Shown piece after piece: positions 1-64,000 of a DNA stretch of 64,000 bases. The notes beneath the pieces were generated by a model that did no database searches, was not told the origin of the DNA, and was given only the letters and a program-made list of their open reading frames with translations. The stretch covers positions 1,160,731 through 1,224,730 of the forward strand of contig OX638293.1 of the NCBI GenBank assembly GCA_951812335.1, written 5' to 3'. Position 1 is the first letter of the stretch, and the number at the start of each line of letters is the position of its first letter. Origin of the DNA: Rhodothermales bacterium (lineage in GTDB: Bacteria > Bacteroidota > Rhodothermia > Rhodothermales > VXPQ01). Position numbers and translations under genes: made by a program.

Positions 1-854
1 CAGCGACCACAGGACTGGTCATCCCGCCCAGCAACATTCTCATCGTGTATTCGCTGGCGAGTGGCGGGGCGTCCATTGCCGCGCTCTTTCTTGCAGGGTA
101 TCTTCCTGGTATTCTCGTGGGCCTCGCACTCATGGCGGTGGCCGGGACCATCGCCTGGCGCAGGAAGTACGCACGTTCGGACCGGGTGCACGCAGGCCTC
201 GCGGTCCGAAAATTTCTCGATGCGCTTCCGAGTCTCTTTCTTCTGTTCGTCGTGATCGGCGGCATCGTGGCGGGCGTCTTCACAGCGACCGAAGCGTCCG
301 CTGTGGCCGTGGTCTACGCGCTTTTGCTGGCCATGCTGTACCGTGAGGTGTCCCTGAAGGATTTACCGTCCATTTTGCTTCAGTCCGCCTCGACGACGGC
401 TATCGTGATGCTGCTGGTAGGCACGTCGATGGGATTATCCTGGGCGATGTCTTACGAGAACATTCCGCAGAACGTGGCATCGACCCTCGTCGCGCTCAGC
501 GACAGCCCGATCGTGATCCTCCTGATCATAAATATCGTGTTGCTTTGCGTGGGCACATTCATGGACATCACGCCGGCCGTGCTCATCTTCACGCCCATTT
601 TTCTCCCCATCGTGACGGCTCTCGGGATGGACCCCGTTCATTTTGGCATCGTCATTGTCCTGAACCTCTGCGTGGGCATATGCACGCCACCCGTGGGCAC
701 GGTGCTGTTCGTGGGCTGCGGTGTGGCGGGCGTGCCTATTACGCGGGCGATCCGGCCGCTCATGCCGCTCTACATTGCCATGATCGTGTCGCTTATGATC
801 GTTACGTACGTGCCGGGGCTTAGTTTGTGGCTTCCCCGGGTCTTCGGATTCTGA
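1..854 (+). CDS. dctM: TRAP transporter large permease (DctM family), C-terminal part; 5' end lies outside the window
   Basis: The frame is open from nt 3 (..TTGLVIPPSNILIVYSLASGG..), so the listed start at 45 is internal. Continuous polytopic hydrophobic sequence is typical of the DctM C-terminal half. A uronate isomerase gene follows 22 nt downstream. Confidence 0.8.
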   Translation, partial: ATTGLVIPPSNILIVYSLASGGASIAALFLAGYLPGILVGLALMAVAGTIAWRRKYARSDRVHAGLAVRKFLDALPSLFLLFVVIGGIVAGVFTATEASAVAVVYALLLAMLYREVSLKDLPSILLQSASTTAIVMLLVGTSMGLSWAMSYENIPQNVASTLVALSDSPIVILLIINIVLLCVGTFMDITPAVLIFTPIFLPIVTALGMDPVHFGIVIVLNLCVGICTPPVGTVLFVGCGVAGVPITRAIRPLMPLYIAMIVSLMIVTYVPGLSLWLPRVFGF

Positions 855-876
855 GTCGGGATTTTTTCATGTTTGC

Positions 877-2322
877 TTGTCTGTTATGACGCCGCTTGCT
901 CTGCACCCGGATCGGTATTTCGACCCGAGTACGCGAAAGATTGCGCGGGATTTGTACGAAGGCGTCTGCGAGCTGCCGCTGGTGTGCCCGCACGGGCATG
1001 TCGATCCGGCTCTGCTTGCGCAAAACGAACGGCTTCCCGAGCCGTCCACCCTTATCGTCCGGCCCGATCATTATGTGCTGAGGATGCTCTATTCGCAGGG
1101 CGTCCCCCTGGAGGCGTTGGGTATACCCGTTGTGGACGGCGGGGAGGCGGGCAGAGCGATCGGGGGCGATCCTCCGGTCGAAACCGATCCGCGTGCTATC
1201 TGGCAACGCTTCGCCGAAAAATATCATCTGTTCCAGGGGACGCCCACCCGGTCCTGGCTCGACTACGAGTTTTATGAGACGCTCGGGATTCGAACGAAAC
1301 TGGACGACCACTCGGCAATGCGGATTTATGACGAAATCGAGGAAAAGCTGGCTACTCCGGAGTTTCTTCCGAGGGCGCTGTTCGATCGGTTCCGTATCGA
1401 GGTGCTTACGACCACAGATGGAGCCGCGGATTCCCTGAAGCATCACGAGGCAATCCGGAATGCCGACTGGAATGGCCGGGTCGTACCGTGTTTTCGGCCC
1501 GACGCACTCTTCAATATCGCTTCCCCCGATTGGCCGGCGGCCCTGAGAGAACTGGAGCGTGCAGTGGGGGAGGAAATCGGCGGCTACCGGGCATTCGTTG
1601 CTGCGCTGGAAAATCGCCGCGCATTTTTCAAGACGCTGGGCGCCGTTTCCACGGATCATGCGGTGCTGGAGCCGTATACGCACCGGCTTTCGGAGCGAGA
1701 AGCGTCCGCACTCTTCGAAGTAGCGCTGAGAGGTCTTGCGAGTGCAGAGGATCGGCAGCGGTTCGAGGCGCATATGCTGATGGAGATGGCGCGCATGAGC
1801 GTCGAAGACGGGATGACAATGCAGATTCATGCGGGATCCTTCCGAAATCACAACGAGGCGCTCATGAGGCGGTGCGGCCCGGACATGGGAGGCGATATAC
1901 CCGTACGGACCGAGTTTACCCGGAACCTGTGCGAATTGCTGAATGCATTTGGCTGCGACCGGCGATTCCGGCTTATTTTGTTCACCCTCGACGAAGCGAC
2001 GTATTCCAGAGAGTTGGCGCCGCTGGCTGGGCATTATCCCGCGCTGCGCCTCGGTCCCGCATGGTGGTTTTTCGACAGCATCGACGGGATGCGTCGATAC
2101 AGGCGCCTGATCACCGAAACGGCAGGCATCTACAACACCGCGGGGTTCAACGACGATACGCGGGCGTTTCTGTCCATTGCCGCTCGGCACGACCTGGCGC
2201 GCCGTGTGGATTGCGATTATGTAGCGCATCTGGTGGCGGAGCACCGAATCGACCTTGCCGACGGTCGCGAAATGGTCCGGGCCATGGCCGTCGATCTGGC
2301 GCGGGATGCATATGGACTATAA
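877..2322 (+). CDS. uxaC: Glucuronate (uronate) isomerase, amidohydrolase-fold type
   Basis: 481-aa ORF. The N-terminal pattern R.LY......P...PHGH......A.N..... then DHY..R.L...GV matches uronate isomerases. Its position next to a TRAP transporter fits hexuronate use. Confidence 0.8.
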   Translation: MSVMTPLALHPDRYFDPSTRKIARDLYEGVCELPLVCPHGHVDPALLAQNERLPEPSTLIVRPDHYVLRMLYSQGVPLEALGIPVVDGGEAGRAIGGDPPVETDPRAIWQRFAEKYHLFQGTPTRSWLDYEFYETLGIRTKLDDHSAMRIYDEIEEKLATPEFLPRALFDRFRIEVLTTTDGAADSLKHHEAIRNADWNGRVVPCFRPDALFNIASPDWPAALRELERAVGEEIGGYRAFVAALENRRAFFKTLGAVSTDHAVLEPYTHRLSEREASALFEVALRGLASAEDRQRFEAHMLMEMARMSVEDGMTMQIHAGSFRNHNEALMRRCGPDMGGDIPVRTEFTRNLCELLNAFGCDRRFRLILFTLDEATYSRELAPLAGHYPALRLGPAWWFFDSIDGMRRYRRLITETAGIYNTAGFNDDTRAFLSIAARHDLARRVDCDYVAHLVAEHRIDLADGREMVRAMAVDLARDAYGL

Positions 2323-2323
2323 T

Positions 2324-2342
2324 GGACTTAATCAGAGTATCC
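2324..2342 (+). repeat. Solo right terminus of the structured TIR repeat family (GGACTTAATCAGAGTATCC)
   Basis: The 19-nt string is identical to the right end of the full-length copies at 24899-24917 and 33779-33797. It starts 2 nt after the uxaC stop codon. Confidence 0.75.
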
Positions 2343-2513
2343 TATAAGGAGTCTGCCCGGATGCATGCACTCCGAACAGAGGCAACAGAGCCGTTGCGTT
2401 CCGTGAAACCAATGAGTTACCGATCGAAGACCGAAACATTGCTTCTCGCTTGCCCTGACGTAATCGTCGCATGAGGCGCCTGCCGTTGCCGGGCGCATGC
2501 CGTTTTGCGGTCT

Positions 2514-2533
2514 GGCCCGAACCGGGCGTTTTT
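2514..2533 (+). terminator. Weak intrinsic-terminator-like hairpin plus T-run
   Basis: GCCCG-AAC-CGGGC (5-bp GC stem, 3-nt loop) is followed by GTTTTTCC. It lies about 190 nt after the uxaC stop and 85 nt before the next gene. Confidence 0.3.
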
Positions 2534-2618
2534 CCGGAAAGGAAGGCCCGCACATCTCCGAGGCGCTTTTGCGCCTTGTGTATGACTATAAAGGAAGGTA
2601 AATTTCACGCTTCCGCAC

Positions 2619-3467
2619 ATGGATTCACCGGCAACCCATAACCAATCCTTCATCATCATGCCACGTACTGTTTTTACCCTGGAAGCCGCAACTCGAAACG
2701 CCACCCTGCCACATAGCCTTCCGGTTTTTGCGGCTCTGCTGGTTCTTGCTTTGGCTTTTTCCGCTTGCTCCGGCGCGGACGCAGATTCCGCCTCCGACAT
2801 ATCCCCGGACGACTGGCGTCCGCTTTTCGATGGAGAAACCCTTGATGGATGGATCGGGCTTGGCCGCGATGCGATTCCCGAAGGCCATTGGCAGGTGGAG
2901 GACGGGACCATCCGGAAGGTGGCTTCAGGGAACGTTCCGGTTGCCGAGGACGGCCAGCCGCTTGTGGGCGGCGACATTATGACGAAGGAGACGTTTGGGG
3001 ATTTCGAATTCGCCTTCGAATGGAAGGTGGCGGAAGGGGCGAATAGCGGGGTCAAGTATAATGTCTCCGAGGAATTGTCCACCTCTCTCCCCCCGAGGTA
3101 TGCAGCCCTCGGATTCGAATACCAGGTGCTGGACGACGATCGGCATCCCGACGGCGCCTTGCCTTCCCACCGGGCCGGAGCGCTGTACGACATGATCCCG
3201 GCAGGGGACGCCAAGGCGCTGAAACCGGTCGGGGAGTGGAACGAGAGCCGCATCGTGTTCCGGGGGATGCACGGGGAGCACTGGCTGAATGGCGCTATGG
3301 TCGTAGAGTACGACATGGATAGCCCGCGCTTCGATTCGCTTCTTGCCGCCAGCAAGTATGCGGATGTCGAGGGGTTTGCCGACCGCCGCGTCGGACATAT
3401 TGTGCTGCAGGATCACAGCGACGACGTATGGTTCCGCAATCTCCGGATTCGGGAACCGGAGGAGTAG
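2619..3467 (+). CDS. DUF1080 (3-keto-disaccharide hydrolase-like) domain lipoprotein
   Basis: Lipoprotein-type signal LLVLALAFSAC. The motifs W.PLFDG..LDGW, GD.MTKE.FGDFE..FEWK and HIVLQDH...VWFRNLRI are typical of DUF1080. The start could instead be the ATG at 2658. Confidence 0.8.
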   Translation: MDSPATHNQSFIIMPRTVFTLEAATRNATLPHSLPVFAALLVLALAFSACSGADADSASDISPDDWRPLFDGETLDGWIGLGRDAIPEGHWQVEDGTIRKVASGNVPVAEDGQPLVGGDIMTKETFGDFEFAFEWKVAEGANSGVKYNVSEELSTSLPPRYAALGFEYQVLDDDRHPDGALPSHRAGALYDMIPAGDAKALKPVGEWNESRIVFRGMHGEHWLNGAMVVEYDMDSPRFDSLLAASKYADVEGFADRRVGHIVLQDHSDDVWFRNLRIREPEE

Positions 3468-3650
3468 GCGCCTTCCGCATCCCGGGCGGCGCGGTTTCTC
3501 GATATCCGGGTTTGCTCTGCACAGGATATCTTCCGGCATGCGGGCAAGCAGCCTTTTGTTCTGTGCCTGTCCCTTGATAGACGTAGTGCGGTGGCGTATT
3601 CTTTATCCGCACCCCGTTCGATATCTACGCGCAAGCTCTGAGCAAACCAC

Positions 3651-5036
3651 ATGGAAACACAAAAACGCGACGCCTGGAGCTCGAATTTCGGCCTCGTTCT
3701 GGCTGCTACCGGCAGCGCTATCGGACTGGGCAACCTGTGGAAATTCCCTTTCATCACCTGGGAGAACAACGGCGGCGCTTTCGTTATCGTGTACCTGGTG
3801 TGCATCCTTTTGGTAGGGTTGCCCATTATGATGGCCGAATTGCTTATAGGCCGTCGGAGTCAGAAAAGCATTGTAGGGGCGCTCAGGGATGTGGCTGGAC
3901 CGGCCTGGAAGTTTGTGGGCGGCTGGGGGGTGTTATGCGGGTTCATTCTGTTGAGTTATTACACGGTTATCGCCGGTTGGTCTTTTTTCTATTTCTGGAA
4001 ATCCCTCGGGTGGACATTCGGCGGCTTTCCTGCGGATCTTTCGACAGGGGATCTCTTTGGCGCGCAGGTTGGCGACGCATGGCTCCAGTTCATGCTTTCG
4101 CTTGTGTTCAGCATTGCCACGGTCGGTGTAGTGTATTTCGGGGTGCAGAAGGGGATCGAGCGGGTGGCGAAGGTTCTTCTGCCTGTACTTTTCGGCATTC
4201 TCGTGCTGCTTCTCGTCAGTGCGCTTGGCATGAGCGGTTCAGGCGAGGCCCTGAAATTTATTTTCGAACCCCGATTCGGTGAACTCGAGTGGAGCGGCGT
4301 GCTCGAAGCGCTCGGCCATTCGTTCTTTACCCTTTCACTGGGTATGGGCGCCATGATTACGTACGGCTCCTATATTTCGCGCAAACAATCCATTGTAAAG
4401 TCTGCGGGAGCCATTGTCGCCTTCGACACGCTGATTGCACTGGTTGCCACGATCATCATGTTCTCGGTGATTTTCTCGGTGGCCGGATTGAGTGAGGAGG
4501 TAGGCAAGTCCACGGTCGGTATGCTTTTCATCTCGCTCCCCGAATTGTTTTATACCGTAATGCCTTTTGGAACAGTGCTGGGGCCGCTGTTCTATGTGCT
4601 GGTGGCGCTGGCGGCGCTGACCTCCACCATTTCGCTGCTCGAGGTGGAAACCAGTTTTCTGATCGACGAGCGCGGCATGAAACGCCAGAAGGCTGTGATC
4701 GTGTCGGGCGCCGCCATTTTCGTGTTCACGATTTTTGCGGCCCTGTCGTTCGGTTCCACGCCGGTGCTTTCGACGATGGTAGCTTTCGGGAAGACAGGCT
4801 GGTTCAGCATCGCCGACCACTTCGTCTCGAACTGGATGCTGCCTACCGGCGGGTTGGCTGTAGCGATTGCAGCAGGCTGGTTCATGACACGCAAAGCTAC
4901 GGAAGACGAACTGGTGGATGGCAATCAGCCCGACTGGTTCCGTTACGGGGCGTGGCGATTTTTCATCCGCTACGTGGCTCCGGTGGCGGTGCTGGCGATC
5001 ATCCTGGCCGTAATCCTGGGAAGGGATTTCAGTTAA
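3651..5036 (+). CDS. Sodium-dependent transporter, neurotransmitter:sodium symporter (SNF/NSS) family
   Basis: N-terminal W.S..G..LA..GSAIGLGNLWKFP signature and about 11-12 hydrophobic segments over 461 aa. Confidence 0.9.
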   Translation: METQKRDAWSSNFGLVLAATGSAIGLGNLWKFPFITWENNGGAFVIVYLVCILLVGLPIMMAELLIGRRSQKSIVGALRDVAGPAWKFVGGWGVLCGFILLSYYTVIAGWSFFYFWKSLGWTFGGFPADLSTGDLFGAQVGDAWLQFMLSLVFSIATVGVVYFGVQKGIERVAKVLLPVLFGILVLLLVSALGMSGSGEALKFIFEPRFGELEWSGVLEALGHSFFTLSLGMGAMITYGSYISRKQSIVKSAGAIVAFDTLIALVATIIMFSVIFSVAGLSEEVGKSTVGMLFISLPELFYTVMPFGTVLGPLFYVLVALAALTSTISLLEVETSFLIDERGMKRQKAVIVSGAAIFVFTIFAALSFGSTPVLSTMVAFGKTGWFSIADHFVSNWMLPTGGLAVAIAAGWFMTRKATEDELVDGNQPDWFRYGAWRFFIRYVAPVAVLAIILAVILGRDFS

Positions 5037-5094
5037 GGCGGGTTGCCCCCGTTGGAATGCAGGCATTCGAAGAGCCGAGCTATCCGGCACAAGG

Positions 5095-5170
5095 TTTACA
5101 AAAGACTCAAGCGCTTTACAAAAGACTCAATCGATTTTCAAGACGCTCAAGCACTTTACAAAATGCCATT
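5095..5170. repeat. 20-bp tandem repeat, about 3.8 units (TTTACAAAAGACTCAAGCGC)
   Basis: Units at 5095, 5115, 5135 and 5155. Units 1 and 2 differ at 3 positions and unit 3 is more diverged. An inverted TTGTAAA lies at 5181-5187. The repeat sits between two convergent genes. Confidence 0.85.
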
Positions 5171-5199
5171 CTGCGGGGACTTGTAAACGAATTCCTGCC

Positions 5200-6147
5200 T
5201 CATCTGCACATCACCTCCAGAAAAAGCTCCAGAAACCGCTCGGCTTCCACCTCCATGGCCACCTGCACGGTGGGTGCGTTCGATATGCTGTCTACCGGCT
5301 CTGCGGTCATCATGCCCCTGGTAGATCCTTGTTTGTCCACCACCTCGCAAACCATTCGTTTCGTGCGGATGAGGGTCGGATCCATGACGGCTCCCACGGC
5401 AAGCGGATCGTGCAGGGGGCATGCATCGCGCCCGCGTCGCTGCATGGCGAAATCAAAGTACGGTCCGGTTGCATCGAAAAGAAACTGGCGCAGTTTGCTC
5501 TCCTCCATGGACGCAAGGCGCCGATGAAAGCGAGCGCGGGAAAGGAGCGTCTGTTCCGTCACGTTCAGTCCGACCACCGTAACGGGCAGGCCGGATTGGA
5601 TCACGGTATGGGCCGCATACGGATCGGCGTAGAAGTTGAATTCGGCGCGTGACGTTACGTTACCTCGCCCGTCGCCGCAACCGCCCATGACGACGATTTC
5701 GCGGATGTTCGTCAGGGCCGCGGGGTCCCGTTCGAGGGCCGTGGCTACATTCGTAAGCGGTCCGAGCGCGATCAGTGTAAGTTTCCCCGGGTGACGCCGG
5801 GCCAAATCCGGGATGGCCTCAACGGCATGAACGCTCTCGGTTTGCAAATGCTGCACCGGCCAGACTTCCGAAACGCCGCCGATTCCATCCGCCCCATGCA
5901 CATGCTCGGCCCGCGTTACGGGAGGGCTGATCGGCTCGGCGCATCCGCTGAAGACGGGCGGCGGCTCGACTCCTGCAGCTTCAAGGATGCGCAGAGCATT
6001 CGCTGTGCAGGCATCGATCGGAACATTGCCGGCTACGACCGTAATCGCTCTTACGTCCAGCACGGGTGAACGCAGCGCCAGCACGAGCGCAAGCAGATCG
6101 TCCAGGCCGGGATCGGTGTCTATGAGGACGGGCTTGGGAAAAGGCAT
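5200..6147 (-). CDS. Nucleoside hydrolase (inosine/uridine-preferring family)
   Basis: N-terminal VLIDTDPGLDDLLAL (DxDxxxDD Ca-binding signature), 315 aa, family-typical length. Confidence 0.9.
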   Translation of the reverse strand: MPFPKPVLIDTDPGLDDLLALVLALRSPVLDVRAITVVAGNVPIDACTANALRILEAAGVEPPPVFSGCAEPISPPVTRAEHVHGADGIGGVSEVWPVQHLQTESVHAVEAIPDLARRHPGKLTLIALGPLTNVATALERDPAALTNIREIVVMGGCGDGRGNVTSRAEFNFYADPYAAHTVIQSGLPVTVVGLNVTEQTLLSRARFHRRLASMEESKLRQFLFDATGPYFDFAMQRRGRDACPLHDPLAVGAVMDPTLIRTKRMVCEVVDKQGSTRGMMTAEPVDSISNAPTVQVAMEVEAERFLELFLEVMCR

Positions 6148-6322
6148 TACGTGAAAGCAGGATTCGTTTCGGCGCAGGGGCGATCTTCAGGTTCCGAATA
6201 TGGCTGATCGCCAGGTCGATCCGCGGCGGAAATCATACGGCATGACAAGTCAAACAGCAGCCATTCCGATTCGATCCGTCATGCCCGCTACCTGTTGCCT
6301 GAATCTCTGATACAAAGTATTA

Positions 6323-6439
6323 GGATACTCTGATCAAGACCACTTCGCCCGGCACTTTACTTTCGTACGTAAAGGATGTCATGATTCCATCGTCGGAATT
6401 AACGATACTCTGATCGAAGCGGTTTTAATCAGAGTATCC
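6323..6439 (+). repeat. Structured TIR repeat family, short 117-bp variant
   Basis: Left TIR GGATACTCTGATCAAG, then the CTTTAC..GTAAAG and GATTCC..GGAATC hairpin modules, a degenerate second left end (CGATACTCTGATCGAAG), then the right TIR TTAATCAGAGTATCC. It lies in the divergent spacer before the TPR gene. Confidence 0.85.
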
Positions 6440-6527
6440 TGTTGTATGGGGCAAATAAAGGTCGTACATTTTACATTATACGTTGTGTCCTGCCCAAACC
6501 AGTGCTTCGAATCGACTGTACGGTGCC

Positions 6528-7733
6528 ATGAAAAGAACAAAAACCGCCGTCCTTCTTGTCTGCATCATGGGCGCTTTCCTGTGGATGGCCCCCGGCTGCT
6601 CAAGCGACCCTAATGTCGAGGGCGCCAAGCTGGACTTGCGCAACAGGGACTTCGATCGGGCGCTTGAGAATATTGCCGAAGCTCTTGCGCGTAACCCCGA
6701 TAATGCGGAAGCCCTTGAATTGAAGGGCCAGATTCTTCAGACACAGTCAGCGGAGACCTCCGATCCCGCGGAGTACATGGGGATTATTTATGAAATGCTT
6801 GACGCGTACGATGCGGCGATGGCGGCCGATCCCGGCCTCGAAAATTCGGTCTCGCGTTCCCGGATCATGGCATATGCCGACGTGTTCCGTAAAGGCATCC
6901 AGGCGTTCAATCGCGCTTCGGAGAACCCCGACGAATTCGAAGTGGCGGCGGAATATTTCGGACTTGCCTCCGAGATCATGCCTGATTCGTCCGGCCCCTA
7001 TGTCAACCAGGGGTTTGCCTTACTGAACGTCGGCATGGAAGACGATGCGATCGCCCCGCTCGAAATGGCGATCGAAAAGGGCGATAGTCAGAAAAACACG
7101 TTCCTTTTCCTCGGGGATGTTTACAATCGCCAGGGCAATACGGACAAGGCAATGGAAGTTTTTGGTCAAGCGGCGGAGTTATACCCCGAGGACGCCGACA
7201 TTCAGTCCCAGCTCCTGAATCTGTACGTACAGACAGGTCGAGCGGAAGAGGCGATGGCGGAATACCGGGCGGCGGTAGACCAGGATCCCAATAATGAGAT
7301 GCTGTTGTACAATTACGGCTCCCTGTTGCTTGAAGCAGAACAGTTCGACGAGGCGATTCATTATCTCGGTCGTGCTACAGAGGTCAGTCCCGACTATGCC
7401 AACGCGTATTACAACCTGGGGGCAGCTTATATCAACAAGGCCGTCATACTGGCTGAGCATATCAGCGGGATGGACGATGCGTTGAGGGAGGAACGGGACA
7501 ATCTGGAGGCTGATGAGATTTCCGCCCGCGAGACCGAAATGGATGTGCTTGCGGAGGAGCGCCGTACTCTTTTTAGTAGTGCGATACCGCATCTCGAGAC
7601 GGCGAAAGACCTTGTGGAAGCCGATGGCATCGATCCGACCAGCGTTTGTCAGGCCCTGTACACATCCTACGTGCAAACGAACCAAATGGATATGGTGGAA
7701 ACGGTTGCCGATTGTGCGGGATACGGCAATTGA
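6528..7733 (+). CDS. Tetratricopeptide-repeat lipoprotein
   Basis: The ATG at 6528 gives MKRTKTAVLLVCIMGAFLWMAPGCSS (lipobox). The rest consists of repeated TPR-like A..A..L.P....A..NLG units. Confidence 0.8.
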   Translation: MKRTKTAVLLVCIMGAFLWMAPGCSSDPNVEGAKLDLRNRDFDRALENIAEALARNPDNAEALELKGQILQTQSAETSDPAEYMGIIYEMLDAYDAAMAADPGLENSVSRSRIMAYADVFRKGIQAFNRASENPDEFEVAAEYFGLASEIMPDSSGPYVNQGFALLNVGMEDDAIAPLEMAIEKGDSQKNTFLFLGDVYNRQGNTDKAMEVFGQAAELYPEDADIQSQLLNLYVQTGRAEEAMAEYRAAVDQDPNNEMLLYNYGSLLLEAEQFDEAIHYLGRATEVSPDYANAYYNLGAAYINKAVILAEHISGMDDALREERDNLEADEISARETEMDVLAEERRTLFSSAIPHLETAKDLVEADGIDPTSVCQALYTSYVQTNQMDMVETVADCAGYGN

Positions 7734-7762
7734 CCTTTCCGCATCTTTTTCCGAAATACGCG

Positions 7763-7802
7763 GAGCCCGGACTTGGATATCAGGTTCGGGTTCTTTCTTT
7801 TT
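7763..7802 (+). terminator. Intrinsic terminator after the TPR gene
   Basis: GAGCCCGGAC / GTTCGGGTTC form a 10-bp stem (two G-U pairs) with an 11-nt loop, followed by TTTCTTTTT. It lies 30 nt after the stop codon. Confidence 0.55.
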
Positions 7803-7813
7803 GAAAAATTGCT

Positions 7814-8983
7814 ATGGCGAAAACCACCCGACAATCCCAGGGATTCGGCACATTGGCCGTTCATGCGGGGCAAAAGCCGGACCCTGTCACAGGCGCGATC
7901 ATGACTCCCGTGTACCAGACCTCGACATTCGTGCAAGAGGCTCCGGCAGAGCACCGGGGATACGAATATGCGCGTGTCTCCAATCCGACGCGTACGGCGC
8001 TGGAAGAAAACCTTGCTGCGCTGGAAGGCGCGGCGCACGGCATTTGCTTCGCTTCGGGCATGGCCGCCCTCGACGCTGTGCTGAAGCGACTGCGCCCCGG
8101 CGATCATGTGCTGGGTATGGCTGACATCTATGCCGGCACGATTCGTCTCTTTCGGGAAGTGTTCGAGCCCTACGGCCTTATCTTCAGTTTTGTGGATATG
8201 ACCGACCTGCAAGCCGTGCAGGCCGCCGTGCGGCCAGAAACGAAACTGCTATGGATCGAAACCCCAACCAATCCATTGTTACGGGTGGTGGATATTGCGG
8301 CCGTATCCGAAATAGCTCATGCTTCGGGAATCGATGTGGCGGTTGACAATACGTTTGCATCGCCGTTTCTTCAGCAGCCATTGGCTCTCGGGGCAGATAT
8401 GTCCCTGCATTCCACGACCAAATATCTTGGGGGCCACTCCGATGTGATTGGCGGCGCTGTTCTGACGAACGACGACGAGTGGGCCGAACGCCTCCGGTTT
8501 CAGGTAACGGCCTCGGGCGCTGCCCCCGCCCCCCTGGATTGCTTTCTGGTGCTGCGCAGCACCAAGACGCTGCATCTGCGTATGGAGCGGCATTGCCGGA
8601 ATGCCCATGCGATAGCAACCTTTCTTCGGGAGCACCCGAAAGTAGGGCGTGTTCATTTTCCGGGTTTGTCTGACGATCCTGGCTACGAGATGGCCCGCAG
8701 GCAGATGCGGGATTTCGGGGGGATGCTGTCTTTTTCGCTGGCGAACGATCGCATGGAAGGAGCTGTTCGCATGATGGCGGAACTACGCATCGTTTCATTG
8801 GCGGAAAGCCTCGGGGGCGTGGAAAGCCTTATTGAACACCCGGCTACGATGACGCATGCCTTCCTTTCACGAGAAGAGCGGGAGGGATTCGGGATCACCG
8901 ATTCCCTGATGCGGCTCTCTGTGGGTGTAGAGGAGGAGACGGACCTGATTGCCGATCTTGACGCTGCGCTTGCCGCCGCATAG
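7814..8983 (+). CDS. Trans-sulfuration PLP enzyme (cystathionine gamma-synthase / gamma-lyase family)
   Basis: Contains ..AVHAG...D..TGA...P.Y.TSTF.. and the PLP-lysine motif STTKYLGGHSDVIGG. 389 aa. Confidence 0.9.
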   Translation: MAKTTRQSQGFGTLAVHAGQKPDPVTGAIMTPVYQTSTFVQEAPAEHRGYEYARVSNPTRTALEENLAALEGAAHGICFASGMAALDAVLKRLRPGDHVLGMADIYAGTIRLFREVFEPYGLIFSFVDMTDLQAVQAAVRPETKLLWIETPTNPLLRVVDIAAVSEIAHASGIDVAVDNTFASPFLQQPLALGADMSLHSTTKYLGGHSDVIGGAVLTNDDEWAERLRFQVTASGAAPAPLDCFLVLRSTKTLHLRMERHCRNAHAIATFLREHPKVGRVHFPGLSDDPGYEMARRQMRDFGGMLSFSLANDRMEGAVRMMAELRIVSLAESLGGVESLIEHPATMTHAFLSREEREGFGITDSLMRLSVGVEEETDLIADLDAALAAA

Positions 8984-8999
8984 ACAAGCGCCCTTTTTT
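8966..8999 (+). terminator. Intrinsic terminator overlapping the end of the PLP-enzyme gene
   Basis: GCGCTTG / CAAGCGC form a 7-bp stem with a 12-nt loop containing the TAG stop, followed by CCTTTTTT. Confidence 0.5.
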
Positions 9000-11153
9000 C
9001 TAATAATCCAGCAGGCCTTTTGCAGCGGTGTAGATATCCTCGTCCTGGGGCAAGACCGCTTTTTCGAGGGGACCTGAAAATGGAATATAGGTGAATGCGC
9101 CGGCCAGACGCCGCACCGGTGCGTCCAGCAAGGCAAAGGCTTCGTCCGCGATCCTTGCGGCGATTTCCGCACCGAAGCCCATGAATTCATGGTCTTCGTA
9201 GGCGATCAGTACACGGTTCGTTTTGCGGACCGAGGCGAGAATCGTTTCCATGTCCAGCGGAAGCATCGTCCGTATATCGACGATTTCTACGGAGACATTG
9301 TCTTCTCGCTCCAGCCGGTTTGCGGCGTGCGCGGCTTTGTGGACGATCATCCCCCAGGTAACGATGGTCAGATCGCTGCCTTCGCGTGCTACGCGTGCCT
9401 TGCCGAAAGGAAGATAACCGTTTTCGTCCGCCACGGGAGTGCGCGCGGCAGCCAGACGATATAGCGCCTTGTGTTCGAGGAACAGAATGGGGTCCTGGCT
9501 TCGGATGGCTGTCTTCAACAGGCCCTTGGCATCGGAAGCAATGGAGGGCATTGCCACCTTGAGGCCAGGGAAGTGCGCGAACATGGCTTCAATGTTCTGG
9601 GAGTGGCATAAGCCTCCGTGGATATATCCACCGCACGGTACGCGAATGACCATAGGGCAACTCCACTTGTTGTTCGACCGGTAGCGAAGCGGGGCCACCT
9701 GGTTGCGGATGTGTTGCATAGCCGGCCAGATGTAATCGGCGAATTGTATTTCCACCACCGGCTTGTAGCCGGAAGCGGCCAATCCCATTGCCGTGCCCAC
9801 CACAGATGCTTCGGCCAACGGCGAGTTGAAGCAGCGATCGGCTCCGAACCAGTCTGTCAGATCCCGAGTTGCCTTGAACACGCCGCCTTTTCCCCCGGCT
9901 ACGTCTTCGCCATAGACGATAACGTGCTCGTCACGCGTCATTTCTTCCTTCAGCGCAACGTTGACGGCATCCACGATGACTATCGGCTCGCCGATTGGCT
10001 CCGAGGCCTCGTAGTCGATGCCGAGATCTCCTTCGAACAAGACATGGCGGGTCGCGCTTTCCGGCGTTGGATCGCTTTGCTCCAGCGCCCACGTGGCTGC
10101 TTCCTCGATTTCCTTGCGAATCTCTTTCTCCATCTCCTCGACCGAATGCGCGTCCAGGACGCCTTCCTCGATGAGGGTCATTTCCATTAACAGGAGCGGA
10201 TCGACTTCCTGAGCTTCCGACAATTCTTCGGAAGAGCGGTATTTGGCGTGGTTATCGGATGAAGAGTGGGGGAAAAGACGAACCACATCGGCCACGAGGC
10301 ATACCGGTCCTTGTCCGGTCCGGATGTGTTCGATGGCCTGTCTGGACGCCGCCGCCATGTTGAAAAAATTCGTTCCGTCAACCCGGATACGTTTCAGTCC
10401 CTCGTATCCCGCAGCCAGTTTGTATGGGGTGCCCCCGGCGATCTGGTCTTCGACCGGTACCGAAATAGCGAATTTGTTGTCCTGAACAAAAAAAAGCACG
10501 GGGGCCTTGATGCGAGTGGCCCAGTTCAGCGCCTCGTGAAAAGCGCCTTGCGAAGTGGCCCCTTCTCCGGCGGATACATACACGAAAGCGTCTTCGCCCC
10601 GGCGCTGCACGGCCATAGCGAAGCCAAGCGCAGGAAGGAACTGCGAACCCACGGAAGATGACCCTGCCAGAATGTTGAGTTCCCGTACGCCGTAGTGCTG
10701 GGACATTTGCCGTCCGCCGGAACTTGGATCGTCGGCCTTGGCAAGATGGGCGAGCAGGGTGTCTCGAGCAGTCATGCCGACAGCAAGAGAGATGCATAGA
10801 TCCCGGTAGTACATACAGAACCAGTCGTGTCCGGGCTGTACATACATGCCGATAGCCGCTTGAGCGGCTTCATGGCCGGCGCATCCTGCGTGAAAGAATC
10901 CCTTGCCCTGCTTGAGCAGGGTCAGCATCTTTTCATCGAGCCGCCTTGCCAGTAGCATCGTACGGTACGCTTCACGGAGTTGCTTTCCGTCGAAATCGCT
11001 GGCGGTCAACTTGTCCACGTACAGGTCTTCGGCATAGGCTCTACCCGGTATAATCGCTTCGGAAGTGTGCCCATTGCCATGGCCAGGGTCGGGACGAAGA
11101 AGCGCTTCTCGAGGGGGTGTCTTTTTTCGATGTTGATCCTTCATTTTCGTCAT
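9000..11153 (-). CDS. Fused 2-oxoacid dehydrogenase E1 component (alpha + beta subunits in one polypeptide), TPP-dependent
   Basis: The N-terminal half has E1-alpha features (..MLLARRLDEKM.., GEGATSQGAFHEALN). The C-terminal half is a transketolase-like E1-beta (..VIVYGEDV..GGVFK.T..L). I chose the ATG at 11153 (MTKMKDQ..) because the 52 codons upstream look non-coding. Confidence 0.85.
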   Translation of the reverse strand: MTKMKDQHRKKTPPREALLRPDPGHGNGHTSEAIIPGRAYAEDLYVDKLTASDFDGKQLREAYRTMLLARRLDEKMLTLLKQGKGFFHAGCAGHEAAQAAIGMYVQPGHDWFCMYYRDLCISLAVGMTARDTLLAHLAKADDPSSGGRQMSQHYGVRELNILAGSSSVGSQFLPALGFAMAVQRRGEDAFVYVSAGEGATSQGAFHEALNWATRIKAPVLFFVQDNKFAISVPVEDQIAGGTPYKLAAGYEGLKRIRVDGTNFFNMAAASRQAIEHIRTGQGPVCLVADVVRLFPHSSSDNHAKYRSSEELSEAQEVDPLLLMEMTLIEEGVLDAHSVEEMEKEIRKEIEEAATWALEQSDPTPESATRHVLFEGDLGIDYEASEPIGEPIVIVDAVNVALKEEMTRDEHVIVYGEDVAGGKGGVFKATRDLTDWFGADRCFNSPLAEASVVGTAMGLAASGYKPVVEIQFADYIWPAMQHIRNQVAPLRYRSNNKWSCPMVIRVPCGGYIHGGLCHSQNIEAMFAHFPGLKVAMPSIASDAKGLLKTAIRSQDPILFLEHKALYRLAAARTPVADENGYLPFGKARVAREGSDLTIVTWGMIVHKAAHAANRLEREDNVSVEIVDIRTMLPLDMETILASVRKTNRVLIAYEDHEFMGFGAEIAARIADEAFALLDAPVRRLAGAFTYIPFSGPLEKAVLPQDEDIYTAAKGLLDY

Positions 11154-11220
11154 AGGAACGCACCAGGATACATCATTTTCGAAAATACGAAGAAGGGGTC
11201 GGGATTTCCAGAAAACAGGG

Positions 11221-12648
11221 TTATGCAGGGTTTGCGACCGGCAACTCGAACCAGAAACGGGAGCCTCGCCCGAAGGTGCTCTCAACGTGAATGGGCTCGT
11301 TATGCGCACGCAGGATCTGGTGGGCGATGCTTAGCCCCAGGCCCGAACCGCCGCTTTGGCGTGCACGGTCCGGGTCAACGCGGTAAAAACGCTCGAACAC
11401 CCTGTCGAGATGATGTTCCTCGATACCGCGTCCGGTGTCGATTACTTCAATACGCACCTTGTCGAGCCGTCGCTGGAAACGGCACCGAACAGTCCCTTCG
11501 TCGGTGTAGGAAATGGCATTCTCGATCAGATTTGTCAGAACCTGCCGGATACGATTCTGGTCGGCATGTACATACCGGGGAGGATTTTCCAATTCGAGAT
11601 GCAGTCCCTTTTCTTTTACTTTCGACGCCAGCGTGTCGCCGATTTCGCGGAGTAGTTCGGACAATTCGAAGGGGGCCGGCTTGATGAGGTCTTCCCGGCA
11701 TTCGAGCCGGGCAATCTCGATAAGATCGCTGAAAAGCGTTTGGAGTCGGTGCAGATTCGCAAGTCCCTTTTCGGCGTAGCGCCGGCGTTTCCTGGGGGTC
11801 AGCGAATCGCTGCCAAGCGCTTCGAGGTATCCGCTTACGGCAAACGTCGGGTTGCGCACTTCATGGCCCACATTGCCGATGAATTCGTTTTGCAGTTGCG
11901 CCAGACTCTGAAGTTCATTGATTTGCCTCTGGAAACCGGCTGACATGCGGTTCAGGCTCATGGCAAGGACGCGAAACTCGGCAGCGCGGGAATCCACCTC
12001 GATGTTTTCGCCCGGATTGCCTTCCGCAATGCGCCTGGCCGAGTTGTTGAGGGCTTGAAGAGGGGTTGTGATTTTGTTGGTGGCGACCCAACTCCCCGCC
12101 AGCGCAAGGAGCAGTACCAGGCCCAGGCTCACGACAAGCGTTATGCGCATATTGCGAACCATGGATACCTGCGGCGATTCCGGTTGCCCCACGGATACGA
12201 TCAGGTCGGTGGGTTCGTGTAAAAGCAGGGCATACAGCACGATCTGGCCGTCGGCGTCGGAGCGCTCGACGAAGCGGACCGGATTGGTCTGGGAAGGGTT
12301 TTCTTCCGGAAGATGTCGGACTTGTTCGGAGATATCCGTATGGCGCAGGGCTGTCTGGGTCGGGATGATATCGATGCGAAGATCCGTCACCGCAGCGATC
12401 TCTGAAATAATTGCGCGTTGCTTGTCCGTGGAGTCGGTGTCCTCGATACGGTCGGCGATCCTTTCCGCATAACGAAGCAGCGTACTGCGGGCCAATTCCT
12501 GTGTCTGACCATGCATCGCGAAAACAACATAGAGTCCTACGGCGACGACGGGCGGGCCTACGAACAAGGTAAACGTGAGAATCATCCACGTTTGCGTCGA
12601 GGCTCGCCTGGGAATGACGAGATCAGTGAGTCGCTTCAACAAGCCCAT
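11221..12648 (-). CDS. Sensor histidine kinase (two TM segments, HAMP, HisKA, HATPase)
   Basis: H-box HEVRNPT, N-box LTNLIENAI, G-boxes DTGRGI and GGSGLGLSI. Lies directly downstream of a response-regulator gene. Confidence 0.9.
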   Translation of the reverse strand: MGLLKRLTDLVIPRRASTQTWMILTFTLFVGPPVVAVGLYVVFAMHGQTQELARSTLLRYAERIADRIEDTDSTDKQRAIISEIAAVTDLRIDIIPTQTALRHTDISEQVRHLPEENPSQTNPVRFVERSDADGQIVLYALLLHEPTDLIVSVGQPESPQVSMVRNMRITLVVSLGLVLLLALAGSWVATNKITTPLQALNNSARRIAEGNPGENIEVDSRAAEFRVLAMSLNRMSAGFQRQINELQSLAQLQNEFIGNVGHEVRNPTFAVSGYLEALGSDSLTPRKRRRYAEKGLANLHRLQTLFSDLIEIARLECREDLIKPAPFELSELLREIGDTLASKVKEKGLHLELENPPRYVHADQNRIRQVLTNLIENAISYTDEGTVRCRFQRRLDKVRIEVIDTGRGIEEHHLDRVFERFYRVDPDRARQSGGSGLGLSIAHQILRAHNEPIHVESTFGRGSRFWFELPVANPA

Positions 12649-12752
12649 GGACCCGGAAACCTTGTTGATGAAACCGGGCCTGAGACCGGTAAACCCCCAT
12701 TGCCGTCGCGCCCTGCTGTTGCGGCGCGATACCGAAACGTTGCCTCGCCGGA

Positions 12753-13463
12753 TTATCCGGCTTCTTCCGCCTCATGTGAGAAGCGATAACCGACGCCCCG
12801 CACCGTTTGGATATGTTGGGCGAAGTCGCCGAGTTTTTCGCGCAGATTCTTGATGTGTGCATCCACCGTGCGCTCCGTAACCATCATGGCATCCTCCCAG
12901 ATTGTTTCGAGTAATTGTTTGCGGCTGAATGCCTTGAGAGGATGACGAACAAGGTAGAGCAACAGACTGAACTCGGTTTCGGTGAGACCGATGTCCCGGT
13001 TTGCAATCGTGGCGCGGTGCTCGTCCTCGTAGATTTTGAGACCGCTTATCTCGATAAATTTTCGTTCCCGGATACCCGACAGCCGGAGCGCCGTTCTCAC
13101 GTGCGCCAGAATCACCCCCGAGGAGACCGGCTTCATGAGATAATTGTCTCCGCCGGCCATGAGTGCCTTGATCTGATCCCGTTCTTCCGTTTTGGCTGTC
13201 AGGAAAATGATCGGAATCGTTTCTGTGGCAATGCGCGAACGCAGTTGTTTGCACACCTCGATACCGTCGAGTTTCGGCAGCATGATGTCAAGCAGGATGA
13301 CATTCGTGTCGGATGTTGCCTTGGCAAGGGCTTCTTCGCCGTTGTAGGCTTTATTTACCTTGTATTTTTCCTCTTCCAGGAAATGGGATACCATTTCCAC
13401 CACATCTTCTTCGTCATCCACGACGAGAATGGTGATATCCGAAGGATCTGCAGGTGTATTCAT
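12753..13463 (-). CDS. OmpR/PhoB-type response regulator
   Basis: Receiver domain (ILVVDDEEDV .. LDIMLPKLDG .. FLTAK) plus a winged-helix C-terminus (..LT.TEF.LL..L...P...FSR.QL....W .. VRGVGYRF). I chose the ATG at 13463. Confidence 0.9.
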   Translation of the reverse strand: MNTPADPSDITILVVDDEEDVVEMVSHFLEEEKYKVNKAYNGEEALAKATSDTNVILLDIMLPKLDGIEVCKQLRSRIATETIPIIFLTAKTEERDQIKALMAGGDNYLMKPVSSGVILAHVRTALRLSGIRERKFIEISGLKIYEDEHRATIANRDIGLTETEFSLLLYLVRHPLKAFSRKQLLETIWEDAMMVTERTVDAHIKNLREKLGDFAQHIQTVRGVGYRFSHEAEEAG

Positions 13464-13570
13464 ACCGGTCGATTTGCCCTGAATAGCCCGAGTAACACAG
13501 AAATACCGAAATTTCAGGAAAGATACGTCAAATTCGGCAATGAAACGAACCTCCGGGGTTGGGAGATAAT

Positions 13571-14674
13571 TCATTGGACGTATATGCGCGGCACATGGGC
13601 CGGAACGCCAACCAGTATTTCATGCGAAATGGTTTCGGCCCATGCCGCCAAGTCCGCGGCGTCGGGTCCGTTCTTTCTATATTTTCCCTCCCTTCCGAAC
13701 AGCATCACGTCATCGCCCACAGCGATGTTGTGCTCCGGTCCCGTGTCGACCATGAACATGTTCATGCATACGGTTCCCACCACCGGGTATTTTCCCCCCC
13801 GAATGGTTACAAAGGCCCGGTTGCCAGGAATTCTCGGATAGCCGTCCGCATATCCTGCTCCGACGGTTGCGATGGATGTAGGGCGATCCGCCGTCCACGT
13901 GCACCCATAGGATATGCTTGTACCGGGTGAAACCTTTTTCAGGTGTGTAACCTTCGAATAGAGCGTCATCGCCGGTTCCAGCCCGTAATCCTTTTCGAGT
14001 CCGTTGTATCCGTAGAGTCCGATACCTGCACGCGCTATGGACCGGTCCCAGGCGGTTGCTTCGGGGAACCTGAGGATGCTGCCTGTAGCCGTGGCATGTA
14101 TGGTTTCTGCAGCATCCCCAACCTTTGCGACTACGTGATCGAAGCGTTCCAATTGTTCGTACGCAAATCCGGCGTCGCTGTAGGCTGTGGCGAGGTGAGT
14201 CCACAGACCGGCGATTTCCACGTTCGGGGCCCGGTCGAGACGGGTTACGATCCGCTCGGCTTGCCCGGGGGATATGCCGATACGCCCCATACCCGTATCC
14301 ACTTTGACATGTACGCGAAACGCGTGGGCGGTGCATTCGAGAATAGCGTCGGCGATCGCAGGAGAGGAAACAGTGATATCGAGTTCATGTTCGGGCAAGA
14401 CATGCAGGTGTTCGACAGGCGGTGCTGTAAGGACCAGAATACGTTCCTCAATGCCGCCTTCGCGCAAGCGCAGGCCCTCACCGGTTGTGGCCACGCCAAA
14501 CCAGCGTACGCCATGCTGCGCCAGCGTCCGGGCAGTGCGCAGGATGCCATGGCCATATGCATCTGATTTCACGATGGCCATCAGCGGGGCTTTACCGGCG
14601 TATTTGCGAAGAATGGCTGTGTTGTGCCGTAGCCGATCCAGGCGAATGTGGGCCCTCGTCGGCGAATACAACAT
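13571..14674 (-). CDS. alr: Alanine racemase
   Basis: PLP-lysine motif AIVKSDAYGHG near the N-terminus and the characteristic ..VCMNMFMVD.. segment near the C-terminus. I chose the ATG at 14674 (MLYSPTRAHIRLD..). Confidence 0.9.
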   Translation of the reverse strand: MLYSPTRAHIRLDRLRHNTAILRKYAGKAPLMAIVKSDAYGHGILRTARTLAQHGVRWFGVATTGEGLRLREGGIEERILVLTAPPVEHLHVLPEHELDITVSSPAIADAILECTAHAFRVHVKVDTGMGRIGISPGQAERIVTRLDRAPNVEIAGLWTHLATAYSDAGFAYEQLERFDHVVAKVGDAAETIHATATGSILRFPEATAWDRSIARAGIGLYGYNGLEKDYGLEPAMTLYSKVTHLKKVSPGTSISYGCTWTADRPTSIATVGAGYADGYPRIPGNRAFVTIRGGKYPVVGTVCMNMFMVDTGPEHNIAVGDDVMLFGREGKYRKNGPDAADLAAWAETISHEILVGVPAHVPRIYVQ

Positions 14675-14937
14675 GTCTGTTTCGCGGAGCCCGGTAACGG
14701 AAGGGTTCTCTTGGGTGAGAGGCCGGAGCAAGGTCGGTGCGGGGTAGCGGTTTTCGGATTCATGGCGATGCGAAATATATTCTAATCTCGCATCGGGTGC
14801 ATATCGGTGTCGCATTTTGGCGTTCGCATGGATAATTTACGAATTGCGGCGTCACGGGGTCATTTTGGGGTCGTTTTCGCGTTATGCAACGGGACGTTCG
14901 ACATCTCGCACGATCCATCCGGATATATCCATACGTT

Positions 14938-17205
14938 ATGTACAGATCCATTTCGATATGCTTTTTTGCAGTGCTGTTACCGGCGGCTGCGATGGCGCAG
15001 GAGGCCGAAACGCCCATGCTCACGCTGGAAGATATTCACGCTTCCGGAATGTTTGTTTCCGCATCGTTTCAAGGAGGAAAGTGGGCCGGGGAAGGACCGG
15101 TTGCGACATTTGTCGAACAGGATGGAGAGGTTGCGCATCTTATCCGGTACGACCTTGAAACGGAGCAACGCGAATTCCTCGTGGATGGCGCGAAATTGTA
15201 CGCTCCGGATGTGGAACGTACCATCGGGATCGACGAGTATGCGTACAGCCCCGACGGGTCCGCCATGCTGATATATACCGATTCGGAACAGGTATGGAGA
15301 TACAATACGAAGGGCTATTACTACCTCTACGATCTGTCGACGCAACGCCTCACCCCCATTGCACGCCGTGAAGACGGGTTTCAGATGTTCGCCAAGTTCA
15401 GTCCTGACGGACGCCGCGTGGCGTTTGTGCGCAACCGGGATTTGTTTGTCGTCGATCTGGCCGATATGTCGGAGCGCAGGCTGACCGACGATGGGGGGCC
15501 GGGCAAAATAATCAACGGCACGTCCGACTGGGTGTACGAGGAGGAATTCGGGTTGCGAGACGGATGGGCATGGTCGCCTGACGCAGCCCGGATCGCCTAT
15601 GTGCAACTCGACGAATCGAACACGCGGGAGTTCGTTATGGCGGACCTGCGTGCGCAGTATCCGGATATTGTGCGGTTTCGGTATCCGAAAGCCGGGGAGG
15701 CCAACAGCGAAATACGAGTCGGTGTGGTGGATGTGGTATCGGGGGCGCGTCGGTTTTTTGACACGGGCACGTGGCGGACCGGGGAAGACGACCCGGAGTA
15801 TATCCCGAGCCTCGGCTGGACTCCCGAAGTGGATGGCATGTCTTATGTATGGTTTTTCCGCCTTAACCGGGAGCAGAATCGGGTGGATGTGCTCTATGGT
15901 TCTCCGGAGGATATGTCTACCCGCCTTGTGCTTCGCGAGGAAAACGATACGTGGATCGATGTGGAAACAAGTTTCGGAGATTTGGCCGGGGGAACGATTA
16001 CGTACCTTGACGACGATCGGCATTTCGTGTGGATGAGCGAACGGGATGGATACCGCCACCTGTATCTCTATGAAAACGATGGCGCCTTCGTGCGGCAGTT
16101 GACGCATGGCGCCTGGAACGTTACGAATTTTCACGGTATTGCTCTCGACAGGGATGCGCTCTTTTTTACGGCCACGGCGGCTTCGCCGCTTGAGCGCCAT
16201 CTGTACCGGATTTCGTTCCGGGATCCGGATGCGGAGCCGGTCCGGATTACGGAGCGTCCGGGGAGCCACGGTATCGATATGTCGCCCGATTTGCGGTACT
16301 ACATCGACCGGTTCACAAATGTGCGCACGCCGCTTGCCGCAACGCTTCACAAGGCCGACGGGACCTCTGTCAAGGTGCTTGAAGATAATACGGCCTTGCG
16401 GGAACGGCTCGCCGAGTATAATCTACCGGAGCCTGAGTTTATTGAGGCGCCCGGGAGCGACGGGACCATGCTGAATGCCTGGATGCTCAAACCGACGGAT
16501 TTCGATGCCTCGCGGCAGTACCCGCTTTTGTTGTATGTATACGGGGGTCCCGGATCGCAGACTGTGCAAAATGCATGGGGCGGGAGTCGGTATCTCTGGC
16601 ATGCGTATCTTGTCGAAGAATACGACATGGTCATTGCCAGCGTGGACAACCGTGGTACGGGAGGTCGTAGCAAGGATTTCAAGAGCGCGACGTATGAAAA
16701 ACTGGGAATCCCTGAGGCCGAGGATCAGATTGCTTCGGCGAAGCATTTTAGTACGTTACCGTATATCGATGCCGACCGTACGGGCATATGGGGATGGAGC
16801 TACGGCGGTTTTATGACCCTCATGTCCCTGCTTTATGGCGACGGACCGGATACGTTCGAACTCGGCGTTTCCGTAGCCCCGGTAACCAGTTGGCGGCAGT
16901 ACGACACGATCTATACGGAGCGGTATATGTCCACTCCGCAGCGTAACGAAGAAGGGTATCGGAACAGTGCGCCCGTTACATGGGCAGACCGGCTGAGAGA
17001 CAACCAGGACCTGCTGATTGTACACGGCGACCTCGATGACAACGTGCATTTCCAGAACACGGTCCAGATGGCGGATGCGCTGCAGCAAGCCGGAAAACAG
17101 TTCGACCTTATGATGTATCCTGGCCGGAATCACGGGATTTACGGAGGAATGACCCGACTGCATCTGTACACGCTTGTCACTGGCTACATCGCAGACAACC
17201 TGTAA
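14938..17205 (+). CDS. Dipeptidyl-peptidase IV type S9 serine peptidase, secreted
   Basis: Signal peptide MYRSISICFFAVLLPAAAMAQ, a DPP-IV N-terminal propeller region, catalytic GWSYGG, and DDNVHF near the C-terminus. Confidence 0.9.
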   Translation: MYRSISICFFAVLLPAAAMAQEAETPMLTLEDIHASGMFVSASFQGGKWAGEGPVATFVEQDGEVAHLIRYDLETEQREFLVDGAKLYAPDVERTIGIDEYAYSPDGSAMLIYTDSEQVWRYNTKGYYYLYDLSTQRLTPIARREDGFQMFAKFSPDGRRVAFVRNRDLFVVDLADMSERRLTDDGGPGKIINGTSDWVYEEEFGLRDGWAWSPDAARIAYVQLDESNTREFVMADLRAQYPDIVRFRYPKAGEANSEIRVGVVDVVSGARRFFDTGTWRTGEDDPEYIPSLGWTPEVDGMSYVWFFRLNREQNRVDVLYGSPEDMSTRLVLREENDTWIDVETSFGDLAGGTITYLDDDRHFVWMSERDGYRHLYLYENDGAFVRQLTHGAWNVTNFHGIALDRDALFFTATAASPLERHLYRISFRDPDAEPVRITERPGSHGIDMSPDLRYYIDRFTNVRTPLAATLHKADGTSVKVLEDNTALRERLAEYNLPEPEFIEAPGSDGTMLNAWMLKPTDFDASRQYPLLLYVYGGPGSQTVQNAWGGSRYLWHAYLVEEYDMVIASVDNRGTGGRSKDFKSATYEKLGIPEAEDQIASAKHFSTLPYIDADRTGIWGWSYGGFMTLMSLLYGDGPDTFELGVSVAPVTSWRQYDTIYTERYMSTPQRNEEGYRNSAPVTWADRLRDNQDLLIVHGDLDDNVHFQNTVQMADALQQAGKQFDLMMYPGRNHGIYGGMTRLHLYTLVTGYIADNL

Positions 17206-17215
17206 CGCTCGCCGC

Positions 17216-18511
17216 ATGACGACACCCGATCTTCTTCTCAAGGGAGGCGCTGTTCTCGATCCGGCGACCGGGTCGCAGGAAGTTGCCGACGTGCTGGTCA
17301 GGGATGGCCGGATTGCATCCCTAGGGGCGGATCTTGTTGCGCAAGATGTCCCCGTATACGATTGTTCCGGCAAGATCGTCTCTCCGGGCTGGATGGACAT
17401 GCATGTCCATTTTCGGGAACCGGGCTACGAGCACAAGGAGACGATCGCCACGGGATGCCGCGCGGCAGCGGCGGGCGGGTTTACCGCCGTGGCCTGTATG
17501 CCCAATACATCTCCCCCTATTCACACGCGCGATGTAGTGGAATTCATCGTTGAGCGTGCCGCGGCGACACCGGTGGATGTACATCCCATTGCATGTGTGT
17601 CGAAAGATCGTAAAGGGGAGACGCTGACCGAAATGGGAGATTTGATCGATGGCGGAGCGGTTGCTTTCAGCGACGACGGTTCGCCGGTGCAGCATGCCGG
17701 GTTGATGCGGCGCGCGCTCGAATACAGCGCTTCGTTCGGGAAGCCGGTCATCAACCATATGGAAGACCTTACGCTCAATGCGGACGGGCATATGCATGAG
17801 GGGGAGGTTGCGACCCGCCTTGGGGTTCCCGGCATTCCGTCGCTTGCAGAAGAGGTGATGATCGCCCGCGACATCTTGCTGGCCGGGTTCACGGGCGGCC
17901 ATGTACATGTGGCGCATATTTCCACGGCACAGGCTGTCGACCTGGTGCGTCAGGCAAAAGAGCGCGGTATTCGGATTACCGCGGAAGTTTGCACGCACCA
18001 CGTTGCTTTGACCGACGAGGCCGTCGAATCGACCGGTTTCGGTACGGATGTCAAGATGCACCCCCCCTTACGCACGGCAGCGGATGTGGAGGCGCTCAAG
18101 GAAGGGCTTCGGGACGGTGCGATCGACGTGATCTGTACGGATCATGCCCCGCATGCGCCCTTTGAGAAGGAGGTGGAATTTCTTGCTGCCCCGTTTGGTA
18201 TTCTCGGCCTCGAAACGGCCTGGGGCCTTATCGGTCGGGAACTCCTTACGCCGGGCGTGCTGACGATTGCCGAAGCCGTACGGAAAATCACGGTGGCCCC
18301 CCGCCGTATTCTTGGTCTTCCCCTGCCTCGCGTTGCCGAAGGAGAGGAAGCAAATCTTACCGTGTTCGACGCTACGACGCGCTGGACGTTCGAGTCGCGG
18401 CATATCCGCTCCAAAAGCCGCAACACACCTTTTACGGGCAGTGAGATGGTGGGGCGTCCCTGGGCCATCTACAACAGAAAACAGTTCGTGCCGACGGACG
18501 CTGCAGGGTAA
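17216..18511 (+). CDS. pyrC: Dihydroorotase (cyclic amidohydrolase family)
   Basis: Contains G..D.HVHFREPG.E.KET and ..HV.H.S.. motifs. 432 aa from the ATG at 17216. Confidence 0.85.
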   Translation: MTTPDLLLKGGAVLDPATGSQEVADVLVRDGRIASLGADLVAQDVPVYDCSGKIVSPGWMDMHVHFREPGYEHKETIATGCRAAAAGGFTAVACMPNTSPPIHTRDVVEFIVERAAATPVDVHPIACVSKDRKGETLTEMGDLIDGGAVAFSDDGSPVQHAGLMRRALEYSASFGKPVINHMEDLTLNADGHMHEGEVATRLGVPGIPSLAEEVMIARDILLAGFTGGHVHVAHISTAQAVDLVRQAKERGIRITAEVCTHHVALTDEAVESTGFGTDVKMHPPLRTAADVEALKEGLRDGAIDVICTDHAPHAPFEKEVEFLAAPFGILGLETAWGLIGRELLTPGVLTIAEAVRKITVAPRRILGLPLPRVAEGEEANLTVFDATTRWTFESRHIRSKSRNTPFTGSEMVGRPWAIYNRKQFVPTDAAG

Positions 18512-18516
18512 CCGGC

Positions 18517-19779
18517 ATGGATCCGAGTTCTCACAAGATCCGCGTCGGGGTTCTTTTTGGAGGCGTCGCCCCCGAACACGAGGTATCCGTCATCACGGCG
18601 CAACAGGCGATCCATGCACTCGACCCGGAGCGGTACGAACCTGTGCCGGTTTATATAGCCAAAGATGGCGCTTGGTTCGTCGGAGACATGCTGGCAGATA
18701 TCCAGACGTTCCGGGATGTCGAGCGCATCCGTCGCAAAGCCGTCCCGGTTCATGCCGTTCCGGGCGATGCCCATGCGCTTCTGCTGGTCGAGCAAAAACG
18801 CGCCGGGCTGTTTGCACGTCGTCCGAGGACATATCGGGTGGACGTAGCGTTTCTTGCCTTGCACGGCGGTTCCGGAGAGGATGGGGGCGTACAGGGATTC
18901 CTGGAAATGTGTAACGTACCTTTCACCGGCAGCGGGATTGCCGGATCGGCCATCGGCATGGACAAGGTGCTATCCAAGTATCTGTGTCGGGACCAGAACA
19001 TTCCCATGGTGGATTTTCTGGTTTTGCACGAGTCGGAGTGGGTAGATCGAGAGGAGGCCTGGCTGGATCGCTGCGAGCGGAAACTGGGCTATCCTGTCGT
19101 GGTCAAGCCGGCCTGTCTCGGGTCTTCGATAGGTATTGCGAAGGTCGGAGATCGGAAGACGTTGGATCGGGCTATCGAGGATGCATTCAGGTACGACCGA
19201 AAACTGGTCGTGGAGCACGCCGTCCGGCAATTGAAGGAGATCAATTGCGCGGTCCTCGGTGGGGAAGATAACGCCATCGTGAGCGCACTCGAGCAACCCT
19301 TGCACGTCGACAGCGAGAATTTGCTCACTTTTCGGGACAAGTATATGCGTGGGGACAATGGTGGAGAGGCGGCAAAGCGTGGCGTACGGAACGCCAAACA
19401 GCCTGAAGCGGGGCGCGGTATGGCCTCTCTGGATCGCATCGTACCGGCGCTCATCGACGAAAAAATCGCCGAACGCATTCGTACGTTGGCATTGCAGGTG
19501 TTTCGTCTGTTGGGATGCGGAGGAGTGGCGCGTATTGATTTCATGATTGACGAAGCCGACGGCGCCTTGTATTTCAACGAAATCAACACCATTCCAGGCT
19601 CGTTCTCCTTTTATCTTTGGGAGCCGGCGGGCATTTCCTTTGGGGAGCTTGTGCATCGAATGATCGAGTTGGCTTTCGAAAGTCATCGCGCCCGAAACCG
19701 GCTTATCCGCACGTACGATGTGAACCTGCTTTCCGAAACCGGCTTGCGCGGGATCAAGGGATCGAAATCGGGATCATGA
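18517..19779 (+). CDS. ddl: D-alanine--D-alanine ligase, long form
   Basis: Contains VGVLFGG.APEHEVS, ALHG..GEDG..QG.LE, GYPV.VKPA..GSS.G and R.DF......Y.NE.NT.PG. At 420 aa it is longer than usual (see finding). Confidence 0.9.
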   Translation: MDPSSHKIRVGVLFGGVAPEHEVSVITAQQAIHALDPERYEPVPVYIAKDGAWFVGDMLADIQTFRDVERIRRKAVPVHAVPGDAHALLLVEQKRAGLFARRPRTYRVDVAFLALHGGSGEDGGVQGFLEMCNVPFTGSGIAGSAIGMDKVLSKYLCRDQNIPMVDFLVLHESEWVDREEAWLDRCERKLGYPVVVKPACLGSSIGIAKVGDRKTLDRAIEDAFRYDRKLVVEHAVRQLKEINCAVLGGEDNAIVSALEQPLHVDSENLLTFRDKYMRGDNGGEAAKRGVRNAKQPEAGRGMASLDRIVPALIDEKIAERIRTLALQVFRLLGCGGVARIDFMIDEADGALYFNEINTIPGSFSFYLWEPAGISFGELVHRMIELAFESHRARNRLIRTYDVNLLSETGLRGIKGSKSGS

Positions 19780-20858
19780 CACAGGGCGCGCTCGCCGACA
19801 TACTTTCTCTCGTAGAAAAACACGATCGCCTGTTTTTGACGAGTCACATTCGTCCGGACGGCGATGCGCTTGGATCGGAAGTGGCCTTTGCAAGCTTTCT
19901 TGCGAAATTGGGGAAGCAGGTTACCGTGTTGAACAGCGGTCCGCCCCCCATGAACATGGAATGGCTTCCCGGTATTCGGGACATTGGCGTCTTTGACGGG
20001 TCTTTGGCGCACCGCCAGTGCATCGACGAGGCGGGGGCGGTGTTCGTGCTGGACACCAACGTGGAGAATCGGCTCGGCAAGCTGGCCGGCCCGGTGCGTG
20101 GAGCACGGGGCGCAAAGGCGCTGATCGACCACCACACACATCCGGAGGACTGGTTCGATGTGCGGTACGTATCTACGACCGTTTCGTCAACGGGCGAACT
20201 CGTTTATGGGATCGTCGCTGCCTGCGATCCCGACCTGATCGACGCCCGCATCGCCACGGCGCTCTATACTGCGATTATGACGGATACGGGTTCTTTCCGA
20301 TACCAGGGCGTAACTCCGAAGTTGCATCGTATTGTGGCGGATATTATGGAGCGAGGAGCGATAGTTCCGGCCCTTATTCATTCGGCGATTTTCGACCACC
20401 GTTCCATGGCGGGATTGCATCTGCTTGGGCGGACGCTTGAAACCGTACGGTTGTATTGCGGGGGGCGCGTCGCCGCCATTACGGTAACGCCCCGCATGCT
20501 GGAGGATACCGGAGCAAGCAGCGAGGAAACGGAGGGTTTTGTCAATTACGCGTTGTCGATCGATCGCGTGGAGGCCGCCGTACTGTTTCTGGAGACGGCC
20601 AGGGGCACGAAGATGAGTTTTCGCTCCCAGGGCGATATTCCGGTAGATAAATGGGCGAGGGTCTTCGGAGGTGGAGGACACAAGAACGCCTCCGGTGCGT
20701 TTCTTTTAGAACCGCTGGAGAAAGCCCGTGACAAAGTCATACGCGCCGCTCCGCGTTATATCGGCGTTTCTGCGAGCGATGAGAACGATCCTGCGCTGAG
20801 CACAGAGGACGACGTCGATCTTGCTTTCCTTCTTGAAACCAGGTTCAAAAAACGGTAA
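19776..20858 (+). CDS. DHH/DHHA1 phosphoesterase (NrnA-like oligoribonuclease / pAp phosphatase)
   Basis: Contains H..PDGDALGS, DHH and GGGH.NA.G motifs. Its ATG overlaps the ddl stop (ATGA at 19776-19779). Confidence 0.85.
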   Translation: MTQGALADILSLVEKHDRLFLTSHIRPDGDALGSEVAFASFLAKLGKQVTVLNSGPPPMNMEWLPGIRDIGVFDGSLAHRQCIDEAGAVFVLDTNVENRLGKLAGPVRGARGAKALIDHHTHPEDWFDVRYVSTTVSSTGELVYGIVAACDPDLIDARIATALYTAIMTDTGSFRYQGVTPKLHRIVADIMERGAIVPALIHSAIFDHRSMAGLHLLGRTLETVRLYCGGRVAAITVTPRMLEDTGASSEETEGFVNYALSIDRVEAAVLFLETARGTKMSFRSQGDIPVDKWARVFGGGGHKNASGAFLLEPLEKARDKVIRAAPRYIGVSASDENDPALSTEDDVDLAFLLETRFKKR

Positions 20859-20866
20859 TCGGGATT

Positions 20867-22378
20867 ATGTTTTCTGTAGATGTTTCGGTCACGACAAACC
20901 CGCTTGCGGACATGAATGTCGATCTGCTGATTGTGCCGGTGTGCGAGGACTGCGCCGCCGCTCGTCTCAGGGAATTGGCTTCGGAATGGGGCGATCCGGT
21001 GCGCTCCGCAGCACATGATTTCGATGGGTCGGCAGATGCCGCCGTGCTGCTGTACGTACAATCTGCACGAGCAAAGCGGTTGGCTCTGGTAGGCATGGGT
21101 CCGTCTGGCGAAGTAGGGCTGGAACAACTGCGCCGTGCAGCGGCGGCCGGGGAGAGCCTCTCGGCGAAGTGCGGTGCGGTCACAGTGGGCCTTGCGCTCC
21201 CTGTATCCGGTGTGGAGGATGTTGCCAGCGCTGCACAGGCACTGGTGGAAGGGTATATGCTATCCGCCTATCGCTTTGCCCGGTACAAGTCCGCTCCCGG
21301 CAAGAAAGAGGTTTCGGCGCTGAAGCGAATCGTTGTGCATGCCAACGGCAGGGATACGGAGGGGGCGGCCCGGGGCGCCGGGCGCGGGCGTATCCTTGCG
21401 GAAGCGGTGGCGAAGGCCCGCGATCTTGTGAACATTTCACCGGACGAGAAGTCGGCGACGGCATTTTCCGGTATGATCGCGGATCTGGGCAAAGAGCACG
21501 GTTTTTCCACAGAGATATGGGACAAAACCCGCATCGAGCGGGAAGGCATGGGGGGGTTGCTGGCTGTTAACCGGGGTAGTCAGGAGCCGCCGACCTTCAC
21601 CGTCATGACCTGGAAACCCGATCATGCGACGAGCGAGCCTCCTGTTATTCTGGTGGGCAAGGGGGTCATGTTCGATACGGGAGGGCTTTCGCTCAAGCCC
21701 ACGGAAAATTCGATGGATCACATGAAAGCCGATATGGCAGGTGCGGCGGCAGTGGTGGGCGCGATGTGTGCGCTGGCTCGTCTGAATTTCCCCCGGCATG
21801 TCGTCGGCCTGGCGCCAGCCACCGACAACCGACCCGGCGAAGATGCGTACGTTCCGGGCGATGTCGTTCGGATGCATTCCGGCAAGACGGTCGAGGTGCT
21901 GAATACCGACGCCGAAGGGCGTATGATTCTTGCCGATGCGCTTTCCCATGCATCCGTGTACAACCCGTCGCTGGTTATCGAGTTGTCCACCCTGACCGGC
22001 GCGCAGGTGGTTGCGCTCGGATCCGAGGTGGCCGCTGTGATGACGAACGATCGGCCAGGTTCGGAAGCCCGGCTTCATGCTATGGAAGAGGCGGGCCGGC
22101 GTACCGGCGATCTGGTGCATCGCATGCCCATGTATGCACATTATGGCGAGATGATTAAGAGTGAGGTGGCGGACATACAAAACATCAGTAACAGGCGAGA
22201 AGCCGGCTCTATTACGGCGGCAAAATTTCTGGAGCATTTTACGAATTACCCGTGGATCCATATCGATCTGGCGGGTCCATCGTTTCTGAAGCATGTTCTG
22301 CCGTGGCGTCCCAGGGGAGGCACCGGTTTCGGTGTTCGCTTGCTGGTCGAATTTCTGCACGTATACGACTCCGCATGA
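20867..22378 (+). CDS. pepA: Leucyl aminopeptidase (M17)
   Basis: Contains the M17 signature NTDAEGRMILADAL and VGKG..FD.GG.SLK. Confidence 0.9.
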   Translation: MFSVDVSVTTNPLADMNVDLLIVPVCEDCAAARLRELASEWGDPVRSAAHDFDGSADAAVLLYVQSARAKRLALVGMGPSGEVGLEQLRRAAAAGESLSAKCGAVTVGLALPVSGVEDVASAAQALVEGYMLSAYRFARYKSAPGKKEVSALKRIVVHANGRDTEGAARGAGRGRILAEAVAKARDLVNISPDEKSATAFSGMIADLGKEHGFSTEIWDKTRIEREGMGGLLAVNRGSQEPPTFTVMTWKPDHATSEPPVILVGKGVMFDTGGLSLKPTENSMDHMKADMAGAAAVVGAMCALARLNFPRHVVGLAPATDNRPGEDAYVPGDVVRMHSGKTVEVLNTDAEGRMILADALSHASVYNPSLVIELSTLTGAQVVALGSEVAAVMTNDRPGSEARLHAMEEAGRRTGDLVHRMPMYAHYGEMIKSEVADIQNISNRREAGSITAAKFLEHFTNYPWIHIDLAGPSFLKHVLPWRPRGGTGFGVRLLVEFLHVYDSA

Positions 22379-22379
22379 C

Positions 22380-23444
22380 ATGATCGCCGATGCCGAACCG
22401 GATCACGGGCCGCCGGACGATACCGCTCGAACGGATGACCGTTTGAAACGGCCTCGCGTAGCCGTCACGCTGGGCGATCCCAATGGCATAGGACCGGAAG
22501 TCGTACTCGAGAGCGTGTGTGAAGTACACAGGTTGCGGATAGCGCAGCCCGTTGTCGTGGGGTCCGCACAGGTACTCCGTGCTCATGCTGCGCATGTGGA
22601 AAGCGGCTTGCCGGATATGCAGATCGTTGCTTCCATGCCCGACCGGATTCCGCCGAAGGGGCTGTTCGTTCTCGATATAGCGGCGGACGAACCATTCGAG
22701 CCGGTGTTCGGCAAGGTAGCCGCGGAAGCGGGCGCTCTGGCTATGCGATCGGTCGAACGCGCCGTTGCATTGTGTCTTGCGGGAAAGGTGGATGCTGTGG
22801 TGACAGCGCCTGTTCACAAGGAGGCCATTTCGATGGCCGGGTACATGCATCCGGGCCATACGGAATTCATTGCCGGGCTTGCCGGTTGCAGCCGGTACGC
22901 GATGATGATGATTGCGGAGGGATTGCGGGTTGGTCTTGTGACGGCGCATATGCCTATGCGGGATGTGCCGCATTCCGTCACGCGCGAAGCCGTGCTTGCA
23001 GGTATCCGAGTGGTGGATGCCGCGCTTCGTGCCGATTTCGGCATACGAAGCCCGAAAATTGCCGTACTGGGGCTCAATCCCCATGCCGGGGAGGGAGGCG
23101 TGCTCGGCATGGAAGAAATCGAAGTGATCGGTCCCGCTATCCATGAGGCGCAGGCTGGCGGGCTGCTTGCATCCGGGCCGCATTCTGCGGACGGCTTCTT
23201 TGGGGCAGGCGCCTGGCGCTGGTGCGATGCCGTGCTTGCCATGTACCACGATCAGGGGCTTGCGCCTTTCAAAACGCTTGCTTTCGACCACGGCGTCAAT
23301 TACACCGCGGGCCTGCCGATCGTGCGCACATCCCCGGATCACGGAACCGCATTCGATATTGCGGGTCAAGGAAAGGCGCGTTCGGGAAGTATGTTGAGCG
23401 CCATCCGTCTGGCCGTCGATATAGTGCGGTGCAGGAACAGATAG
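22380..23444 (+). CDS. pdxA: 4-hydroxythreonine-4-phosphate dehydrogenase
   Basis: Contains GDPNGIGPEV, ..VTAP..K.... and GLNPHAGEGG motifs. The ATG at 22380 lies 1 nt after the pepA stop. Confidence 0.9.
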   Translation: MIADAEPDHGPPDDTARTDDRLKRPRVAVTLGDPNGIGPEVVLESVCEVHRLRIAQPVVVGSAQVLRAHAAHVESGLPDMQIVASMPDRIPPKGLFVLDIAADEPFEPVFGKVAAEAGALAMRSVERAVALCLAGKVDAVVTAPVHKEAISMAGYMHPGHTEFIAGLAGCSRYAMMMIAEGLRVGLVTAHMPMRDVPHSVTREAVLAGIRVVDAALRADFGIRSPKIAVLGLNPHAGEGGVLGMEEIEVIGPAIHEAQAGGLLASGPHSADGFFGAGAWRWCDAVLAMYHDQGLAPFKTLAFDHGVNYTAGLPIVRTSPDHGTAFDIAGQGKARSGSMLSAIRLAVDIVRCRNR

Positions 23445-23970
23445 GATACTCTGATCAAAACCACTTCGCTCAGCGCGTCACGTTCGTGCGTACGGGACAT
23501 CATGATTGCATCGTCGAAATTTAAGGATACTCTGATCAAAACCGCTTCGCTCAGCACTTTAAGGATACTCTGACCAAAACCGCTTCGCTCAGCGCTTCAC
23601 GTTCGTGCGTAAACGACATCATGGTTCCCTCGTTGCAATTTGCAAAAAACACTGAGGTTTCGGGCATCGCGGATGTGAAGCGCCCTTCGGGAGGCTGCGA
23701 GAAGTGGGCTGGCCGCGTCATTCCTCATTGTGTGGGGCCTACCACACTGCTTCGTCATTCCTTGCCAGCCCACTTCTCGCAACCTCTGAGCTTTGCGGAC
23801 TTAATCAGAGTATCCTTCACGTTCGTATGTGACGCGCCCTTCGGGAGGCTGCGAGGGGCACGCTGGCCGCGCCATTCCTCATTATGTGGGGCCTGCCACA
23901 TTGCTTCGTTATTCCTTGCCAGCGCACCCCTCGCAAGCCTCTGAGATTCGCGGGCTTAATCAGAGTATCC
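23444..23970 (+). repeat. Compound array of the structured TIR repeat family: left module, solo left end, one full 253-bp copy, one right half
   Basis: Segments: 23444-23524 (left TIR plus hairpin modules), 23525-23562 (left end only), 23563-23815 (full copy), 23816-23970 (right half). The array starts on the last base of the pdxA stop and ends 6 nt before the ftsE ATG, so it fills the whole spacer. Confidence 0.9.
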
Positions 23971-23976
23971 TATGAC

Positions 23977-24660
23977 ATGATCCGTCTTTCCGACATATCG
24001 CTCTCTCACGTTTTGCCCGACGGCCATCGCCGTACCGTGGTCGAACACCTTGACCTGACGATCCAGCAGGGAGAAATGGCGTATCTGGTCGGTCCTACCG
24101 GAAGCGGGAAAACGACCCTGTTGCGGATGTTGTACATGGATGTGTTTCCGGATGCTGGTGTGGCGCAGATAGGCAAGTACCGTACGGATCGAATACGCCA
24201 TGCGGAAATTCCGTATTTGCGGCGCTCTCTGGGCGTTGTGTTTCAGGATTTCCAGTTGCTTTCCGATCGTACGGTGTACGAGAATGTTGCGTTTGCCATG
24301 TATGTCATCGGCAAGCGCGGCAAGGTCGTCAGGGATCGCGTTATGGAGGTGCTTTCGCAGGTGGGGTTGAGTCACAAGAAGAAGCACTTTCCCCACGAGT
24401 TGTCCGGAGGGGAACAACAGCGCGTTTCGATTGCCCGGGCCATGGTGAACGAGCCGCTGATGTTGCTGGCCGACGAACCCACCGGGAATCTGGATCCGAA
24501 TGTCGCCGACGAGATTCTTAAATTGATTGTCGGGCTTCACCGGCAGGGCATGACGGTGCTCATGGCCACGCACAATTATCGTCTGGTTAACCAATTCCCT
24601 GCCCGGACGCTGGGTTTTATGGGTAGACACATTGTGGATGTAGCCCCCGAAACCCTGTAG
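23977..24660 (+). CDS. ftsE: FtsE-like cell-division ABC ATPase
   Basis: Walker [10 protein letters not shown], signature LSGGEQQR, Walker [12 protein letters not shown], 227 aa. No ftsX follows it, so the FtsE assignment is family-level only. Confidence 0.8.
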
Positions 24661-24664
24661 ATAC

Positions 24665-24917
24665 GGATACTCTGATCAAGACCACTTTGCCCGGCACGTC
24701 ACTTTCGCGTGTAAAGGACATCATGATTGCATCGTCGGAATCAGGGGAGGCACTGCGGATTCGGGGCATCGCAGACGTGACGCGCCCTTCGGGAGGCTGC
24801 GAGGGGCACGCTGGCTGCGTCATTCCTCATTGTGCGGGGCCTGCCACACTGCTTCGTCATTCCTTGTCAGCGCATCCCTCTCAGCCTCTGAGCTTTGAGG
24901 ACTTAATCAGAGTATCC
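24665..24917 (+). repeat. Structured TIR repeat family, full-length 253-bp copy
   Basis: GGATACTCTGATCAAG ... CTTAATCAGAGTATCC with all internal modules, including CCCTTCGGG and the long hairpin at 24792-24888. It starts 4 nt after the ftsE stop. Confidence 0.9.
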
Positions 24918-25046
24918 GTATGTGCGCTCTGTCCCGAAATGCTTGCTCCGGATCATGCATGATGCGCAGGCCGTTATGTTCGGGATTGCACAGGAAGATG
25001 TGAAGAAGAGGTCATTCGTTTACTCATCCTTTATACAGGCTCGATT

Positions 25047-26807
25047 ATGGATATTTTTGAAGGGATTGTTTCCGCACTGGAGCGTGTCGTATGGTCATTC
25101 GGTCCCTCTGTCGGCGGTGAGACAATTCCCCTTGTCATCATCCTGCTTCTGGGCACCGGCGTATACCTGACGCTTCGGTTGCAGTTCATTCAGGTTCGTC
25201 GTCTCCGGCATGGGTTTGCCGTAACATCGGGTAAGTACGACGATCCCAACGAGCCCGGAGACGTGTCCCATTTTCAGGCGCTTACCACGGCCCTTTCGGC
25301 TACGGTAGGCATTGGAAATATCGCCGGGGTGGCCATCGCCATTCACTGGGGCGGTCCCGGAGCGATCTTCTGGATGTGGGTCACCGCGTTTCTCGGCATG
25401 GCGACCAAATACACGGAAGTTACGCTTGCGCAGAACTACCGGGATATGGTGCCCGCGGACGATGCGTCCCGCCGGCAGGGCACGGTGGCGGGCGGGCCGA
25501 TGTATTATATCGAACGAGGAATGGGGAAGAAGTGGAAGTTGCTTGCCGGATTTTTTGCCGTGCTTCTTGGCATCACCGCTTTTTTAACCGGCAACGCGGT
25601 TCAGGCCAATACCGTAGCCGATGTGGTGTTCTCCGAGTTTGGTGTGGCCGCCTGGATTACGGGTATCGTGACCGCGGCTGTCATAGGCATGGTCATTCTC
25701 GGGGGCATTAGTCGTATCGGCCGGGTGACCGGGATCCTTGCGCCTGCAATGGCCGCCGTGTATGTACTGGGCGCCCTCGTGATCATTGTGATCAACATAG
25801 ACCAGCTTCCCGGCGCACTGGGGCTCATTTTCAGGGAGGCGTTCAATCCGAGCGCCGGCGTGGCCGGGGTTGGCACGGGAGCGTTCCTTCTTACGCTCAT
25901 GTGGGGCGTTCGCCGCGGGCTGTTTTCGAACGAAGCCGGGCAGGGGTCGGCGCCCATTGCACACTCTGCGGCCAAGACCGACGAGCCCGTCTCGGAGGGG
26001 GTCGTTGCCTTGCTCGAACCGTTCATCGACACCATCGTGATTTGTACGATGACGGCGCTGGTCATCCTGATAACCGGCGTGTGGAATGAGCAGGCGCCCA
26101 CGGAACTGGATCTGGCGTCGGGCGATATGGGCTATGTACAGCAGGATGGGGCGGGCGCCTTTTCCACGGTCGATCCCCTGGATGAAATCCTGATTCGCGA
26201 CGGGACACCGCTAACCGGCCCGGGCATGGCGCAACCTGCCTGGCACGATGTGGTTGTCGAGCGCCTGTTTGTCGACGCGGCGCATACCGAGCCTTTCACC
26301 GGGACCCTGGTTCCTGCCAGTCAACACGCCATCGGGAATGACGGGGATATGTATGCGGTGCTGTACGGCAATGCCGTCGAGAACGGTGCGCCGATGACGC
26401 AACTCGGTTTTCAGCGGGGGTTGGCTCCGCTGGGGAATTGGGGCGGGTACATCGTTATTCTATGCGTGCTGCTTTTCGCTATTTCGACCGCCATTGCATG
26501 GAGTTATTACGGCGACCGTTGCGCCTATTATCTGTTTGGCGAAAAGGGAGTGCTTCCGTACAAGGCGGCTTTTGTGGCGATGCACTTTGTGGGCGCTACG
26601 CTGGCCCTGACGACGGTCTGGACCCTGGGCGATGTGTTCCTTGGGATCGTGATTCTTCCGAACCTGCTGGCAATGATATTCCTTTCGGGCAAGGTTCGGG
26701 AAATGACGCTCGGATATTTCAAGCGCCAGCCCTGGATCGAGAATTATGAGGCGCACAAGCGCAGCGTCGAAGAGAAACGGAGCAAGAAACGGCAATCCCG
26801 TGATTAA
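25047..26807 (+). CDS. Alanine/glycine:sodium symporter (AGCS family) with a large internal insertion
   Basis: Contains ..SHFQALTTALSATVGIGNIAGVA.AI..GGPGA.FWMW.. and ..FSNEAGQGSAPIAHSAAKT... At 586 aa it is longer than family members known to me. Confidence 0.85.
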   Translation: MDIFEGIVSALERVVWSFGPSVGGETIPLVIILLLGTGVYLTLRLQFIQVRRLRHGFAVTSGKYDDPNEPGDVSHFQALTTALSATVGIGNIAGVAIAIHWGGPGAIFWMWVTAFLGMATKYTEVTLAQNYRDMVPADDASRRQGTVAGGPMYYIERGMGKKWKLLAGFFAVLLGITAFLTGNAVQANTVADVVFSEFGVAAWITGIVTAAVIGMVILGGISRIGRVTGILAPAMAAVYVLGALVIIVINIDQLPGALGLIFREAFNPSAGVAGVGTGAFLLTLMWGVRRGLFSNEAGQGSAPIAHSAAKTDEPVSEGVVALLEPFIDTIVICTMTALVILITGVWNEQAPTELDLASGDMGYVQQDGAGAFSTVDPLDEILIRDGTPLTGPGMAQPAWHDVVVERLFVDAAHTEPFTGTLVPASQHAIGNDGDMYAVLYGNAVENGAPMTQLGFQRGLAPLGNWGGYIVILCVLLFAISTAIAWSYYGDRCAYYLFGEKGVLPYKAAFVAMHFVGATLALTTVWTLGDVFLGIVILPNLLAMIFLSGKVREMTLGYFKRQPWIENYEAHKRSVEEKRSKKRQSRD

Positions 26808-28737
26808 CAGACGACACAAGGGAAGCTGTTTTTCCGGATTGCTGCGGTACATCTTTTGCGTAAGCGGATGGGCATGCGTGGCGGCGTTTTGCTGGGCCGG
26901 CGGCGTACAGGCGCAAACCTGGTCGCTGGATGCGCCATCCCTGATGCTTCGCGGCAAAGCCTTTGACGTGCGCGTGGAAGGCATTCGGGCAGACGCCGAT
27001 TCCGCGGCGGTATTCACGGTGCGGATCGGGGAGGCAACGTCCCAGGCGCTGGAAGCTTCGCCGGACGGGCAGGTATATCTGCGCGATGCGCAGGTTGCAT
27101 CCACAGGCTCCGTATCGGTCGAATTATTGCGCAACGGACAGGTGGTTGCGCAGGCCGGCATGCATGTCATTCCCGGCTGGGTTTCTATCCTTCCCCCCCT
27201 CATTGCCATTGCCGCCGCGCTGATTCTGCGGCAGGTCATTCCCGCCTTGTTTCTGGGGCTTCTGGTGGGCGCCTGGGTTGCGCAGGGAATGGGGTTTACG
27301 GCATTGTGGACAGGGCTTCTCGATACGTTTCAGGTGTATGTGCTTGCCGCGCTGATCGATCCCGGTCATGGCGCCATCATCCTTTTTTCACTCATGATCG
27401 GGGGCATGGTGGGCATCATTTCGCGCAACGGCGGGATGCAGGACATTGTCGAACGCATGGTCCGCCGGACCCGTTCGCCGCGCAAGGCGCAGATGGCTAC
27501 GTGGGTGTTGGGCCTGCTTGTCTTTTTCGACGATTACGCCAACACGCTGGTGGTCGGCAACACGATGCGTTCGGTGACGGACCGGTTCCAGGTCTCGCGC
27601 GAGAAGCTGGCGTACATCGTGGATTCCACGGCGGCGCCTGTTGCCTGTCTCGCGCTGGTTACGACATGGATCGGCTACGAGGTCGGTCTGATCGGCGTGG
27701 CTATAGAGAACCTCGACGGCTTCAACGAGTCGGCCTATTCGATATTTTTGCAATCGATCCCGTATAGTTTTTATCCGATCCTCGCCATCTTTTTCGTGTT
27801 CTGCGTAGCCTCGTCCTCCCGGGATTTCGGCCCGATGTACCACGCGGAACAAAGAGCCCGTCTAACCGGGCAAGTGTCTTCTCCGAATGCCGAGATTGCC
27901 CAGGACGAAGGGGAATCTGCGGCCATGGCGCCCAAGGCCGGTGTGAAATACCATGCTATGGACGCTGTGCTGCCGATCGTCGTGCTGGTCTTGTCGGTGC
28001 TGGGCGGACTCTATGTGACCGGGGAAGGCGATAGTTTACGGGATATTATCGGGTCAGCGGATTCGTACAGTTCCCTGATGTGGGGATCGTTGCTCGGCGT
28101 TATTGCGGCCGTAGCGTTGTCGCTCGGGCGCCGCACGCTGTCGCTGACCGAGACCGTCAACGCATGGTTCGCCGGCGTTAAGACCATGTTGCTGGCATGT
28201 ATTATTCTGGTATTGGCCTGGGCGCTCTCGGAAATCACGACGGTAATCCATACGGCCGATTACCTTATTTCCGTCCTGGGCGAATCGCTTCCTCCGGGCA
28301 TCGTGCCTTTATTGATCTTCGTTCTTGCGGCAGTGACCGCCTTTTCCACGGGGTCCAGTTGGGGAGCAATGGGTATTCTCATGCCGCTCGTGATTCCGCT
28401 TGTATGGGCCATTCTTGAAATAAACGGGATGACCGGCGGTGGGCATCATCACATTCTTTATTCCTCTGTGGCCTGCGTACTCACCGGGGCGGTCTGCGGA
28501 GACCATTGTTCCCCGATATCGGATACGACGATTCTCTCGTCCATGGCGTCCGGGTGCGATCACATGGATCACGTGCGCACCCAACTTCCGTACGCATTGT
28601 TTGTCGGGGTGGTCGCCATGCTGCTCGGTATTCTCCCGGCCGGATTCGGAATGCCTTGGTGGATCGGCATGGCGATAGGGGGCGCCGCGCTGTTTTACGG
28701 GCTGCGGATTTTCGGCAAGAGTATTCCTGAAGCATGA
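26746..28737 (+). CDS. NhaC-family Na+/H+ antiporter with an extra N-terminal domain
   Basis: From about residue 140 onward it is a typical NhaC polytopic core (..FFDDYANTLVVGNTMR.., ..STGSSWGAMGILMP..). The start is uncertain: the ATG at 26746 overlaps the upstream gene by 62 nt, and the TTG at 26839 would begin at a signal-like LLRYIFCVSGWACVAAF. Confidence 0.75.
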   Translation: MRRTSAASKRNGARNGNPVINRRHKGSCFSGLLRYIFCVSGWACVAAFCWAGGVQAQTWSLDAPSLMLRGKAFDVRVEGIRADADSAAVFTVRIGEATSQALEASPDGQVYLRDAQVASTGSVSVELLRNGQVVAQAGMHVIPGWVSILPPLIAIAAALILRQVIPALFLGLLVGAWVAQGMGFTALWTGLLDTFQVYVLAALIDPGHGAIILFSLMIGGMVGIISRNGGMQDIVERMVRRTRSPRKAQMATWVLGLLVFFDDYANTLVVGNTMRSVTDRFQVSREKLAYIVDSTAAPVACLALVTTWIGYEVGLIGVAIENLDGFNESAYSIFLQSIPYSFYPILAIFFVFCVASSSRDFGPMYHAEQRARLTGQVSSPNAEIAQDEGESAAMAPKAGVKYHAMDAVLPIVVLVLSVLGGLYVTGEGDSLRDIIGSADSYSSLMWGSLLGVIAAVALSLGRRTLSLTETVNAWFAGVKTMLLACIILVLAWALSEITTVIHTADYLISVLGESLPPGIVPLLIFVLAAVTAFSTGSSWGAMGILMPLVIPLVWAILEINGMTGGGHHHILYSSVACVLTGAVCGDHCSPISDTTILSSMASGCDHMDHVRTQLPYALFVGVVAMLLGILPAGFGMPWWIGMAIGGAALFYGLRIFGKSIPEA

Positions 28738-29075
28738 CGGATTCCGACAACAGGCCTTGGGGCCGCTGGGAAGAATACCTGAATGAACCGGGGTACCGGG
28801 TCAAACGCATTGTCGTGCATCCCGGAAAGCGGCTGTCTCTTCAGAAACATGCGCACCGCCGGGAGCACTGGGTGATTGTTTCCGGCGAAGGTCTTTTTAC
28901 CTTGCATGAGACGCAGCGACGCGTGGCGACGGGAGATGCGCTTTTTATCGATACGGGGGATATTCACCGCATCGAGAATGACGGGCGAGAACTGCTGATC
29001 ATTATCGAGACTCAGCTTGGACTGTGTCTCGAGGACGATATCGTTCGGCTGGAGGACGATTTCGGGCGGGCCTGA
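28734..29075 (+). CDS. Cupin-fold protein (mannose-6-phosphate isomerase type II C-terminal-like)
   Basis: RPWG.WE......Y.VKRI.V.PG..LSLQ.H.HR.EHW..V.G is characteristic. Its ATG overlaps the nhaC stop (ATGA). Confidence 0.8.
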   Translation: MTDSDNRPWGRWEEYLNEPGYRVKRIVVHPGKRLSLQKHAHRREHWVIVSGEGLFTLHETQRRVATGDALFIDTGDIHRIENDGRELLIIIETQLGLCLEDDIVRLEDDFGRA

Positions 29076-31043
29076 TCAGATCACGCGATCCACGCCGCCA
29101 TCGATGGGTACTTGCGCTCCCGTGGTGGCCCGAAACACATCGCCGGCCATGACGGAAATGAGGCGGCCCACATCCGCAGATCGTATTTCCGTCTTGAGGA
29201 GGTTTTTGGTTTTGTATTTTTCCACCGTCATGTTGTAGCGCCGCGCCGAGCGTTCGAGGGCTTTGTCGGTCCATAACCCGGTGTCGAAGACCGCGTCCGG
29301 GTGTACGACATTCACACGTACGCCGTCGGCGGCCAGCTCCAGCGCCGCTACGCGAGCCAACTGGGTGATGCCGGCCTTACTGACCGAGTACGCCGCTGCT
29401 CCCGGGCCGGGGGCGGCATAGTTGCGTGATCCGACCACGATGATGGAGGGACGGACGCCCAACTTCAGGTAGGGGATCGCGATTTTCATAAACCGCTGGG
29501 TAGCGGTCAGGTTTACGGCCAGCATCCGGTTCCATACCGCATCGTCTTGCTCCTCGATGCGTTCTCCCGACCGGAAGATACCCGCGTTGCAAACGACGAT
29601 ATCAAGGCCGCCGAATGTAGCCACCACTTGATCGACAGCGGCCTGCACTGCGTTATCGTCGGTTACGTCGCATACGATCCCGGTCATTCCCTCGAGGGCA
29701 TCGACAACGCCGGGATCGATATCTATTCCGGCCACGGTGGCGCCGTCCCGGGCAAGGGCTTCGCATGCGGCTTTGCCGATACCGCTGCATGCGCCGGTGA
29801 CGAGGGCGATTTTCCCCTGATGTTCTTTTGCAGCGCCCCGTTTGCCCAGTTTCGCCTGTTCGAGCGACCAGTATTCCAGGTCGAAAATTTCCTGCTCCGA
29901 CAAAGCCTGCCACCTGCCGAGGGATTCGCCGGTTTGAATGGCCTGGCGGGTATGGCGCGCAATGTCGGTAACGATTCCGCATTCCTTGACACTGCTGCCA
30001 AAGGCGATGCACCCGTTCTCTTTCCAGACGGCCATGCGTGGCGCCGGGTCGAGCATCTGCAAGCCTTCGGTTTTGTGGGCTTCGTAATAGGCCGCATAGG
30101 CTCTTGCGAATTCGGCCACTTCAGGTACGTGCTCGTCCGGCCGTTTGGCCACTATGGCGGGGATGCGTTTGGCGCGGATTACATGCTCCGGCGTGATGGG
30201 CCCCCGCGTGGCGATGGCGGCTACATCCTTGCGGCTTGCGTAGCCCTGAGCGCTTGCCGACCGGTCGAGCATGGCCAATTGCGCCGAGCCGCGTGCATCG
30301 GATACCGCCCGGCGGATACGCGCCAGATCCGGCAGGTTCACGTCGTGCTGCGTTTCGGGATATTTTGTCTGACCGTGTTCGGCGATGTACGCTTCGGCGC
30401 GGCTCACCAGTTCGATCATGTTTTCGTAGGCCACCCTGGCGTCGTCGCTCCACGTGAATATGCCGTGGTGCATGAGGATGATGCCTTTGTAGCGGTCCAG
30501 ATCGATGTCCCGGATTGCTTCATGCACCTGTTTGGACAGGATGAAGCCGGGCATCACGTACGGCAGGATCAGGCAGTCGGAGCAGATCTCCTGCATAATG
30601 GCTTCCCCTTGCGGATTATTCGTAAGGGTAACCATCGCATCGGCATGGGTATGATCTACGAATCTGGCCGGAACGATGGCGTGCAGGATAGCCTCCACCG
30701 ACGGCGACGGGCTCGACGGGTCCAGCATGAACGAGCGCAATTGCCGCGTCATTTCCTCGTCGGACAATGCCTCCAGATCGGCCAGGCGTTTTGTTTCGTC
30801 GAGTCTCAGTGCGGGGAAACCCGGCTTCTCGATGGTTTTCAAATCCCATCCGCTGCCCTTCACATACAATACCTCCACGTCGCGTCCCAAAAAGTCCCGC
30901 ACAACGGCCTTGACCGACGTGTTGCCGCCCCCGTGCATGACCAGATATTCGTCCGATCCCAGCAGGCGCGAGGTGTACACGCGCAACGCCAGATCGTCGC
31001 CGGAGCAGGCTTCCGCCTCTTGATCGTTCCACAAACTGTGCAT
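29076..31043 (-). CDS. Bifunctional class II aldolase / short-chain dehydrogenase (rhamnulose-1-phosphate aldolase/SDR-like fusion)
   Basis: The N-terminal part has ..YLVMHGGGNTSVK.. and ..HTHAD... The C-terminal part is an SDR with ALVTGACSGIGKA and Y..SKAG. Confidence 0.8.
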   Translation of the reverse strand: MHSLWNDQEAEACSGDDLALRVYTSRLLGSDEYLVMHGGGNTSVKAVVRDFLGRDVEVLYVKGSGWDLKTIEKPGFPALRLDETKRLADLEALSDEEMTRQLRSFMLDPSSPSPSVEAILHAIVPARFVDHTHADAMVTLTNNPQGEAIMQEICSDCLILPYVMPGFILSKQVHEAIRDIDLDRYKGIILMHHGIFTWSDDARVAYENMIELVSRAEAYIAEHGQTKYPETQHDVNLPDLARIRRAVSDARGSAQLAMLDRSASAQGYASRKDVAAIATRGPITPEHVIRAKRIPAIVAKRPDEHVPEVAEFARAYAAYYEAHKTEGLQMLDPAPRMAVWKENGCIAFGSSVKECGIVTDIARHTRQAIQTGESLGRWQALSEQEIFDLEYWSLEQAKLGKRGAAKEHQGKIALVTGACSGIGKAACEALARDGATVAGIDIDPGVVDALEGMTGIVCDVTDDNAVQAAVDQVVATFGGLDIVVCNAGIFRSGERIEEQDDAVWNRMLAVNLTATQRFMKIAIPYLKLGVRPSIIVVGSRNYAAPGPGAAAYSVSKAGITQLARVAALELAADGVRVNVVHPDAVFDTGLWTDKALERSARRYNMTVEKYKTKNLLKTEIRSADVGRLISVMAGDVFRATTGAQVPIDGGVDRVI

Positions 31044-31048
31044 GGTAT

Positions 31049-32278
31049 CTATTTCTCGATCAGATGGATCAGCGTTTGTACCGCTTCTTCGATGAAGGCC
31101 GGGTCTTCTGCGCCATAATCCAGCTCGCGCAATTCGATGGAGGCGGGCATGGTGCTGCGCAGCGTATCGAAGAAAACGGCGTCGCTTTCCTTGTTGGCAA
31201 GCGGCCCGCCGGGAATGGAATACCGGCTGACCCCCTGTAGCGGCAGCATGAAGACAGTCTTTTGCTTGCTGTGGGCGAGGCGGCGGGTAATATCCCTGGC
31301 TACCTTACGGATTTCGTCAGGTCCGAGTCGGGGAGCGAACACGACCGGGCTGTGGAAGACGTAGGCGTGATTCTTGTAGGCCTCCGGCGCTTCGTTCGGA
31401 GTGTGCAGCAGCAGTCCGATGTGTTCAGCACCCCCTGGACAAATCACTTGCGGCAATCCCAGTTTTCCGGCTACGGTCAGGCGTTCCGGGTCGTGTGAAG
31501 CGCGTAATCCGTCGTATACGTCGTCGGCGATTTCTCCGAGACCATAGTCGAAGACTGCCTTAATGATTCCCTCCCGCATCATCTGTTCCATGGCTCGTCC
31601 CCCGGCCCCGATCGCATGAAAGGTGATGACCTCGTAGCCCGCTTCGTGAAACAGGTCGATGGCGTGCATGGCGCCATGGGTCAGGACCCCGAGGTTGGTC
31701 ATACCGATGGTCCCTTTGCTGCCCGCTTCGGCAGTGATGATGCGTTCGCTTTTCTGGGCCATGCCCACGGCGGCTCCCGCGGCATTCGCCAGGATTTTTC
31801 TCGAGAATGGGTTAAGGCCCAGAATGTCGCTGACCGAGAACATCATGGTGATGTCCTTGATATCGACAAAAGGTTCGGTGTCCCCGGACGCCGCCGTCGA
31901 GAGCATGATTTTTCCGAATCCGTACGGCAGCGCCTGCATGACTTGCGAACAGGTCGAGGTGCCCTGGGTGCCGCCCATGGCCAGCAACGCGTGGATTTTG
32001 TCCTCCAGGACCAGATCCAGCAATATTTTTTGCGCCCCCCGGACGAGATAGGGGCCGATACCCGCGCGCGTGGGGCTTGCAAGCAATGCGTCCGGGTTGC
32101 CTCCCCCTGTACGGAGCACCGTTCCGGTGTCGATGTGGACGGGAACGGCTGCGGGTCCGACTACGCCGATATTAACCAGAAGGGCTTTTTCTCCGAGGGC
32201 TTCTATTTCCTGGCGTACGAAGTCCGCTTCTGCGCCCTTCGTATCCATCGTGGCCAGTACGGCAATGGTTTTAGGCAT
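31049..32278 (-). CDS. UPF0261 / Tm-1-like ATP-binding domain protein
   Basis: The N-terminus MPKTIAVLATMDTKG.E..F... and overall glycine-rich pattern match the UPF0261 family (N-terminal half of plant Tm-1). It lies 5 nt upstream of the aldolase/SDR gene. Confidence 0.75.
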   Translation of the reverse strand: MPKTIAVLATMDTKGAEADFVRQEIEALGEKALLVNIGVVGPAAVPVHIDTGTVLRTGGGNPDALLASPTRAGIGPYLVRGAQKILLDLVLEDKIHALLAMGGTQGTSTCSQVMQALPYGFGKIMLSTAASGDTEPFVDIKDITMMFSVSDILGLNPFSRKILANAAGAAVGMAQKSERIITAEAGSKGTIGMTNLGVLTHGAMHAIDLFHEAGYEVITFHAIGAGGRAMEQMMREGIIKAVFDYGLGEIADDVYDGLRASHDPERLTVAGKLGLPQVICPGGAEHIGLLLHTPNEAPEAYKNHAYVFHSPVVFAPRLGPDEIRKVARDITRRLAHSKQKTVFMLPLQGVSRYSIPGGPLANKESDAVFFDTLRSTMPASIELRELDYGAEDPAFIEEAVQTLIHLIEK

Positions 32279-32310
32279 GATCGTATGGCTTGCCGGGATA
32301 TATGTAGAAG

Positions 32311-33180
32311 TTACCTGACAGGATTACTGAAGCGGAGGGCGGCGAATTCCCGGGCCGCCGCCGATACGGCGCGTTCGATGGGGAGGCGTTCCGTGGAAGA
32401 GCCGGTCCAGAAACCGTGTCCGGACGTGTGGTCCAGCATGTATTGCGCATCGACCGGATTTTCCATGGCGGCGCCGTGCGCAACGAGGATGACCTCGGGG
32501 TGCACCTTGCGCACAGCCTGATAGGCTTCTTCGGTTTGTTCGGCCGTCTCCTCGATGGTCAATCCGCTGTCGTATCCCTTGATCCCCCCTTTCGTCGTGC
32601 CCGCATGATAGCAGAAAATATGAGGTCTGGCCTGCTCGCACATAGCAAGCGCATCTTCCATGGTAAACGCCAGACCGATGGTCACCATGTTCATTTCTTC
32701 TCTGGCCAGTTTCAGCATCTCGATTTCGTTCCGATAGGTGATGCCGGCGCTGGTCATTACCCGGTATATCTCGCTGTCGTGATCCACATAGCTGATGGAG
32801 GGGCCGATATTCGAAACCGACTGCACGCCCATGGCCTTGCAGTCGTGTAACACCATCCGCATATCCTTGAGGGGATCGTTCGCATTCAGACAGGCGCAGA
32901 CGAATGCATTGCCCTGCAGCGCGGGCATGATGTCTTCACGGGTGTAGTCCAGCGTTTGTTTGTTCGAATCGAGGATAGGCCACATCATCGACATGGTGCC
33001 CATGCCGTTGGCGCGCAATCTCGCCCCGGAAAACGTATTGATACAATCGACGCCGGCGGATTCCAGCAGTTTAGCGACCAGGCCGCTGCCCGCACTGGCG
33101 ATCATTACGGGAATGCGCTGTGCAACCTTGGTTTGCAGGCCGGCAAGAATGTCTTCTGTGGTAATGCGACGAGTGATCAT
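32311..33180 (-). CDS. Phosphoenolpyruvate-hydrolase-like TIM-barrel protein (Tm-1 C-terminal-half homologue)
   Basis: The pattern ..I.ASAGSGL.AK..E.GG.D.I..F..... matches the usual partner of UPF0261 proteins. It is the first gene of the minus-strand operon. Confidence 0.7.
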   Translation of the reverse strand: MITRRITTEDILAGLQTKVAQRIPVMIASAGSGLVAKLLESAGVDCINTFSGARLRANGMGTMSMMWPILDSNKQTLDYTREDIMPALQGNAFVCACLNANDPLKDMRMVLHDCKAMGVQSVSNIGPSISYVDHDSEIYRVMTSAGITYRNEIEMLKLAREEMNMVTIGLAFTMEDALAMCEQARPHIFCYHAGTTKGGIKGYDSGLTIEETAEQTEEAYQAVRKVHPEVILVAHGAAMENPVDAQYMLDHTSGHGFWTGSSTERLPIERAVSAAAREFAALRFSNPVR

Positions 33181-33225
33181 GGGTAGGGGAATCGCAGGAT
33201 ACGGGCATCGCAGCTAAACCATGTG

Positions 33226-33253
33226 CATGGTCGGAAGGATCCTTCCGACCATG
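33226..33253. promoter_or_regulatory. Perfect 28-bp palindrome (candidate operator) upstream of the Tm-1-like operon
   Basis: CATGGTCGGAAGGATCCTTCCGACCATG is a 14+14 inverted repeat with no mismatches and no loop. It lies 46-73 nt upstream of the start codon at 33180. Confidence 0.5.
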
Positions 33254-33543
33254 AAGACCTGCAAACGATGTGAGACCGCACTGAATGACGAGTAGACAGC
33301 AGGTCGTCGGGTCAAAGTGGGCTCACGTACCTTCCGAATTCGACAGGGCCAAGATACTGTCCGAGGCGCCATGGTTCAATCCGACCGCGGCATAGCCGAA
33401 GCCGTTTCTATAAGAATTGCCGGTGAGTTGCCGGTAATTCGGCACCGGGGCAAATTCCTTCACGTTTTCCATTTGACCGGGGAAATACCCGGGGCAGTGG
33501 ATATCCAATTGATGCGGGCGCGACTGAACGCGGCTATATAGCA

Positions 33544-33797
33544 GGATACTCTGATCGAAACCACTTCGCCCGGCACTTTACTTTCGCGCGTAAAGGACGT
33601 CATGATTCCATCGTCGGAATCGGCTAGAAACACTGCGGATCCGGGGCGCCGCGGACGCGACGCGCCCTTCGGGAGGCTGCGAGGTGCACGCTGGCCGCGT
33701 CATTCCTCATTATGTGGGGCCTGTCGCACTGCTTCGTCATTCCTTGCCGGCGCACCCCTTGCAGCCTCTGAGTTTTGCGGACTTAATCAGAGTATCC
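33544..33797 (+). repeat. Structured TIR repeat family, full-length 254-bp copy
   Basis: It is collinear with the copies at 24665-24917 and 23563-23815 and lies in the divergent spacer upstream of the PHP gene. Confidence 0.9.
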
Positions 33798-33951
33798 TGA
33801 AGTAGACTATGGTAGCAATCCGGCGTAGGTCTGACGTTCTGAAATCGGAACATTGCCGGGTGTTCGGGTAGAACCGAGCGGCGCGATGACCGGCCCATGT
33901 TTCAGGCGCGGTTTGCTGTGCACCTTGCTGTTTTCTCCTTGCTTCCGGGCC

Positions 33952-34767
33952 ATGCAGGTCGATTTACATACACACACTACCTGTTCCGACGGGACATGCA
34001 CTCCCGCCGAACTGGTGCATAAGCTGCATGCATGCGGCTTGCGCGGCTTGGCCATTACGGATCACGACACGATCGCTGCGTTGCAGGAAGCCCGTCCCGT
34101 GGCAGATCGGCTGGGGATGGAATTGATTCCCGGAGTTGAACTCAGCGTCGGCATGGGTCGTATGAGGATACATGTACTGGGGTATTGTTTCGATCCGGCG
34201 AATGAGAGGCTGAACGAGCAACTCGCAACGTTGCAGAGGCAGCGGAAGGATCGCATGTTTGCGATCCTCGACCGTCTGAACGCATTGGGGGCGCCGCTCG
34301 ATGCCGCGGACGTATTGAACCGGGCGGGCAATGGATCGGTGGGGCGTCCTCACGTGGCGCAGGCGCTTGCGGACGCAGGCCATGCGACATCGTACAGAGA
34401 GGCGTTCAGACGTTATTTGCATGACGAGGGTCCGGCGTATGTGCCGAAGCCGCCGTTTACGGCTCGGGAGGGCATTGCCTTACTGCACGCTGCAGGCGGG
34501 GTGGCTGTTCTAGCTCATCCGGGGCTGGGCATGCATGTGGACATGATCAACAGGCTCGTGGAGCTTGGGCTGGACGGGATCGAGACCGTGCATCCTTGCC
34601 ATACGCGCGTCATGACCTTCGAGTATGAATATCTTGCCGAAAAACTTGGGCTGATCCAGACGGGAGGATCGGATTATCATGGATTGCGCCAGGACGAAGC
34701 AAGAAATCTGGTTCGGTATAGCGTTCCGTACGATCGGTTGGAGTCGATGCGCCGGATGACGGCGTAA
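33952..34767 (+). CDS. PHP-domain phosphoesterase (TrpH/YciV-like)
   Basis: The ATG at 33952 gives MQVDLHTHTTCSDG... Contains ..LAITDHDT.. and a C-terminal GGSDYHG. Confidence 0.85.
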   Translation: MQVDLHTHTTCSDGTCTPAELVHKLHACGLRGLAITDHDTIAALQEARPVADRLGMELIPGVELSVGMGRMRIHVLGYCFDPANERLNEQLATLQRQRKDRMFAILDRLNALGAPLDAADVLNRAGNGSVGRPHVAQALADAGHATSYREAFRRYLHDEGPAYVPKPPFTAREGIALLHAAGGVAVLAHPGLGMHVDMINRLVELGLDGIETVHPCHTRVMTFEYEYLAEKLGLIQTGGSDYHGLRQDEARNLVRYSVPYDRLESMRRMTA

Positions 34768-34849
34768 CCTTCCCCTTGCCATGCAGCATGACGATCGCAG
34801 CGCGCCCGCCTGCAACCGTTTCTGACACTTTCTTTTTTCGAGAAAAGCC

Positions 34850-35323
34850 GTGCCCGACGTTCTTACAGGTTCGCATGATGCGGGGAAAGCCCGCTTCGGT
34901 GTGGTCGTCAGCCGTTTCAACGAGCCGGTTACGGAGCGCCTGCTCGCGGGAGCGCTCGAGGCGCTTGAAGCCCACGGAGCAGCTCTGGACCAAACCACCG
35001 TAGCGTGGTGCCCCGGCGCAGTGGAGATTCCACTCGTTGCCCGCAAATTGGCTGGAACCGGATCGTACGATGCGATTATTTGTATTGGGGCCGTCATTCG
35101 CGGTGAAACGCCTCATTTCGACGCCGTATGTCGTGCGGCGTCGGATGGTACGGCGAGAATCGCCCTCGACATGGGCCTGCCGATTGTTTTCGGTGTGCTC
35201 ACGACGGATACGGCCGAACAGGCGCTTGCACGATCCGGAGGAAAAAAGGGAAACAAGGGTACCGACGCTGCCGTTGCGGCGATTGAAATGGTCAACCTGT
35301 TACGCAAAATCGAGCGGCAATGA
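34850..35323 (+). CDS. ribH: 6,7-dimethyl-8-ribityllumazine synthase
   Basis: Contains ..RFG.VVSRFNE.VTE.LL.GA...L..HG.., ..VPGA.E.P..A and ..GAVIRGET.HFD.V.. 157 aa, GTG start. Confidence 0.9.
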   Translation: MPDVLTGSHDAGKARFGVVVSRFNEPVTERLLAGALEALEAHGAALDQTTVAWCPGAVEIPLVARKLAGTGSYDAIICIGAVIRGETPHFDAVCRAASDGTARIALDMGLPIVFGVLTTDTAEQALARSGGKKGNKGTDAAVAAIEMVNLLRKIERQ

Positions 35324-35424
35324 CCTTGCACCGCCATTTTACCGACTATTGCGTTCAAGCAGGCCGGATTTTCGCGCGGCGGTGCGTCCTGTTCGGTTTC
35401 CTGTTTCCTATCCGGCAATTCGAC

Positions 35425-37767
35425 ATGCGTTGCTTTTTCTCCTTTTTCGTTGCAGCATTTCTGGCCGTTTCGGGCCCTGCGGCTGCACAGGATCACCGCT
35501 GGCAGGCGCACACATCTTTTCGGGAAGTTACGGACGTGGCGTCGCATGGCGATGCGGTGTGGGCTGCCACAACCGGGGGCGTATTCCGTTATGAAACCGG
35601 GACCGGAGCGTTTTCGACGTATAGTCCCAGCGAAGGTCTCTATGGAGTGGAAGTATGGGCCATCACGGTAGACCCCCTTAACAATGTCATTTGGATAGGC
35701 TATCGGGATGGCGTACTGGATCGGCTGGATCCGGCGACAGGCGTAGTAAAAGCGTATTTCGACATTGCGCGCGCCGAACAATTTTCGTCGCGGCAGATCA
35801 ACAAGATTGTGGTGCGCCGGGATTCCGTGTTTGTAGCGACATCGTTTGGCGTCGTTGTTTTCGATCCGATCCGGAACGAGGTACGCGATACGTACAGCAA
35901 GCTGGGTTCGCTTGCGGCGGGTACGGAAGTGTTTGATCTGACCTTCGCACCGGGGGAGGACGGTGAACCGGCTATCTGGCTGGCTACGAACGCAGGGGTG
36001 GCGTATGCTTCCATGCAATCCATCAACCTGAGCGACCCCGCCGAATGGACGGTCGAGGCGACGGGACTTCCGGTTCGGGAGTTGCGCGCAATTGCCTGGT
36101 TCGAGGGGACGATATATGCCGGGACGACACAAGATCTGGTGCGCCGGTCGGACAGTGGCGTCTATGTTCCGCTCAGAGTAACCACCCAGGGCATTCTGGA
36201 TCTGGAGGTTCTTTCGGATCGGCTGATGGGCGTAGAGCGATTTGCTCCGTTTGTCGTATCCGGAGGGCAGGCCCGCAAGATATCCATGGAAACGTATCAG
36301 GATCCGGTGGCTCTGATTGCAGGCCCGGACGGGAACGTATGGATTGGCGATACCCAGGGTAGTCTGATCGCCGTGGCGCCCCCGGAAATTTCCGACCGGA
36401 GTGCAGAGGTCATTCTTGCCGAAATATATCCGGACGGACCACGCGACAACTTGTTTTCGGGCTTGCAGGTGGATGGCAACGGGAATCTCTGGGTAATCGG
36501 CTTTCGAGATAACGAGAGCGGGTTTTATCGTTTCGACGTCGATGGAAACTGGACGAATTACGTTCGCCGGTTATTTCCCGAATTTTTTACTACGTACGAT
36601 CGCCTGCATGTGGATGATCGGGGGCATGCCTGGATAGGCTCCTCAGGGAATGGTTTGGCAGAGGTGTCGGCTGCCGGGACAGTACGCAACTGGGACCCTG
36701 GCGATTCGTCGTTACTTCCGGCTGCCGGCACGGATAATTATATCGTTGTGGGCGGGATTGCCGACGACAACGACGGCAGAATATGGGTTACGAATCCGGC
36801 ATCTCCCGCACCGATGCATGTTTACGAGCCGGAGGGGGGTGTATGGACGGCCATTCCCTCTATCCAGTGCGGGGGTTTCTCCACGGTGGGTGCGGCATTT
36901 GATCGCATCTATATCGATTCGTTCGATCAGCAATGGATCACCGTGATTGATCTCGCGAATCTGAAGCGAGTGCTTGGGCTACTTGTCCTGGACGTGAATG
37001 AAACGTCTGCCGCCGTTAATGACGATGTATGCCGTTTTTTCGATGAAGAGGGTTCCCTTGGGCAGGGCTTGCCGGGTACGACAGTGAACTCGGTCGTGGA
37101 GGACCGGGACGGTATTGTCTGGATAGGCACGGACAAGGGGCTTGCCTTTGTGATCAATAACGGGATCGTGGCAGAGGACGACAATTCCGTACCCATTTGG
37201 CCACAATTCGCCGATCGCACGGAAGGGACATATCTGTTGAACGACATTTTCGTGAACGATCTGGCGGTAGATCCGGCGGGTCGATTATGGGTGGCAACGA
37301 ACGAGGGGATCACGATCATACGGCAGGCCGAAGGCGGCTATGAGGTGGTTGAACAGTTCTCCACCGGTAATTCGCCGCTTTTTTCGGACACGGTGCTTTC
37401 CATTGCCATCGACCCCATATCGGGTCGGGTATATCTGGCCACCGATCAGGGCTTGATGAGTTATGAAGGGGGCGCCATTGTCCCTGTGGAACAGGTTGGG
37501 AAGATCAAGGTTTATCCGAACCCGATTTATATGGAGTCGGATGCCGACGTGTCGATTTTCATGGAGGGGCTTGTAGAGGCTACTTCATTGCGGGTTGTCA
37601 CGCTCACCGGTGAAGTGGTGGCGCGTTTGCAAACGCGAGGGGGGCGGGCCGCATGGGACGGCCGGGATATGCACGGTCGTACGGTTCCGTCGGGGATGTA
37701 TCTCGTCATCGCTGTCGGCGATGGCGGCGAAGGAGCGGCCTACGGGAAATTGGCTGTGATTCGCTGA
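35425..37767 (+). CDS. Secreted beta-propeller protein (two-component-regulator-propeller type repeats) with T9SS C-terminal sorting domain
   Basis: Signal peptide [22 protein letters not shown], many ..WI.T..GL..... repeats, and a C-terminus ..KVYPNP.. ... GMYLV........GKLAVIR typical of T9SS type-A CTDs. Confidence 0.75.
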
Positions 37768-37774
37768 TATACAT

Positions 37775-37849
37775 GGTGACCGTAGCTCAGTCGGTTAGAG
37801 CGCCAGGTTGTGGCCCTGGAGGTCGTGGGTTCGATTCCCATCGGTCACC
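37775..37849 (+). tRNA. tRNA-His (anticodon GTG)
   Basis: I folded the cloverleaf by hand. The acceptor stem is 8 bp including G-1:C73 (GGTGACCG/CGGTCACC). D arm GCTC/GAGC; anticodon stem CCAGG/CCTGG with loop TTGTGGC; T arm GTGGG-TTCGATT-CCCAT. Confidence 0.9.
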
Positions 37850-37862
37850 CGCATGAGTATAT

Positions 37863-37938
37863 GCCGCGTTCGTCTAGGGGTCCAGGACGCCGGCCTTTCA
37901 CGCCGGTAACACGGGTTCAAATCCCGTACGCGGTACCA
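37863..37938 (+). tRNA. tRNA-Glu (anticodon TTC), CCA encoded
   Basis: Acceptor GCCGCGT/ACGCGGT; D arm GTC..GAC as in other tRNA-Glu; anticodon stem CCGGC/GCCGG with loop CTTTCAC; T arm ACGGG-TTCAAAT-CCCGT; then A-CCA. Confidence 0.9.
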
Positions 37939-37975
37939 CGTCACGCTGTGGTATGGTATCCTAAAGTTTTTCGCC

Positions 37976-38845
37976 ATGTCGTTTAATGATCTGTCCCGTT
38001 TGCACACGACCATAAGCGACCTGTTTTCCGGCATGGACCCGGAGGCGCACCGCCTGACCACCGAGCAGGTCGCCTTTTTCCGTGAGAAGGGATATGTGTC
38101 CGGAATTCGTCTTCTTAATGACGAACAGATCAAGGTGCTCCGCACGGAATTGCAGGAGTTTTTCAATCCGGGCCACGAGGGTCATGAACTCTGGCACGAA
38201 TATCACACCAACGAGTCCGGCGACCCGGACAACGTATTGTTTCATGCTCTGGGCGCCTGGCGGATTCGTCCGGGGTTTCATGATGCCCTGTGGAATCCGG
38301 CGTTCACGGCGCCGGCGGCGCAACTTCTTGCCGGTCCGGTTCGATTCTGGCACGATCAGCTTTTTTGCAAACCCGCCCGGCACGGCGGGGTAGTAGCATG
38401 GCATCAGGATTATTCGTACTGGACCCGTACACAACCCCTGTCGCATCTCACCTGCTGGATCGGGCTGGACGACGCCACGGTCGATAACGGATGCATCCGC
38501 TACATTCCGGGGAGTCACGAATGGAATCTGCTCCCGATCACGGGGCTGGCGAACGACATGGAGGCGATTTTTCAGGTTCTGACCGAGGAGCAGAAGGAAG
38601 CGTTCAATCCCGTCTCGATAGAACTCAAGGCCGGGGAGGCGACCTTTCATCATCCCCTGATGGTGCATGGTTCCCATGCGAACCGGACGGATCGCCCTCG
38701 GCGCGCCATGGTCATCAATGTGGTGCGGGACGGCGTGCACTCCGCCACCGACGAGCCGCTTCTCGACGGGGTCCCAACCATTGGTCAAGGCAAAGCGCTG
38801 GACGGCCAATTCTTTCCGCTCCTGTACAATCCGGCTCACTCATGA
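37976..38845 (+). CDS. Phytanoyl-CoA dioxygenase (PhyH) family Fe(II)/2-oxoglutarate oxygenase
   Basis: Contains ..F...GY..G..... , WHQDY.YW and IPGSH.W motifs. Confidence 0.8.
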
Positions 38846-39945
38846 AATACATCACGTCCGTGTTCTGCATCGTACTTGCGGCGCTCGTTTTCCCTGTTTC
38901 TTCGTACGGTCAGGAGCAGGCCCCGCTCCGACTCGCTATTGCCCGTCTTACGCACGGTCATGTGAACTGGATATTCAACCGTCCCGGCAAGTCCGATATC
39001 GATCTTGTCGGCATCTACGAGCCGAATGCCGCATTGCGGGAACGTTTCATCGAACGATACGACCTGTCTCCGGCTCTTTTCTTCGTGGATCTGGAAGATA
39101 TGCTCGACGAGGTGGCCCCGGAGGCTGTTGCGGCTTTCGGTTCCATTGCCGAGCATCTGGAGGTGGTAGAGGCGGCTGCCCCCCGAGGCATCCATGTAAT
39201 GGTTGAGAAGCCGCTGGCTTTTGCGATGGAGGATGCCCGGCGGATGCGCACATTGGCCGAGCAGCATGCCATCCGCCTCATCACCAACTACGAGACCACC
39301 TGGTATCCCTCCATGTACGCTGCACAGGAGGCGATTGCCGACAGCGCACTCGGCGCCATCCGGAAGATGGTAATTCGAGACGGGCATCGAGGCCCCGCGG
39401 AGATTGGCGTCAGCGACGAATTTCTGGAATGGCTCACCGATCCGGCGTATAACGGCGGCGGGGCGCTCATAGATTTCGGTTGTTACGGGGCGAACATTGC
39501 GACCTGGCTGATGGGCGGCGCAGCGCCCCAAACGGTGACTGCCGTAACGCAACAGATCAAACCGCATATCTATCCGCGTGTGGACGACGAAGCGACGATC
39601 CTGTTGACCTGGCCACATGCTCAAGCGATCATTCAGGCATCCTGGAATTGGCCATTCAGCCGCAAGGATATGCATGTCTACGGCCGAACGGGGTATCTTT
39701 TCGCCCCGCACGGCAAGGAGCTTCGCATCCGTCAGGCGGGCGACGCCGAGGAACAGGTGCGCCTTTTAGAACAGAGACCCGCTCCGCTCGACGATCCGTT
39801 CAGCTACCTGGCCGCCGTGGTGCGCGGTGAAGTACAGGTGGCCGACACAGACCTTTCTTCCCTGGAGAACAATGTAACCGTGGTGCGCATCCTCGATGCT
39901 GCCCGCGAGTCCGCACGTACGGGCCGAACGGTAGTGTTGGAGTAG
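38842..39945 (+). CDS. Gfo/Idh/MocA-family oxidoreductase with N-terminal signal peptide
   Basis: The ATG at 38842 overlaps the PhyH stop (ATGA). [24 protein letters not shown] is followed by the Rossmann-like [13 protein letters not shown].. and ..VMVEKPLA... Confidence 0.8.
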
Positions 39946-40078
39946 GGGGAACGCTCCGGTTCGGCGATGACGAGGCGCTTATTCGGACGCGCAATGAGAG
40001 ATTCCGGGGAAAGGAGAGTAAGAAAATCCCTGGAACGGAGCGATAGAACGTTGAGGATTTTTTTCTGCCTAATATCCC

Positions 40079-40147
40079 TTTTTGAGTAAAAAATATTCCA
40101 AAAATGTATAAAAAATATACAAAAAAGGTATAGAAATTACTCAAAAA
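40079..40147. repeat. Nested inverted repeats inside a 17% G+C island
   Basis: TTTTTGAGTAA (40079-40089) and TTACTCAAAAA (40137-40147) form a perfect 11-bp inverted repeat. They enclose TGTATA-AAAAA-TATACA (40105-40121). Line 40081-40140 has 10 G+C out of 60. Confidence 0.8.
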
Positions 40148-40360
40148 AACAAAAATCGATCATTCTATCACCTTGGCCACAGGGTATTCCCTGCTGCCGA
40201 AATTCTGCGTACCTTCGATTAGCTATACCGCTGCCCAGCGGTGCGCACGTCTATCGTTTGCAGGCACAAGACAAGATCATGCTGGACATGACGACGCTCG
40301 TTAAGGGAATCGTCGCCTAACGTATCTTCTACCTGCCCGGCTTCATATTCGACCCCAAAC

Positions 40361-41572
40361 ATGCCTCTACATAACCCCATCCGTCCTTTCGTGTTGTGCT
40401 CCAGGTTGCCGATCTGCTTTCTTCTCCTGTCGTTTCTTGCCGCTTCTGCATGTGGACAAGATGAGATTGCGGAACCGGAACCTGTGCCGGAAGAGGGGCT
40501 GCGGCTTGAGGAACCGTTTCCGAACTTCCGCTTCACCCGCCCCGTGGATTTTCAGATACCGGGGGACGGTTCCGATCGGCTCTTCGTGGTCGAGCAGGCG
40601 GGGGTCATCAACGTTTTCGAAAACCGCTCCGATATTGGTTCGGCCGATACCTTTCTCGACATAACGGACCGGGTCCGCGACCAAGGCAACGAAGAGGGGT
40701 TGCTGGGCCTTGCATTTCACCCGGAATTTGCCACGAACGGATATTTCTTCGTGGATTACACAGCGTCGGATCCCCGACGGACCGTGGTGGCCCGTTACAG
40801 CGTGGATCCGAACGATCCCGATCGCGCGCTGCCGAGAAGCGAGACGGTTATTCTCGAGGTGGCCCAACCGTACGGCAATCATAATGCGGGACAGATCGTG
40901 TTCGGCCCCGATGGCTACCTGTACGTAACCCTCGGAGATGGCGGCAGCGGCGGAGATCCGCGAGACAATAGCGAGGACCCCACCACCTTGCTGGGGTCCA
41001 TTCTGCGTATCGATGTAGACGGGGGTTCGCCGTATGCCATTCCTCCGGACAATCCCTTTGTGGGCAACACGGAGGGGTATCGCGAGGAGATTTATGCGTA
41101 TGGACTGCGCAATCCCTGGCGGATCAGCTTCGACCCGCCGACCGGCCAATTGTGGGCTGCCGATGTCGGGCAGAATCTGTACGAGGAAGTGCACATCATC
41201 GAGGCGGGGGGGAATTACGGATGGGATGTGATGGAGGGACTGCACTGTTACGAACCGGATACGGGCTGCGACCCGGAGGGGCTGATACTTCCCGTATGGG
41301 AATACTCGCACGATCTCGGCATTTCGATCACGGGCGGCTTCGTATACCATGGAGATTTGGCGCCCTCGCTGGCGGGCCGGTATGTGTTCGCCGACTACGG
41401 GACGGGGCGCATCTGGGCACTTGCATGGGACGGCGCCGAGGCGCAGGTGGAAGAGATTATGAACACGAACCTTGCTATCTCGTCCTTTGGGGTCGATGCG
41501 CAGCAGGAGTTGTACGCATTGGCTTTCAACGGCAGGATATACCGGTTCACGGAGCAATCTCCCGATCCATAA
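40361..41572 (+). CDS. PQQ-dependent sugar (glucose/sorbosone) dehydrogenase, lipoprotein
   Basis: Lipobox LSFLAASAC. Contains ..GLLGLAFHP.F..NG.FFV.YT.., HN.G...FGPDGYLY...GDGG and ..YA.GLRNPWR.SFD.. Confidence 0.85.
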   Translation: MPLHNPIRPFVLCSRLPICFLLLSFLAASACGQDEIAEPEPVPEEGLRLEEPFPNFRFTRPVDFQIPGDGSDRLFVVEQAGVINVFENRSDIGSADTFLDITDRVRDQGNEEGLLGLAFHPEFATNGYFFVDYTASDPRRTVVARYSVDPNDPDRALPRSETVILEVAQPYGNHNAGQIVFGPDGYLYVTLGDGGSGGDPRDNSEDPTTLLGSILRIDVDGGSPYAIPPDNPFVGNTEGYREEIYAYGLRNPWRISFDPPTGQLWAADVGQNLYEEVHIIEAGGNYGWDVMEGLHCYEPDTGCDPEGLILPVWEYSHDLGISITGGFVYHGDLAPSLAGRYVFADYGTGRIWALAWDGAEAQVEEIMNTNLAISSFGVDAQQELYALAFNGRIYRFTEQSPDP

Positions 41573-41587
41573 GTTGCACCCGTACGC

Positions 41588-42676
41588 ATGTTGCCCGCCG
41601 AGCCGGGCGTGCGTATTATTGCAGAGCATGTATCCTTGAGGGCCAATGCCGTGATTTCCTATCGTTCTTTCTCTGTATCGCACACACTTCGTCGACTTGT
41701 TCTTCTCGCCCTGATTCCCATCGTTTGGGGCTGCGGATCGTCTTCTTCCGAGGGGTCGGGAGAAGACGGCGCGGCATCGTCTCTGGAGATTGCTGTCGTG
41801 CCCAAGGGCACCACCCATGAGTTCTGGAAGGCCATCCATGCCGGCGCAGAGAAAGCGGCTGCCGAATTCGGCGTGGAGGTAATTTGGCAAGGCCCTCAGA
41901 AAGAAGACGACCGCCAGTTGCAAATTCAGGTGGTCCAGAACCTGATCAGCCGGGGGGTGGACGCCATTGTGCTGGCGCCGCTCGATTCCCGAAGCATGGC
42001 GCGTCCGGTAGAAGCCGCCGTCGCACGAGGCATTCCGGTCGTCGTCATCGATTCCGGGCTGGAATCCGATGCGCAATCCAGTTTCATTGCTTCGAACAAC
42101 TATGAAGGGGGCAGGATCGGTGGGCAGTATCTTGCCGAATCGATCGGCGGGAAAGGCAAAGTTGTCCTGTTGCGTTATCAGGAAGGGTCCGCAAGCACCA
42201 CGAACCGGGAGCGCGGTTTCCTTGATGCGTTGAACGAGTATGCCCCGGACGCTGAGTTGCTTATCGATAACATGTATGCGGGCGCCACGATGGCCAAGGC
42301 GCTTCAGGTCTCCCAGAATATTCTCAACCGATTCCCGGAAATCGACGCCATCTTTACTCCTAACGAATCCGCCACGCAAGGCATGCTGCGCGCATTGGAA
42401 ACTTCGGGGCGCGCAGGCGACGTGATGCTGGTAGGGTTCGATGTCAACCAGATACTGCTGGACGCCATGCGGGACGGGACGTTGCACGGATTGGTGGTGC
42501 AGGACCCCGTGGGCATGGGGTACGAGGGCGTCAAGGCCGCGGTGGCCATTGTAGAGGGGGAAACCATCCCGGAGCGGATGGATACGCGCACGATTCTTGT
42601 GACCCCTTTCAACATAGACGACCCCGAGATTCAGGAGTTACTGCACCCCGACTTTGATCGCTGGCTCGACAACTAG
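41588..42676 (+). CDS. Sugar ABC transporter substrate-binding lipoprotein (ribose-binding-protein fold)
   Basis: Lipobox LIPIVWGCGSS, then IAVVPKG..H.FW..I..GA and ..DAI.LAP.D.. patterns of type-I periplasmic binding proteins. The exact start is uncertain. Confidence 0.8.
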   Translation: MLPAEPGVRIIAEHVSLRANAVISYRSFSVSHTLRRLVLLALIPIVWGCGSSSSEGSGEDGAASSLEIAVVPKGTTHEFWKAIHAGAEKAAAEFGVEVIWQGPQKEDDRQLQIQVVQNLISRGVDAIVLAPLDSRSMARPVEAAVARGIPVVVIDSGLESDAQSSFIASNNYEGGRIGGQYLAESIGGKGKVVLLRYQEGSASTTNRERGFLDALNEYAPDAELLIDNMYAGATMAKALQVSQNILNRFPEIDAIFTPNESATQGMLRALETSGRAGDVMLVGFDVNQILLDAMRDGTLHGLVVQDPVGMGYEGVKAAVAIVEGETIPERMDTRTILVTPFNIDDPEIQELLHPDFDRWLDN

Positions 42677-42690
42677 GGATGCTCTGATCC

Positions 42691-44193
42691 ATGTCGTCTC
42701 CCGTACTTCGCCTTGAGGGCATCCGCAAATCGTTCGGCCCTGTGCACGCGCTCCAGGGCGTGGACCTGAACGTGCGGGCAGGCGAAGTGCATGCGCTTGT
42801 AGGCGAGAACGGCGCCGGAAAAAGCACGCTCATGAAGATATTGAGCGGTGCATACCAACCCGATGCGGGGAGCATGACCTTGTACGGCGAGTCTTATGCG
42901 CCGGCAAATCCGCTGGACGGGCGCGCCGCCGGCATCAGCATGATTTACCAGGAACTCGTGCTGGCGCCGCACCTGACCGTCGAGGAGAATGTGACCCTCG
43001 GCGCCGAGCATGCCCTCTACGGGTGGGTCCGTCCCCGTACCCGTGAAGTAGAGCGGGTCCTGACAGATCTTGGCCAGCAGGGAATCGCGCCCAACGCAAG
43101 GGTAAGCGACCTGAGCATAGGCAAGAAGCAACTGGTCGAAATTGCCCGGGCGCTGCTCTTCGACGCCCGTATCGTGGTCATGGACGAGCCCACCAGTTCA
43201 TTGACTGCCGACGATACGAAAGCGCTGTTCGAGGCCATTGGCCGGATGAAAGAACAGGGACTTGCCGTCATTTATATCAGCCATTTCCTCGAAGAAGTGC
43301 AGGAGGTGTGCGATCGCTACACCGTGCTGCGCGACGGAAAGATGATTTCGACCGGACGGGTCGCCGACACATCCATCCCCCGCATCATAGAAGATATGGT
43401 GGGGCGCTCGGTGGACGAACTTTTTCCCTCCAGCAACCATGAGATCGGCGATCCGCTGCTGGATGTTTCCGATTTACAAGGGCGGAAGGGCCTTCCGGGC
43501 GGCGTCCGTTTTACGCTGCATCGCGGGGAAATCATGGGCATTTCCGGGTTAGTAGGCTCAGGGCGCTCCGAGACGGTGCGGACGCTTTTCGGGCTGGAGC
43601 CGGCCACCGGCGGCACGTTATCGATCAGGGGCCATGATGCGCTACGCGCCGCCTGGATGACGCCGCGGGCTGCGCTCAACCGGGGATTGGACCTTTTGAG
43701 CGAGGACCGGAAGGAAGAAGGCCTTGCGCTCAATTTGTCGCTGGTTTTCAATCTGACCTTATCCGACCTGCGCCGCTACAGCCGGGCCGGGTTTCTGCAA
43801 CTGGCCAGGGAACGTAGCGACGGAGCGCACTGGATTGATGTCCTGCGCATTCGCACCGGCTCCGTCGAGCAGCGGGCCGACGAACTTTCGGGCGGAAACC
43901 AGCAGAAAGTGTGTCTGGCGCGCCTCCTGCAGCAGGACAACGATATTCTTTTCCTGGACGAACCCACCCGGGGTATCGATATCGGCAGCAAGGCCGAGAT
44001 ATACAAGCTCGTCCACCGCCTTGCCGAGCAGGGCAAAGCCATCGTGACGATCAGTTCGTACCTGCCCGAACTGCTGGGCGTGTGCGACACGCTGGGGGTC
44101 ATGCACAAGGGGCGCCTTTCGACCGTGCGTCCTATCCGCGAATGGACCGAACACCGTATTATGCAATTCGCCACATCCGGATACGACGCATGA
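42691..44193 (+). CDS. Sugar ABC transporter ATP-binding protein (duplicated ABC domains, RbsA/MglA type)
   Basis: Two ABC cassettes: GENGAGKST with a degenerate signature (LSIGKKQ), then LSGGNQQK .. LDEPTRGID. 500 aa. Confidence 0.9.
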   Translation: MSSPVLRLEGIRKSFGPVHALQGVDLNVRAGEVHALVGENGAGKSTLMKILSGAYQPDAGSMTLYGESYAPANPLDGRAAGISMIYQELVLAPHLTVEENVTLGAEHALYGWVRPRTREVERVLTDLGQQGIAPNARVSDLSIGKKQLVEIARALLFDARIVVMDEPTSSLTADDTKALFEAIGRMKEQGLAVIYISHFLEEVQEVCDRYTVLRDGKMISTGRVADTSIPRIIEDMVGRSVDELFPSSNHEIGDPLLDVSDLQGRKGLPGGVRFTLHRGEIMGISGLVGSGRSETVRTLFGLEPATGGTLSIRGHDALRAAWMTPRAALNRGLDLLSEDRKEEGLALNLSLVFNLTLSDLRRYSRAGFLQLARERSDGAHWIDVLRIRTGSVEQRADELSGGNQQKVCLARLLQQDNDILFLDEPTRGIDIGSKAEIYKLVHRLAEQGKAIVTISSYLPELLGVCDTLGVMHKGRLSTVRPIREWTEHRIMQFATSGYDA

Positions 44194-45176
44194 CGAAGAA
44201 ACGGGATTACAAGGCCATGTTGTCGGAGCTCGGTCCTTTTATCGGGCTGATCTTCGTATTTGTGCTGTTCGCCGCCCTGACGCCGTCTGCCTTCACGTCA
44301 TTCTATAACATCAAGACGATCCTGACCCAGAGCGTCATCATCGGGATTGCGGCGTACGGCACCACATTCATTATCGTTTCGGAAGGCATCGATCTGAGCG
44401 TCGGTTCGCAGATTGCCCTGACGACGGTCATTGTGGCGGCGGTGCTCAACCTGCCGGCGAGCGATCCGGGGCTTTTCTATCCGTTGCTGGCGCTTGCCGC
44501 CGGCGTACTGGCTTGCACGGGAGTGGGCGCCTTCAACGGGTTCATCATTACGAAATTCCGCATCGTGCCCTTCATCGTGACGCTGGGATCGATGCAGATC
44601 GTGCGTGGCGTGGCCAAGTGGATCGGCAAGGAACAGACCGTTCCTACGCCGGACAACTGGCTGACGAATCTCATGCTGATCGACCCCTCTCCGTCGTGGC
44701 TCATCTTCGGGCCGGGGGTCTGGCTTACGCTTGTGCTGCTTATCGTTTCGGCGGTGCTATTGAAGTATACCGTGCTGGGGCGGTACACCTTCGCCATCGG
44801 GTCCAACGAGCAGACGGCCCGCCTCTGCGGCATCAAGGTGGACCGCATGAAGATCGTGATCTACGCGCTGGGCGGCCTGCTGACCGGTGTTGCCGGCGTC
44901 ATGCAGTACAGCTACCTCACGGTCGGGGACCCGACGACGGCGGTGGGCCTGGAACTGGACATCATTGCCGCCGTGGTCATCGGGGGCGGCTCCCTGAGCG
45001 GCGGGGAAGGCAGCGTGGTGGGGTCCATTGTCGGGGCGCTCATCATGGCCGTTCTGCGCAACGGGAGCAACATGCTGGGCTTGCCGAATTACGTACAGGA
45101 GATCATTATCGGCTCCATCATTGTCGGGGCCGTGCTGATCGACCAGCAGAAGCACCGGTTGCGGGCCGCGGGGTAG
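44190..45176 (+). CDS. Sugar ABC transporter permease (RbsC type)
   Basis: The ATG at 44190 overlaps the ATPase stop (ATGA). 328 aa, polytopic, with GIDLSVGS and ..GG.S..GG.GS..G.. motifs. Confidence 0.9.
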   Translation: MTKKRDYKAMLSELGPFIGLIFVFVLFAALTPSAFTSFYNIKTILTQSVIIGIAAYGTTFIIVSEGIDLSVGSQIALTTVIVAAVLNLPASDPGLFYPLLALAAGVLACTGVGAFNGFIITKFRIVPFIVTLGSMQIVRGVAKWIGKEQTVPTPDNWLTNLMLIDPSPSWLIFGPGVWLTLVLLIVSAVLLKYTVLGRYTFAIGSNEQTARLCGIKVDRMKIVIYALGGLLTGVAGVMQYSYLTVGDPTTAVGLELDIIAAVVIGGGSLSGGEGSVVGSIVGALIMAVLRNGSNMLGLPNYVQEIIIGSIIVGAVLIDQQKHRLRAAG

Positions 45177-45287
45177 GGTCTCCGGCGGGTGTGCGAAGCC
45201 GCTATGCATTCCGCACACTGTGGTCGAAGCGGAACAACAGCCAGGGGGATCGTTACCTTAATGGTCCCGGATTGCGAGCGCAAGCCC

Positions 45288-46031
45288 ATGCACGACGACT
45301 ATTTTCTTCGCTTTTACCTGATGTCTGCCTGCACCCTGTTGGCAGCGCTTACCATTCTGCTGTTTTTCGCAGCCCCGGCAACAGCTCAGGATGTGCCGGA
45401 AGAACAAGAAAAAAAACGCGCAGCGCAAGTGCGGGTCGGTGTTTACGTTTCCTGGTCAAGCGTCGCAGCCGCCAATGACGGGCCGGGGTGGGGGGAAAAC
45501 ATTACATCCCCTGAAGACGATGTGATGCCTTATCCTAACAGGTTTCTGAGTATAAGATACAATAACCTTCAGGCGACTGTTGGTTGGGGAGACGATAATT
45601 ATAGAAAGGAATATGGGCATAATGAACATAATGAAGATATAGCCAGATTTGCGGTACGTTACAATTTTTATCCGGCCGGAGAGGTTGCATACATATTTGG
45701 AGGGCCTGTTCTTTGGCGTTTTAACAAGGAATTTACCTTTACAAGATATGATTGTACCGATTATCTGCAACCTGGAGATCCAGAGTACAGCAGTGATCCA
45801 TACCTTCCATCATGCAAACCAGGGGCGGAAGTGCCGGTTCAACTTACTACGGATCGCCCTGACGGCAAATCAATAATGTTTGGAGGTAATGTCGGGCTTG
45901 GTGTAGAATATACATGGCGGCGCATTGTATTTTCTCATGAAATAGAATTTTACTTCTCGGGCTGTAAATATAAAGATTTTATATGCAGCGGAGGAGATTT
46001 TAAATTTCTGGGACTTCATTTCGAATTTTAG
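45288..46031 (+). CDS. Hypothetical secreted protein, possible small outer-membrane beta-barrel; compositionally atypical
   Basis: Signal-like ..LMSACTLLAALTILLFFAAPATAQ. Alternating aromatic/polar stretches, ending with a terminal Phe (..FLGLHFEF). The 3' two thirds are AT-rich, unlike the surroundings. Confidence 0.5.
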   Translation: MHDDYFLRFYLMSACTLLAALTILLFFAAPATAQDVPEEQEKKRAAQVRVGVYVSWSSVAAANDGPGWGENITSPEDDVMPYPNRFLSIRYNNLQATVGWGDDNYRKEYGHNEHNEDIARFAVRYNFYPAGEVAYIFGGPVLWRFNKEFTFTRYDCTDYLQPGDPEYSSDPYLPSCKPGAEVPVQLTTDRPDGKSIMFGGNVGLGVEYTWRRIVFSHEIEFYFSGCKYKDFICSGGDFKFLGLHFEF

Positions 46032-46067
46032 AAATACACCGGATAAATACTAAATCACTTTCCCCCC

Positions 46068-47597
46068 CTACACCAACACCTCCCCTGTCATTTCCTCGGG
46101 GATCGGTTCGCCGAGGATGGCGAGGATGGTGGGCGCCACGTCGCCGAGTTTGCCGTCGTGGATGGGTCCGTCAAATCCCTTGTGCACGATAAGATGTGGG
46201 ACAAGCACCGTCGTGTGCGCGGTATGCGGGCTGCCGTCCGGGTTCCGCATCCGGTCGGCATTTCCGTGATCGGCGATGACGCTTACCGAATAGCCGTGCG
46301 CGATCGCCGCTTCGATGACCACCCGCGCAGCAGCGTCCACCGCCTCGACCGCCTTGACCGCCGCTTCGAAATCCCCCGTATGGCCGACCATGTCCGGATT
46401 GGCGAAATTCAGGCACACGAAGTTGTACTTCTCTTCGGCAAGCGCCTCCGCGGCCCGGCGGGCTATTCCTGCTGCGCTCATTTCCGGTTGCAGATCATAG
46501 GTAGCCACCTTCGGAGAAGGCACCAGAATCCGGTCTTCCCCCTCGAAGGTTTCTTCGCGCCCTCCGCTGAAGAAATAGGTGACGTGCGCGTATTTCTCCG
46601 TTTCCGCAATGCGCAACTGCGTTCCTCCCTGCGCCGCAATGAATTCGCCAAGCGTACGGCGGAGATTCACCTTCGGAAAGGCGACCGGTAAGTCGAAGGT
46701 TTCGTCGTAGGGCGAGAACAGCGTGAAGCAGAGGTCCGAGAGCGGTTCCCGGTCGAAGCCCTCGAATTCCGGATCGGTGAAGGCGCGGGTCATTTGCCGC
46801 GCCCGGTCGCCCCGGAAATTGTAGAAAATAACAGCATCGCCGTGTTGCACGCGGGACGGCGGCCCGTCGTCCCGGATCAGCGAAGCTTCCACGAACTCGT
46901 CCGTGATTCCGTTTTTGTAGTTGGCTTGCAGGGCTGATGCAGGGTCGGGAAACGCCTCGCCTTCTCCATGCACAAGCAGGTCGTACGCCCGTTCGATCCG
47001 CTCCCAGCGCCGGTCGCGGTCCATCGCATAATAGCGCCCCATGATCGACGCGATCCGGCCCGCTCCTATTTCCCGCGCCTTCTCCTCGAAATCACGGGCG
47101 TACCCGAGGCCGCCGCGCGGGTCGGTGTCGCGACCGTCCGTAAAGGCATGGACGCACACCCGGTCTCCGGTCAACCCCTCTTGCGCGGCAAGGCGCAGCA
47201 AGGCGTACAGATGGTGCAGCGAGGAATGCACACCCCCGTCCGAAAACAGCCCCATAAGATGTAGTCGCGAACCCCTTTCGGTGGCATGGCGCGCGGCTGC
47301 AAGCAATGCCTCGTTGTCGAAAAACTCGCCGTCCTCGATCGCTTTGTCGATGCGTGTAATTTCCTGATAGACCACCCGGCCTGCTCCGAGATTCATGTGA
47401 CCCACCTCGGAATTTCCCATCTGCCCGTCAGGTAGACCGACCGGTCTACCTGATGCTTCGAGGCGGGCATGGGGCCATGCGGCGAAAAGCTCGTCAAGGA
47501 ACGGTTTCCGGGCCCGGTCGATGGCGCTCACCGAGGCGTCCTCGGCAATGCCGTACCCATCCAGAATAACCAGTATGTGGCGTTTCCTGTGGTCCAC
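46068..47597 (-). CDS. gpmI: 2,3-bisphosphoglycerate-independent phosphoglycerate mutase
   Basis: Contains ..ILDG.G......NA...A..P..D.L.. , GNSEVGH.N.GAGR and ..ADHGNA.. motifs. 509 aa. Confidence 0.95.
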   Translation of the reverse strand: MDHRKRHILVILDGYGIAEDASVSAIDRARKPFLDELFAAWPHARLEASGRPVGLPDGQMGNSEVGHMNLGAGRVVYQEITRIDKAIEDGEFFDNEALLAAARHATERGSRLHLMGLFSDGGVHSSLHHLYALLRLAAQEGLTGDRVCVHAFTDGRDTDPRGGLGYARDFEEKAREIGAGRIASIMGRYYAMDRDRRWERIERAYDLLVHGEGEAFPDPASALQANYKNGITDEFVEASLIRDDGPPSRVQHGDAVIFYNFRGDRARQMTRAFTDPEFEGFDREPLSDLCFTLFSPYDETFDLPVAFPKVNLRRTLGEFIAAQGGTQLRIAETEKYAHVTYFFSGGREETFEGEDRILVPSPKVATYDLQPEMSAAGIARRAAEALAEEKYNFVCLNFANPDMVGHTGDFEAAVKAVEAVDAAARVVIEAAIAHGYSVSVIADHGNADRMRNPDGSPHTAHTTVLVPHLIVHKGFDGPIHDGKLGDVAPTILAILGEPIPEEMTGEVLV

Positions 47598-47631
47598 TGT
47601 GTCGTATACCGTGTTGTTTATACTCTGTTGT

Positions 47632-48471
47632 TTATACCCTGTAATCCCTGACTTTCCGGGCCGTGGCCCCCGTCTTGCTGTAAAATACGTTCATGGAGCC
47701 GCAATGCGGGCAGCATATCTGCTCGGTCCCGTAGCGGTCCGTTTGCCGGTCGGGTTGGTCGAAGTAACGGCGCCGCGTCTTGCAATAGTATTTCCCGCGC
47801 GCGGGGTCCAGACCGTCCAGCGGTCCAGGAAGCCGGCTCGTCTCCTCGAAGTAACGGCACGCGTCCGGGATGGCGCACGCATCGCAGGACGGCGCGCGGG
47901 CCGTGCAGGTGTAACGGCCGTGGAGGATGAGCAGGTGATGGGCCTCGCCCCAGGCCGATTCGGGGATGATCTTCTTCAGGCCCTGCTCGACCTTCAGCGG
48001 CGTATCCGCGTTATGTACGAGCCCAATCCGGTTGGCCACCCGAAACACATGGGTATCGACAGGGAGCGCGGCCCGGTCGAACGCCACGGAAGCCACCACT
48101 TGCGCCGTTTTGCGGCCCACCCCTTGCAGGGTCATCAATTCGCTCACCGTATTCGGGATGCGCCCATCGTAGGCTTCCACCACGCGGCGGGCCATCGCCA
48201 CGAGATGCTTCGCCTTGTTGTTCGGAAACGAAATGGATTGGATCAGAGGAAACACTTCCTCGGGCTCGGTTTCGGCCATGCGGCGCACGTCCGGGAAGGT
48301 TTCGAACAGGGCGGGCGTTACCATATTAACGCGCGCATCCGTACACTGAGCCGAAAGGATGACAGCCACAATGAGTTCGTAAGGATTCTCGTGCGACAGT
48401 TCCGTTTCGGGCCGCGCAATGACCATGCGCAGTCCGGACAGGACACGATTGGCGCGTTCGGTGCGGTTCAT
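47632..48471 (-). CDS. nth: Endonuclease III with about 65-aa Cys-containing C-terminal extension
   Basis: HhH-GPD motif LQGVGRKTA and the 4Fe-4S motif C-x6-C-x2-C-x5-C (CTARAPSCDACAIPDAC). These are followed by an extra tail containing C-x23-CC-x2-C. Confidence 0.9.
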   Translation of the reverse strand: MNRTERANRVLSGLRMVIARPETELSHENPYELIVAVILSAQCTDARVNMVTPALFETFPDVRRMAETEPEEVFPLIQSISFPNNKAKHLVAMARRVVEAYDGRIPNTVSELMTLQGVGRKTAQVVASVAFDRAALPVDTHVFRVANRIGLVHNADTPLKVEQGLKKIIPESAWGEAHHLLILHGRYTCTARAPSCDACAIPDACRYFEETSRLPGPLDGLDPARGKYYCKTRRRYFDQPDRQTDRYGTEQICCPHCGSMNVFYSKTGATARKVRDYRV

Positions 48472-48513
48472 GAATCGGTTACAGAGACGTCATAAAAACA
48501 TCCGGGGGGGAAA

Positions 48514-48645
48514 GGATACTCTGATTAAGTTCACTTTGATCAGCGCTTCACGTTCGTGCGTAAGAATATTATAATTGCATCGTCATATTCCTTGCCAGCG
48601 CACCCCTTTCAGCCTCTGAACTTCGCGGACTTAATCAGAGTATCC
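48514..48645 (+). repeat. Structured TIR repeat family, internally deleted 132-bp copy
   Basis: GGATACTCTGATTAAG ... CTTAATCAGAGTATCC. It keeps the left module and only the 3' arm of the long hairpin. It lies in the divergent spacer between nth and the DUF4105 gene. Confidence 0.85.
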
Positions 48646-48722
48646 AAAACAACCTGCCCGCAAGATCGTATCGGCGTTCGCCGGGCGTATTTCCTTTCCA
48701 TGCGCGGAAACATACCTGTCCT

Positions 48723-50009
48723 GTGAACCGGATGCCACTCTTCGCCGGAATTTTATGGCTTGCGGTCGCTTTTGCGGCGACGTCTCCTGCTTTGGCTTTG
48801 CAGGAGCATGCGCCCGGCGCCAATGCGCGCGATGCGGCGCCCATCGCTGCCGTCTCTCCAGACGCCTTGCAGGAAGAACCCGGCGAACAGGGCATGCGCG
48901 TGTCGCTGCTCACCATTCTTCCCGGCTCCGAAATATACTCGCTCTGGGGGCATAGCGCCCTGCGCATTACGGATCCGCAGTTTGGCCTCGATATGACCTG
49001 GAATTATGGCACGTTCGATTTCGAGGCCGGTAATTTCGTGCTCAAATTCCTGCACGGCAACCTCGACTATACCCTTTCCATGCAGCGCTTCGAGGCGGTC
49101 CTGCGGGCGTACCGCGCCCAGGAGCGGCCCATCGTCGAACAGACGCTCGACCTGACGCCTGCCCAGCAGCGACGCCTCCTGGACCTGCTTGCCATCAACA
49201 TGCGCCCGGAAAACCGGCGGTACCGCTACCATTTCCTGTTCGACAATTGCAGTACGCGCATCCGGGATGCGCTGGAGGCGGCGCTCGGGGAAGAAACGCT
49301 GCATGCGGCGGAGCTTCCGGAAGACGCTCCAACCTTCCGCGCGCTTATCGAGCCGTACCAGCGCGCGGTTCCTTTTCTGGATGCAGGGGTCGATGTGCTG
49401 CTCGGCGCCCCCGTGGACCGGCCCGCGGACGGTCGTGAGATCATGTTTCTGCCCGAAGATCTCATGCACGCCTTCGACCGGGCGCGTATAGGGGCGGGAG
49501 AGTATACCCGTCCGCTCGTCGCGCGCACCGATACGCTGCTGTGGATAGACGGATACGACGCGGAAAGAGCGCGTTTCCCCTGGGAGGCCGTGGCGGCATG
49601 GCTGCTTTTCGCCGGAGGCCTGGCGCTGACGCTTCGACGCCCCGGCGTGCTGCGGGCGCTCGATGTGCCGCTTTTTCTGGCGATAGGGGTAACAGGCCTG
49701 CTGATCGCCTATCTCTGGCTCGTTTCGCACCACGACGTCACCAACGCGAACCGCCACCTCTTCTGGGCATGGCCCACGCATATGCTGGCGGCGGGGATCC
49801 TTCTTGTGCGTCGCAGTCCGTCACGCCTTCTTGCGATATACCTGGTGGCGGCTGCGGCAGCGATAGGCATTTCGGTTCTTGTGTCCCCCTTTGTGGCGCA
49901 GCCATTTTCTTCCGTACTCCTTCCGGTGGCGTTGCTTGCGGCGGTACGGGGGGGAGGGATTGCGCTGCCGGGTCTGATCGGGGGTTTAGGGAGCGGCGGG
50001 AAAATGTAG
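48723..50009 (+). CDS. DUF4105 (Lnb N-terminal-like) domain membrane protein
   Basis: Signal peptide, then ..GSEIYS.WGHSALR..D.......NYG.FDF and ..YHF.FDNCSTR.RD.. typical of DUF4105. The C-terminal third is hydrophobic. Start is GTG 48723 or ATG 48732. Confidence 0.8.
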   Translation: MNRMPLFAGILWLAVAFAATSPALALQEHAPGANARDAAPIAAVSPDALQEEPGEQGMRVSLLTILPGSEIYSLWGHSALRITDPQFGLDMTWNYGTFDFEAGNFVLKFLHGNLDYTLSMQRFEAVLRAYRAQERPIVEQTLDLTPAQQRRLLDLLAINMRPENRRYRYHFLFDNCSTRIRDALEAALGEETLHAAELPEDAPTFRALIEPYQRAVPFLDAGVDVLLGAPVDRPADGREIMFLPEDLMHAFDRARIGAGEYTRPLVARTDTLLWIDGYDAERARFPWEAVAAWLLFAGGLALTLRRPGVLRALDVPLFLAIGVTGLLIAYLWLVSHHDVTNANRHLFWAWPTHMLAAGILLVRRSPSRLLAIYLVAAAAAIGISVLVSPFVAQPFSSVLLPVALLAAVRGGGIALPGLIGGLGSGGKM

Positions 50010-50013
50010 TGCC

Positions 50014-50044
50014 GCAACAAATCTGTTGGCAACAGATCCGTTGC
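50014..50044. terminator. 31-bp imperfect palindrome between convergent genes (possible bidirectional terminator, no U-run)
   Basis: GCAACAAATCTGTTG-G-CAACAGATCCGTTGC. The arms match at 13 of 15 positions. It lies 5 nt after the DUF4105 stop and 46 nt after the sppA stop. Confidence 0.3.
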
Positions 50045-50089
50045 GAAAGCAATGCTCCGAAGTCATTTTGGCCACGGAGTCGTGTATTC

Positions 50090-51892
50090 CTACCACACCT
50101 CAATCTCCACGGGCATTCTCGCCTGCACCGTACCTGCGTCGCGGGCGTGCGCCGTCAGGGCGCGGGCGTGTTCCATCAGTTCCCGTTCGGCAGAGGATTG
50201 GGTCCATTGCATCCACGTCGCCCCGCTTTTGACCAGCAACAGATCGTTGAATGCCTCGAAAGGCGATTTCGGGCGCGGCAGAACGCGCAACCGCCAGGGG
50301 CCTTCGCCCAGTTCTGTTTTTCCGGCGGCGACCGCAATGGCGTCTTTCAACGTACCCAGCGAATCCACCAGGCCAATGTCCAGCGCATCCTCGCCGGACC
50401 ACACGCGGCCCTCTGCAATTTTCCGCACTGCGGCCTCATCGAGTTCGCGATTCGTTGCCACGAGGTCGATGAACGTATCGTACATGTCGTCAATCCAGTG
50501 CTGCATCATCTCCCGTTCCTGGGGACTGAACGGACGGACCCCGGACAGCATATCCGCATACGGACTCGTTTGCACGCCGTCCGTCGTGATGCCCAGTTTG
50601 TTTTCGAATGTTTTACCGAGGTTGAGGAACATCGCAAAGACGCCGATGGAGCCGGTAATAGTGATTGGGTCGGCCAGAATGGTTTCGCCCGCTGTCGCGA
50701 TCCAGTAGCCCCCCGAAGCCGCCACATTGCCCATGGAAATGACGACCGGCTTCTCTGCTGCCGTACGATGAATGGCCTGCCACATGGTCTCGGACGCCGA
50801 CGCGGAGCCGCCGGGAGAATTGATGCGCACGACCACAGCCTTCACGAAGTCGCTTTCCCTCGCTTCGCGCATGTCGCGTGCAAAGCTTTCCGATCCGAGA
50901 ACGTTTCCGCTAAAGGGATTTTCCGGAATGCTTTTCCCGTTCAGGATCATACCTTCGGCGTACACGACGGCTATTTCGCCCCCGCTGTTTGTCGAAAGGC
51001 CCGCTTCGGAATTCGGAGTCGATGCATACGATCCGAGCGACATCGTTTGCAACTCCGCATCCAGGTCATGGCCAAGGCGTTGCTTGATGAGTTCCACAAC
51101 CTCATCGTGGTAGAGCAGTCCGTCGAGCAGTCCGGCCTCGTAAGCCCGCTTCGCCGAGAAGATGGCTTGACGGTTCACGAGTTCGTCGAGCGCTTCGAAG
51201 GTCGTACCCCGGCTTTCGGCTACCGCGTTCAGGAATGTCCGGTTATAGGAATCCAGCAGCGCGGTGAGTTGTTCTTCGTTTTCAGGCGAGAGGTCCCGGC
51301 GCAGGTACGGTTCGACGGCGGATTTGAACGCGCCGGCCCGGATGATCTGCGGCTCGACATCGAGTTTTTCGTACAGCCCGGTGTAGAAATACGTCTTCAT
51401 CGAAAAGCCATTGAATTCGAACATGGCTTCCTGCGAAGCGAAGACGCTGTCGGCGGCGGACGCCAGATAGTAGGTCGATTCGGACATCGCGTAATCGTTG
51501 CCCGAGGCGAACACGGGTTTGCCGCTTTCCCGGAATCGCAGCAGGGCTTTGCGTACCTCGTGCGCGCCGGCATTCAGTCCCGAAAATCCCTTGATCCGGA
51601 TCCACAGAGCATCGATACGTTCGTCGCCGGCCGCCTTGTCGATAGCATCCGTGATGCCCATCAGGTTGTAACTGGATCGCTTGCCGGAGATTTGATCTAT
51701 CGGATTCGTCGAGGGGGTTTCGGGGATGGAACCGGTAAGGTCGAATGTGAGCACCATGCCGCTGCGGACACTCGGCGTGGTGCCGGACATCGTCGAAACG
51801 GCGAGCAGAAAGAACATGCCGATCAAGAAGAGCAGGCCGAATGCGGCCAGCATGCCCAGTGCGGCGGCGGCCATGTTGGAAAGGAAGCGCAT
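50090..51892 (-). CDS. sppA: Signal peptide peptidase SppA, 67K (duplicated) type
   Basis: N-terminal TM segment. Two S49 domains (..INSPGGSA.ASE.. and ..MGNVAASGGYW..). 600 aa. Confidence 0.9.
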   Translation of the reverse strand: MRFLSNMAAAALGMLAAFGLLFLIGMFFLLAVSTMSGTTPSVRSGMVLTFDLTGSIPETPSTNPIDQISGKRSSYNLMGITDAIDKAAGDERIDALWIRIKGFSGLNAGAHEVRKALLRFRESGKPVFASGNDYAMSESTYYLASAADSVFASQEAMFEFNGFSMKTYFYTGLYEKLDVEPQIIRAGAFKSAVEPYLRRDLSPENEEQLTALLDSYNRTFLNAVAESRGTTFEALDELVNRQAIFSAKRAYEAGLLDGLLYHDEVVELIKQRLGHDLDAELQTMSLGSYASTPNSEAGLSTNSGGEIAVVYAEGMILNGKSIPENPFSGNVLGSESFARDMREARESDFVKAVVVRINSPGGSASASETMWQAIHRTAAEKPVVISMGNVAASGGYWIATAGETILADPITITGSIGVFAMFLNLGKTFENKLGITTDGVQTSPYADMLSGVRPFSPQEREMMQHWIDDMYDTFIDLVATNRELDEAAVRKIAEGRVWSGEDALDIGLVDSLGTLKDAIAVAAGKTELGEGPWRLRVLPRPKSPFEAFNDLLLVKSGATWMQWTQSSAERELMEHARALTAHARDAGTVQARMPVEIEVW

Positions 51893-51991
51893 AGCGAATC
51901 GAAAGAATGACAGGTGAGGAAAGAATAGGTGCAGGAATATTTCCGAAAAATACGACGGCGCGCGTTGTTTTATGCCCGTTATCCGGTCGCC

Positions 51992-53464
51992 CTATTTGCC
52001 TTTACTTAAGGCCTCCTCCCCGAATTGCCCGGCAGCCTCGAGGGTCTCGCGCACATCGTCCCAGGTCGTGGCGTGGTTGACTATGCAGAGCCTGAGCGAA
52101 AACCTCCCCCCGAGCCTCGTCGACGACATGAACGCACGCTCTTCCCAAAAGACGCGGGCAAGCACATTCCTGTTGATCTCTTCCAGGACTTCCTCGTCGA
52201 GATCGGCGCTCGCGGGGTTGATCCGGAAGCACACAATTCCCAGTGACGCAGGATTCAATATCTCCATGATCGGGTTCTTCCGGACGTACTCCTCGGCCCG
52301 GGCGGCCAATTCCATCCCTTTCGACACGGCCCGCCGGAACGCGGCCATCCCGAAGGTCTGAACCGACATCCATATTTTCAAGGCGCGAACCGAACGGCTC
52401 AGTTGCAAGCCGCGATCCGAGAAATTCGGATGGTTCGCACCCCATATCGTGTCCTGAAGCATATCGTGCGGTATCGCGAAGGCGTTCTTGAGCGTCTCTA
52501 CATCCTTCACAAGAAGGCAGCCCGCCTCGTACGGCTGGAAAAACCATTTGTGGGCGTCGACCACGATCGAATCGGCGCGCTCGATCCCGCGCAAAAGCTC
52601 CTTGCCGCGCTCGGTCACCGCGGCGAAGCCGCCGTACGCCGCGTCGACGTGCAACCAGATTCCTTCCGCCTCGCAGTAGTTCGCCATCTCCTCAAGCGGA
52701 TCGATGGCGCCTGTACTGCCCGCTCCGGCGTTCGCGCACACCGCGATGGGATTAAACCCCGAGGCGCGGTCCACAGCCACGGTACGGGCAAGCGCCTCCA
52801 TGTCCAGCCGGTAACGCCCGTCGCAGGCAACTTTGCGGATACATTCCGCACGAACGCCGATGATGCGGGCCGCGCGGACCTGCGCACTGTGACTCTGGTC
52901 GCTCATATACACGGTCGCGCGATCAGGGTCTCCAGCCGCCTCCCGCGCTGCAACAAATGCATCGAGACTGGCCGCCGAACCCCCACTCGTCAAAAGCCCT
53001 CCTGCGCTCTCCGGATAGCCCAGCCAGCGACGAATCCAGTCGATGACCACCAACTCGAGCTGGCTCGGACCGCTTGAGGTCAGCCAGGTGCACTGGTTGA
53101 CCTGGTGCCCGGCTGCCATGAAGTCCGCCAGCACCCCTGGCCAAGTGGGCGACGACGGGATAAATCCGAAGAAACGGGGGTGATCGTTCCGGGCTGCGAC
53201 AGGAAGAATATCGCGGGCGGCCTGCTCGATAACTTCCTCCGGCGGGCGGCCCTCCTCGGGCGGAGCCTCTGCCAGTTGGTCTATAAGCTCCTGCCTGAAC
53301 TCTCCTTCCCAGGCATTCTCTTCGGGCAGCTGCTCGATCCTCTCGACTATAAGCTCCGCCGCCTTGCGCGCAAGATCCAGCATGATCTCGGGCGCCATTC
53401 GGAGGCTGTCGCATACCTCGCTACGCACGCCTGCGCCCGGCTCTATAGCGGTCGGTTGTTCCAT
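51992..53464 (-). CDS. Group II pyridoxal-dependent (aromatic-amino-acid type) decarboxylase
   Basis: Contains ..HP.F.GF.PS.... , ..GGS.A.L.A...AR.. and the PLP-lysine segment S...D.HKW...P...G. 490 aa. Confidence 0.85.
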   Translation of the reverse strand: MEQPTAIEPGAGVRSEVCDSLRMAPEIMLDLARKAAELIVERIEQLPEENAWEGEFRQELIDQLAEAPPEEGRPPEEVIEQAARDILPVAARNDHPRFFGFIPSSPTWPGVLADFMAAGHQVNQCTWLTSSGPSQLELVVIDWIRRWLGYPESAGGLLTSGGSAASLDAFVAAREAAGDPDRATVYMSDQSHSAQVRAARIIGVRAECIRKVACDGRYRLDMEALARTVAVDRASGFNPIAVCANAGAGSTGAIDPLEEMANYCEAEGIWLHVDAAYGGFAAVTERGKELLRGIERADSIVVDAHKWFFQPYEAGCLLVKDVETLKNAFAIPHDMLQDTIWGANHPNFSDRGLQLSRSVRALKIWMSVQTFGMAAFRRAVSKGMELAARAEEYVRKNPIMEILNPASLGIVCFRINPASADLDEEVLEEINRNVLARVFWEERAFMSSTRLGGRFSLRLCIVNHATTWDDVRETLEAAGQFGEEALSKGK

Positions 53465-53533
53465 CGGATTCCTTAGGCAACGGTATGATACATCAGAAAT
53501 TGTCCGGCGCCAACAAAGAACAAATCAGATCTG

Positions 53534-53561
53534 AAAAAGGGCCGGTCCGCCGGAACGCCCC
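53534..53561 (-). terminator. Intrinsic terminator after the cache/T9SS gene
   Basis: The minus strand reads GGGGCGTTCCGGCGGACCGGCCCTTTTT: GGGC..GCCC and CCGG/CCGG stems followed by T5. It lies 32 nt after the stop. Confidence 0.5.
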
Positions 53562-53592
53562 TGTCGTCGCGCAGCCCCGCAGCCGAAAGGAA

Positions 53593-54789
53593 TTATTTGA
53601 GCAAGGTCATCTTCTTCGCAGAGACGTTCTGTTCGGTCCGCAGGACGTACAGGTACGTACCTCCGGCCAAACCCGATCCATCGAACGAGACGATATAGCG
53701 GCCCGCCGGCTGCACGCCGTCCGCCAGCACGCGCACCTGACGACCGAGTATGTCATGGACCGTGAGTGTAATGGTCTGCGCCCGGTCAAGTGCAAACTCG
53801 ATCGTCGTGGAGGGATTGAACGGGTTCGGATAGTTCTGATCCAGCGCGAAGGCCGTGGGGATTTCTCCGTCCACAGGTTCGACCGATGTCACCCTTGTCT
53901 CATATATGCCGGCGCCCACGATGGCTGTAAGGGATGCCGGGTTACCATCGGGGAGGGTGAATGTGACTTCATACTGACGGGCGAAGGTCACCTTGGGAAT
54001 GTCGGCGCTATCGGTGTCGTCATCGGGGTTGTCGAAATTATACGTGACGAAGCCCCCCTCTTCGCTGCTGGCCGCCGCCGCGATAATCTGCGGGAGAATG
54101 AGCGAGTCGGTAACGGCGTCTCTGAGAGTTTCCGTGGGAGCCTGAAGTTCGTATTTTTCCGGAAACGCCCCGTGAAAGAACGTGTAGCCGGTCAGATCCA
54201 TGACAAAGAGATACGTGGGGCCGTGTCTCCAGTGTCCGGTCGTATCCCGGAATATCCTCTTTACTCTAAGGGTGGCGTCATAGCCTTCTGTCTCATAGAG
54301 TTCAACAAGGTAATCCAGCGCACCGTTTACGAAAGCCTTCAGGCTCTTGCGGTCCATCACATCGCGGGCCGTTACGGCAGGAGCGGGGGCGGGGGCAACA
54401 GCATCTTCCACGAGGTGGGACTCCCTAATATCGAGGCCGGCGGTCAGGAAGGCTGAGCTGCCGTCGGGGTTAAAGTAAGTCACAGCGTAGCCGTCGTCGC
54501 CCATAAAATCGAAAGGACTGCCAACTTGCGCCGCAGAAGCTGCCGCGCTGACCGTCTGGAGCATAGTAGAGTCAACCACTCCGCCCGACAAAAGTATATC
54601 CTTCCCGTGCAGAACCAGTGTGCCTCTGGGCGTCATCGTAGCAATGTAGGTGGAACCGTAATTCCAGGGTCCCTCATGCGTCAAAACACACCCGAGGTAC
54701 CCGGCCGCCAGCGGGGAGGCGCTGATTTGCAGTGCGTACGTGAAATAATCGGTCACGAATTCTGTCAGGTCGGCCTCGTCATTCTCCAC
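53593..54789 (-). CDS. Double cache-like domain protein with T9SS C-terminal sorting domain; apparently 5'-truncated (no signal peptide)
   Basis: The C-terminus ..LDQNYPNPFNPST.I.F.L......L.V.D.LGR.V..L........G.Y...FD.S.L..G.Y.Y.L is a T9SS type-A CTD. Two single-cache-like modules lie upstream of it. The first possible start (GTG 54789) gives MENDEADLTEF.., which is not a signal peptide. The frame stays open upstream into the repeat. Confidence 0.7.
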   Translation of the reverse strand: MENDEADLTEFVTDYFTYALQISASPLAAGYLGCVLTHEGPWNYGSTYIATMTPRGTLVLHGKDILLSGGVVDSTMLQTVSAAASAAQVGSPFDFMGDDGYAVTYFNPDGSSAFLTAGLDIRESHLVEDAVAPAPAPAVTARDVMDRKSLKAFVNGALDYLVELYETEGYDATLRVKRIFRDTTGHWRHGPTYLFVMDLTGYTFFHGAFPEKYELQAPTETLRDAVTDSLILPQIIAAAASSEEGGFVTYNFDNPDDDTDSADIPKVTFARQYEVTFTLPDGNPASLTAIVGAGIYETRVTSVEPVDGEIPTAFALDQNYPNPFNPSTTIEFALDRAQTITLTVHDILGRQVRVLADGVQPAGRYIVSFDGSGLAGGTYLYVLRTEQNVSAKKMTLLK

Positions 54790-54842
54790 CTGTTCAGCCG
54801 TTACTATGTCCGAGGGAATGGGCGCAATGGCATCGCGGGCGG

Positions 54843-54944
54843 AAAGCGCCCTTCGGGAGGCTGCGAGGGGTGCGCTGGCCGCGTCATCCCTTGCCAGCGC
54901 ACCCCTCGCAGCCTCTGAGTTTTACGGATTGAATCAGAGTATCC
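54843..54944 (+). repeat. Structured TIR repeat family, right half only, with near-perfect 24-bp hairpin
   Basis: ..GCGCCCTTCGGG, then arm 54856-54879 (GGAGGCTGCGAGGGGTGCGCTGGC), a 13-nt loop, arm 54893-54916, then ..GAATCAGAGTATCC. No left end is present. Confidence 0.85.
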
Positions 54945-54948
54945 TGTA

Positions 54949-54978
54949 ATAATACTTCGTCGGGCGTTTGGTTGTCAA
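54949..54978 (-). promoter_or_regulatory. Sigma-70-like promoter candidate pointing into the half repeat and the cache/T9SS gene
   Basis: The minus strand reads TTGACA (54978-54973), an 18-nt spacer, then TATTAT (54954-54949). The predicted transcription start falls at the edge of the repeat (about 54942). Whether this phylum uses this consensus is not certain. Confidence 0.3.
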
Positions 54979-55158
54979 GTTTTTGGTGTTAATGTTTATG
55001 AGCAAGCTCTTTATCGTGCGCGATCCGTTCGTGGGACGTTCCATGTAGCACCGGCCTGCCTCCGTCGCTTCTTGTCCTGCCGGACGTGCTTCCGGTCAGC
55101 GATTCCGTTTTGTCCGATTGCGGATTGAAGGGGCGCTTTGTATTCTGCATGCATTATA

Positions 55159-55345
55159 GGATACTCTGACCAAAACCGCTTCGCTCAGCACTTCACGTTC
55201 ACACGTGAAGCGCCCTTCGGGAGTCTGAGAGAAGCACGCTGACCGCGTCATTCCTCATTGTGTGGGGCCTGCCACACTGCTTCGTCATTCCTTGCCAGCG
55301 CACTTCTTTCAGCCTCTGAGCTTTGCGGACTTAATCAGATTATCC
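55159..55345 (+). repeat. Structured TIR repeat family, 187-bp variant
   Basis: GGATACTCTGACCAAAA.., then CTTCACGT-TCAC-ACGTGAAG joined directly to GCGCCCTTCGGG and the long hairpin, ending ..CTTAATCAGATTATCC 1 nt before the ATG at 55347. Confidence 0.85.
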
Positions 55346-55346
55346 T

Positions 55347-55829
55347 ATGGATACCGTTTTCCGATACCATATCCCGGAACTCCATCCGCTTGCCGTCCAT
55401 TTTCCTATAGCGCTTCTGGCGGCGGCGGCGCTGGCTGCGATTGTCTGGATGACATGGGGCGCGCCCTTTTGGCGCCGCGTTACGTGTTTGCTCGCCATGC
55501 TGGGCATGATGGGCGCCCTTTTTGCCTGGTTTACGGGCGAGTCCATGGAGGAGCAGGCGGAAGGCGTCCCTATCGTAGACGAATTGGTAGACCTGCACGA
55601 GCAGATGGCTTTTTATGCGCTGATCGCGGCCATCCTGACTTCCGTGGCGTTGGGGTTGCTGACCTGGATCGGGCGCGTGGGCCAATCCCAGGGCAGCCGT
55701 TTTGCAGGCATGAATCCGGATCGCCTTCCCTACCGCCTCGGAGCGGGTTTTCTGGTGCTTGCCGCGGCAGCGCTGGTTGCCTGGGCCGGTCACATTGGCG
55801 CAACCATGGTGTGGGGCGTTTCCGGGTGA
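55347..55829 (+). CDS. DUF2231-like small membrane protein
   Basis: 160 aa with four hydrophobic segments. The N-terminal ..HPLAVHFPIALL.. is typical of DUF2231. Confidence 0.65.
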   Translation: MDTVFRYHIPELHPLAVHFPIALLAAAALAAIVWMTWGAPFWRRVTCLLAMLGMMGALFAWFTGESMEEQAEGVPIVDELVDLHEQMAFYALIAAILTSVALGLLTWIGRVGQSQGSRFAGMNPDRLPYRLGAGFLVLAAAALVAWAGHIGATMVWGVSG

Positions 55830-56076
55830 TGAATTGTCGGGCCGATCGCCTGGCGCCACCCACTGCTCATTGTCCATTGCCCACTGTTCTCTGCCGCCCG
55901 CTGTGCAGCGCTCCCCGACCTCTACCTGTCCGCCCATAGCCCTCTGCCCGTTGTCTGTCGCTGCCGTCCGTAGCCTGTTATCCGCTATTCGTCACCTGTT
56001 GATTTCCACCGCCCCTGCCCATCGCAAATAAGAGCTTCGCAAACATCCTTCCCCCTTTTGCGTTCTTATACGCTTC

Positions 56077-56739
56077 GTGCATAAACAGGGAAGCCTTGAA
56101 AAAAAGCAGTCGCAATACGCCTTGAACCAGAACAACAAACATACTTTGGAGGAACCGACCGGAGACGGCAATTTGCCGCCCGAAGAGAAAATACCCGGCG
56201 AGGCCGGAGAAGCACCTGTTGAAGAAATACCTGCGGATGAGGAACACACCTTCGAAGCACTTGCCGCCGCCGTCGAAGAGCTGCAGCAGCGCCTTGAAGC
56301 GGCGGAAGATCGGTTTTTGCGCAAGGAAGCCGAATTCAGGAACTACCGTCGTCGGACCGAGGAAGAAAAAGTTATCCTGACCGGTCTTGGGAAGCGCCTC
56401 GTTATCCGGCGGTTTCTGGACGTACTGGACGATTTCGGACGTTCTCTGGAAGCCGCCGGACAAGTGGAAGCGCAGCAGGAAAAAAAGCCCGGCCCGGTAT
56501 ACTATGCGCTGAAGGAGGGATTCGAACTGGTGCACCGGAAGATCATGGACGAGTTGGCGAAAGAACAGGTCGAACCCATCGAAGCGGTTGGGCAACCGTT
56601 CGACGAGGCGTTGCACGAGGCGGTGATGCAGCAGGAGGTCGAGGGAACGGCGCCCGGCATCGTTGTGGGCGAAGCGCAGAAGGGATATCGTATGGGCGAC
56701 CACATTCTTCGTCACAGCAAGGTTGTTGTGTCCGGCTGA
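56077..56739 (+). CDS. grpE: Nucleotide exchange factor GrpE
   Basis: Acidic N-terminus, then ..R..AEF.NYRRR...E.. and ..G.PFD...HEA.......... typical of GrpE. The GTG start at 56077 is uncertain (TTG alternatives at 56122 and 56146). Confidence 0.85.
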   Translation: MHKQGSLEKKQSQYALNQNNKHTLEEPTGDGNLPPEEKIPGEAGEAPVEEIPADEEHTFEALAAAVEELQQRLEAAEDRFLRKEAEFRNYRRRTEEEKVILTGLGKRLVIRRFLDVLDDFGRSLEAAGQVEAQQEKKPGPVYYALKEGFELVHRKIMDELAKEQVEPIEAVGQPFDEALHEAVMQQEVEGTAPGIVVGEAQKGYRMGDHILRHSKVVVSG

Positions 56740-57008
56740 ACGCATGACCGGCGGCGGACCTGGCGGGTTCCGGATGCGGAATTCGTCATTTTTCAATCGC
56801 TTTCATCTGCGTATGCTTACTCTTTCCTGGCCTGCCACCTTGACAGATTTGCCCGTTTTCGGGAGATGCGGCAGGATTTTTGCTAGTCCCTTTTGTGCGA
56901 GTAGGGGCATGCCGGCATAATAACCATAATAGCATCCTGTCCGCCTCTTCACGCGCCCTTGCTTGTTTCACGGCATACTCCGCCCGCGTCCGATCCTGAT
57001 CCCTTCCC

Positions 57009-58169
57009 ATGACCGATTACTACGAAATACTCGGCGTCGATCGCAACGCGGATGCGGATACGCTGAAGCGCGCCTTCCGGGACCGGGCGCTCAAGTACCA
57101 TCCCGACCGGAATCCCGACAATCCGGAGGCCGAGCAGAAGTTCAAAGAGGTAGCCCAGGCTTACGAAGTATTGTCCGATTCGAAAAAACGCGGGCAATAC
57201 GACCGCTTCGGCCATGCGGGCGTACGTGGAAACGGCGGCGCCGGCGCTACCGGTTTTCATGACGTCAACGACATATTCAGCGCGTTCAGCGACATTTTCG
57301 GCGGATCGGGGACGATCTTCGATGAAATGTTCACCGGGCAGCGCCGCGAGCAGAGGCGGCACAGTGGGCGCGCAGGCAGCGATCTGCGCATCACCCTTCC
57401 CCTTACGCTCGAGGACATCAGTGAGGGCATCGAGAAAAAAATCAAGGTGCGCAAGTTTCTTGCTTGCGAACCGTGCAGCGGAACAGGCGCCGAAGCGGGC
57501 GAGGCCGGCTATGCCACCTGCTCCACATGTAAAGGTGCAGGGGAGATCCGGCAGGTCTCCCGCTCTGTGTTCGGACAGTTCATAAATGTCCAGGCCTGTC
57601 CGGCCTGTCGGGGCGAAGGACGGGTTGTACGTACTCCCTGTACGGCGTGTAGCGGCGAGGGCCGCCTCAAAGGCGAGGAAACCATTTCCATCAATGTGCC
57701 GCAGGGCGTGCTTGAAGGAAATTACCTGACGTTGCGCGGGGTGGGCAATGCAGGAATACGAGGAGGTCCGGCGGGCGCATTGCGCGTCGAAATCAAGGAG
57801 ACGCCCCACGAGCATTTCACGCGAGACGGGTTGGATCTTTTCCATGATCTCTACATCTCGTTTCCCGAGGCGGCTCTCGGCGCCACGGTGGATGTTCCCA
57901 CGTTGACGGGGCGGGCTCGCCTTCAGGTGGATCCTGGCATCCAGTCGGGCAGGATCCTGCGCATGCGGGGGAAAGGGCTGCCCGAATTGCAGGGTACGCG
58001 GCGCGGCGACGAGATGGTGCGGGTGCATGTATGGACGCCGCAACGCCTCACGGACCAGGAGCGGGCCATGTTGGACGGGCTGCGCGGCGCAGAATCGTTC
58101 CGCCCCCGGCCCGAAAGGGACGATCGGCATAAATCCTTCTTCAGCAAGGTCAAGGACGTCTTTACGTGA
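57009..58169 (+). CDS. dnaJ: Molecular chaperone DnaJ
   Basis: J domain DYYEILGV......[14 protein letters not shown], a G/F-rich linker and four CxxCxGxG zinc-finger repeats. Confidence 0.95.
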
Positions 58170-58220
58170 TGACAGGTCAGGTTGATCGGAGCGATTGGAC
58201 AGATTATCACCAGGGAGTGA

Positions 58221-58309
58221 AGCGGGACATGCCAGGAGGGAAGCGGGATGTAATCGGACGGGATGTAACCGGAGCAGAGCGGGACATGAATGGAACACAG
58301 CGGGATATG
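58221..58309 (+). repeat. Five phased 11-mers (AGCGGGAYRTR) at spacings of 21, 15, 21 and 21 nt
   Basis: AGCGGGACATG 58221, AGCGGGATGTA 58242, GACGGGATGTA 58257, AGCGGGACATG 58278, AGCGGGATATG 58299. They lie between the dnaJ stop and the likely flavin-reductase start. Confidence 0.8.
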
Positions 58310-58846
58310 CCCGATGAGGAAGGGGAAGCGCTGCGTCGAGTCATGCGCCAGGTGCCGTCCCCGGTGTCCGTGGTAACGGCGTCCGATGGCAACGGGGAGA
58401 TGCGCGGCATTACGATCGGTTCGTTTACGAGCGCCTCGCTGCAGCCCCCGCTCCTTTCGTTCAATATCAGCCGGGATGCAGGAATATACGATCTTCTGAT
58501 CCGTACCGATCGTTTTGCACTACACGTATTGCACGAAGGTCAGGCGCATCTCTCGGATCGTTTTGCCACGCCGGACATGCCGGGCGCCGAGCAATTCCGC
58601 GCCATTGATTACGAAGTCGATGTCCATGGCGCACCCGTGCTCGCGGAGGCCATGGTGGTGTTTCTTTGTCTTCGCCATGCGGTGTACGACGCCGGCGACC
58701 ATTGCATCGTATTAGGGCTCGTGACGGATATCCGGAAAACCGATTCGGACCGGCGCCCCCTTGTTTATTTCGACCGCTCGTACCGCCGGGTAGGCAAGGC
58801 GGCGCAGCCTGCATCCTTCGATCCTGTCCGTCCGGTCCGGCATTGA
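58307..58846 (+). CDS. Flavin reductase-like (FMN-binding split-barrel) protein
   Basis: From the ATG at 58307 (MPDEEGEALRRVMRQVPSPVSVVTA..) the length (179 aa) and pattern ..G.T..SF.S.SL.PPL..F.. fit the family. The ORF is open back to GTG 58166, which would add a repeat-encoded 47-aa tail. Confidence 0.7.
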   Translation: MPDEEGEALRRVMRQVPSPVSVVTASDGNGEMRGITIGSFTSASLQPPLLSFNISRDAGIYDLLIRTDRFALHVLHEGQAHLSDRFATPDMPGAEQFRAIDYEVDVHGAPVLAEAMVVFLCLRHAVYDAGDHCIVLGLVTDIRKTDSDRRPLVYFDRSYRRVGKAAQPASFDPVRPVRH

Positions 58847-58928
58847 CGCGCAGACGGTACCGGGCGTTGTGCTTCAGCGCCCGTCCCCCATGCCTCCGGT
58901 CACATCCCGCTGCGCTCCTTGAACCCCA

Positions 58929-59906
58929 TTACTCCAAGCCGAATTCTTCGAAAAGACGGACTGCGGCAGCGAGTTCGACATTGCCTCCGCTAACGATTAT
59001 ACCGACGCGTTCGGGGATCGCCGGACGATCTTCCTCGAAAAGCCAGGCCACGGCCAGGGCGCCGGTGGGTTCGACGACAAGATTCATGCGTTGCCACAGA
59101 AAGTGCATCGCGCGCACGATGGAGATCTCCCGGACCGTATACATGGCGTCCACATACGTGCGTACAAGCGGGAACGTCGTTGCGCCGAGCGAGGGGGTCC
59201 GGGCGCCGTCGGCGATCGTATCGGGGTTATGCACCGTATGCAGCGTACCGGTCCGGAAAGAACGGGTCGCATCGTCCGCATTCGCCGGTTCCACGCCGGC
59301 TACGCGGCATGCAGGCTGCAAAGTTTTTGCGGAGATGGCCGACCCCGACAGCAATCCTCCTCCTCCGCAGCTTGCAAGGAGCAGGTCGAGATCGTCGACT
59401 TCCTCCATCAACTCCCGGGCGCTTGTCCCCTGTCCGGCTACAATATGGGGATGATCGTACGGCGGAACGATGGACAGGCCCCGTTCCTCGGCAACTTCTG
59501 CAGCAAGCGCCTCTCTTGTGGTGTGTTCCCGGTCGTACAGGACGATGTCGGCGCCGTAGCCGCGTGTTGCCTCCAGTTTGATCCGGGGCGCATCGGACGG
59601 CATGACGACCGTGATGGGCACGCCGAGCAGGCGACCCGCAAGGGCCAGCGCCTGGGCATGGTTACCCGACGACCAGGTGAGCGCGCCCCGCGCCTTTCCG
59701 TCCGTCGGCAGGAGGGACAGGGCATTGCAGGCGCCGCGGAACTTGAAGGACCCGGTGCGCTGGAATTGTTCGCACTTGAAGAAGAAGCGCGCGCCGAATT
59801 GCTTGTCGAATGTGGAGGACGTATGGACCGGCGTGCGGCGCGCAATGTCTGCAATGCGCTGCGCCGCCGCTTCGATATCCGGATACGTAACGAGGCGTTC
59901 CGACAC
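58929..59906 (-). CDS. Threonine/serine dehydratase (PLP fold-type II; serine-racemase-like)
   Basis: PLP-lysine motif ..E..Q.TGSFKFRGA.N.. and glycine loop GGGGL.SG. 325 aa. Confidence 0.85.
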   Translation of the reverse strand: MSERLVTYPDIEAAAQRIADIARRTPVHTSSTFDKQFGARFFFKCEQFQRTGSFKFRGACNALSLLPTDGKARGALTWSSGNHAQALALAGRLLGVPITVVMPSDAPRIKLEATRGYGADIVLYDREHTTREALAAEVAEERGLSIVPPYDHPHIVAGQGTSARELMEEVDDLDLLLASCGGGGLLSGSAISAKTLQPACRVAGVEPANADDATRSFRTGTLHTVHNPDTIADGARTPSLGATTFPLVRTYVDAMYTVREISIVRAMHFLWQRMNLVVEPTGALAVAWLFEEDRPAIPERVGIIVSGGNVELAAAVRLFEEFGLE

Positions 59907-59984
59907 GGGAAAGGCGCCCGGAAATAGGGAAAGGGCTGAATCGATCCCCGCCGTTACGCTGGTTTTCGCGAGACGTTTCGCCGT

Positions 59985-60314
59985 TCAGGCGTCGTGCGTC
60001 TCCGCTACGGCTTCCTCCTCGTTCTCCTCGATGGATTCGCTTTCCCGCCGTTCTATGACGACATGGATATCGCTGACGAGCGATGCGAAAGCGCCGATGG
60101 CTGCAAGGGTAGGCGCGAGCTTGATGGCCGCCGCGGCGCCTCCGATGCCGAATACCAGCGGGAATTCCATAACGGTTCGGTTGTCTTTTTGCACCAGGAT
60201 GCGCCGTGCGTTTCCTTCCTCGATGACCTCGCGGACCCTGTCAATCAGTTGATTGCCCTTGATCCTGATTTTTTCGAGTGTTTCCCTGGAAAGGTCGTTC
60301 AGATCGTTCTGCAT
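59985..60314 (-). CDS. DUF4342 domain protein
   Basis: The pattern ..G..L...V.E.I.EGN.RRI.V......V.E.PL..G..GA......LAA.GA.A.L.....V..ER matches DUF4342. I chose the ATG at 60314. Confidence 0.65.
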   Translation of the reverse strand: MQNDLNDLSRETLEKIRIKGNQLIDRVREVIEEGNARRILVQKDNRTVMEFPLVFGIGGAAAAIKLAPTLAAIGAFASLVSDIHVVIERRESESIEENEEEAVAETHDA

Positions 60315-60596
60315 GTCGTTGCGTTTGCGATAGTATGAAAAAAACACCCCCTGGTTACATGTCCTATACGTAAGACAATACGGTATGTTACAGTCGCATT
60401 GCGATCTGCATGGCTGCGTCGTTTTCAGGATGCGCTATGCCGTGCCGTGTTCGGCGTTGCCGCAGGCCATATTTTACGGGATGATTTTTCGCAGCGAATA
60501 TACGGTTATGCAGTTGCACCCCCGGAAATATCCCACCGGAAATGTCCCGGTATCCGATCTTACCGGATTCGCAAAATGCCCAGCCCTTTAAACGCC

Positions 60597-61367
60597 ATGA
60601 ACCGGCAAACGCCCGTAGGATCCGCCTCGGAAAGCAAGTTTGCGACACGGATCGCCCGCCTGCATTTCGTATGGTTTATCATCGTGGCGGCGCTTTGGAC
60701 CATTGTTATGGCTGTTGTGCAACTGGTCACGCACCGGGTCTACCCCACGGCGCGTAATTTCAAGCGAAATGGGCGCGTGTGGGGCGGTGTCATCCTCGGT
60801 TTGAGCGGCATCCGGGTACATGTCACGGACCGGGCCGGGATCGACAGGGACGCCCCAACCGTATTTATAAGCAATCATCAGAATTTGCTGGATATTCTTG
60901 CATTGAGCGCAGCCCTTCCATATTCCTTCGGGTTTCTTGCCAAGACGGAATTGGCCCGGGTGCCCTTTTTGGGTTTCGCCATACGAAACTCGGCGTCGGT
61001 TTTTATTGACCGGAGCAATCCGAGGAGCGCCTTGCGGAGCCTGCGTAAAGCCGGGGAACGTATTCGCGGCGGCAATTCGGTCCTCGTGTTCGCCGAGGGA
61101 ACCCGCTCGCACGGGCCGCATATTCAACCGCTTCTCAAGGGCGGGTTTGCCCTGGGGATAGAGGCGAGTGTGCCGATGGCGCCCGTAACCATTGTCGATG
61201 GCTACAAGCTGCTGCACGAAAGCAAGCGGCTCCTGCGCGGCGGCGTGCTGCACATGGTCGTCGGGGAGCCGATTTTCCTCGAAGGGAAGACGCGCAGGGA
61301 CATTCCTGACCTTATGGAGCATGTGCGTGAGCGCCTCGCCGAATCGCTTGCCGCTGCTTCCGAATGA
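60597..61367 (+). CDS. plsC: 1-acyl-sn-glycerol-3-phosphate acyltransferase
   Basis: N-terminal TM segment and acyltransferase motifs SNHQNLLD and FAEGTRS. Start is ATG 60597 or 60576. Confidence 0.85.
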   Translation: MNRQTPVGSASESKFATRIARLHFVWFIIVAALWTIVMAVVQLVTHRVYPTARNFKRNGRVWGGVILGLSGIRVHVTDRAGIDRDAPTVFISNHQNLLDILALSAALPYSFGFLAKTELARVPFLGFAIRNSASVFIDRSNPRSALRSLRKAGERIRGGNSVLVFAEGTRSHGPHIQPLLKGGFALGIEASVPMAPVTIVDGYKLLHESKRLLRGGVLHMVVGEPIFLEGKTRRDIPDLMEHVRERLAESLAAASE

Positions 61368-61397
61368 TATTTCACTTTTTTCCGCTCCGTCCGATAT

Positions 61398-61685
61398 ATG
61401 GCTGTTACCGTAGAACAGGTACGATACATTGCTTCGCTTGCCCGGCTTCGCTTTTCCAAAGAAGAGGAAGTACGGCTTGCCAAAGAAATGAGCGAGGTGC
61501 TCGATTACGTAGCGAAGCTGGAGGAACTCGACACCGACGGCGTTCCGACGATGTCGCATGTACTGGATATGCGTAACGTGTTCCGGGACGACAAGGAGAT
61601 AGCGCGGATCGGGCGCGAGGAGGCGCTCAAGGGAGCCCCCGAGGCGGATGCTTCGTATTTTCGCGTTCCAAAAGTCATCGAATAG
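61398..61685 (+). CDS. gatC: Glutamyl/aspartyl-tRNA amidotransferase subunit C
   Basis: 95 aa. The pattern ..V..IA.LARL.....E.......M..VL.YV..L.E.DT.GV... is typical of GatC. Confidence 0.9.
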   Translation: MAVTVEQVRYIASLARLRFSKEEEVRLAKEMSEVLDYVAKLEELDTDGVPTMSHVLDMRNVFRDDKEIARIGREEALKGAPEADASYFRVPKVIE

Positions 61686-61755
61686 CGTATCCGAAAAGGA
61701 TTTTTTAGGCGAGTACGAACGCTCATTTACATTTATCGAGCAACATATCCGACGT

Positions 61756-64000
61756 ATGGTGCGAGCACGAGGAAGAAAAAAAACCGGTCCGGCGCGAGGC
61801 TCCTCTTCTGCGAACAGCCGGGGCCGGAGCAAGACGGCGCTCCGGGACCGCCTTGACGGGCGCACCCGGCACATCGTGTGTATCGGCGTGCTGTTCGTCG
61901 TTGCATTCGGGTTTTTCGCCTCCGCCGTGTTCTCGGATCGATCCCTGATCGGGGACGATACGGTGCGGTGGCGGGCCATGGCGGAGTACATGCTCGATTA
62001 CGAGGAAGAGACGGGCCGGCAGGCGCTATGGGCCCCGAACGCCTTCGGCGGTATGCCCGGATACATGATCGCCTATGCCGAGCAAGTGCCCCAGCTCGAC
62101 GATATTCCGGCGTGGCTCCGGAAAGCGATCTGGCCGGTTTCTCATTTTCTCGTGTTGCTGCTCGGCGCCTATTTTCTTGCCTTCTTTTTGACGAAGGACC
62201 GCCTTGCCGGGGCGCTGGCTGCCGTTGCGTATGGTCTGACCACCTACATGACCTTCATTCTGATCGCAGGGCATAATACACGGTTCATCACCCTGTGCTT
62301 TGCGCCCTGGCTGGTGCTGGCGTTCGTCGCGGCGCTCCGGCGCCCGAGTTTGTTGGCTGCCCTCCTTTTTGCGATCGCGCTGGGTATAAACTTGCGGGGC
62401 GGGCATGTGCAGATTACGTATTACCTAGCGTTTCTGCTGGGCGTCTGGTGGGTGGTCGAGGCTGTGTACGCCGGCATGCGGAAAGACTGGAAGCCGTTTG
62501 GCATGGCCACGGCCTGGCTGGCGCTGGGCGGCGTACTGGGTTTGTTGCTGGTGGCGCAGCCCTATCTGCTCCATTTCGAGTACAAGACCTTTACCATCCG
62601 AGGGGCTGTGGATGCGGCGCTTTCCGGCCTGGATTGGGCCTATGCCATGGGATGGAGCCAAGGCAGGGGAGAACTGGTTACGCTGCTTGCGGCGGATGCG
62701 TACGGCGGCGCCAGTCCGACCTATTGGGGGCCGAAGCCGTTCACGTCAGGGCCGCACTATGTGGGTCCGATCGTGTTGTTGCTGGCGGCGTTTGCGGTGA
62801 GGCAATGGAGAAACCGGGGCGTGCTCGTGCTTTCCCTCATGGCGTTGTTCGCCACGCTGTTTTCGCTGGGATCGCATTTTGCGCTGCTGAATCGCTTCAT
62901 GTACGAGCATTTCCCCCTGTTCAATGCCTTTCGCGCACCCGAGAGCTGGTTGGCGCTTACCGCGTTTGCACTGGCGCTCCTAAGCGCGTTCGGGCTGCAT
63001 GGGCTGGGAAGGGATACAGGTCCCGATGGCGATCCTGCCGCCCGTCGTACGTTCCGGTGGATATTCGGGGGCGTTTCCGGGCTGCTGCTCGTATTCATGC
63101 TCTTACCTGGCGCCTTCTACGATTTCGAACGAGCCGGCGAGGAAGCGCAGGTAACGCAGGCGTTGTTGTCGCAGCAGCCGGATATTTCTCCGAACGATCC
63201 GCGTCTGGCCCCCGCCGTACGCAGCTACCTTGATGAGCAGCACGCTCTCCGGGAAGATACGTTCCGGTCCGAGATGCGGCGGTCGTTGTTCTTTCTGCTG
63301 CTTGCGGGCGGTATGATTCTGCTTTTCCAGATGGGGAAGGCGCCCCGATGGGCGTTGCAGGCCGCCCTTGTTTTGCTTGTAGCGGTGGATTTGTGGGGTG
63401 TCGGCAGGCGGTATTTCAACAAGGACGATCTGGTCCGGGCGAACGCCGTCGAAGAGCAGATCCCCACGTACGACGTGGACAACTACATCCTCGGGCAGCA
63501 GGAAGCCGCCGGCGGTCCGGGGCATTTCCGTGTGCTTTCGCTTGAAGCGGGGAGCCCGTTTCAGCATGCCCGCCCATCCTATCATTACGAATCCGTCGGG
63601 GGATACCATGCTGCCAAACTTCGTCTGGCGCAGGACTATATCGACGAATTGTATGCAGATCCGGTCACGCGTTTGCCGAACGCGAACGCGCTGGATCTGC
63701 TCGGGGTCCGCTACGTGATTTCCCCGTCCCCGCTTCCCGGCCTGGAGGTGGTTCACCAGGGTGAACAGACCGGTCTTTTTGTACTCGAAAACATGGATGT
63801 TCCACCCCGGGCCTGGCTGGTTGGCGAGACGGAGGTGGCGCCCGATCCGCCTGCTGCATGGGCGCGCCTGCGCGATCCGGCGTTCGACCTGCGCCGAACG
63901 GCCCTGCTTTACGAGTCGCTCGCTGTGGACCCGGCCCCTGTGGATTCGGTAAGTATCGCGAATGTCCGCATGCTATCCTGGTCTTTGCACGAGATCGTGC
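61756..64000 (+). CDS. Large polytopic membrane protein, YfhO-like (glycosyltransferase-C-fold type); 3' end outside the window
   Basis: This ORF is not in the supplied track because it has no stop in the window. My own translation from the ATG at 61756 is open for 748 codons: a basic N-terminus, more than 10 hydrophobic segments, then a soluble C-terminal region. The family call is tentative. Confidence 0.6.
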   Translation, partial: MVRARGRKKTGPARGSSSANSRGRSKTALRDRLDGRTRHIVCIGVLFVVAFGFFASAVFSDRSLIGDDTVRWRAMAEYMLDYEEETGRQALWAPNAFGGMPGYMIAYAEQVPQLDDIPAWLRKAIWPVSHFLVLLLGAYFLAFFLTKDRLAGALAAVAYGLTTYMTFILIAGHNTRFITLCFAPWLVLAFVAALRRPSLLAALLFAIALGINLRGGHVQITYYLAFLLGVWWVVEAVYAGMRKDWKPFGMATAWLALGGVLGLLLVAQPYLLHFEYKTFTIRGAVDAALSGLDWAYAMGWSQGRGELVTLLAADAYGGASPTYWGPKPFTSGPHYVGPIVLLLAAFAVRQWRNRGVLVLSLMALFATLFSLGSHFALLNRFMYEHFPLFNAFRAPESWLALTAFALALLSAFGLHGLGRDTGPDGDPAARRTFRWIFGGVSGLLLVFMLLPGAFYDFERAGEEAQVTQALLSQQPDISPNDPRLAPAVRSYLDEQHALREDTFRSEMRRSLFFLLLAGGMILLFQMGKAPRWALQAALVLLVAVDLWGVGRRYFNKDDLVRANAVEEQIPTYDVDNYILGQQEAAGGPGHFRVLSLEAGSPFQHARPSYHYESVGGYHAAKLRLAQDYIDELYADPVTRLPNANALDLLGVRYVISPSPLPGLEVVHQGEQTGLFVLENMDVPPRAWLVGETEVAPDPPAAWARLRDPAFDLRRTALLYESLAVDPAPVDSVSIANVRMLSWSLHEIV

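Follow-up and report, generated by a model that had tools for sequence, protein, structure and literature searches.

The window analysed here, a 64,000-nucleotide stretch of Rhodothermales DNA, carries one repeat at many positions, which raises the questions of what this repeat is, how it spreads and why part of its interior is so well conserved. The 11-nt end GGATACTCTGA occurred 16 times in the window, against 0.01 times expected from shuffled sequences, and every repeat was located on the plus strand (Table 1). Three copies were full length (253-254 bp) and collinear. A preliminary description had assigned the repeats to one collinear family bounded by terminal inverted repeats (TIRs), and we found a copy or fragment at each of the loci it listed. 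The make-up of three of these loci was revised: 23444-23970 consists of a truncated copy A and a copy B that is split by copy C, 6323-6439 combines a truncated part with a mini-copy, and the fragment at 54829-54944 has no left end.

Table 1. Repeat copies in the window and parts of the full-length reference copy.
Feature	Position	Strand	Remarks
Solo right end (CTTAATCAGAGTATCC), remnant of a lost copy	2324..2342	+	starts 2 nt past the stop codon of gene 877-2322
Truncated copy: left end and model positions 1-85	6323..6407	+	
37-bp mini-copy, ends joined via internal deletion	6403..6439	+	TTAA on left
Copy A, left part only (model 1-78)	23444..23521	+	
Copy B, left 36 nt	23525..23560	+	190-bp-type deletion copy, split by copy C
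Copy C, full length, 253 bp	23563..23815	+	nested in copy B; flanks TTAA and TTCA
Copy B, remainder	23816..23970	+	left-arm remnant 23816-23823; model 109-254 at 23824-23970
Full copy, 253 bp (reference)	24665..24917	+	between ftsE-like gene (stop 24660) and agcS (start 25047)
Left TIR of reference copy	24665..24680	+	helix 1
GCGCCCTTCGGGAGG box, nearly invariant	24782..24796	+	junction of left long-range stem and right hairpin
Internal loop, 5' side, GTCATTCCTCATT	24819..24831	+	mean identity between copies 96.5%
Inner hairpin GTGYGG..CCRCAC	24832..24849	+	compensatory changes (helix 7)
Internal loop, 3' side, TGCTTCGTCATTCCTTG	24850..24866	+	mean identity 98.7%; repeats the GTCATTCCT motif
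Right TIR of reference copy	24902..24917	+	
Full copy, 254 bp	33544..33797	+	divergent intergenic region
132-bp deletion copy	48514..48645	+	model 1-72 joined to 185-254
Right-hand fragment, without left end	54829..54944	+	model 102-254 with internal deletion
187-bp deletion form	55159..55345	+	model 1-47 joined to 112-254; seen again in several genomes

The element begins with GGATACTCTGATYRA and ends with CTTAATCAGAGTATCC, TIRs of 16 bp that match at 15 of the 16 positions; helix 1 was paired at 99.3% in 39 copies. Full copies ranged from 250 to 258 bp. In the window together with 86 loci, we counted 148 non-overlapping matches in 117 clusters, with 41 full-length copies, and two sponge metagenomes yielded another 154 clusters. 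The density is about one copy per 8-20 kb. A rough estimate of the number per genome is 150-300; this figure, like the hundreds of copies expected in the preliminary description, is an extrapolation.

We encountered the family exclusively in uncultured Rhodothermales MAGs and marine-sponge metagenomes, with a spread over at least nine MAGs and two independent metagenomes. A search of the whole window against Rfam at the gathering threshold returned two tRNAs only and no family for the element, while a search of the locus at E≤10 gave only sub-threshold miRNA and snoRNA look-alikes. We found no published description of the element in the literature, which supports the earlier view that it belongs to an undescribed family. 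Viral contigs contained no element and one chance 19-mer match. Matches to the TIR pattern in Anaerolinea, Dethiosulfatibacter and ELA738 were isolated 19-mers without element or transposase, and were discarded as chance.

Comparison of orthologous filled and empty sites yielded three clean cases, each with a 4-bp duplication (TGTA, TTCA and TCAA). Of 74 elements, 12 had identical 4-bp flanks, where shuffles gave 4.9, and 45 had flanks that agreed at three or more of the four positions, indicating that most target duplications are imperfect. The flank consensus was TTAA on either side, and the target is TTAA-like. Moreover, the 117 clusters fell into 105 groups with unrelated flanks, which implies that most insertions were independent events. 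One further candidate orthologous pair of filled sites (window 55159 and L013 6206) had unalignable flanks and may represent two independent insertions. At another orthologous site the window holds 132 bp (48514..48645) where L082 holds 37 bp, and this shows directly that the short copies are deletion derivatives of the full element, as had been proposed.

Related genomes contain IS5-group insertion sequences (ISs) of 1.17-1.3 kb with ends identical to those of the repeat (L055:1151-2331, L087:1435-2605, L088:1435-2737 and L089/L090). These IS copies measured 1171-1303 bp and were flanked by perfect TTAA, TATA or TTTT duplications. The 315-aa open reading frame of L055:1151-2331 scored 324 bits against NF033581 (transpos_IS5_4, IS5 family; cut-off 140) and also matched PF01609 (7.6e-32) and PF05598 (7.4e-21); thousands of IS5-family proteins share about 60% identity with this transposase. 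Members of the IS5 group are about 1.2 kb long, have short TIRs and generate a 4-bp duplication at YTAR-type targets. The partner IS resembles them in its DDE transposase, length, TIRs and 4-bp duplication. It has only the ends in common with the repeat, the interiors being unrelated, and in L089 one IS adjoins an end of the repeat. The preliminary description mentioned neither a target duplication nor an IS partner, and the partner lies outside the window. Its statement that the window holds no transposase agrees with our search, in which neither the window nor any of the 18 blocks of 8 kb sampled from its genome contained a homologue of the cognate transposase; the repeat may thus be orphaned there. 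Conversely, OZ252093, with two IS copies, showed no repeat among its sampled matches.

The repeats are short, non-coding and dispersed, and they combine TIRs and a target duplication with ends that also bound a transposase-encoding IS. On these grounds they very probably form a MITE family of about 253 bp, incapable of moving by itself and dependent on an IS5-group IS for transposase. MITEs with an IS partner are well known among bacterial mobile elements. Those with IS5-family ends include BrickBuilt, MITE293 and MITE700 of Porphyromonas gingivalis (ISPg1/3/4/9) and ATR of Neisseria (ISNme1) (PMC4596501). Like these, the present element is non-coding, has TIRs identical or nearly identical to those of an IS5-family IS around an unrelated interior, and occurs in many intergenic copies with nesting and fragments; the wider Bacteroidota-Rhodothermota group includes P. 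gingivalis as well. In contrast to the MITEs of PMC4596501, its TIR is GGATACTCTGATYAA rather than GAGACCTTTGCA, its interior has no minisatellite and instead adopts a covarying two-hairpin fold with invariant loops, and its density is much higher than their 10-20 copies per genome.

The preliminary description had compared the repeats with ERIC and Correia elements. This likeness holds for the MITE-like kind of element, but the family belongs to neither, since sequence, size, host and target differ. ERIC (IRU) is described as a TIR-bounded intergenic repeat with a long hairpin that is co-transcribed with its neighbours, its orientation determining the effect on mRNA stability (PMC2229807, citing De Gregorio et al. 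2005). For the sense bias reported below, ERIC is the best analogue. It measures 127 bp, comes from enterobacteria and has an unrelated sequence, whereas the present element has 253 bp, a Rhodothermales host, an IS5 partner and a 4-bp TTAA-type duplication; its ends and interior are unlike the ERIC consensus, so that the likeness is one of kind only. ERIC is not known to have a cognate IS. Correia (NEMIS) elements are likewise abundant TIR-bearing MITEs with full and internally deleted size classes; they are co-transcribed, and the RNA folds into hairpins. They measure 100-155 bp, have 26-bp TIRs, a TA duplication and an IHF site, and are known from Neisseria only. The present element has a 16-bp TIR, a 4-bp TTAA-like duplication, a Rhodothermales host and no sequence similarity to them.

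Copies were not oriented at random with respect to genes. Between co-directional genes, 38 copies were sense and 7 antisense (p=3e-6), and the ratio was 34:7 once loci with shared flanks had been collapsed; these counts rest on gene calls from crude, home-made ORF scores. The sense bias was replicated in the sponge metagenomes (44:16). Of 55 left ends that faced the 3' end of a gene, 28 lay no more than 12 nt from the stop codon. The array at 23444-23970 overlaps the pdxA stop codon, with the first G of copy A serving as the last base of the TAG (23442-23444), and the right end of copy B lies 6 nt upstream of the ftsE-like start codon (23977). Scans of 23300-25100 on both strands for sigma-70 promoters and intrinsic terminators found none, promoters of the Bacteroidota type being outside the scope of the tool.

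The consensus fold consists of the two paired ends and two hairpins, the left one variable and the right one conserved; the internal loop of the right hairpin bears GTCATTCCT on both sides. In the stems, 15 pairs showed double changes, against 7.0±1.4 in shuffles, and none of 500 shuffles reached 15. The preliminary description had noted an invariant segment and a long stem with a nested GTGTGG..CCACAC hairpin, and both proved sound: this stem covaries, and GCGCCCTTCGGG was found in all window copies that still hold this part of the element. Among 39 full copies drawn from several genomes it showed one substitution and was otherwise invariant. The CTTTAC..GTAAAG and GATTCC..GGAATC hairpins, which had also been listed as family modules, are copy-specific and belong to the module that varies most (mean identity 64%). 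The unpaired loops with GTCATTCCT were 96.5-98.7% conserved, compared with 93-95% for the transposase-binding ends. Such a ranking of loops above TIRs is not predicted for a purely selfish MITE. With 98 distinct full copies, RNAalifold gave a poorer consensus fold than with the 39-copy alignment, and loop conservation in the 98 copies is biased because the metagenome copies were fetched via the loop sequence; neither was used.

Two accounts of the core were rejected. The only recurrent open reading frame, on the minus strand (MTKQCGRPH...), begins in loop 3 in almost every copy and varies from 7 to 97 aa in length; we detected no codon periodicity, and variability was not concentrated at third codon positions, which argues against coding. 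Nor is the loop motif a transposase site common to MITE and IS, as GTCATTCC is missing from all five IS copies. We tentatively suggest that the MITE might be a vehicle for a conserved, structured nucleic-acid module with a biochemical role of its own. The same 9-mer, GUCAUUCCU, stands on both sides of the internal loop of the covarying hairpin, and the two sides are related by two-fold symmetry in the fold, an arrangement predicted to suit a dimeric binding factor. The module might act in transcripts (processing, stability or protein capture), which, if real, would explain the sense bias; alternatively, it might be an accessory site that boosts mobilisation.

It has also to be considered whether the host uses the right-hand core as a functional RNA, for instance as a cis-acting module for mRNA stability or processing or as a binding site for a protein; the core would then sit on a MITE chassis and be selected by the host in place. 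Covarying stems are interleaved with near-invariant loops, a fine-scale pattern that neither copy age nor recombination can explain, and three fixed G-U pairs give 97.4% standard pairing on the plus strand versus 92.1% on the minus strand. Private mutations were rarer in the loops (3 of 1170 cells versus 81 of 9009, p=0.016), and the sense bias appeared in both data sets. However, the loops count to some degree against selection in place: in small numbers of copies, they had 0.2-0.9 mismatches per 28 nt and did not differ among sense, antisense, divergent and convergent contexts. Furthermore, many copies have dropped the core at their sites, the core is always accompanied by TIRs, and neither an Rfam match nor a promoter or terminator was detected in the searches described above. 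We therefore consider host use of the core in place unlikely.

A far less probable reading is that of a single-strand DNA element of the REP/REPIN or IS200/IS605 type, moved by a hairpin-recognising HUH enzyme (RAYT/TnpA). REPs and REPINs mobilised by RAYT are very abundant palindromic repeats of intergenic DNA that keep a conserved structure and persist for long (PMC3116915). The many hairpins would fit such an element, as would the single strand of all window copies and a loose, replichore-linked look of the copies on OX638295 under a post-hoc split. When split by local GC skew, however, orientations agreed only at about 70%, which is roughly what gene-strand bias and the sense preference lead one to expect, so that a replication-strand bias is not needed for the data. 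REPINs and other HUH-mobilised elements, moreover, have no IS TIRs, target duplication or end-identical DDE partner, whereas the present element has all three. That the repeats are non-mobile, either ordinary multi-copy non-coding RNA genes or products of segmental duplication or mis-assembly, is hardly credible: the copies are highly identical and one nested arrangement is common to two loci (window 23525-23970 and L034:3106-3470), but there are 105 unrelated-flank groups in several genomes and both metagenomes, filled and empty orthologous sites contradict it, and the window is 99.4% identical to an independently deposited chromosome.

We return to the IS5-dependent MITE, which would be mobilised in trans, judging from the ends that it has in common with the IS. 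An IS5-group DDE transposase would recognise the common 16-bp ends and insert the element, with duplication of 4 bp, at TTAA-like (TWWA) sites. In this GC-rich genome such sites would mostly be intergenic DNA and TAA stop codons, so that copies would accumulate directly after genes and in promoter regions. Transcription from neighbouring genes probably reads through the copies, and the sense-oriented copies would be those that are tolerated. Copies insert into one another, and they shrink by deletion between short internal direct repeats (e.g. CTCTGA), giving forms of 187, 132, 63 and 37 bp. The core may be maintained by selection on those element lineages that are still proliferating.

A MITE family does not overturn current understanding, but it contributes a well-resolved pair of MITE and IS5 from an uncultured lineage associated with sponges. 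The MAGs hold about a hundred or more of these unannotated repeats, which overlap stop codons and lie only a few bases away from start codons; a spurious ORF of 35-60 aa in them may be picked up by gene callers. A family model would clean up annotation and flag possible assembly break points. If either role of the module were true, the genomes of sponge symbionts would carry a mobile functional RNA or DNA motif. The copies also form a natural data set for the questions why a MITE keeps its internal loops more strictly than its ends and why sense copies preferentially survive, both of which bear on the tolerance or co-option of mobile repeats in bacterial transcripts.

The repeat loci that the preliminary description had listed in the window were all recovered on the + strand, both by reading the sequence at 23300-25100 and by a repeat finder (families D1-D7). 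A consensus profile of the three full window copies, searched with one iteration, found the same parts again (see table). The window has 16 occurrences of the 11-nt element end GGATACTCTGA, against 0.01 expected from dinucleotide-preserving shuffles. A further stretch at 42677-42688, GGATGCTCTGAT, differs from the MITE end at one of 12 positions; it lies directly 5' of a gene starting at 42691. The rest of the element was not found near this stretch, which either resembles the end by chance or is what remains of a very old copy.

Copies and parts of the element in the window
Feature	Position	Strand	Recovered by
Solo end	2324-2342	+	repeat finder
Element part	6323-6407	+	profile
Element part	23444-23521	+	profile
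Element part	23525-23560	+	profile
Full copy	23563-23815	+	profile
Element part	23824-23970	+	profile
Full copy	24665-24917	+	profile
Full copy	33544-33797	+	profile
Element, matched as two pieces	48514-48645	+	profile
Element part	54829-54944	+	profile
Element, matched as two pieces	55159-55345	+	profile

An uncultured Rhodothermales MAG has a chromosome, OX638295.1, part of which matches the window at 99.4% identity. We scanned 185,579 species genomes with the exact right-end pattern and obtained at least 86 stretches; all but four of the matches listed lie in Rhodothermales MAGs (nine assemblies). The four other stretches among these matches, from Anaerolinea, Dethiosulfatibacter and twice the unclassified MAG ELA738, were rejected as carriers, being isolated 19-mers or having no profile match. 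A metagenome scan with two loop motifs returned 95 stretches, nearly all from LXNJ and LXNI, the metagenomes of the sponges Petrosia ficiformis and Sarcotragus foetidus (PMC5099237). None of the viral contigs searched carried the element. The window and the 86 genome loci listed gave 148 non-overlapping profile matches in 117 clusters, and 41 of these matches were full-length copies (250-258 bp). For the hundreds of copies per genome expected earlier, a rough extrapolation gives about 150-300, based on the 7 clusters in the window's 64 kb and a further 8 in 144 kb of sampled blocks.

A search for ends in inverted orientation separated by more than 400 bp yielded an autonomous insertion sequence (IS) at L055:1151-2331, a stretch of MAG OZ252093. 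This IS is 1181 bp long, starts with GGATACTCTGATCAA, ends with GGCCTTAATCAGAGTATCC and has flanks TATA/TATA; its ORF of 315 aa scores 324 bits against NCBIfam NF033581 (IS5 family) and also matches PF01609 and PF05598. Relatives (74-92% identical) are located in elements that share these ends, and a perfect duplication (TTAA or TTTT) is present in two cases. A second IS copy is present in L028, the IS adjoins a MITE end via a common TTAA in L089, and a decayed IS copy lies beside a MITE end in L100. Only the ends are common to IS and MITE. The loop motif GTCATTCC was not found in any of five IS copies, and GTCATTCCT occurs 126 times within elements and twice outside. Judged by these common ends, the element is very probably an IS5-mobilised MITE. 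Because the window and 18 sampled OX638295 blocks gave no transposase homologue, the family in this genome may be orphaned, or may be served by a rare, unsampled IS. Among the matches listed, OZ252093, with its two IS copies (L055, L028), showed no MITE, and the MITE-rich MAGs (OX638295, OZ220746 and OZ246975 loci) showed no IS; this merely hints at orphaned MITEs in some lineages. In L088, a right IS end and its flank (GGATTGATCAGAGTATCC/ttttgtatat) are found in identical form at 2737 and 3287, a spacing of 550 bp, which looks like a local duplication beside the IS.

Full copies are mostly flanked by the four bases TTAA at either end. The presence of non-palindromic direct flank repeats (TACA/TACA, TAAA/TAAA, CTAA/CTAA) shows these bases to be a target duplication, not part of a longer inverted repeat. 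Identical flanking 4-mers were found in 12 of the 74 two-ended elements, compared with 4.9 in shuffles, and in 45 of the 74 the flanks agree at three or more of the four positions. Comparing joined flanks with other loci revealed orthologous empty sites, with three clean filled/empty comparisons (L021, L042, L047). At these sites, TGTA became TGTA...TATA, TTCA became TTCA...TTTA, and TCAA became TCAA...TTAA, which implies that 4 bp were duplicated and that one duplicate later changed from G:C to A:T. This transition was seen at all three clean sites, and the perfect duplications still extant are mostly pure A/T, suggesting that mutation pushes unconstrained sites of these GC-rich genomes strongly toward A/T. 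Flank clustering resolved the 117 clusters into 105 groups with unrelated flanks; hence, copies of different genomes are mostly separate insertions. An 80-bp one-ended MITE fragment at L082:6857-6936 lies between 11-bp direct repeats TATATCCTGTA, while the window site (~47633) is empty. A 4-bp duplication does not account for this case, which suggests another kind of event, possibly abortive or recombinational.

Shortened copies were also observed. One orthologous site holds a 132-bp copy in the window and a 37-bp copy in L082, in which the left-end CTCTGA is joined to the internal CCTCTGA. Mini-copies of this kind (36-37 bp) recur eight times, and a 187-190-bp form without the variable module was seen in several genomes. 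Furthermore, a full copy nested inside a 190-bp-type copy occurs at window 23525-23970 and at L034:3106-3470, loci of one species that are unrelated to each other, with identical junctions (CTTTAA/GGATAC and GTATCC/TTCACG). Its presence at two loci indicates that the composite probably moved or was duplicated as one unit. The left junction of the composite is inconsistent with a clean 4-bp duplication.

Insertion contexts were tabulated against neighbouring genes, called with a crude, home-made codon-score caller. With these crude calls, 38 copies between co-directional genes were sense and 7 antisense (p=3e-6). The ratio was 34:7 after collapsing shared flanks (p=2.5e-5) and 44:16 in the independent sample of sponge-metagenome loci (p=4e-4). 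Divergent regions (33) were more numerous than convergent ones (13). Of 55 left ends that face a gene 3' end, 28 are no more than 12 nt from the stop codon, compared with 7 of 28 right ends; this proximity fits a TTAA target overlapping TAA stops if, in addition, sense copies survive. A precedent is offered by ERIC, described as co-transcribed, with its orientation deciding the effect on mRNA stability (PMC2229807). The 7-8 window loci share a single strand, even the four in divergent intergenic regions, to which transcription lends no polarity, and the OX638295 chromosome (L004-L080) has long runs of copies on the same strand. The gene-strand effect may account for this pattern, or a replication-linked bias may add to it.

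One locus has the gene order pdxA (TIGR00557, 384 bits), 527-bp array, ftsE-like ABC ATPase, full copy and agcS. The array (23444-23970) comprises a truncated copy and then a 190-bp-type copy interrupted by a full copy. Its first G serves as the last base of the pdxA stop codon TAG (23442-23444). Since it ends 6 nt upstream of the ftsE-like ATG at 23977, transcription of the ftsE-like gene must cross, or begin inside, the 527-bp repeat.

No Rfam family matched the element. The sole Rfam or ARAGORN matches in the window are a tandem tRNA-His(GTG) and tRNA-Glu(TTC) at 37776-37938. The likeness to ERIC and Correia elements proposed in the preliminary description stands for the similar way of working, but the element is a member of neither. 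Nearest in kind are the MITEs of Porphyromonas gingivalis and Neisseria with ends common to IS5-family ISs (PMC4596501). Our literature search found no papers on MITEs of Rhodothermales or sponge symbionts. The kind of element is already known; this family is probably new to it.

A consensus fold was derived from an alignment of 39 full copies (A2). The two ends of the element base-pair, and the variable module lies within a left long-range stem formed by columns 30-42 and 114-126. In the right hairpin (columns 129-239), three stems are stacked, and there is an inner hairpin as well as an internal loop. Two-sided changes occurred in 15 pairs, against 7.0±1.4 in column shuffles (reached in 0 of 500), and the signal was lost when partners were slid by 1-3 columns. 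The excess of G-U cells (135) over A-C cells (23), chiefly from three fixed G-U pairs, implies that the + strand pairs better than the - strand (97.4% vs 92.1%). This is modest evidence that the folded species is the + strand, as RNA or single-stranded DNA. A recurrent minus-strand ORF (MTKQCGRPHIMRNDTASVPLAASRRARH...), at 24617-24823 (-) in the window and at the equivalent place in most copies, starts at AGGAATG in loop 3. It was rejected as coding, given its variable length and lack of codon periodicity, although gene callers will probably report a hypothetical protein here when these MAGs are annotated.

Mean pairwise identity in A2, which was gathered via the right end and hence without bias toward the loops, was highest in the internal loop (98.7% on the 3' side, 96.5% on the 5' side), followed by the right TIR (95%), the left TIR (93%), the GCGCCC box (91%), the right hairpin's stems and inner hairpin (83-85%) and the variable module (64%). 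Copy age or recombination as the cause of this conservation is ruled out by the interleaving of invariant loops with covarying stems; selection acts on the loop sequence itself. GTCATTCCT is present on both loop sides, which gives the folded loop a two-fold symmetry. Loop mismatches per 28 nt were 0.23 in sense, 0.33 in antisense, 0.54 in divergent and 0.86 in convergent copies (small numbers), and many copies had wholly lost the core. Although private mutations are rarer in the loops (p=0.016), loop integrity independent of context, together with the many core losses, favours, on these small numbers, selection on still-proliferating element lineages over host selection site by site as what keeps the core.

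Follow-up and report, generated by a model that had tools for sequence, protein, structure and literature searches.

A covarying MITE of Rhodothermales whose tolerated mismatches suggest folding of its minus strand

The ends of IS200/IS605 elements, REP/RAYT hairpins and the sso of rolling-circle plasmids act in a strand-specific way as folded ssDNA, where recognition depends on pairing and not on sequence, and where G·T is tolerated; the sso are imperfect palindromes of 150-300 nt carrying conserved unpaired motifs. MITEs are usually viewed as passive DNA recognised at its termini, whereas in the element described here the termini and three internal helices covary. In bcr1, a MITE-like repeat of ~155 bp from the Bacillus cereus group, a cruciform-like structure is preserved by compensatory base-pair changes, and stability has been lost in many copies (PMC3184786). 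Quasipalindrome mutations by template switching have been documented in E. coli (PMC7202029), and template switching both creates and maintains hairpins (PMC8794818). Selection versus templated mutation as the source of compensatory change is a live question in RNA evolution (PMC8794818).

The locus studied lies in a 64,000-nt stretch of one strand from a Rhodothermales bacterium (OX638293.1:1160731-1224730), referred to here as the window. The first-pass annotation had reported a perfectly paired hairpin at 54856-54916, and this is confirmed: both arms (54857-54879 and 54893-54915) measure 23 nt and are 100% complementary, 13 nt separate them, and a terminal G54856·T54916 brings the stem to 24 bp (23 Watson-Crick pairs plus G·T). 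Folded as RNA, the hairpin reaches -55.6 kcal/mol, with z = -9.5 against shuffles. Its stem is one helix, P3, of a ~254-nt non-coding mobile repeat, a MITE. This assignment follows from terminal inverted repeats, a 4-bp target-site duplication of the TTAA type and one clean pair of filled and empty sites. The terminal repeats are 21 nt long and begin GGATACTCTGAT. Many full copies have identical 4-bp flanks, mostly TTAA and also TACA, TTTA, CTAA, TAAA, TTCA, TGTA and TATA; since these include flanks other than TTAA, the duplication is genuine and not part of the terminus. The clean site is that of the short-form copy at 55159-55345: the window carries the insertion, and the related genome OX638295.1 (locus L010) has an empty site with a single TATG. 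Other gains and losses relative to L010 and to locus L031 are less clean. Window positions 60434-60469, also compared with L010 as a candidate empty site, were rejected, the sequence there having been replaced and not simply inserted. Element sizes range from 117 to 257 nt, and no transposase gene lies within.

A consensus fold was derived from 67 full copies, for either strand, with positions given in model coordinates. One strand of the element is predicted to fold into a multi-helix nest of P1, P2, P3 and P4. The two termini, GGATACTCTGATCAAAACC and GGACTTAATCAGAGTATCC, pair over 21 positions as P1 (1-21 with 234-254). P2 (30-39 with 113-122) encloses a variable, dispensable subdomain that is absent from short forms, and is followed by the conserved junction GCGCCCTTCGGGAG. 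P3 (129-152 with 203-226), the 24-bp stem, holds a 16x16 internal loop with two direct GTCATTCCT repeats and, beyond it, the terminal hairpin P4 (169-174 with 181-186). The junction and the internal-loop repeats are mostly 90-100% conserved, as judged from those parts of each copy set that were not used for ascertainment, both the genome and the metagenome copies having been collected by conserved motifs; P3 core, P4 and subdomain vary across copies. The GTCATTCCT repeats (model 153-168 and 187-202; for example 24816-24831 and 24850-24865) face each other across the P3 loop; they are unpaired, yet few parts of the element are better conserved. The 61-nt hairpin at 54856-54916 is a deletion derivative in which the inner hairpin P4 has been lost between direct repeats CGTCATTCCT. 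Recombination between the internal-loop direct repeats GTCATTCCT yields this 61-nt form.

The window holds nine copies or fragments, all on the + strand and each ahead of a + strand gene (Table 1). Their common orientation may be chance or a local effect, the family overall being without such a bias. For the core motif, 6 occurrences were counted in the window (1.46 expected), and for the terminal repeat 15 (0.02 expected).

Table 1. Element copies, fragments and derivatives in the window (positions counted from its first letter).
Feature	Position	Strand	Description
P3 hairpin	54856..54916	+	arms 54856-54879 and 54893-54916, 13-nt loop, P4 deleted
Truncated element	54829..54944	+	model 102-254 with inner deletion, no 5' terminal repeat, 3' end ...AATCAGAGTATCC (nhmmer)
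Short-form element, 187 nt	55159..55345	+	without variable subdomain (model 45-111); P3 55220-55317 with AAG/CTT; flanks TATA/TATG
Full-length element	23563..23815	+	P3 23690-23787, derived perfect core AAGTGGG/CCCACTT; sits within older short-form copy
Two 5' fragments	23444..23559	+	23444-23520, and 23525-23559 as the 5' portion of the copy split by 23563-23815
3' part of split short-form copy	23816..23970	+	P3 23844-23942, 1-nt bulge in 3' arm
Full-length element	24665..24917	+	between ftsE and Na:alanine symporter gene; P3 24792-24889; P2 pair G-C (CGTCAC/GTGACG)
Full-length element	33544..33797	+	divergent intergenic region; P3 33672-33769
117-nt deletion derivative	6323..6439	+	model 1-83 fused to 3' terminal repeat; no P3
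132-nt deletion derivative	48514..48645	+	model 1-71 fused to 185-254; of P3, 3' arm alone left
Solo 3' terminal-repeat remnant	2315..2342	+	GGACTTAATCAGAGTATCC

The region 23444-23970 is a nested cluster of four element pieces, a full copy within a short-form copy near a TTCA/TTAA site, preceded by another 5' fragment. Several copies adjoin coding sequence very closely: a terminal repeat contributes its first G to the pdxA stop codon TAG (23442-23444), the ATG of a candidate ftsE start (23973) lies 3 nt past the 3' terminus at 23970, and the ATG of a DUF2231 gene lies 2 nt past the 3' terminus at 55345, within the duplicated TATG (55345-55349). Upstream signals of these genes must therefore be located in the element or beyond it. 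Two AT-rich intergenic tandem repeats in the window (5095-5163, 20 nt x3.5; 40087-40148, 22 nt x2.8) bear no relation to the element.

A sibling copy had been described as keeping perfect pairing through matched changes on both arms, an observation that is confirmed with qualifications. In the copy given as 23689-23784 (P3 23690-23787) the quoted 15-nt arms are indeed perfect, but the whole arms, GAGGCTGCGAGAAGTGGGCTGGC and GCCAGCCCACTTCTCGCAACCTC, are 96% complementary, with one C·A lower down; this copy has GAGAAGTGGGCTGGC / GCCAGCCCACTTCTC. The copy at 55159-55345 does show the AAG/CTT state but contains in addition a tandem C·A/A·C and two more mismatches. Perfect stems, though present at the quoted site, are exceptional in the family: the commonest P3 form, GGGGCACGC / GCGCACCCC, carries mismatches, namely two neighbouring A·C on the + strand. 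The second long-range pair, CTTCAC...GTGAAG in some copies and CGTCAC...GTGACG in others, was confirmed; at the corresponding columns 34/123 of the 67 full copies, U-A is found in 37 and G-C in 27.

More than 200 loci carry the element across Rhodothermales MAGs and sponge metagenomes. Scanning a single genome for each species with a sequence pattern gave at least 100 genome loci, with 98 among the matches listed in eight Rhodothermales MAGs. A second scan with a different anchor gave 120 metagenome loci, mostly from the sponge metagenomes LXNJ (Petrosia ficiformis) and LXNI (Sarcotragus foetidus). With nhmmer, 176 hits were obtained in the window together with the 100 genome loci sampled, and 193 in the 120 metagenome loci. 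The window itself matches two LXNJ contigs at 97.8-99.2% identity, and the nearest reference genome, OX638295.1, at ~84-92% over aligned segments. No autonomous partner with matching termini was found in ~1.7 Mb of sampled DNA. This search considered paired termini with a spacing of 0.5-4 kb (genome loci) or 0.8-3 kb (metagenome loci), and the 17 ORFs lying between properly oriented termini were housekeeping genes (HPr kinase, enolase, a tRNA synthetase and others) or had no Pfam match, with 0 transposases. A conserved reading frame within the element is ruled out by 1-nt indels in the arms, and coding potential on the minus strand was rejected on account of these indels and of the covariation. 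At gathering thresholds of Rfam 15 the window contains no family besides two tRNAs, a permissive scan of 23400-25000 returned sub-threshold miRNA-hairpin noise only, and blastn of the element against a plasmid collection gave no match. The two tRNA genes are neighbours on the + strand (37776-37849 and 37863-37935). At one locus (L100 122-282, OZ246975.1) a 26-nt unit, CGAAGAACGCCCGCCTCGCAGCCTCC, drawn from the junction and the P3 5' arm, is present as 6.2 tandem repeats at 100% identity, a minisatellite that has arisen inside one element copy.

All four helices covary, and they do so through many non-nested events. In the 67-copy alignment 27 of 59 pairs are altered on both sides, compared with 16.0±1.8 after shuffling (0/500), and sliding the partners by 1-3 columns leaves at most 12 such pairs; cells with a double change number 185 against 63.6±5.2 expected. 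The 7-bp P3 core alone has 41 joint haplotypes in 67 copies, with at least two Watson-Crick types at each core pair. Among its fully paired forms are GGGTGCG/CGCACCC, AAGTGCG/CGCACTT, AGACGCT/AGCGTCT, GCGCGCG/CGCGCGC and AGGCGTT/AACGCCT. For phylogenetic contrasts, 40 disjoint pairs of close relatives were picked by their unpaired columns. Both-side changes within these pairs amounted to 65, of which 49 led from one Watson-Crick pair to another, where random placement of the changed columns gave 19.7±4.0 (0/5000); by helix the figures were 27 against 10.6 for P3 and 17 against 4.5 for P1. Such 'independent' contrasts may overcount events because copies exchange sequence, as described below for loci L028 and L128. 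The caveat attached to the original claim, that the paired changes might derive from just two ancestral subfamilies with no independent events, fails on the number of core haplotypes and on these contrasts. The termini covary as well, at positions 4, 5 and 7 (GGATGC/GCATCC, GGAACC/GGTTCC, GGAGAC/GTCTCC, GGATACGC/GCGTATCC), which is hard to explain by transposase binding and points to pairing of both ends within one strand.

Covariation in a palindromic repeat can have a mutational source, and the copy at 23563-23815 provides an example. It differs from its nearest relative, L032 (OX638295.1), at 4/253 positions. Three of the four form an adjacent triplet, CAC->TGG, the exact complement of its own 3' arm, by which C·A, A·C and C·C are converted into three Watson-Crick pairs. 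The next-nearest relative also has CAC, and among 117 copies TGG is confined to this insertion and its ortholog, with no donor copy seen. The comparison points to the perfect 23563 stem having probably arisen by one arm-templated mutation and not by three selected substitutions. In close pairs, runs of 2-3 adjacent changes on one arm were counted by hand as all-or-none in ~22 cases and mixed in 4. At least seven independent close-pair contrasts show a CA<->TG flip at the GCGC site of the core, and the GCGC position is a possible methylation hot spot. The most variable dinucleotide of the stem, in the P3 core (for example GCAC at 24806-24809 and GTGC at 54870-54873), is found at this GCGC position, and the common variants GTGC and GCAC are the two products that CpG deamination of GCGC would give. 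Exchange between copies is indicated by L028 4593-4847 and L128 3556-3809, whose flanks are 92% identical while the elements differ at 50/254 positions; this would mean replacement or re-insertion at an orthologous site. At another orthologous site, L099 4442-4695 and L116 2874-3126, the flanks are 90-94% identical and the elements differ at one internal position. Templated mutation and inter-copy conversion thus feed the covariation, and the strand asymmetry set out next argues for a fold-dependent filter on top of them.

An A·C mismatch of the + strand corresponds to G·U in the complementary - strand. Across the 59 pairs, + strand mismatch cells comprise 293 A·C and 35 G·U. A·C is present in at least four copies at 16 pairs and G·U at 1 (p = 2.7e-4), whereas rare mismatches, those in fewer than four copies, are symmetric (28 A·C, 30 G·U). 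The metagenome set, collected with its separate anchor, replicates the asymmetry (16 against 3). Standard pairs make up 90.1% on the + strand and 96.6% on the - strand, and the - strand has fewer non-standard pairs in P1 in 111/116 copies and in P3 in 91/116. Its predicted fold is better by a mean of 7.5 kcal/mol and in 51/67 copies; for the 24665 copy, z is -4.7 on the - strand and -2.1 on the + strand. Switches between G-C and A-U have A·C as their intermediate, which the - strand carries as G·U, and by arm combination AA/CC, AG/CC and GA/CC together account for 28 copies and GG/TT plus GG/CT for 2. Mutation bias was considered as the origin of the A·C excess and ruled out: the 113 unpaired columns contain 705 changes of the G>A and T>C types and 619 of the C>T and A>G types. 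Copies occur in both orientations with respect to GC skew and genes; tested against the local skew, orientation shows no bias (odds ratio 1.9, p = 0.16), and along OX638295.1 there is a trend only.

Some features point the other way. The opposite wobble, G·T on the + strand, occurs at 138/217, 36/116, 37/115, 149/206 and the conserved terminal pair 129/226. The conserved CCUUCGGG is predicted to form a hyperstable UUCG tetraloop on the + strand and not on the - strand, which counts against the minus-strand reading. The junction would form a cUUCGg tetraloop if + strand RNA folds and a CGAAG mini-hairpin if the - strand does, and does not settle which strand folds. Among DNA mismatches, too, G·T is the mildest, so the wobble signal fits RNA or ssDNA alike.

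Several processes could have produced these patterns. Neutral concerted evolution, in which template switching or hairpin-templated repair together with gene conversion keeps the arms complementary and the fold itself is unselected, is the strongest of the rival accounts, although we regard it as unlikely. Its mechanism is documented (PMC7202029, PMC8794818), and it accommodates the 3-nt change in the 23563 core that matches its own 3' arm, the mostly all-or-none character of the one-arm runs and the orthologous site at which the elements differ at 50/254 positions. What it does not predict is an asymmetry between element strands, given that copies lie both ways with respect to replication and genes; yet common mismatches divide 16:1 and rare ones 28:30, the unpaired columns are unbiased, arm combinations of the A·C type exceed those of the G·T type by 28:2, and many pairs switch stepwise via A·C, the minus-strand G·U, which is the classic selected route. 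The paired differences could instead be a phylogenetic artefact of two or a few ancestral subfamilies fixed once each. This might apply to P2, where pair 34/123 falls into two large classes (37 U-A, 27 G-C) that may go back to one old event, and the AA/TT state is common to several genomes. Against this, the 41 core haplotypes include at least two Watson-Crick types at all 7 core pairs, the summed lists of pair types require no fewer than 35 double substitutions even on the strictest count, and individual pairs have flipped repeatedly, in 4-6 separate contrasts between close relatives. The artefact is refuted for P1, P3 and P4 and possible for pair 34/123 alone, and as an explanation of the family as a whole we consider it the most improbable of all.

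Selection could also act on something other than a spreading single strand. Were the arms half-sites of a dimeric transposase or host factor bound to double-stranded DNA, conservation of the termini, of outer P3 (GGAGGCTGCGAG, CTGGC) and of the GTCATTCCT repeats would be expected, and all of these are highly conserved. The covarying positions, however, are those free in sequence (P3 core, P4 and terminal positions 4, 5 and 7, with up to 4 pair types), a compensating change in one half-site would not rescue binding to the other, and recognition of double-stranded DNA predicts no strand asymmetry; half-site symmetry is accordingly very improbable in our estimation. A cis-acting role in the host, with the co-transcribed hairpin serving as mRNA stabiliser, RNase site, terminator or 5'-UTR regulator, has somewhat more in its favour and is still distinctly unlikely. 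Copies are intergenic and often a few nt from stop or start codons, those in the window all lie in one orientation ahead of + strand genes, and there are precedents for MITE hairpins acting in these ways, Correia and bcr1 among them (PMC3184786). The wider sample does not bear this out: by crude gene calls, 79 contexts comprise 29 tandem sense and 18 tandem antisense (p = 0.14; earlier 17 and 10), 19 divergent and 13 convergent, and the trend towards sense runs opposite to the better-folding strand. Between 23400 and 25100 neither strand has a terminator-like site (GC-rich hairpin plus U tract), and the element contains no sigma-70 promoter-like site, in a scan of promoter types from outside the host's phylum. 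The diverged orthologous pair shows one-sided, pair-breaking changes only, rare mismatches are symmetric, and proximity to stop codons is explained by a preference for TTAA targets within a GC-rich genome.

The first-pass annotation had concluded that selection acts on a folded single strand and not on sequence alone. At the level of the family this stands, on the strength of the controls, the contrasts and an asymmetry confined to paired positions, but covariation by itself is insufficient evidence, as the templated CAC->TGG change illustrates. A folded single strand is likewise supported, but the better-pairing strand is the complement of the one that had been read (A·C against G·U, 16:1). 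The reading that we favour, and hold to be somewhat probable from sequence comparison, is that the minus-strand fold is selected during propagation, that resident copies decay neutrally and that templated mutation supplies part of the compensation. Selection on a single-stranded minus-strand form, RNA or ssDNA, would keep the pairing, and the filter would operate at propagation, such that abundant descendants come only from lineages in which the minus strand has kept its ability to fold. G·U or G·T wobble would be tolerated on the minus strand and show up on the + strand in the form of A·C. After insertion, copies would decay neutrally. Arm-templated mutation, by quasipalindrome template switching, may provide some of the compensation in one step, with the filter acting thereafter.

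The distribution of variants can be compared with this proposal of a minus-strand filter. Common variants, inherited through propagation, carry the asymmetry and rare ones do not. In the diverged orthologous copy 24665-24917, compared between the window and L179 from a 97.8%-identical strain, there are three one-sided changes: G-C->A·C, G-C->G·T and one at an unpaired position. The same strain comparison shows an extra G-to-C mismatch in the P3 arm of the partial copy 23816-23970, and the 23563 orthologous pair is identical. We infer that the data fit a filter on spreading lineages better than a host function at each locus. Against the minus-strand reading stands the expectation that an element with terminal repeats and a target duplication moves as dsDNA through a DDE transposase, for which no fold is needed. 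That spread needs a strand-specific folded intermediate, be it an ssDNA minus strand whose junction forms a CGAAG-type mini-hairpin or a structured RNA encoded by the element (guide, antisense or priming), is a tentative and rather unlikely proposal.

Mismatches tolerated in a manner that points to one strand would imply that a single-stranded stage, RNA or ssDNA, is important for spread. If this is true, the need for a folded intermediate is a mobility requirement that has not been described for DDE-type MITEs. The more than 200 sampled loci, with their graded stem states, form a natural data set for separating selection from templated mutation. They also carry a warning, that covariation in palindromic repeats is not readable as selection unless strand asymmetry or the mutation spectrum is controlled for. 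For annotation, this abundant repeat of sponge-symbiont Rhodothermales, abutting start and stop codons, will confuse gene callers and assemblers.

Set beside known systems, the element has the features of a MITE apart from an identified parent IS, and it matches no curated RNA family. Members of the IS5 group, which by ISfinder conventions duplicate 4 bp at YTAR-like targets and have termini starting GG, are a possible parent. The targets of the present element are similarly dominated by TTAA, CTAA and TTAG. The 4-bp YTAR-like target suggests IS5-group parentage as a lead, the ~1.7 Mb having contained no transposase-bearing copy with these termini. The resemblance to IS200/IS605 ends, REPs and sso concerns the mode of working only, since those lack terminal inverted repeats and target-site duplications, and REPs measure 20-40 nt; identity as a REP/BIME or an IS200/IS605 derivative, groups marked by a short GTAG-type palindrome or by subterminal hairpins, is excluded by a length of ~254 nt, the 21-nt terminal repeats and the 4-bp duplication. 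BrickBuilt of Porphyromonas gingivalis (PMC4596501) is likewise a MITE of a Bacteroidota-related lineage and contains a minisatellite, whereas in the present family the array is a single-locus derivative (L100) and not a family feature. Correia/NEMIS of Neisseria, ERIC, RUP and BOX are, like our element, short intergenic terminal-repeat MITEs with AT-rich targets, deletion or modular variants and long hairpins if transcribed (PMC3184786). Correia has other termini, another size and another target (TA), and neither Rfam nor sequence comparison links it to the present element. With bcr1 the likeness extends to interspersed, non-autonomous copies, short direct-repeat flanks and a distribution that is not conserved between related strains (PMC3184786). 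Unlike bcr1, which has a 5-bp duplication and is transcribed, the present element is ~254 nt long with four helices and a 4-bp TTAA-type duplication, and the two have no sequence relation. The strand-specific wobble signature is derived here for the present element and is not taken from the bcr1 literature.

Follow-up and report, generated by a model that had tools for sequence, protein, structure and literature searches.

Why should copies of a non-coding repeat lie directly against the stop and start codons of their neighbours, all in one direction, and does this place them in the messages of these genes? The question came from a copy that ends one nucleotide before a start codon in the 64,000-nt stretch of Rhodothermales DNA that was analysed (the window, to which positions refer unless another contig is given). 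The original prediction was that all copies in the window share one orientation and abut stop and start codons, and that they must therefore be transcribed, as 5' or 3' UTR or as the place where a message begins, possibly with a role as stabiliser, processing site, terminator or promoter carrier. The repeat copies of the window and the genes that matter for the question are given below.

55159..55345, plus strand: the flagged MITE copy, a 187-nt internal-deletion derivative of the 254-nt form (model positions 1-48 joined to 113-254)
55118..55146, plus strand: promoter-like block TTGCGG-N17-TATTCT, kept in sister genomes, with 12 nt between it and the flagged copy
55347..55829, plus strand: DUF2231 membrane protein gene (PF09990, residues 12-157), its ATG 1 nt past the right end of the flagged copy
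54829..54944, plus strand: right-hand half copy (model 103-254), which shares a divergent intergenic region with 55159..55345
23443..23970, plus strand: composite of four same-orientation pieces (1-79, 1-38, full 1-255 and 111-255) that occupies the whole pdxA-ftsE junction
22380..23444, plus strand: pdxA, whose stop TAG (23442-23444) is made of the flank TA and the first G of the element
23977..24660, plus strand: ftsE, its ATG 6 nt after the right end at 23970 and its stop (24658-24660) 4 nt before the next left end
24665..24917, plus strand: full-length copy between ftsE and agcS, sense and stop-adjacent; the same site is without a copy in nine sister genomes
33543..33797, plus strand: full-length copy in a divergent intergenic region
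48514..48645, plus strand: short derivative with both ends present and the interior deleted, in a divergent intergenic region
6323..6439, plus strand: short derivative made of the left 84 nt and the right terminus, in a divergent intergenic region
2324..2342, plus strand: solo 19-nt right-end fragment GGACTTAATCAGAGTATCC, directly after the stop of a gene that ends at 2322

The identities of the pdxA, FtsE, AgcS and DUF2231 products were confirmed, and the distances on which the prediction had been built were correct, both for the two start codons (55345 to the ATG at 55347, 1 nt; 23970 to the ATG at 23977, 6 nt) and for the contacts with the pdxA and ftsE stops. The fragment at 2324-2342 was not picked up by the profile search.

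The repeat is a non-autonomous MITE of an IS5-group insertion sequence. Its full form has 254 nt and the ends GGATACTCTGAT and ATCAGAGTATCC, which form a 12-nt perfect terminal inverted repeat that continues imperfectly to about 33 nt, and most of 125 copies had a perfect GGATACTCTGAT at each end. Of these 125, 37 were flanked by an exact direct duplication of 4 bp (0.7 expected), and the flank logo read T-T-A-A, its outer positions being Y in 86% and R in 89%, consistent with the YTAR class. At sites that are filled in sister genomes and empty in this one, the tetranucleotide (TTAA, TTGA, TTCA, CATG, AATA) was present once and the junctions were clean. The parent IS has 1,181 bp, 12-nt termini identical to those of the MITE and the matching asymmetry between left and right subterminal sequences, and it encodes a 315-aa transposase with DUF772 and DDE_Tnp_1, which is the IS5-group architecture. 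About a dozen intact copies each were found in the sister genomes G002 and G003, and one of the G002 copies lies here.

G002:C1:712298-715804, positions 1295-2475: intact parent IS

Only a fragment of such a transposase gene remains in the genome under study, where the search for an autonomous partner between paired termini found none and returned only ordinary genes (HPr kinase-like, porin-like, permease, L,D-transpeptidase-like). The assignment to IS5-type MITEs follows from the duplication, the YTAR-like target, the empty sites and a parent IS with the same termini. REP/BIME-type repeats, which are imperfect palindromes of 20-40 nt without target duplication and depend on RAYT, were ruled out by the length of 254 nt, the terminal inverted repeats, the 4-bp duplication and the DDE parent. 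An Rfam scan of 23300-25100 gave only sub-threshold chance matches, with no homology to ERIC or any curated RNA family. Type II MITEs of the IS5 group, which have only the termini in common with their parent, are like the repeat here in being about 254 nt long and non-coding, in their terminal inverted repeats and in their 4-bp YTAR-like duplication, and IS5-group MITEs likewise occur as hundreds of dispersed intergenic copies with internal-deletion derivatives, presence/absence polymorphism and a parent IS with identical termini. What sets the repeat here apart is an interior that is unrelated to the parent and forms conserved long hairpins, and a distribution restricted to one uncultured Rhodothermales genus. 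By eye, one sense frame (AAG GAT ACT, beginning with the last two duplication bases) was free of stops through the whole 254-nt consensus, so translation could continue through a copy inserted in frame into a gene; for eight copies or fragments, the overlap with called genes was more than half.

The genome is a single contig of 2,686,407 bp with 58% G+C, of which the window covers positions 1,160,731-1,224,730. A whole-genome profile search found 252 copies or fragments in 216 intergenic regions, 129 of them with both ends, and nearly all were intergenic. The element-bearing regions were co-directional in 128 cases, divergent in 62 and convergent in 26, roughly in proportion to total intergenic length. 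All 11 genomes of the genus carried the family and none of the 19 from the remainder of the family and order did, and an exact 16-mer scan of all species genomes gave, outside Rhodothermales, single chance matches only. Half of the regions occupied in sister genomes (61 of 122) were empty in this genome, and the pdxA|ftsE, ftsE|agcS and DUF2231 sites were in turn empty in most sisters. We found no paper that describes this repeat family.

The contact with codons can be explained by the 4-bp YTAR target duplication, since TAA and TAG stops are targets themselves. Among the 92 sense copies of co-directional regions, the left end of 51 lay 10 nt or less from the upstream stop. The flagged copy is flanked by TATA and TATG. 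We read these as a 4-bp target duplication in which the ATG of the DUF2231 gene is included, so that the duplicated tetranucleotide at 55345 is T-ATG itself; the sister genomes read AATTATGG at this place. The transposase inserts at YTAR-like tetranucleotides, TTAA most often, and duplicates them, and in a genome with 58% G+C such sites cluster at TAA/TAG stops and in the AT-rich stretch before starts. With target sites concentrated at stops and starts, copies come to touch codons without any function being required. The abutment of copies to codons is a target-site effect and not a function.

The orientation of the repeats within the window had been seen correctly, as 12 of 12 nhmmer hits lay on the plus strand. 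A plus-strand gene does stand to the right of every locus, but four of the six regions are divergent, so that a minus-strand gene start lies on the left too. What had to be given up was the count of eight independent loci and the argument that their agreement had a chance under 1%. There are really six intergenic regions, because 23443-23970 is one composite and 54829-54944 shares a region with 55159-55345; over the whole genome, 18 of 20 multi-copy regions held a single orientation. Copies were split 122 on the plus against 130 on the minus strand, a run of six same-orientation loci was seen four times in the genome, and a runs test (z=+1.4) showed no clustering and so ruled out chromosomal clustering of orientation. 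When random sequences of 218 flips were simulated, 83% contained a run of seven or more. The even split, the lack of orientation clustering and the four runs of six mean that the single orientation of the window is chance.

For the census of orientation against genes, the gene calls came from a scorer of codon usage that had been trained on this genome (2,068 genes, 87% coverage; stops exact, starts approximate), and one element was counted per intergenic region. The outcome was not an even split without relation to the genes. Balanced as the two strands were overall, co-directional regions had 92 elements sense and 36 antisense to their genes (p=8e-7), and with strong gene calls only the ratio was 93:40. 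Replication had to be separated from gene direction, and the GC skew had clean chirality for this, with the minimum (origin) near 0.58 Mb and the maximum (terminus) near 1.98 Mb; 60% of called genes lay on the leading strand. The sense:antisense ratio was 32:16 for lagging-strand genes and 60:20 for leading-strand genes, and orientation showed no replichore bias in divergent (35 of 62) or convergent regions (14 of 26). Since the bias is present on both replichores, it follows gene direction and not replication, and replication direction was ruled out as its cause.

The bias depended on where the element begins. This genome was pooled with unshared sites of the sister genomes (302 regions), and elements that start 20 nt or less from the upstream stop were 79:17 sense to antisense, compared with 48:38 farther away. 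With the stop within 20 nt and the downstream start at least 120 nt off the ratio was 30:6, and with the stop more than 20 nt and the downstream start less than 30 nt away it was 17:13. Where the element filled the junction it was 12:1, and 27:4 where less than 40 nt of residual intergenic DNA remained. Divergent regions had a weak tendency at most, with the right end nearer a start in 54:32 regions and 12 versus 10 within 40 nt. The stop-adjacent end in convergent regions was left or right in 6:7 single-adjacent and 7:5 clear cases, a small sample. Sixty 20-kb regions from seven sister genomes gave 54:20, with 38 regions occupied in this genome too, and the 59 unique sister sites that are empty here repeated the pattern (17:4 up to 20 nt from the stop, 10:5 beyond). 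Thus, the measured rule is that MITE orientation is random except where the element begins within the ribosome footprint of a stop codon. The claim that every copy is oriented like its genes was too strong: about 70% were overall, a share that rose to about 82% only at 20 nt or less from a stop, and divergent regions showed no clear bias.

Such a bias could be made at insertion, if an asymmetric transposition complex were oriented at gene ends by transcription, by the terminating ribosome or by flank composition, with no selection involved. The left and right subterminal sequences are indeed unlike each other, each matching its own end of the parent IS, flank position 5 has a slight asymmetry (G at +5 in about 40%, C at -5 in about 24%), and the ratios were similar at species-shared (20:5) and unshared (28:10) sites, all of which speaks for this origin. 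It is improbable all the same, as the YTAR/TTAA target is palindromic, neither divergent regions nor copies farther than 20 nt from a stop had an orientation preference, and divergent regions had no difference in flank composition between left and right. For this last reason flank composition was rejected as the guide of insertion orientation. We also know of no DDE transposase that reads gene direction, which counts against an origin at insertion.

Whether the copies are transcribed was judged by comparing the same sites between genomes. The stop of pdxA overlaps the start of ftsE in most sisters (ACATGA; ATGA overlap), and here 527 nt of repeat stand between the two, with about 270 nt in G010. 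Any transcript that serves ftsE must therefore cross the copies or start inside them. The insertion also altered the C-terminus of pdxA, which ends ...AGG AAC CGC ACA TGA in the sisters and ...AAC AGA TAG here (window 23436-23444). In front of the DUF2231 gene, the TTGCGG-N17-TATTCT block lies 9 nt before the ATG in six sisters and 191 nt upstream in this genome, with the flagged copy in between. The left end of the copy follows 12 nt after the block, so a transcript that arises from the block would include all of the copy in its 5' UTR, and the simplest reading of these sequences is that the flagged copy now probably forms the 5' UTR of the DUF2231 gene. With the -10-like TATTCT 9 nt before the ATG, the sisters would have a leaderless or nearly leaderless mRNA, and the gene here would carry a MITE leader of about 190 nt (window 55141-55349). 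More generally, a copy that starts 20 nt or less past a stop leaves no room for a terminator, so polymerase would be expected to enter it. The claim that abutting copies must lie in mRNAs or start them thus appears sound for the stop- and start-abutting subset, as the pdxA|ftsE and DUF2231 comparisons suggest, and does not stand as a general rule.

The proposal that the element carries a promoter or terminator was not borne out, as no consensus of either was found in copies. A scan for sigma-70-type promoters and intrinsic terminators in regions that hold six copies found 0 promoter-like and 0 terminator-like sites, and -10-like hexamers past right ends were not in excess, though TTGCGG sits exactly 17 nt from the right terminus. 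This hexamer could form an outward promoter together with a TAnnnT in the flank, and the promoter would produce harmful antisense transcription when facing the 3' end of a gene and be harmless or useful when facing the downstream gene. TTGCGG-N17 at the right end can be read directly from the consensus, the pattern TTGnnn-N16-18-TAnnnT upstream of genes is enriched on the sense strand over the whole genome (117 vs 43) and so appears to be the promoter type in use, and the 20-nt limit is consistent with a lack of space for a protecting terminator. Correctly placed TAnnnT was present in only 14 of 176 right flanks, fewer than in left flanks (18 of 178), the consensus scan found no promoter in three copies, and the start codons near 55345 and 23970 are too close to be served, and this origin of the bias is very improbable. 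Bacteroidetes-type TAnnTTTG promoters, tried as another candidate, were not enriched in this genome (35 vs 23).

The two strands of the element fold differently. Mean folding energy was -116.9 kcal/mol for the complement and -109.2 kcal/mol for the gene-direction strand, and the complement (antisense) strand was the more stable in 145 of 174 copies. Uninterrupted helices of at least 20 bp were formed by 77 copies in antisense and 15 in sense, and the paired columns of the gene-direction strand had 911 A.C mismatches against 65 G.U. Because the complement folds better and sense copies are in excess near stops, messages would mostly carry the poorly folding version. The parent transposase reads from the MITE right end toward the left end, so the MITE strand that folds well corresponds to the parent strand that is sense for the transposase. 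It is conceivable, if improbable, that the repeat works in one direction only at the RNA level: read in the direction of the gene, as in four of five stop-adjacent copies, it would be transparent, whereas the opposite direction would yield a strong block or a cleavage site. If that were true, its spread through the operon junctions of a reduced symbiont genome would give orientation-dependent insulation against antisense and read-through transcription genome-wide.

We tentatively prefer, as a reading that may be right, random insertion followed by purifying selection that acts on the RNA and removes copies in the strongly folding orientation where they begin inside the footprint of the terminating ribosome. 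The orientation of insertion would itself be random, and copies next to a stop (about 20 nt) or filling a junction would be transcribed with the upstream gene. The under-represented orientation near stops is the one that would place the better-folding strand in the mRNA, and purifying selection on the RNA would remove it. The effect would need a terminating ribosome that reaches the base of the terminal stem, as proposed for ERIC, and elsewhere, in divergent promoter regions and for copies more than 20 nt past a stop, orientation would stay close to random. What we infer is that the copies are transcribed, that selection causes the bias and that the ribosome is involved. A terminating ribosome reaches about as far as the 20-nt limit. 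If the upstream mRNA is what is affected, convergent regions should show about 4:1, and the counts there were near equal (p about 0.08, few cases); in short convergent regions one of the genes always faces the antisense form. The antisense copies that survive next to stops are not decayed ones, since they were not truncated more often than sense copies (7 of 11 antisense and 28 of 61 sense copies were full length). A transcription-linked mutational strand asymmetry in the copies (C>T vs G>A by orientation) gave no usable signal, with p=0.08 in an unexpected direction.

The same orientation could be purged for the sake of the downstream gene. Antisense copies would then fold strongly in polycistronic mRNA, block the next gene and be lost from operon junctions, with the upstream gene unaffected. 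That the bias peaks where the element fills the junction or leaves less than 40 nt is what this would predict, and so is the lack of bias in convergent regions, which have no downstream gene. Ten of the 11 antisense copies that lie within 20 nt of a stop in this genome have their downstream gene at least 66 nt off, and Shine-Dalgarno-like tetramers before starts were barely enriched (17% vs 13% in the control); with such low use of Shine-Dalgarno sequences, initiation should be sensitive to structure. The bias was nevertheless independent of the distance to the downstream start, being strong at 120 nt or more and absent near a start when the stop was more than 20 nt away, and divergent regions tolerated either end within 40 nt of a start codon. 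A downstream effect is rather unlikely in our judgement, and the evidence does not cleanly separate it from one on the upstream mRNA.

The strongest version of the prediction would make the copies domesticated UTR modules (stabiliser, processing site, terminator or promoter carrier) that are kept in one orientation for the neighbouring gene. The internal stems are conserved, the orientation is biased at gene ends, and copies are kept at essential-gene junctions such as pdxA|ftsE in two species, as would be expected of such modules. Most sites vary in presence or absence between sisters, as in the half that are empty here, in most contexts the copies point either way at random, the strand with the conserved fold is mostly absent from mRNAs, and neither a terminator nor a promoter consensus was found, all of which goes against domestication and makes it the least probable of the explanations considered.

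Selection on the RNA near stops, which we prefer, has its closest parallel in ERIC, where orientation and the opening or cleavage of the hairpin induced by ribosomes determine what happens to the mRNA (De Gregorio et al. 2005, reviewed in PMC2229807). Like the element here, the ERIC/IRU sequences of enterobacteria are hairpin-forming MITEs between co-transcribed genes whose orientation matters and is tied to nearby terminating ribosomes (PMC2229807). The element here differs in being twice as long, with two internal hairpins and no sequence or Rfam kinship, and our basis is a population-level census whereas that for ERIC is mRNA stability. The orientation rule appears to be new, resembles the behaviour reported for ERIC and would support a model of the ERIC type in a distant phylum.

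Correia elements (NEMIS) duplicate TA, carry an IHF site and can create promoters; the element here has a 4-bp duplication and no promoter consensus was found in it. As an abundant intergenic MITE with terminal inverted repeats, Correia is similar to our element. In Neisseria it is co-transcribed, and its long double-stranded RNA is a substrate of ribonuclease III (PMC3049150). The small interspersed repeats BOX, RUP and SPRITE of Streptococcus pneumoniae were found by RNA-seq to be co-transcribed with their neighbours, and their distribution was analysed against the orientation of flanking genes and was enriched between convergent genes (PMC3049150). These are different families in different hosts, and the element here shows no convergent preference.

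As mobile DNA the element is of an ordinary kind, and the conditional orientation rule is a modest addition, which connects translation termination, in a way that can be tested, with what becomes of mobile-element insertions, here in an uncultured lineage associated with sponges. TAA and TAG stops are insertion hot spots in these genomes and operon junctions can be split by hundreds of bases, so care is needed in the prediction of gene starts and operons around copies. Directly before start codons, C was the commonest base at -1 (51%) and -2 (39%).
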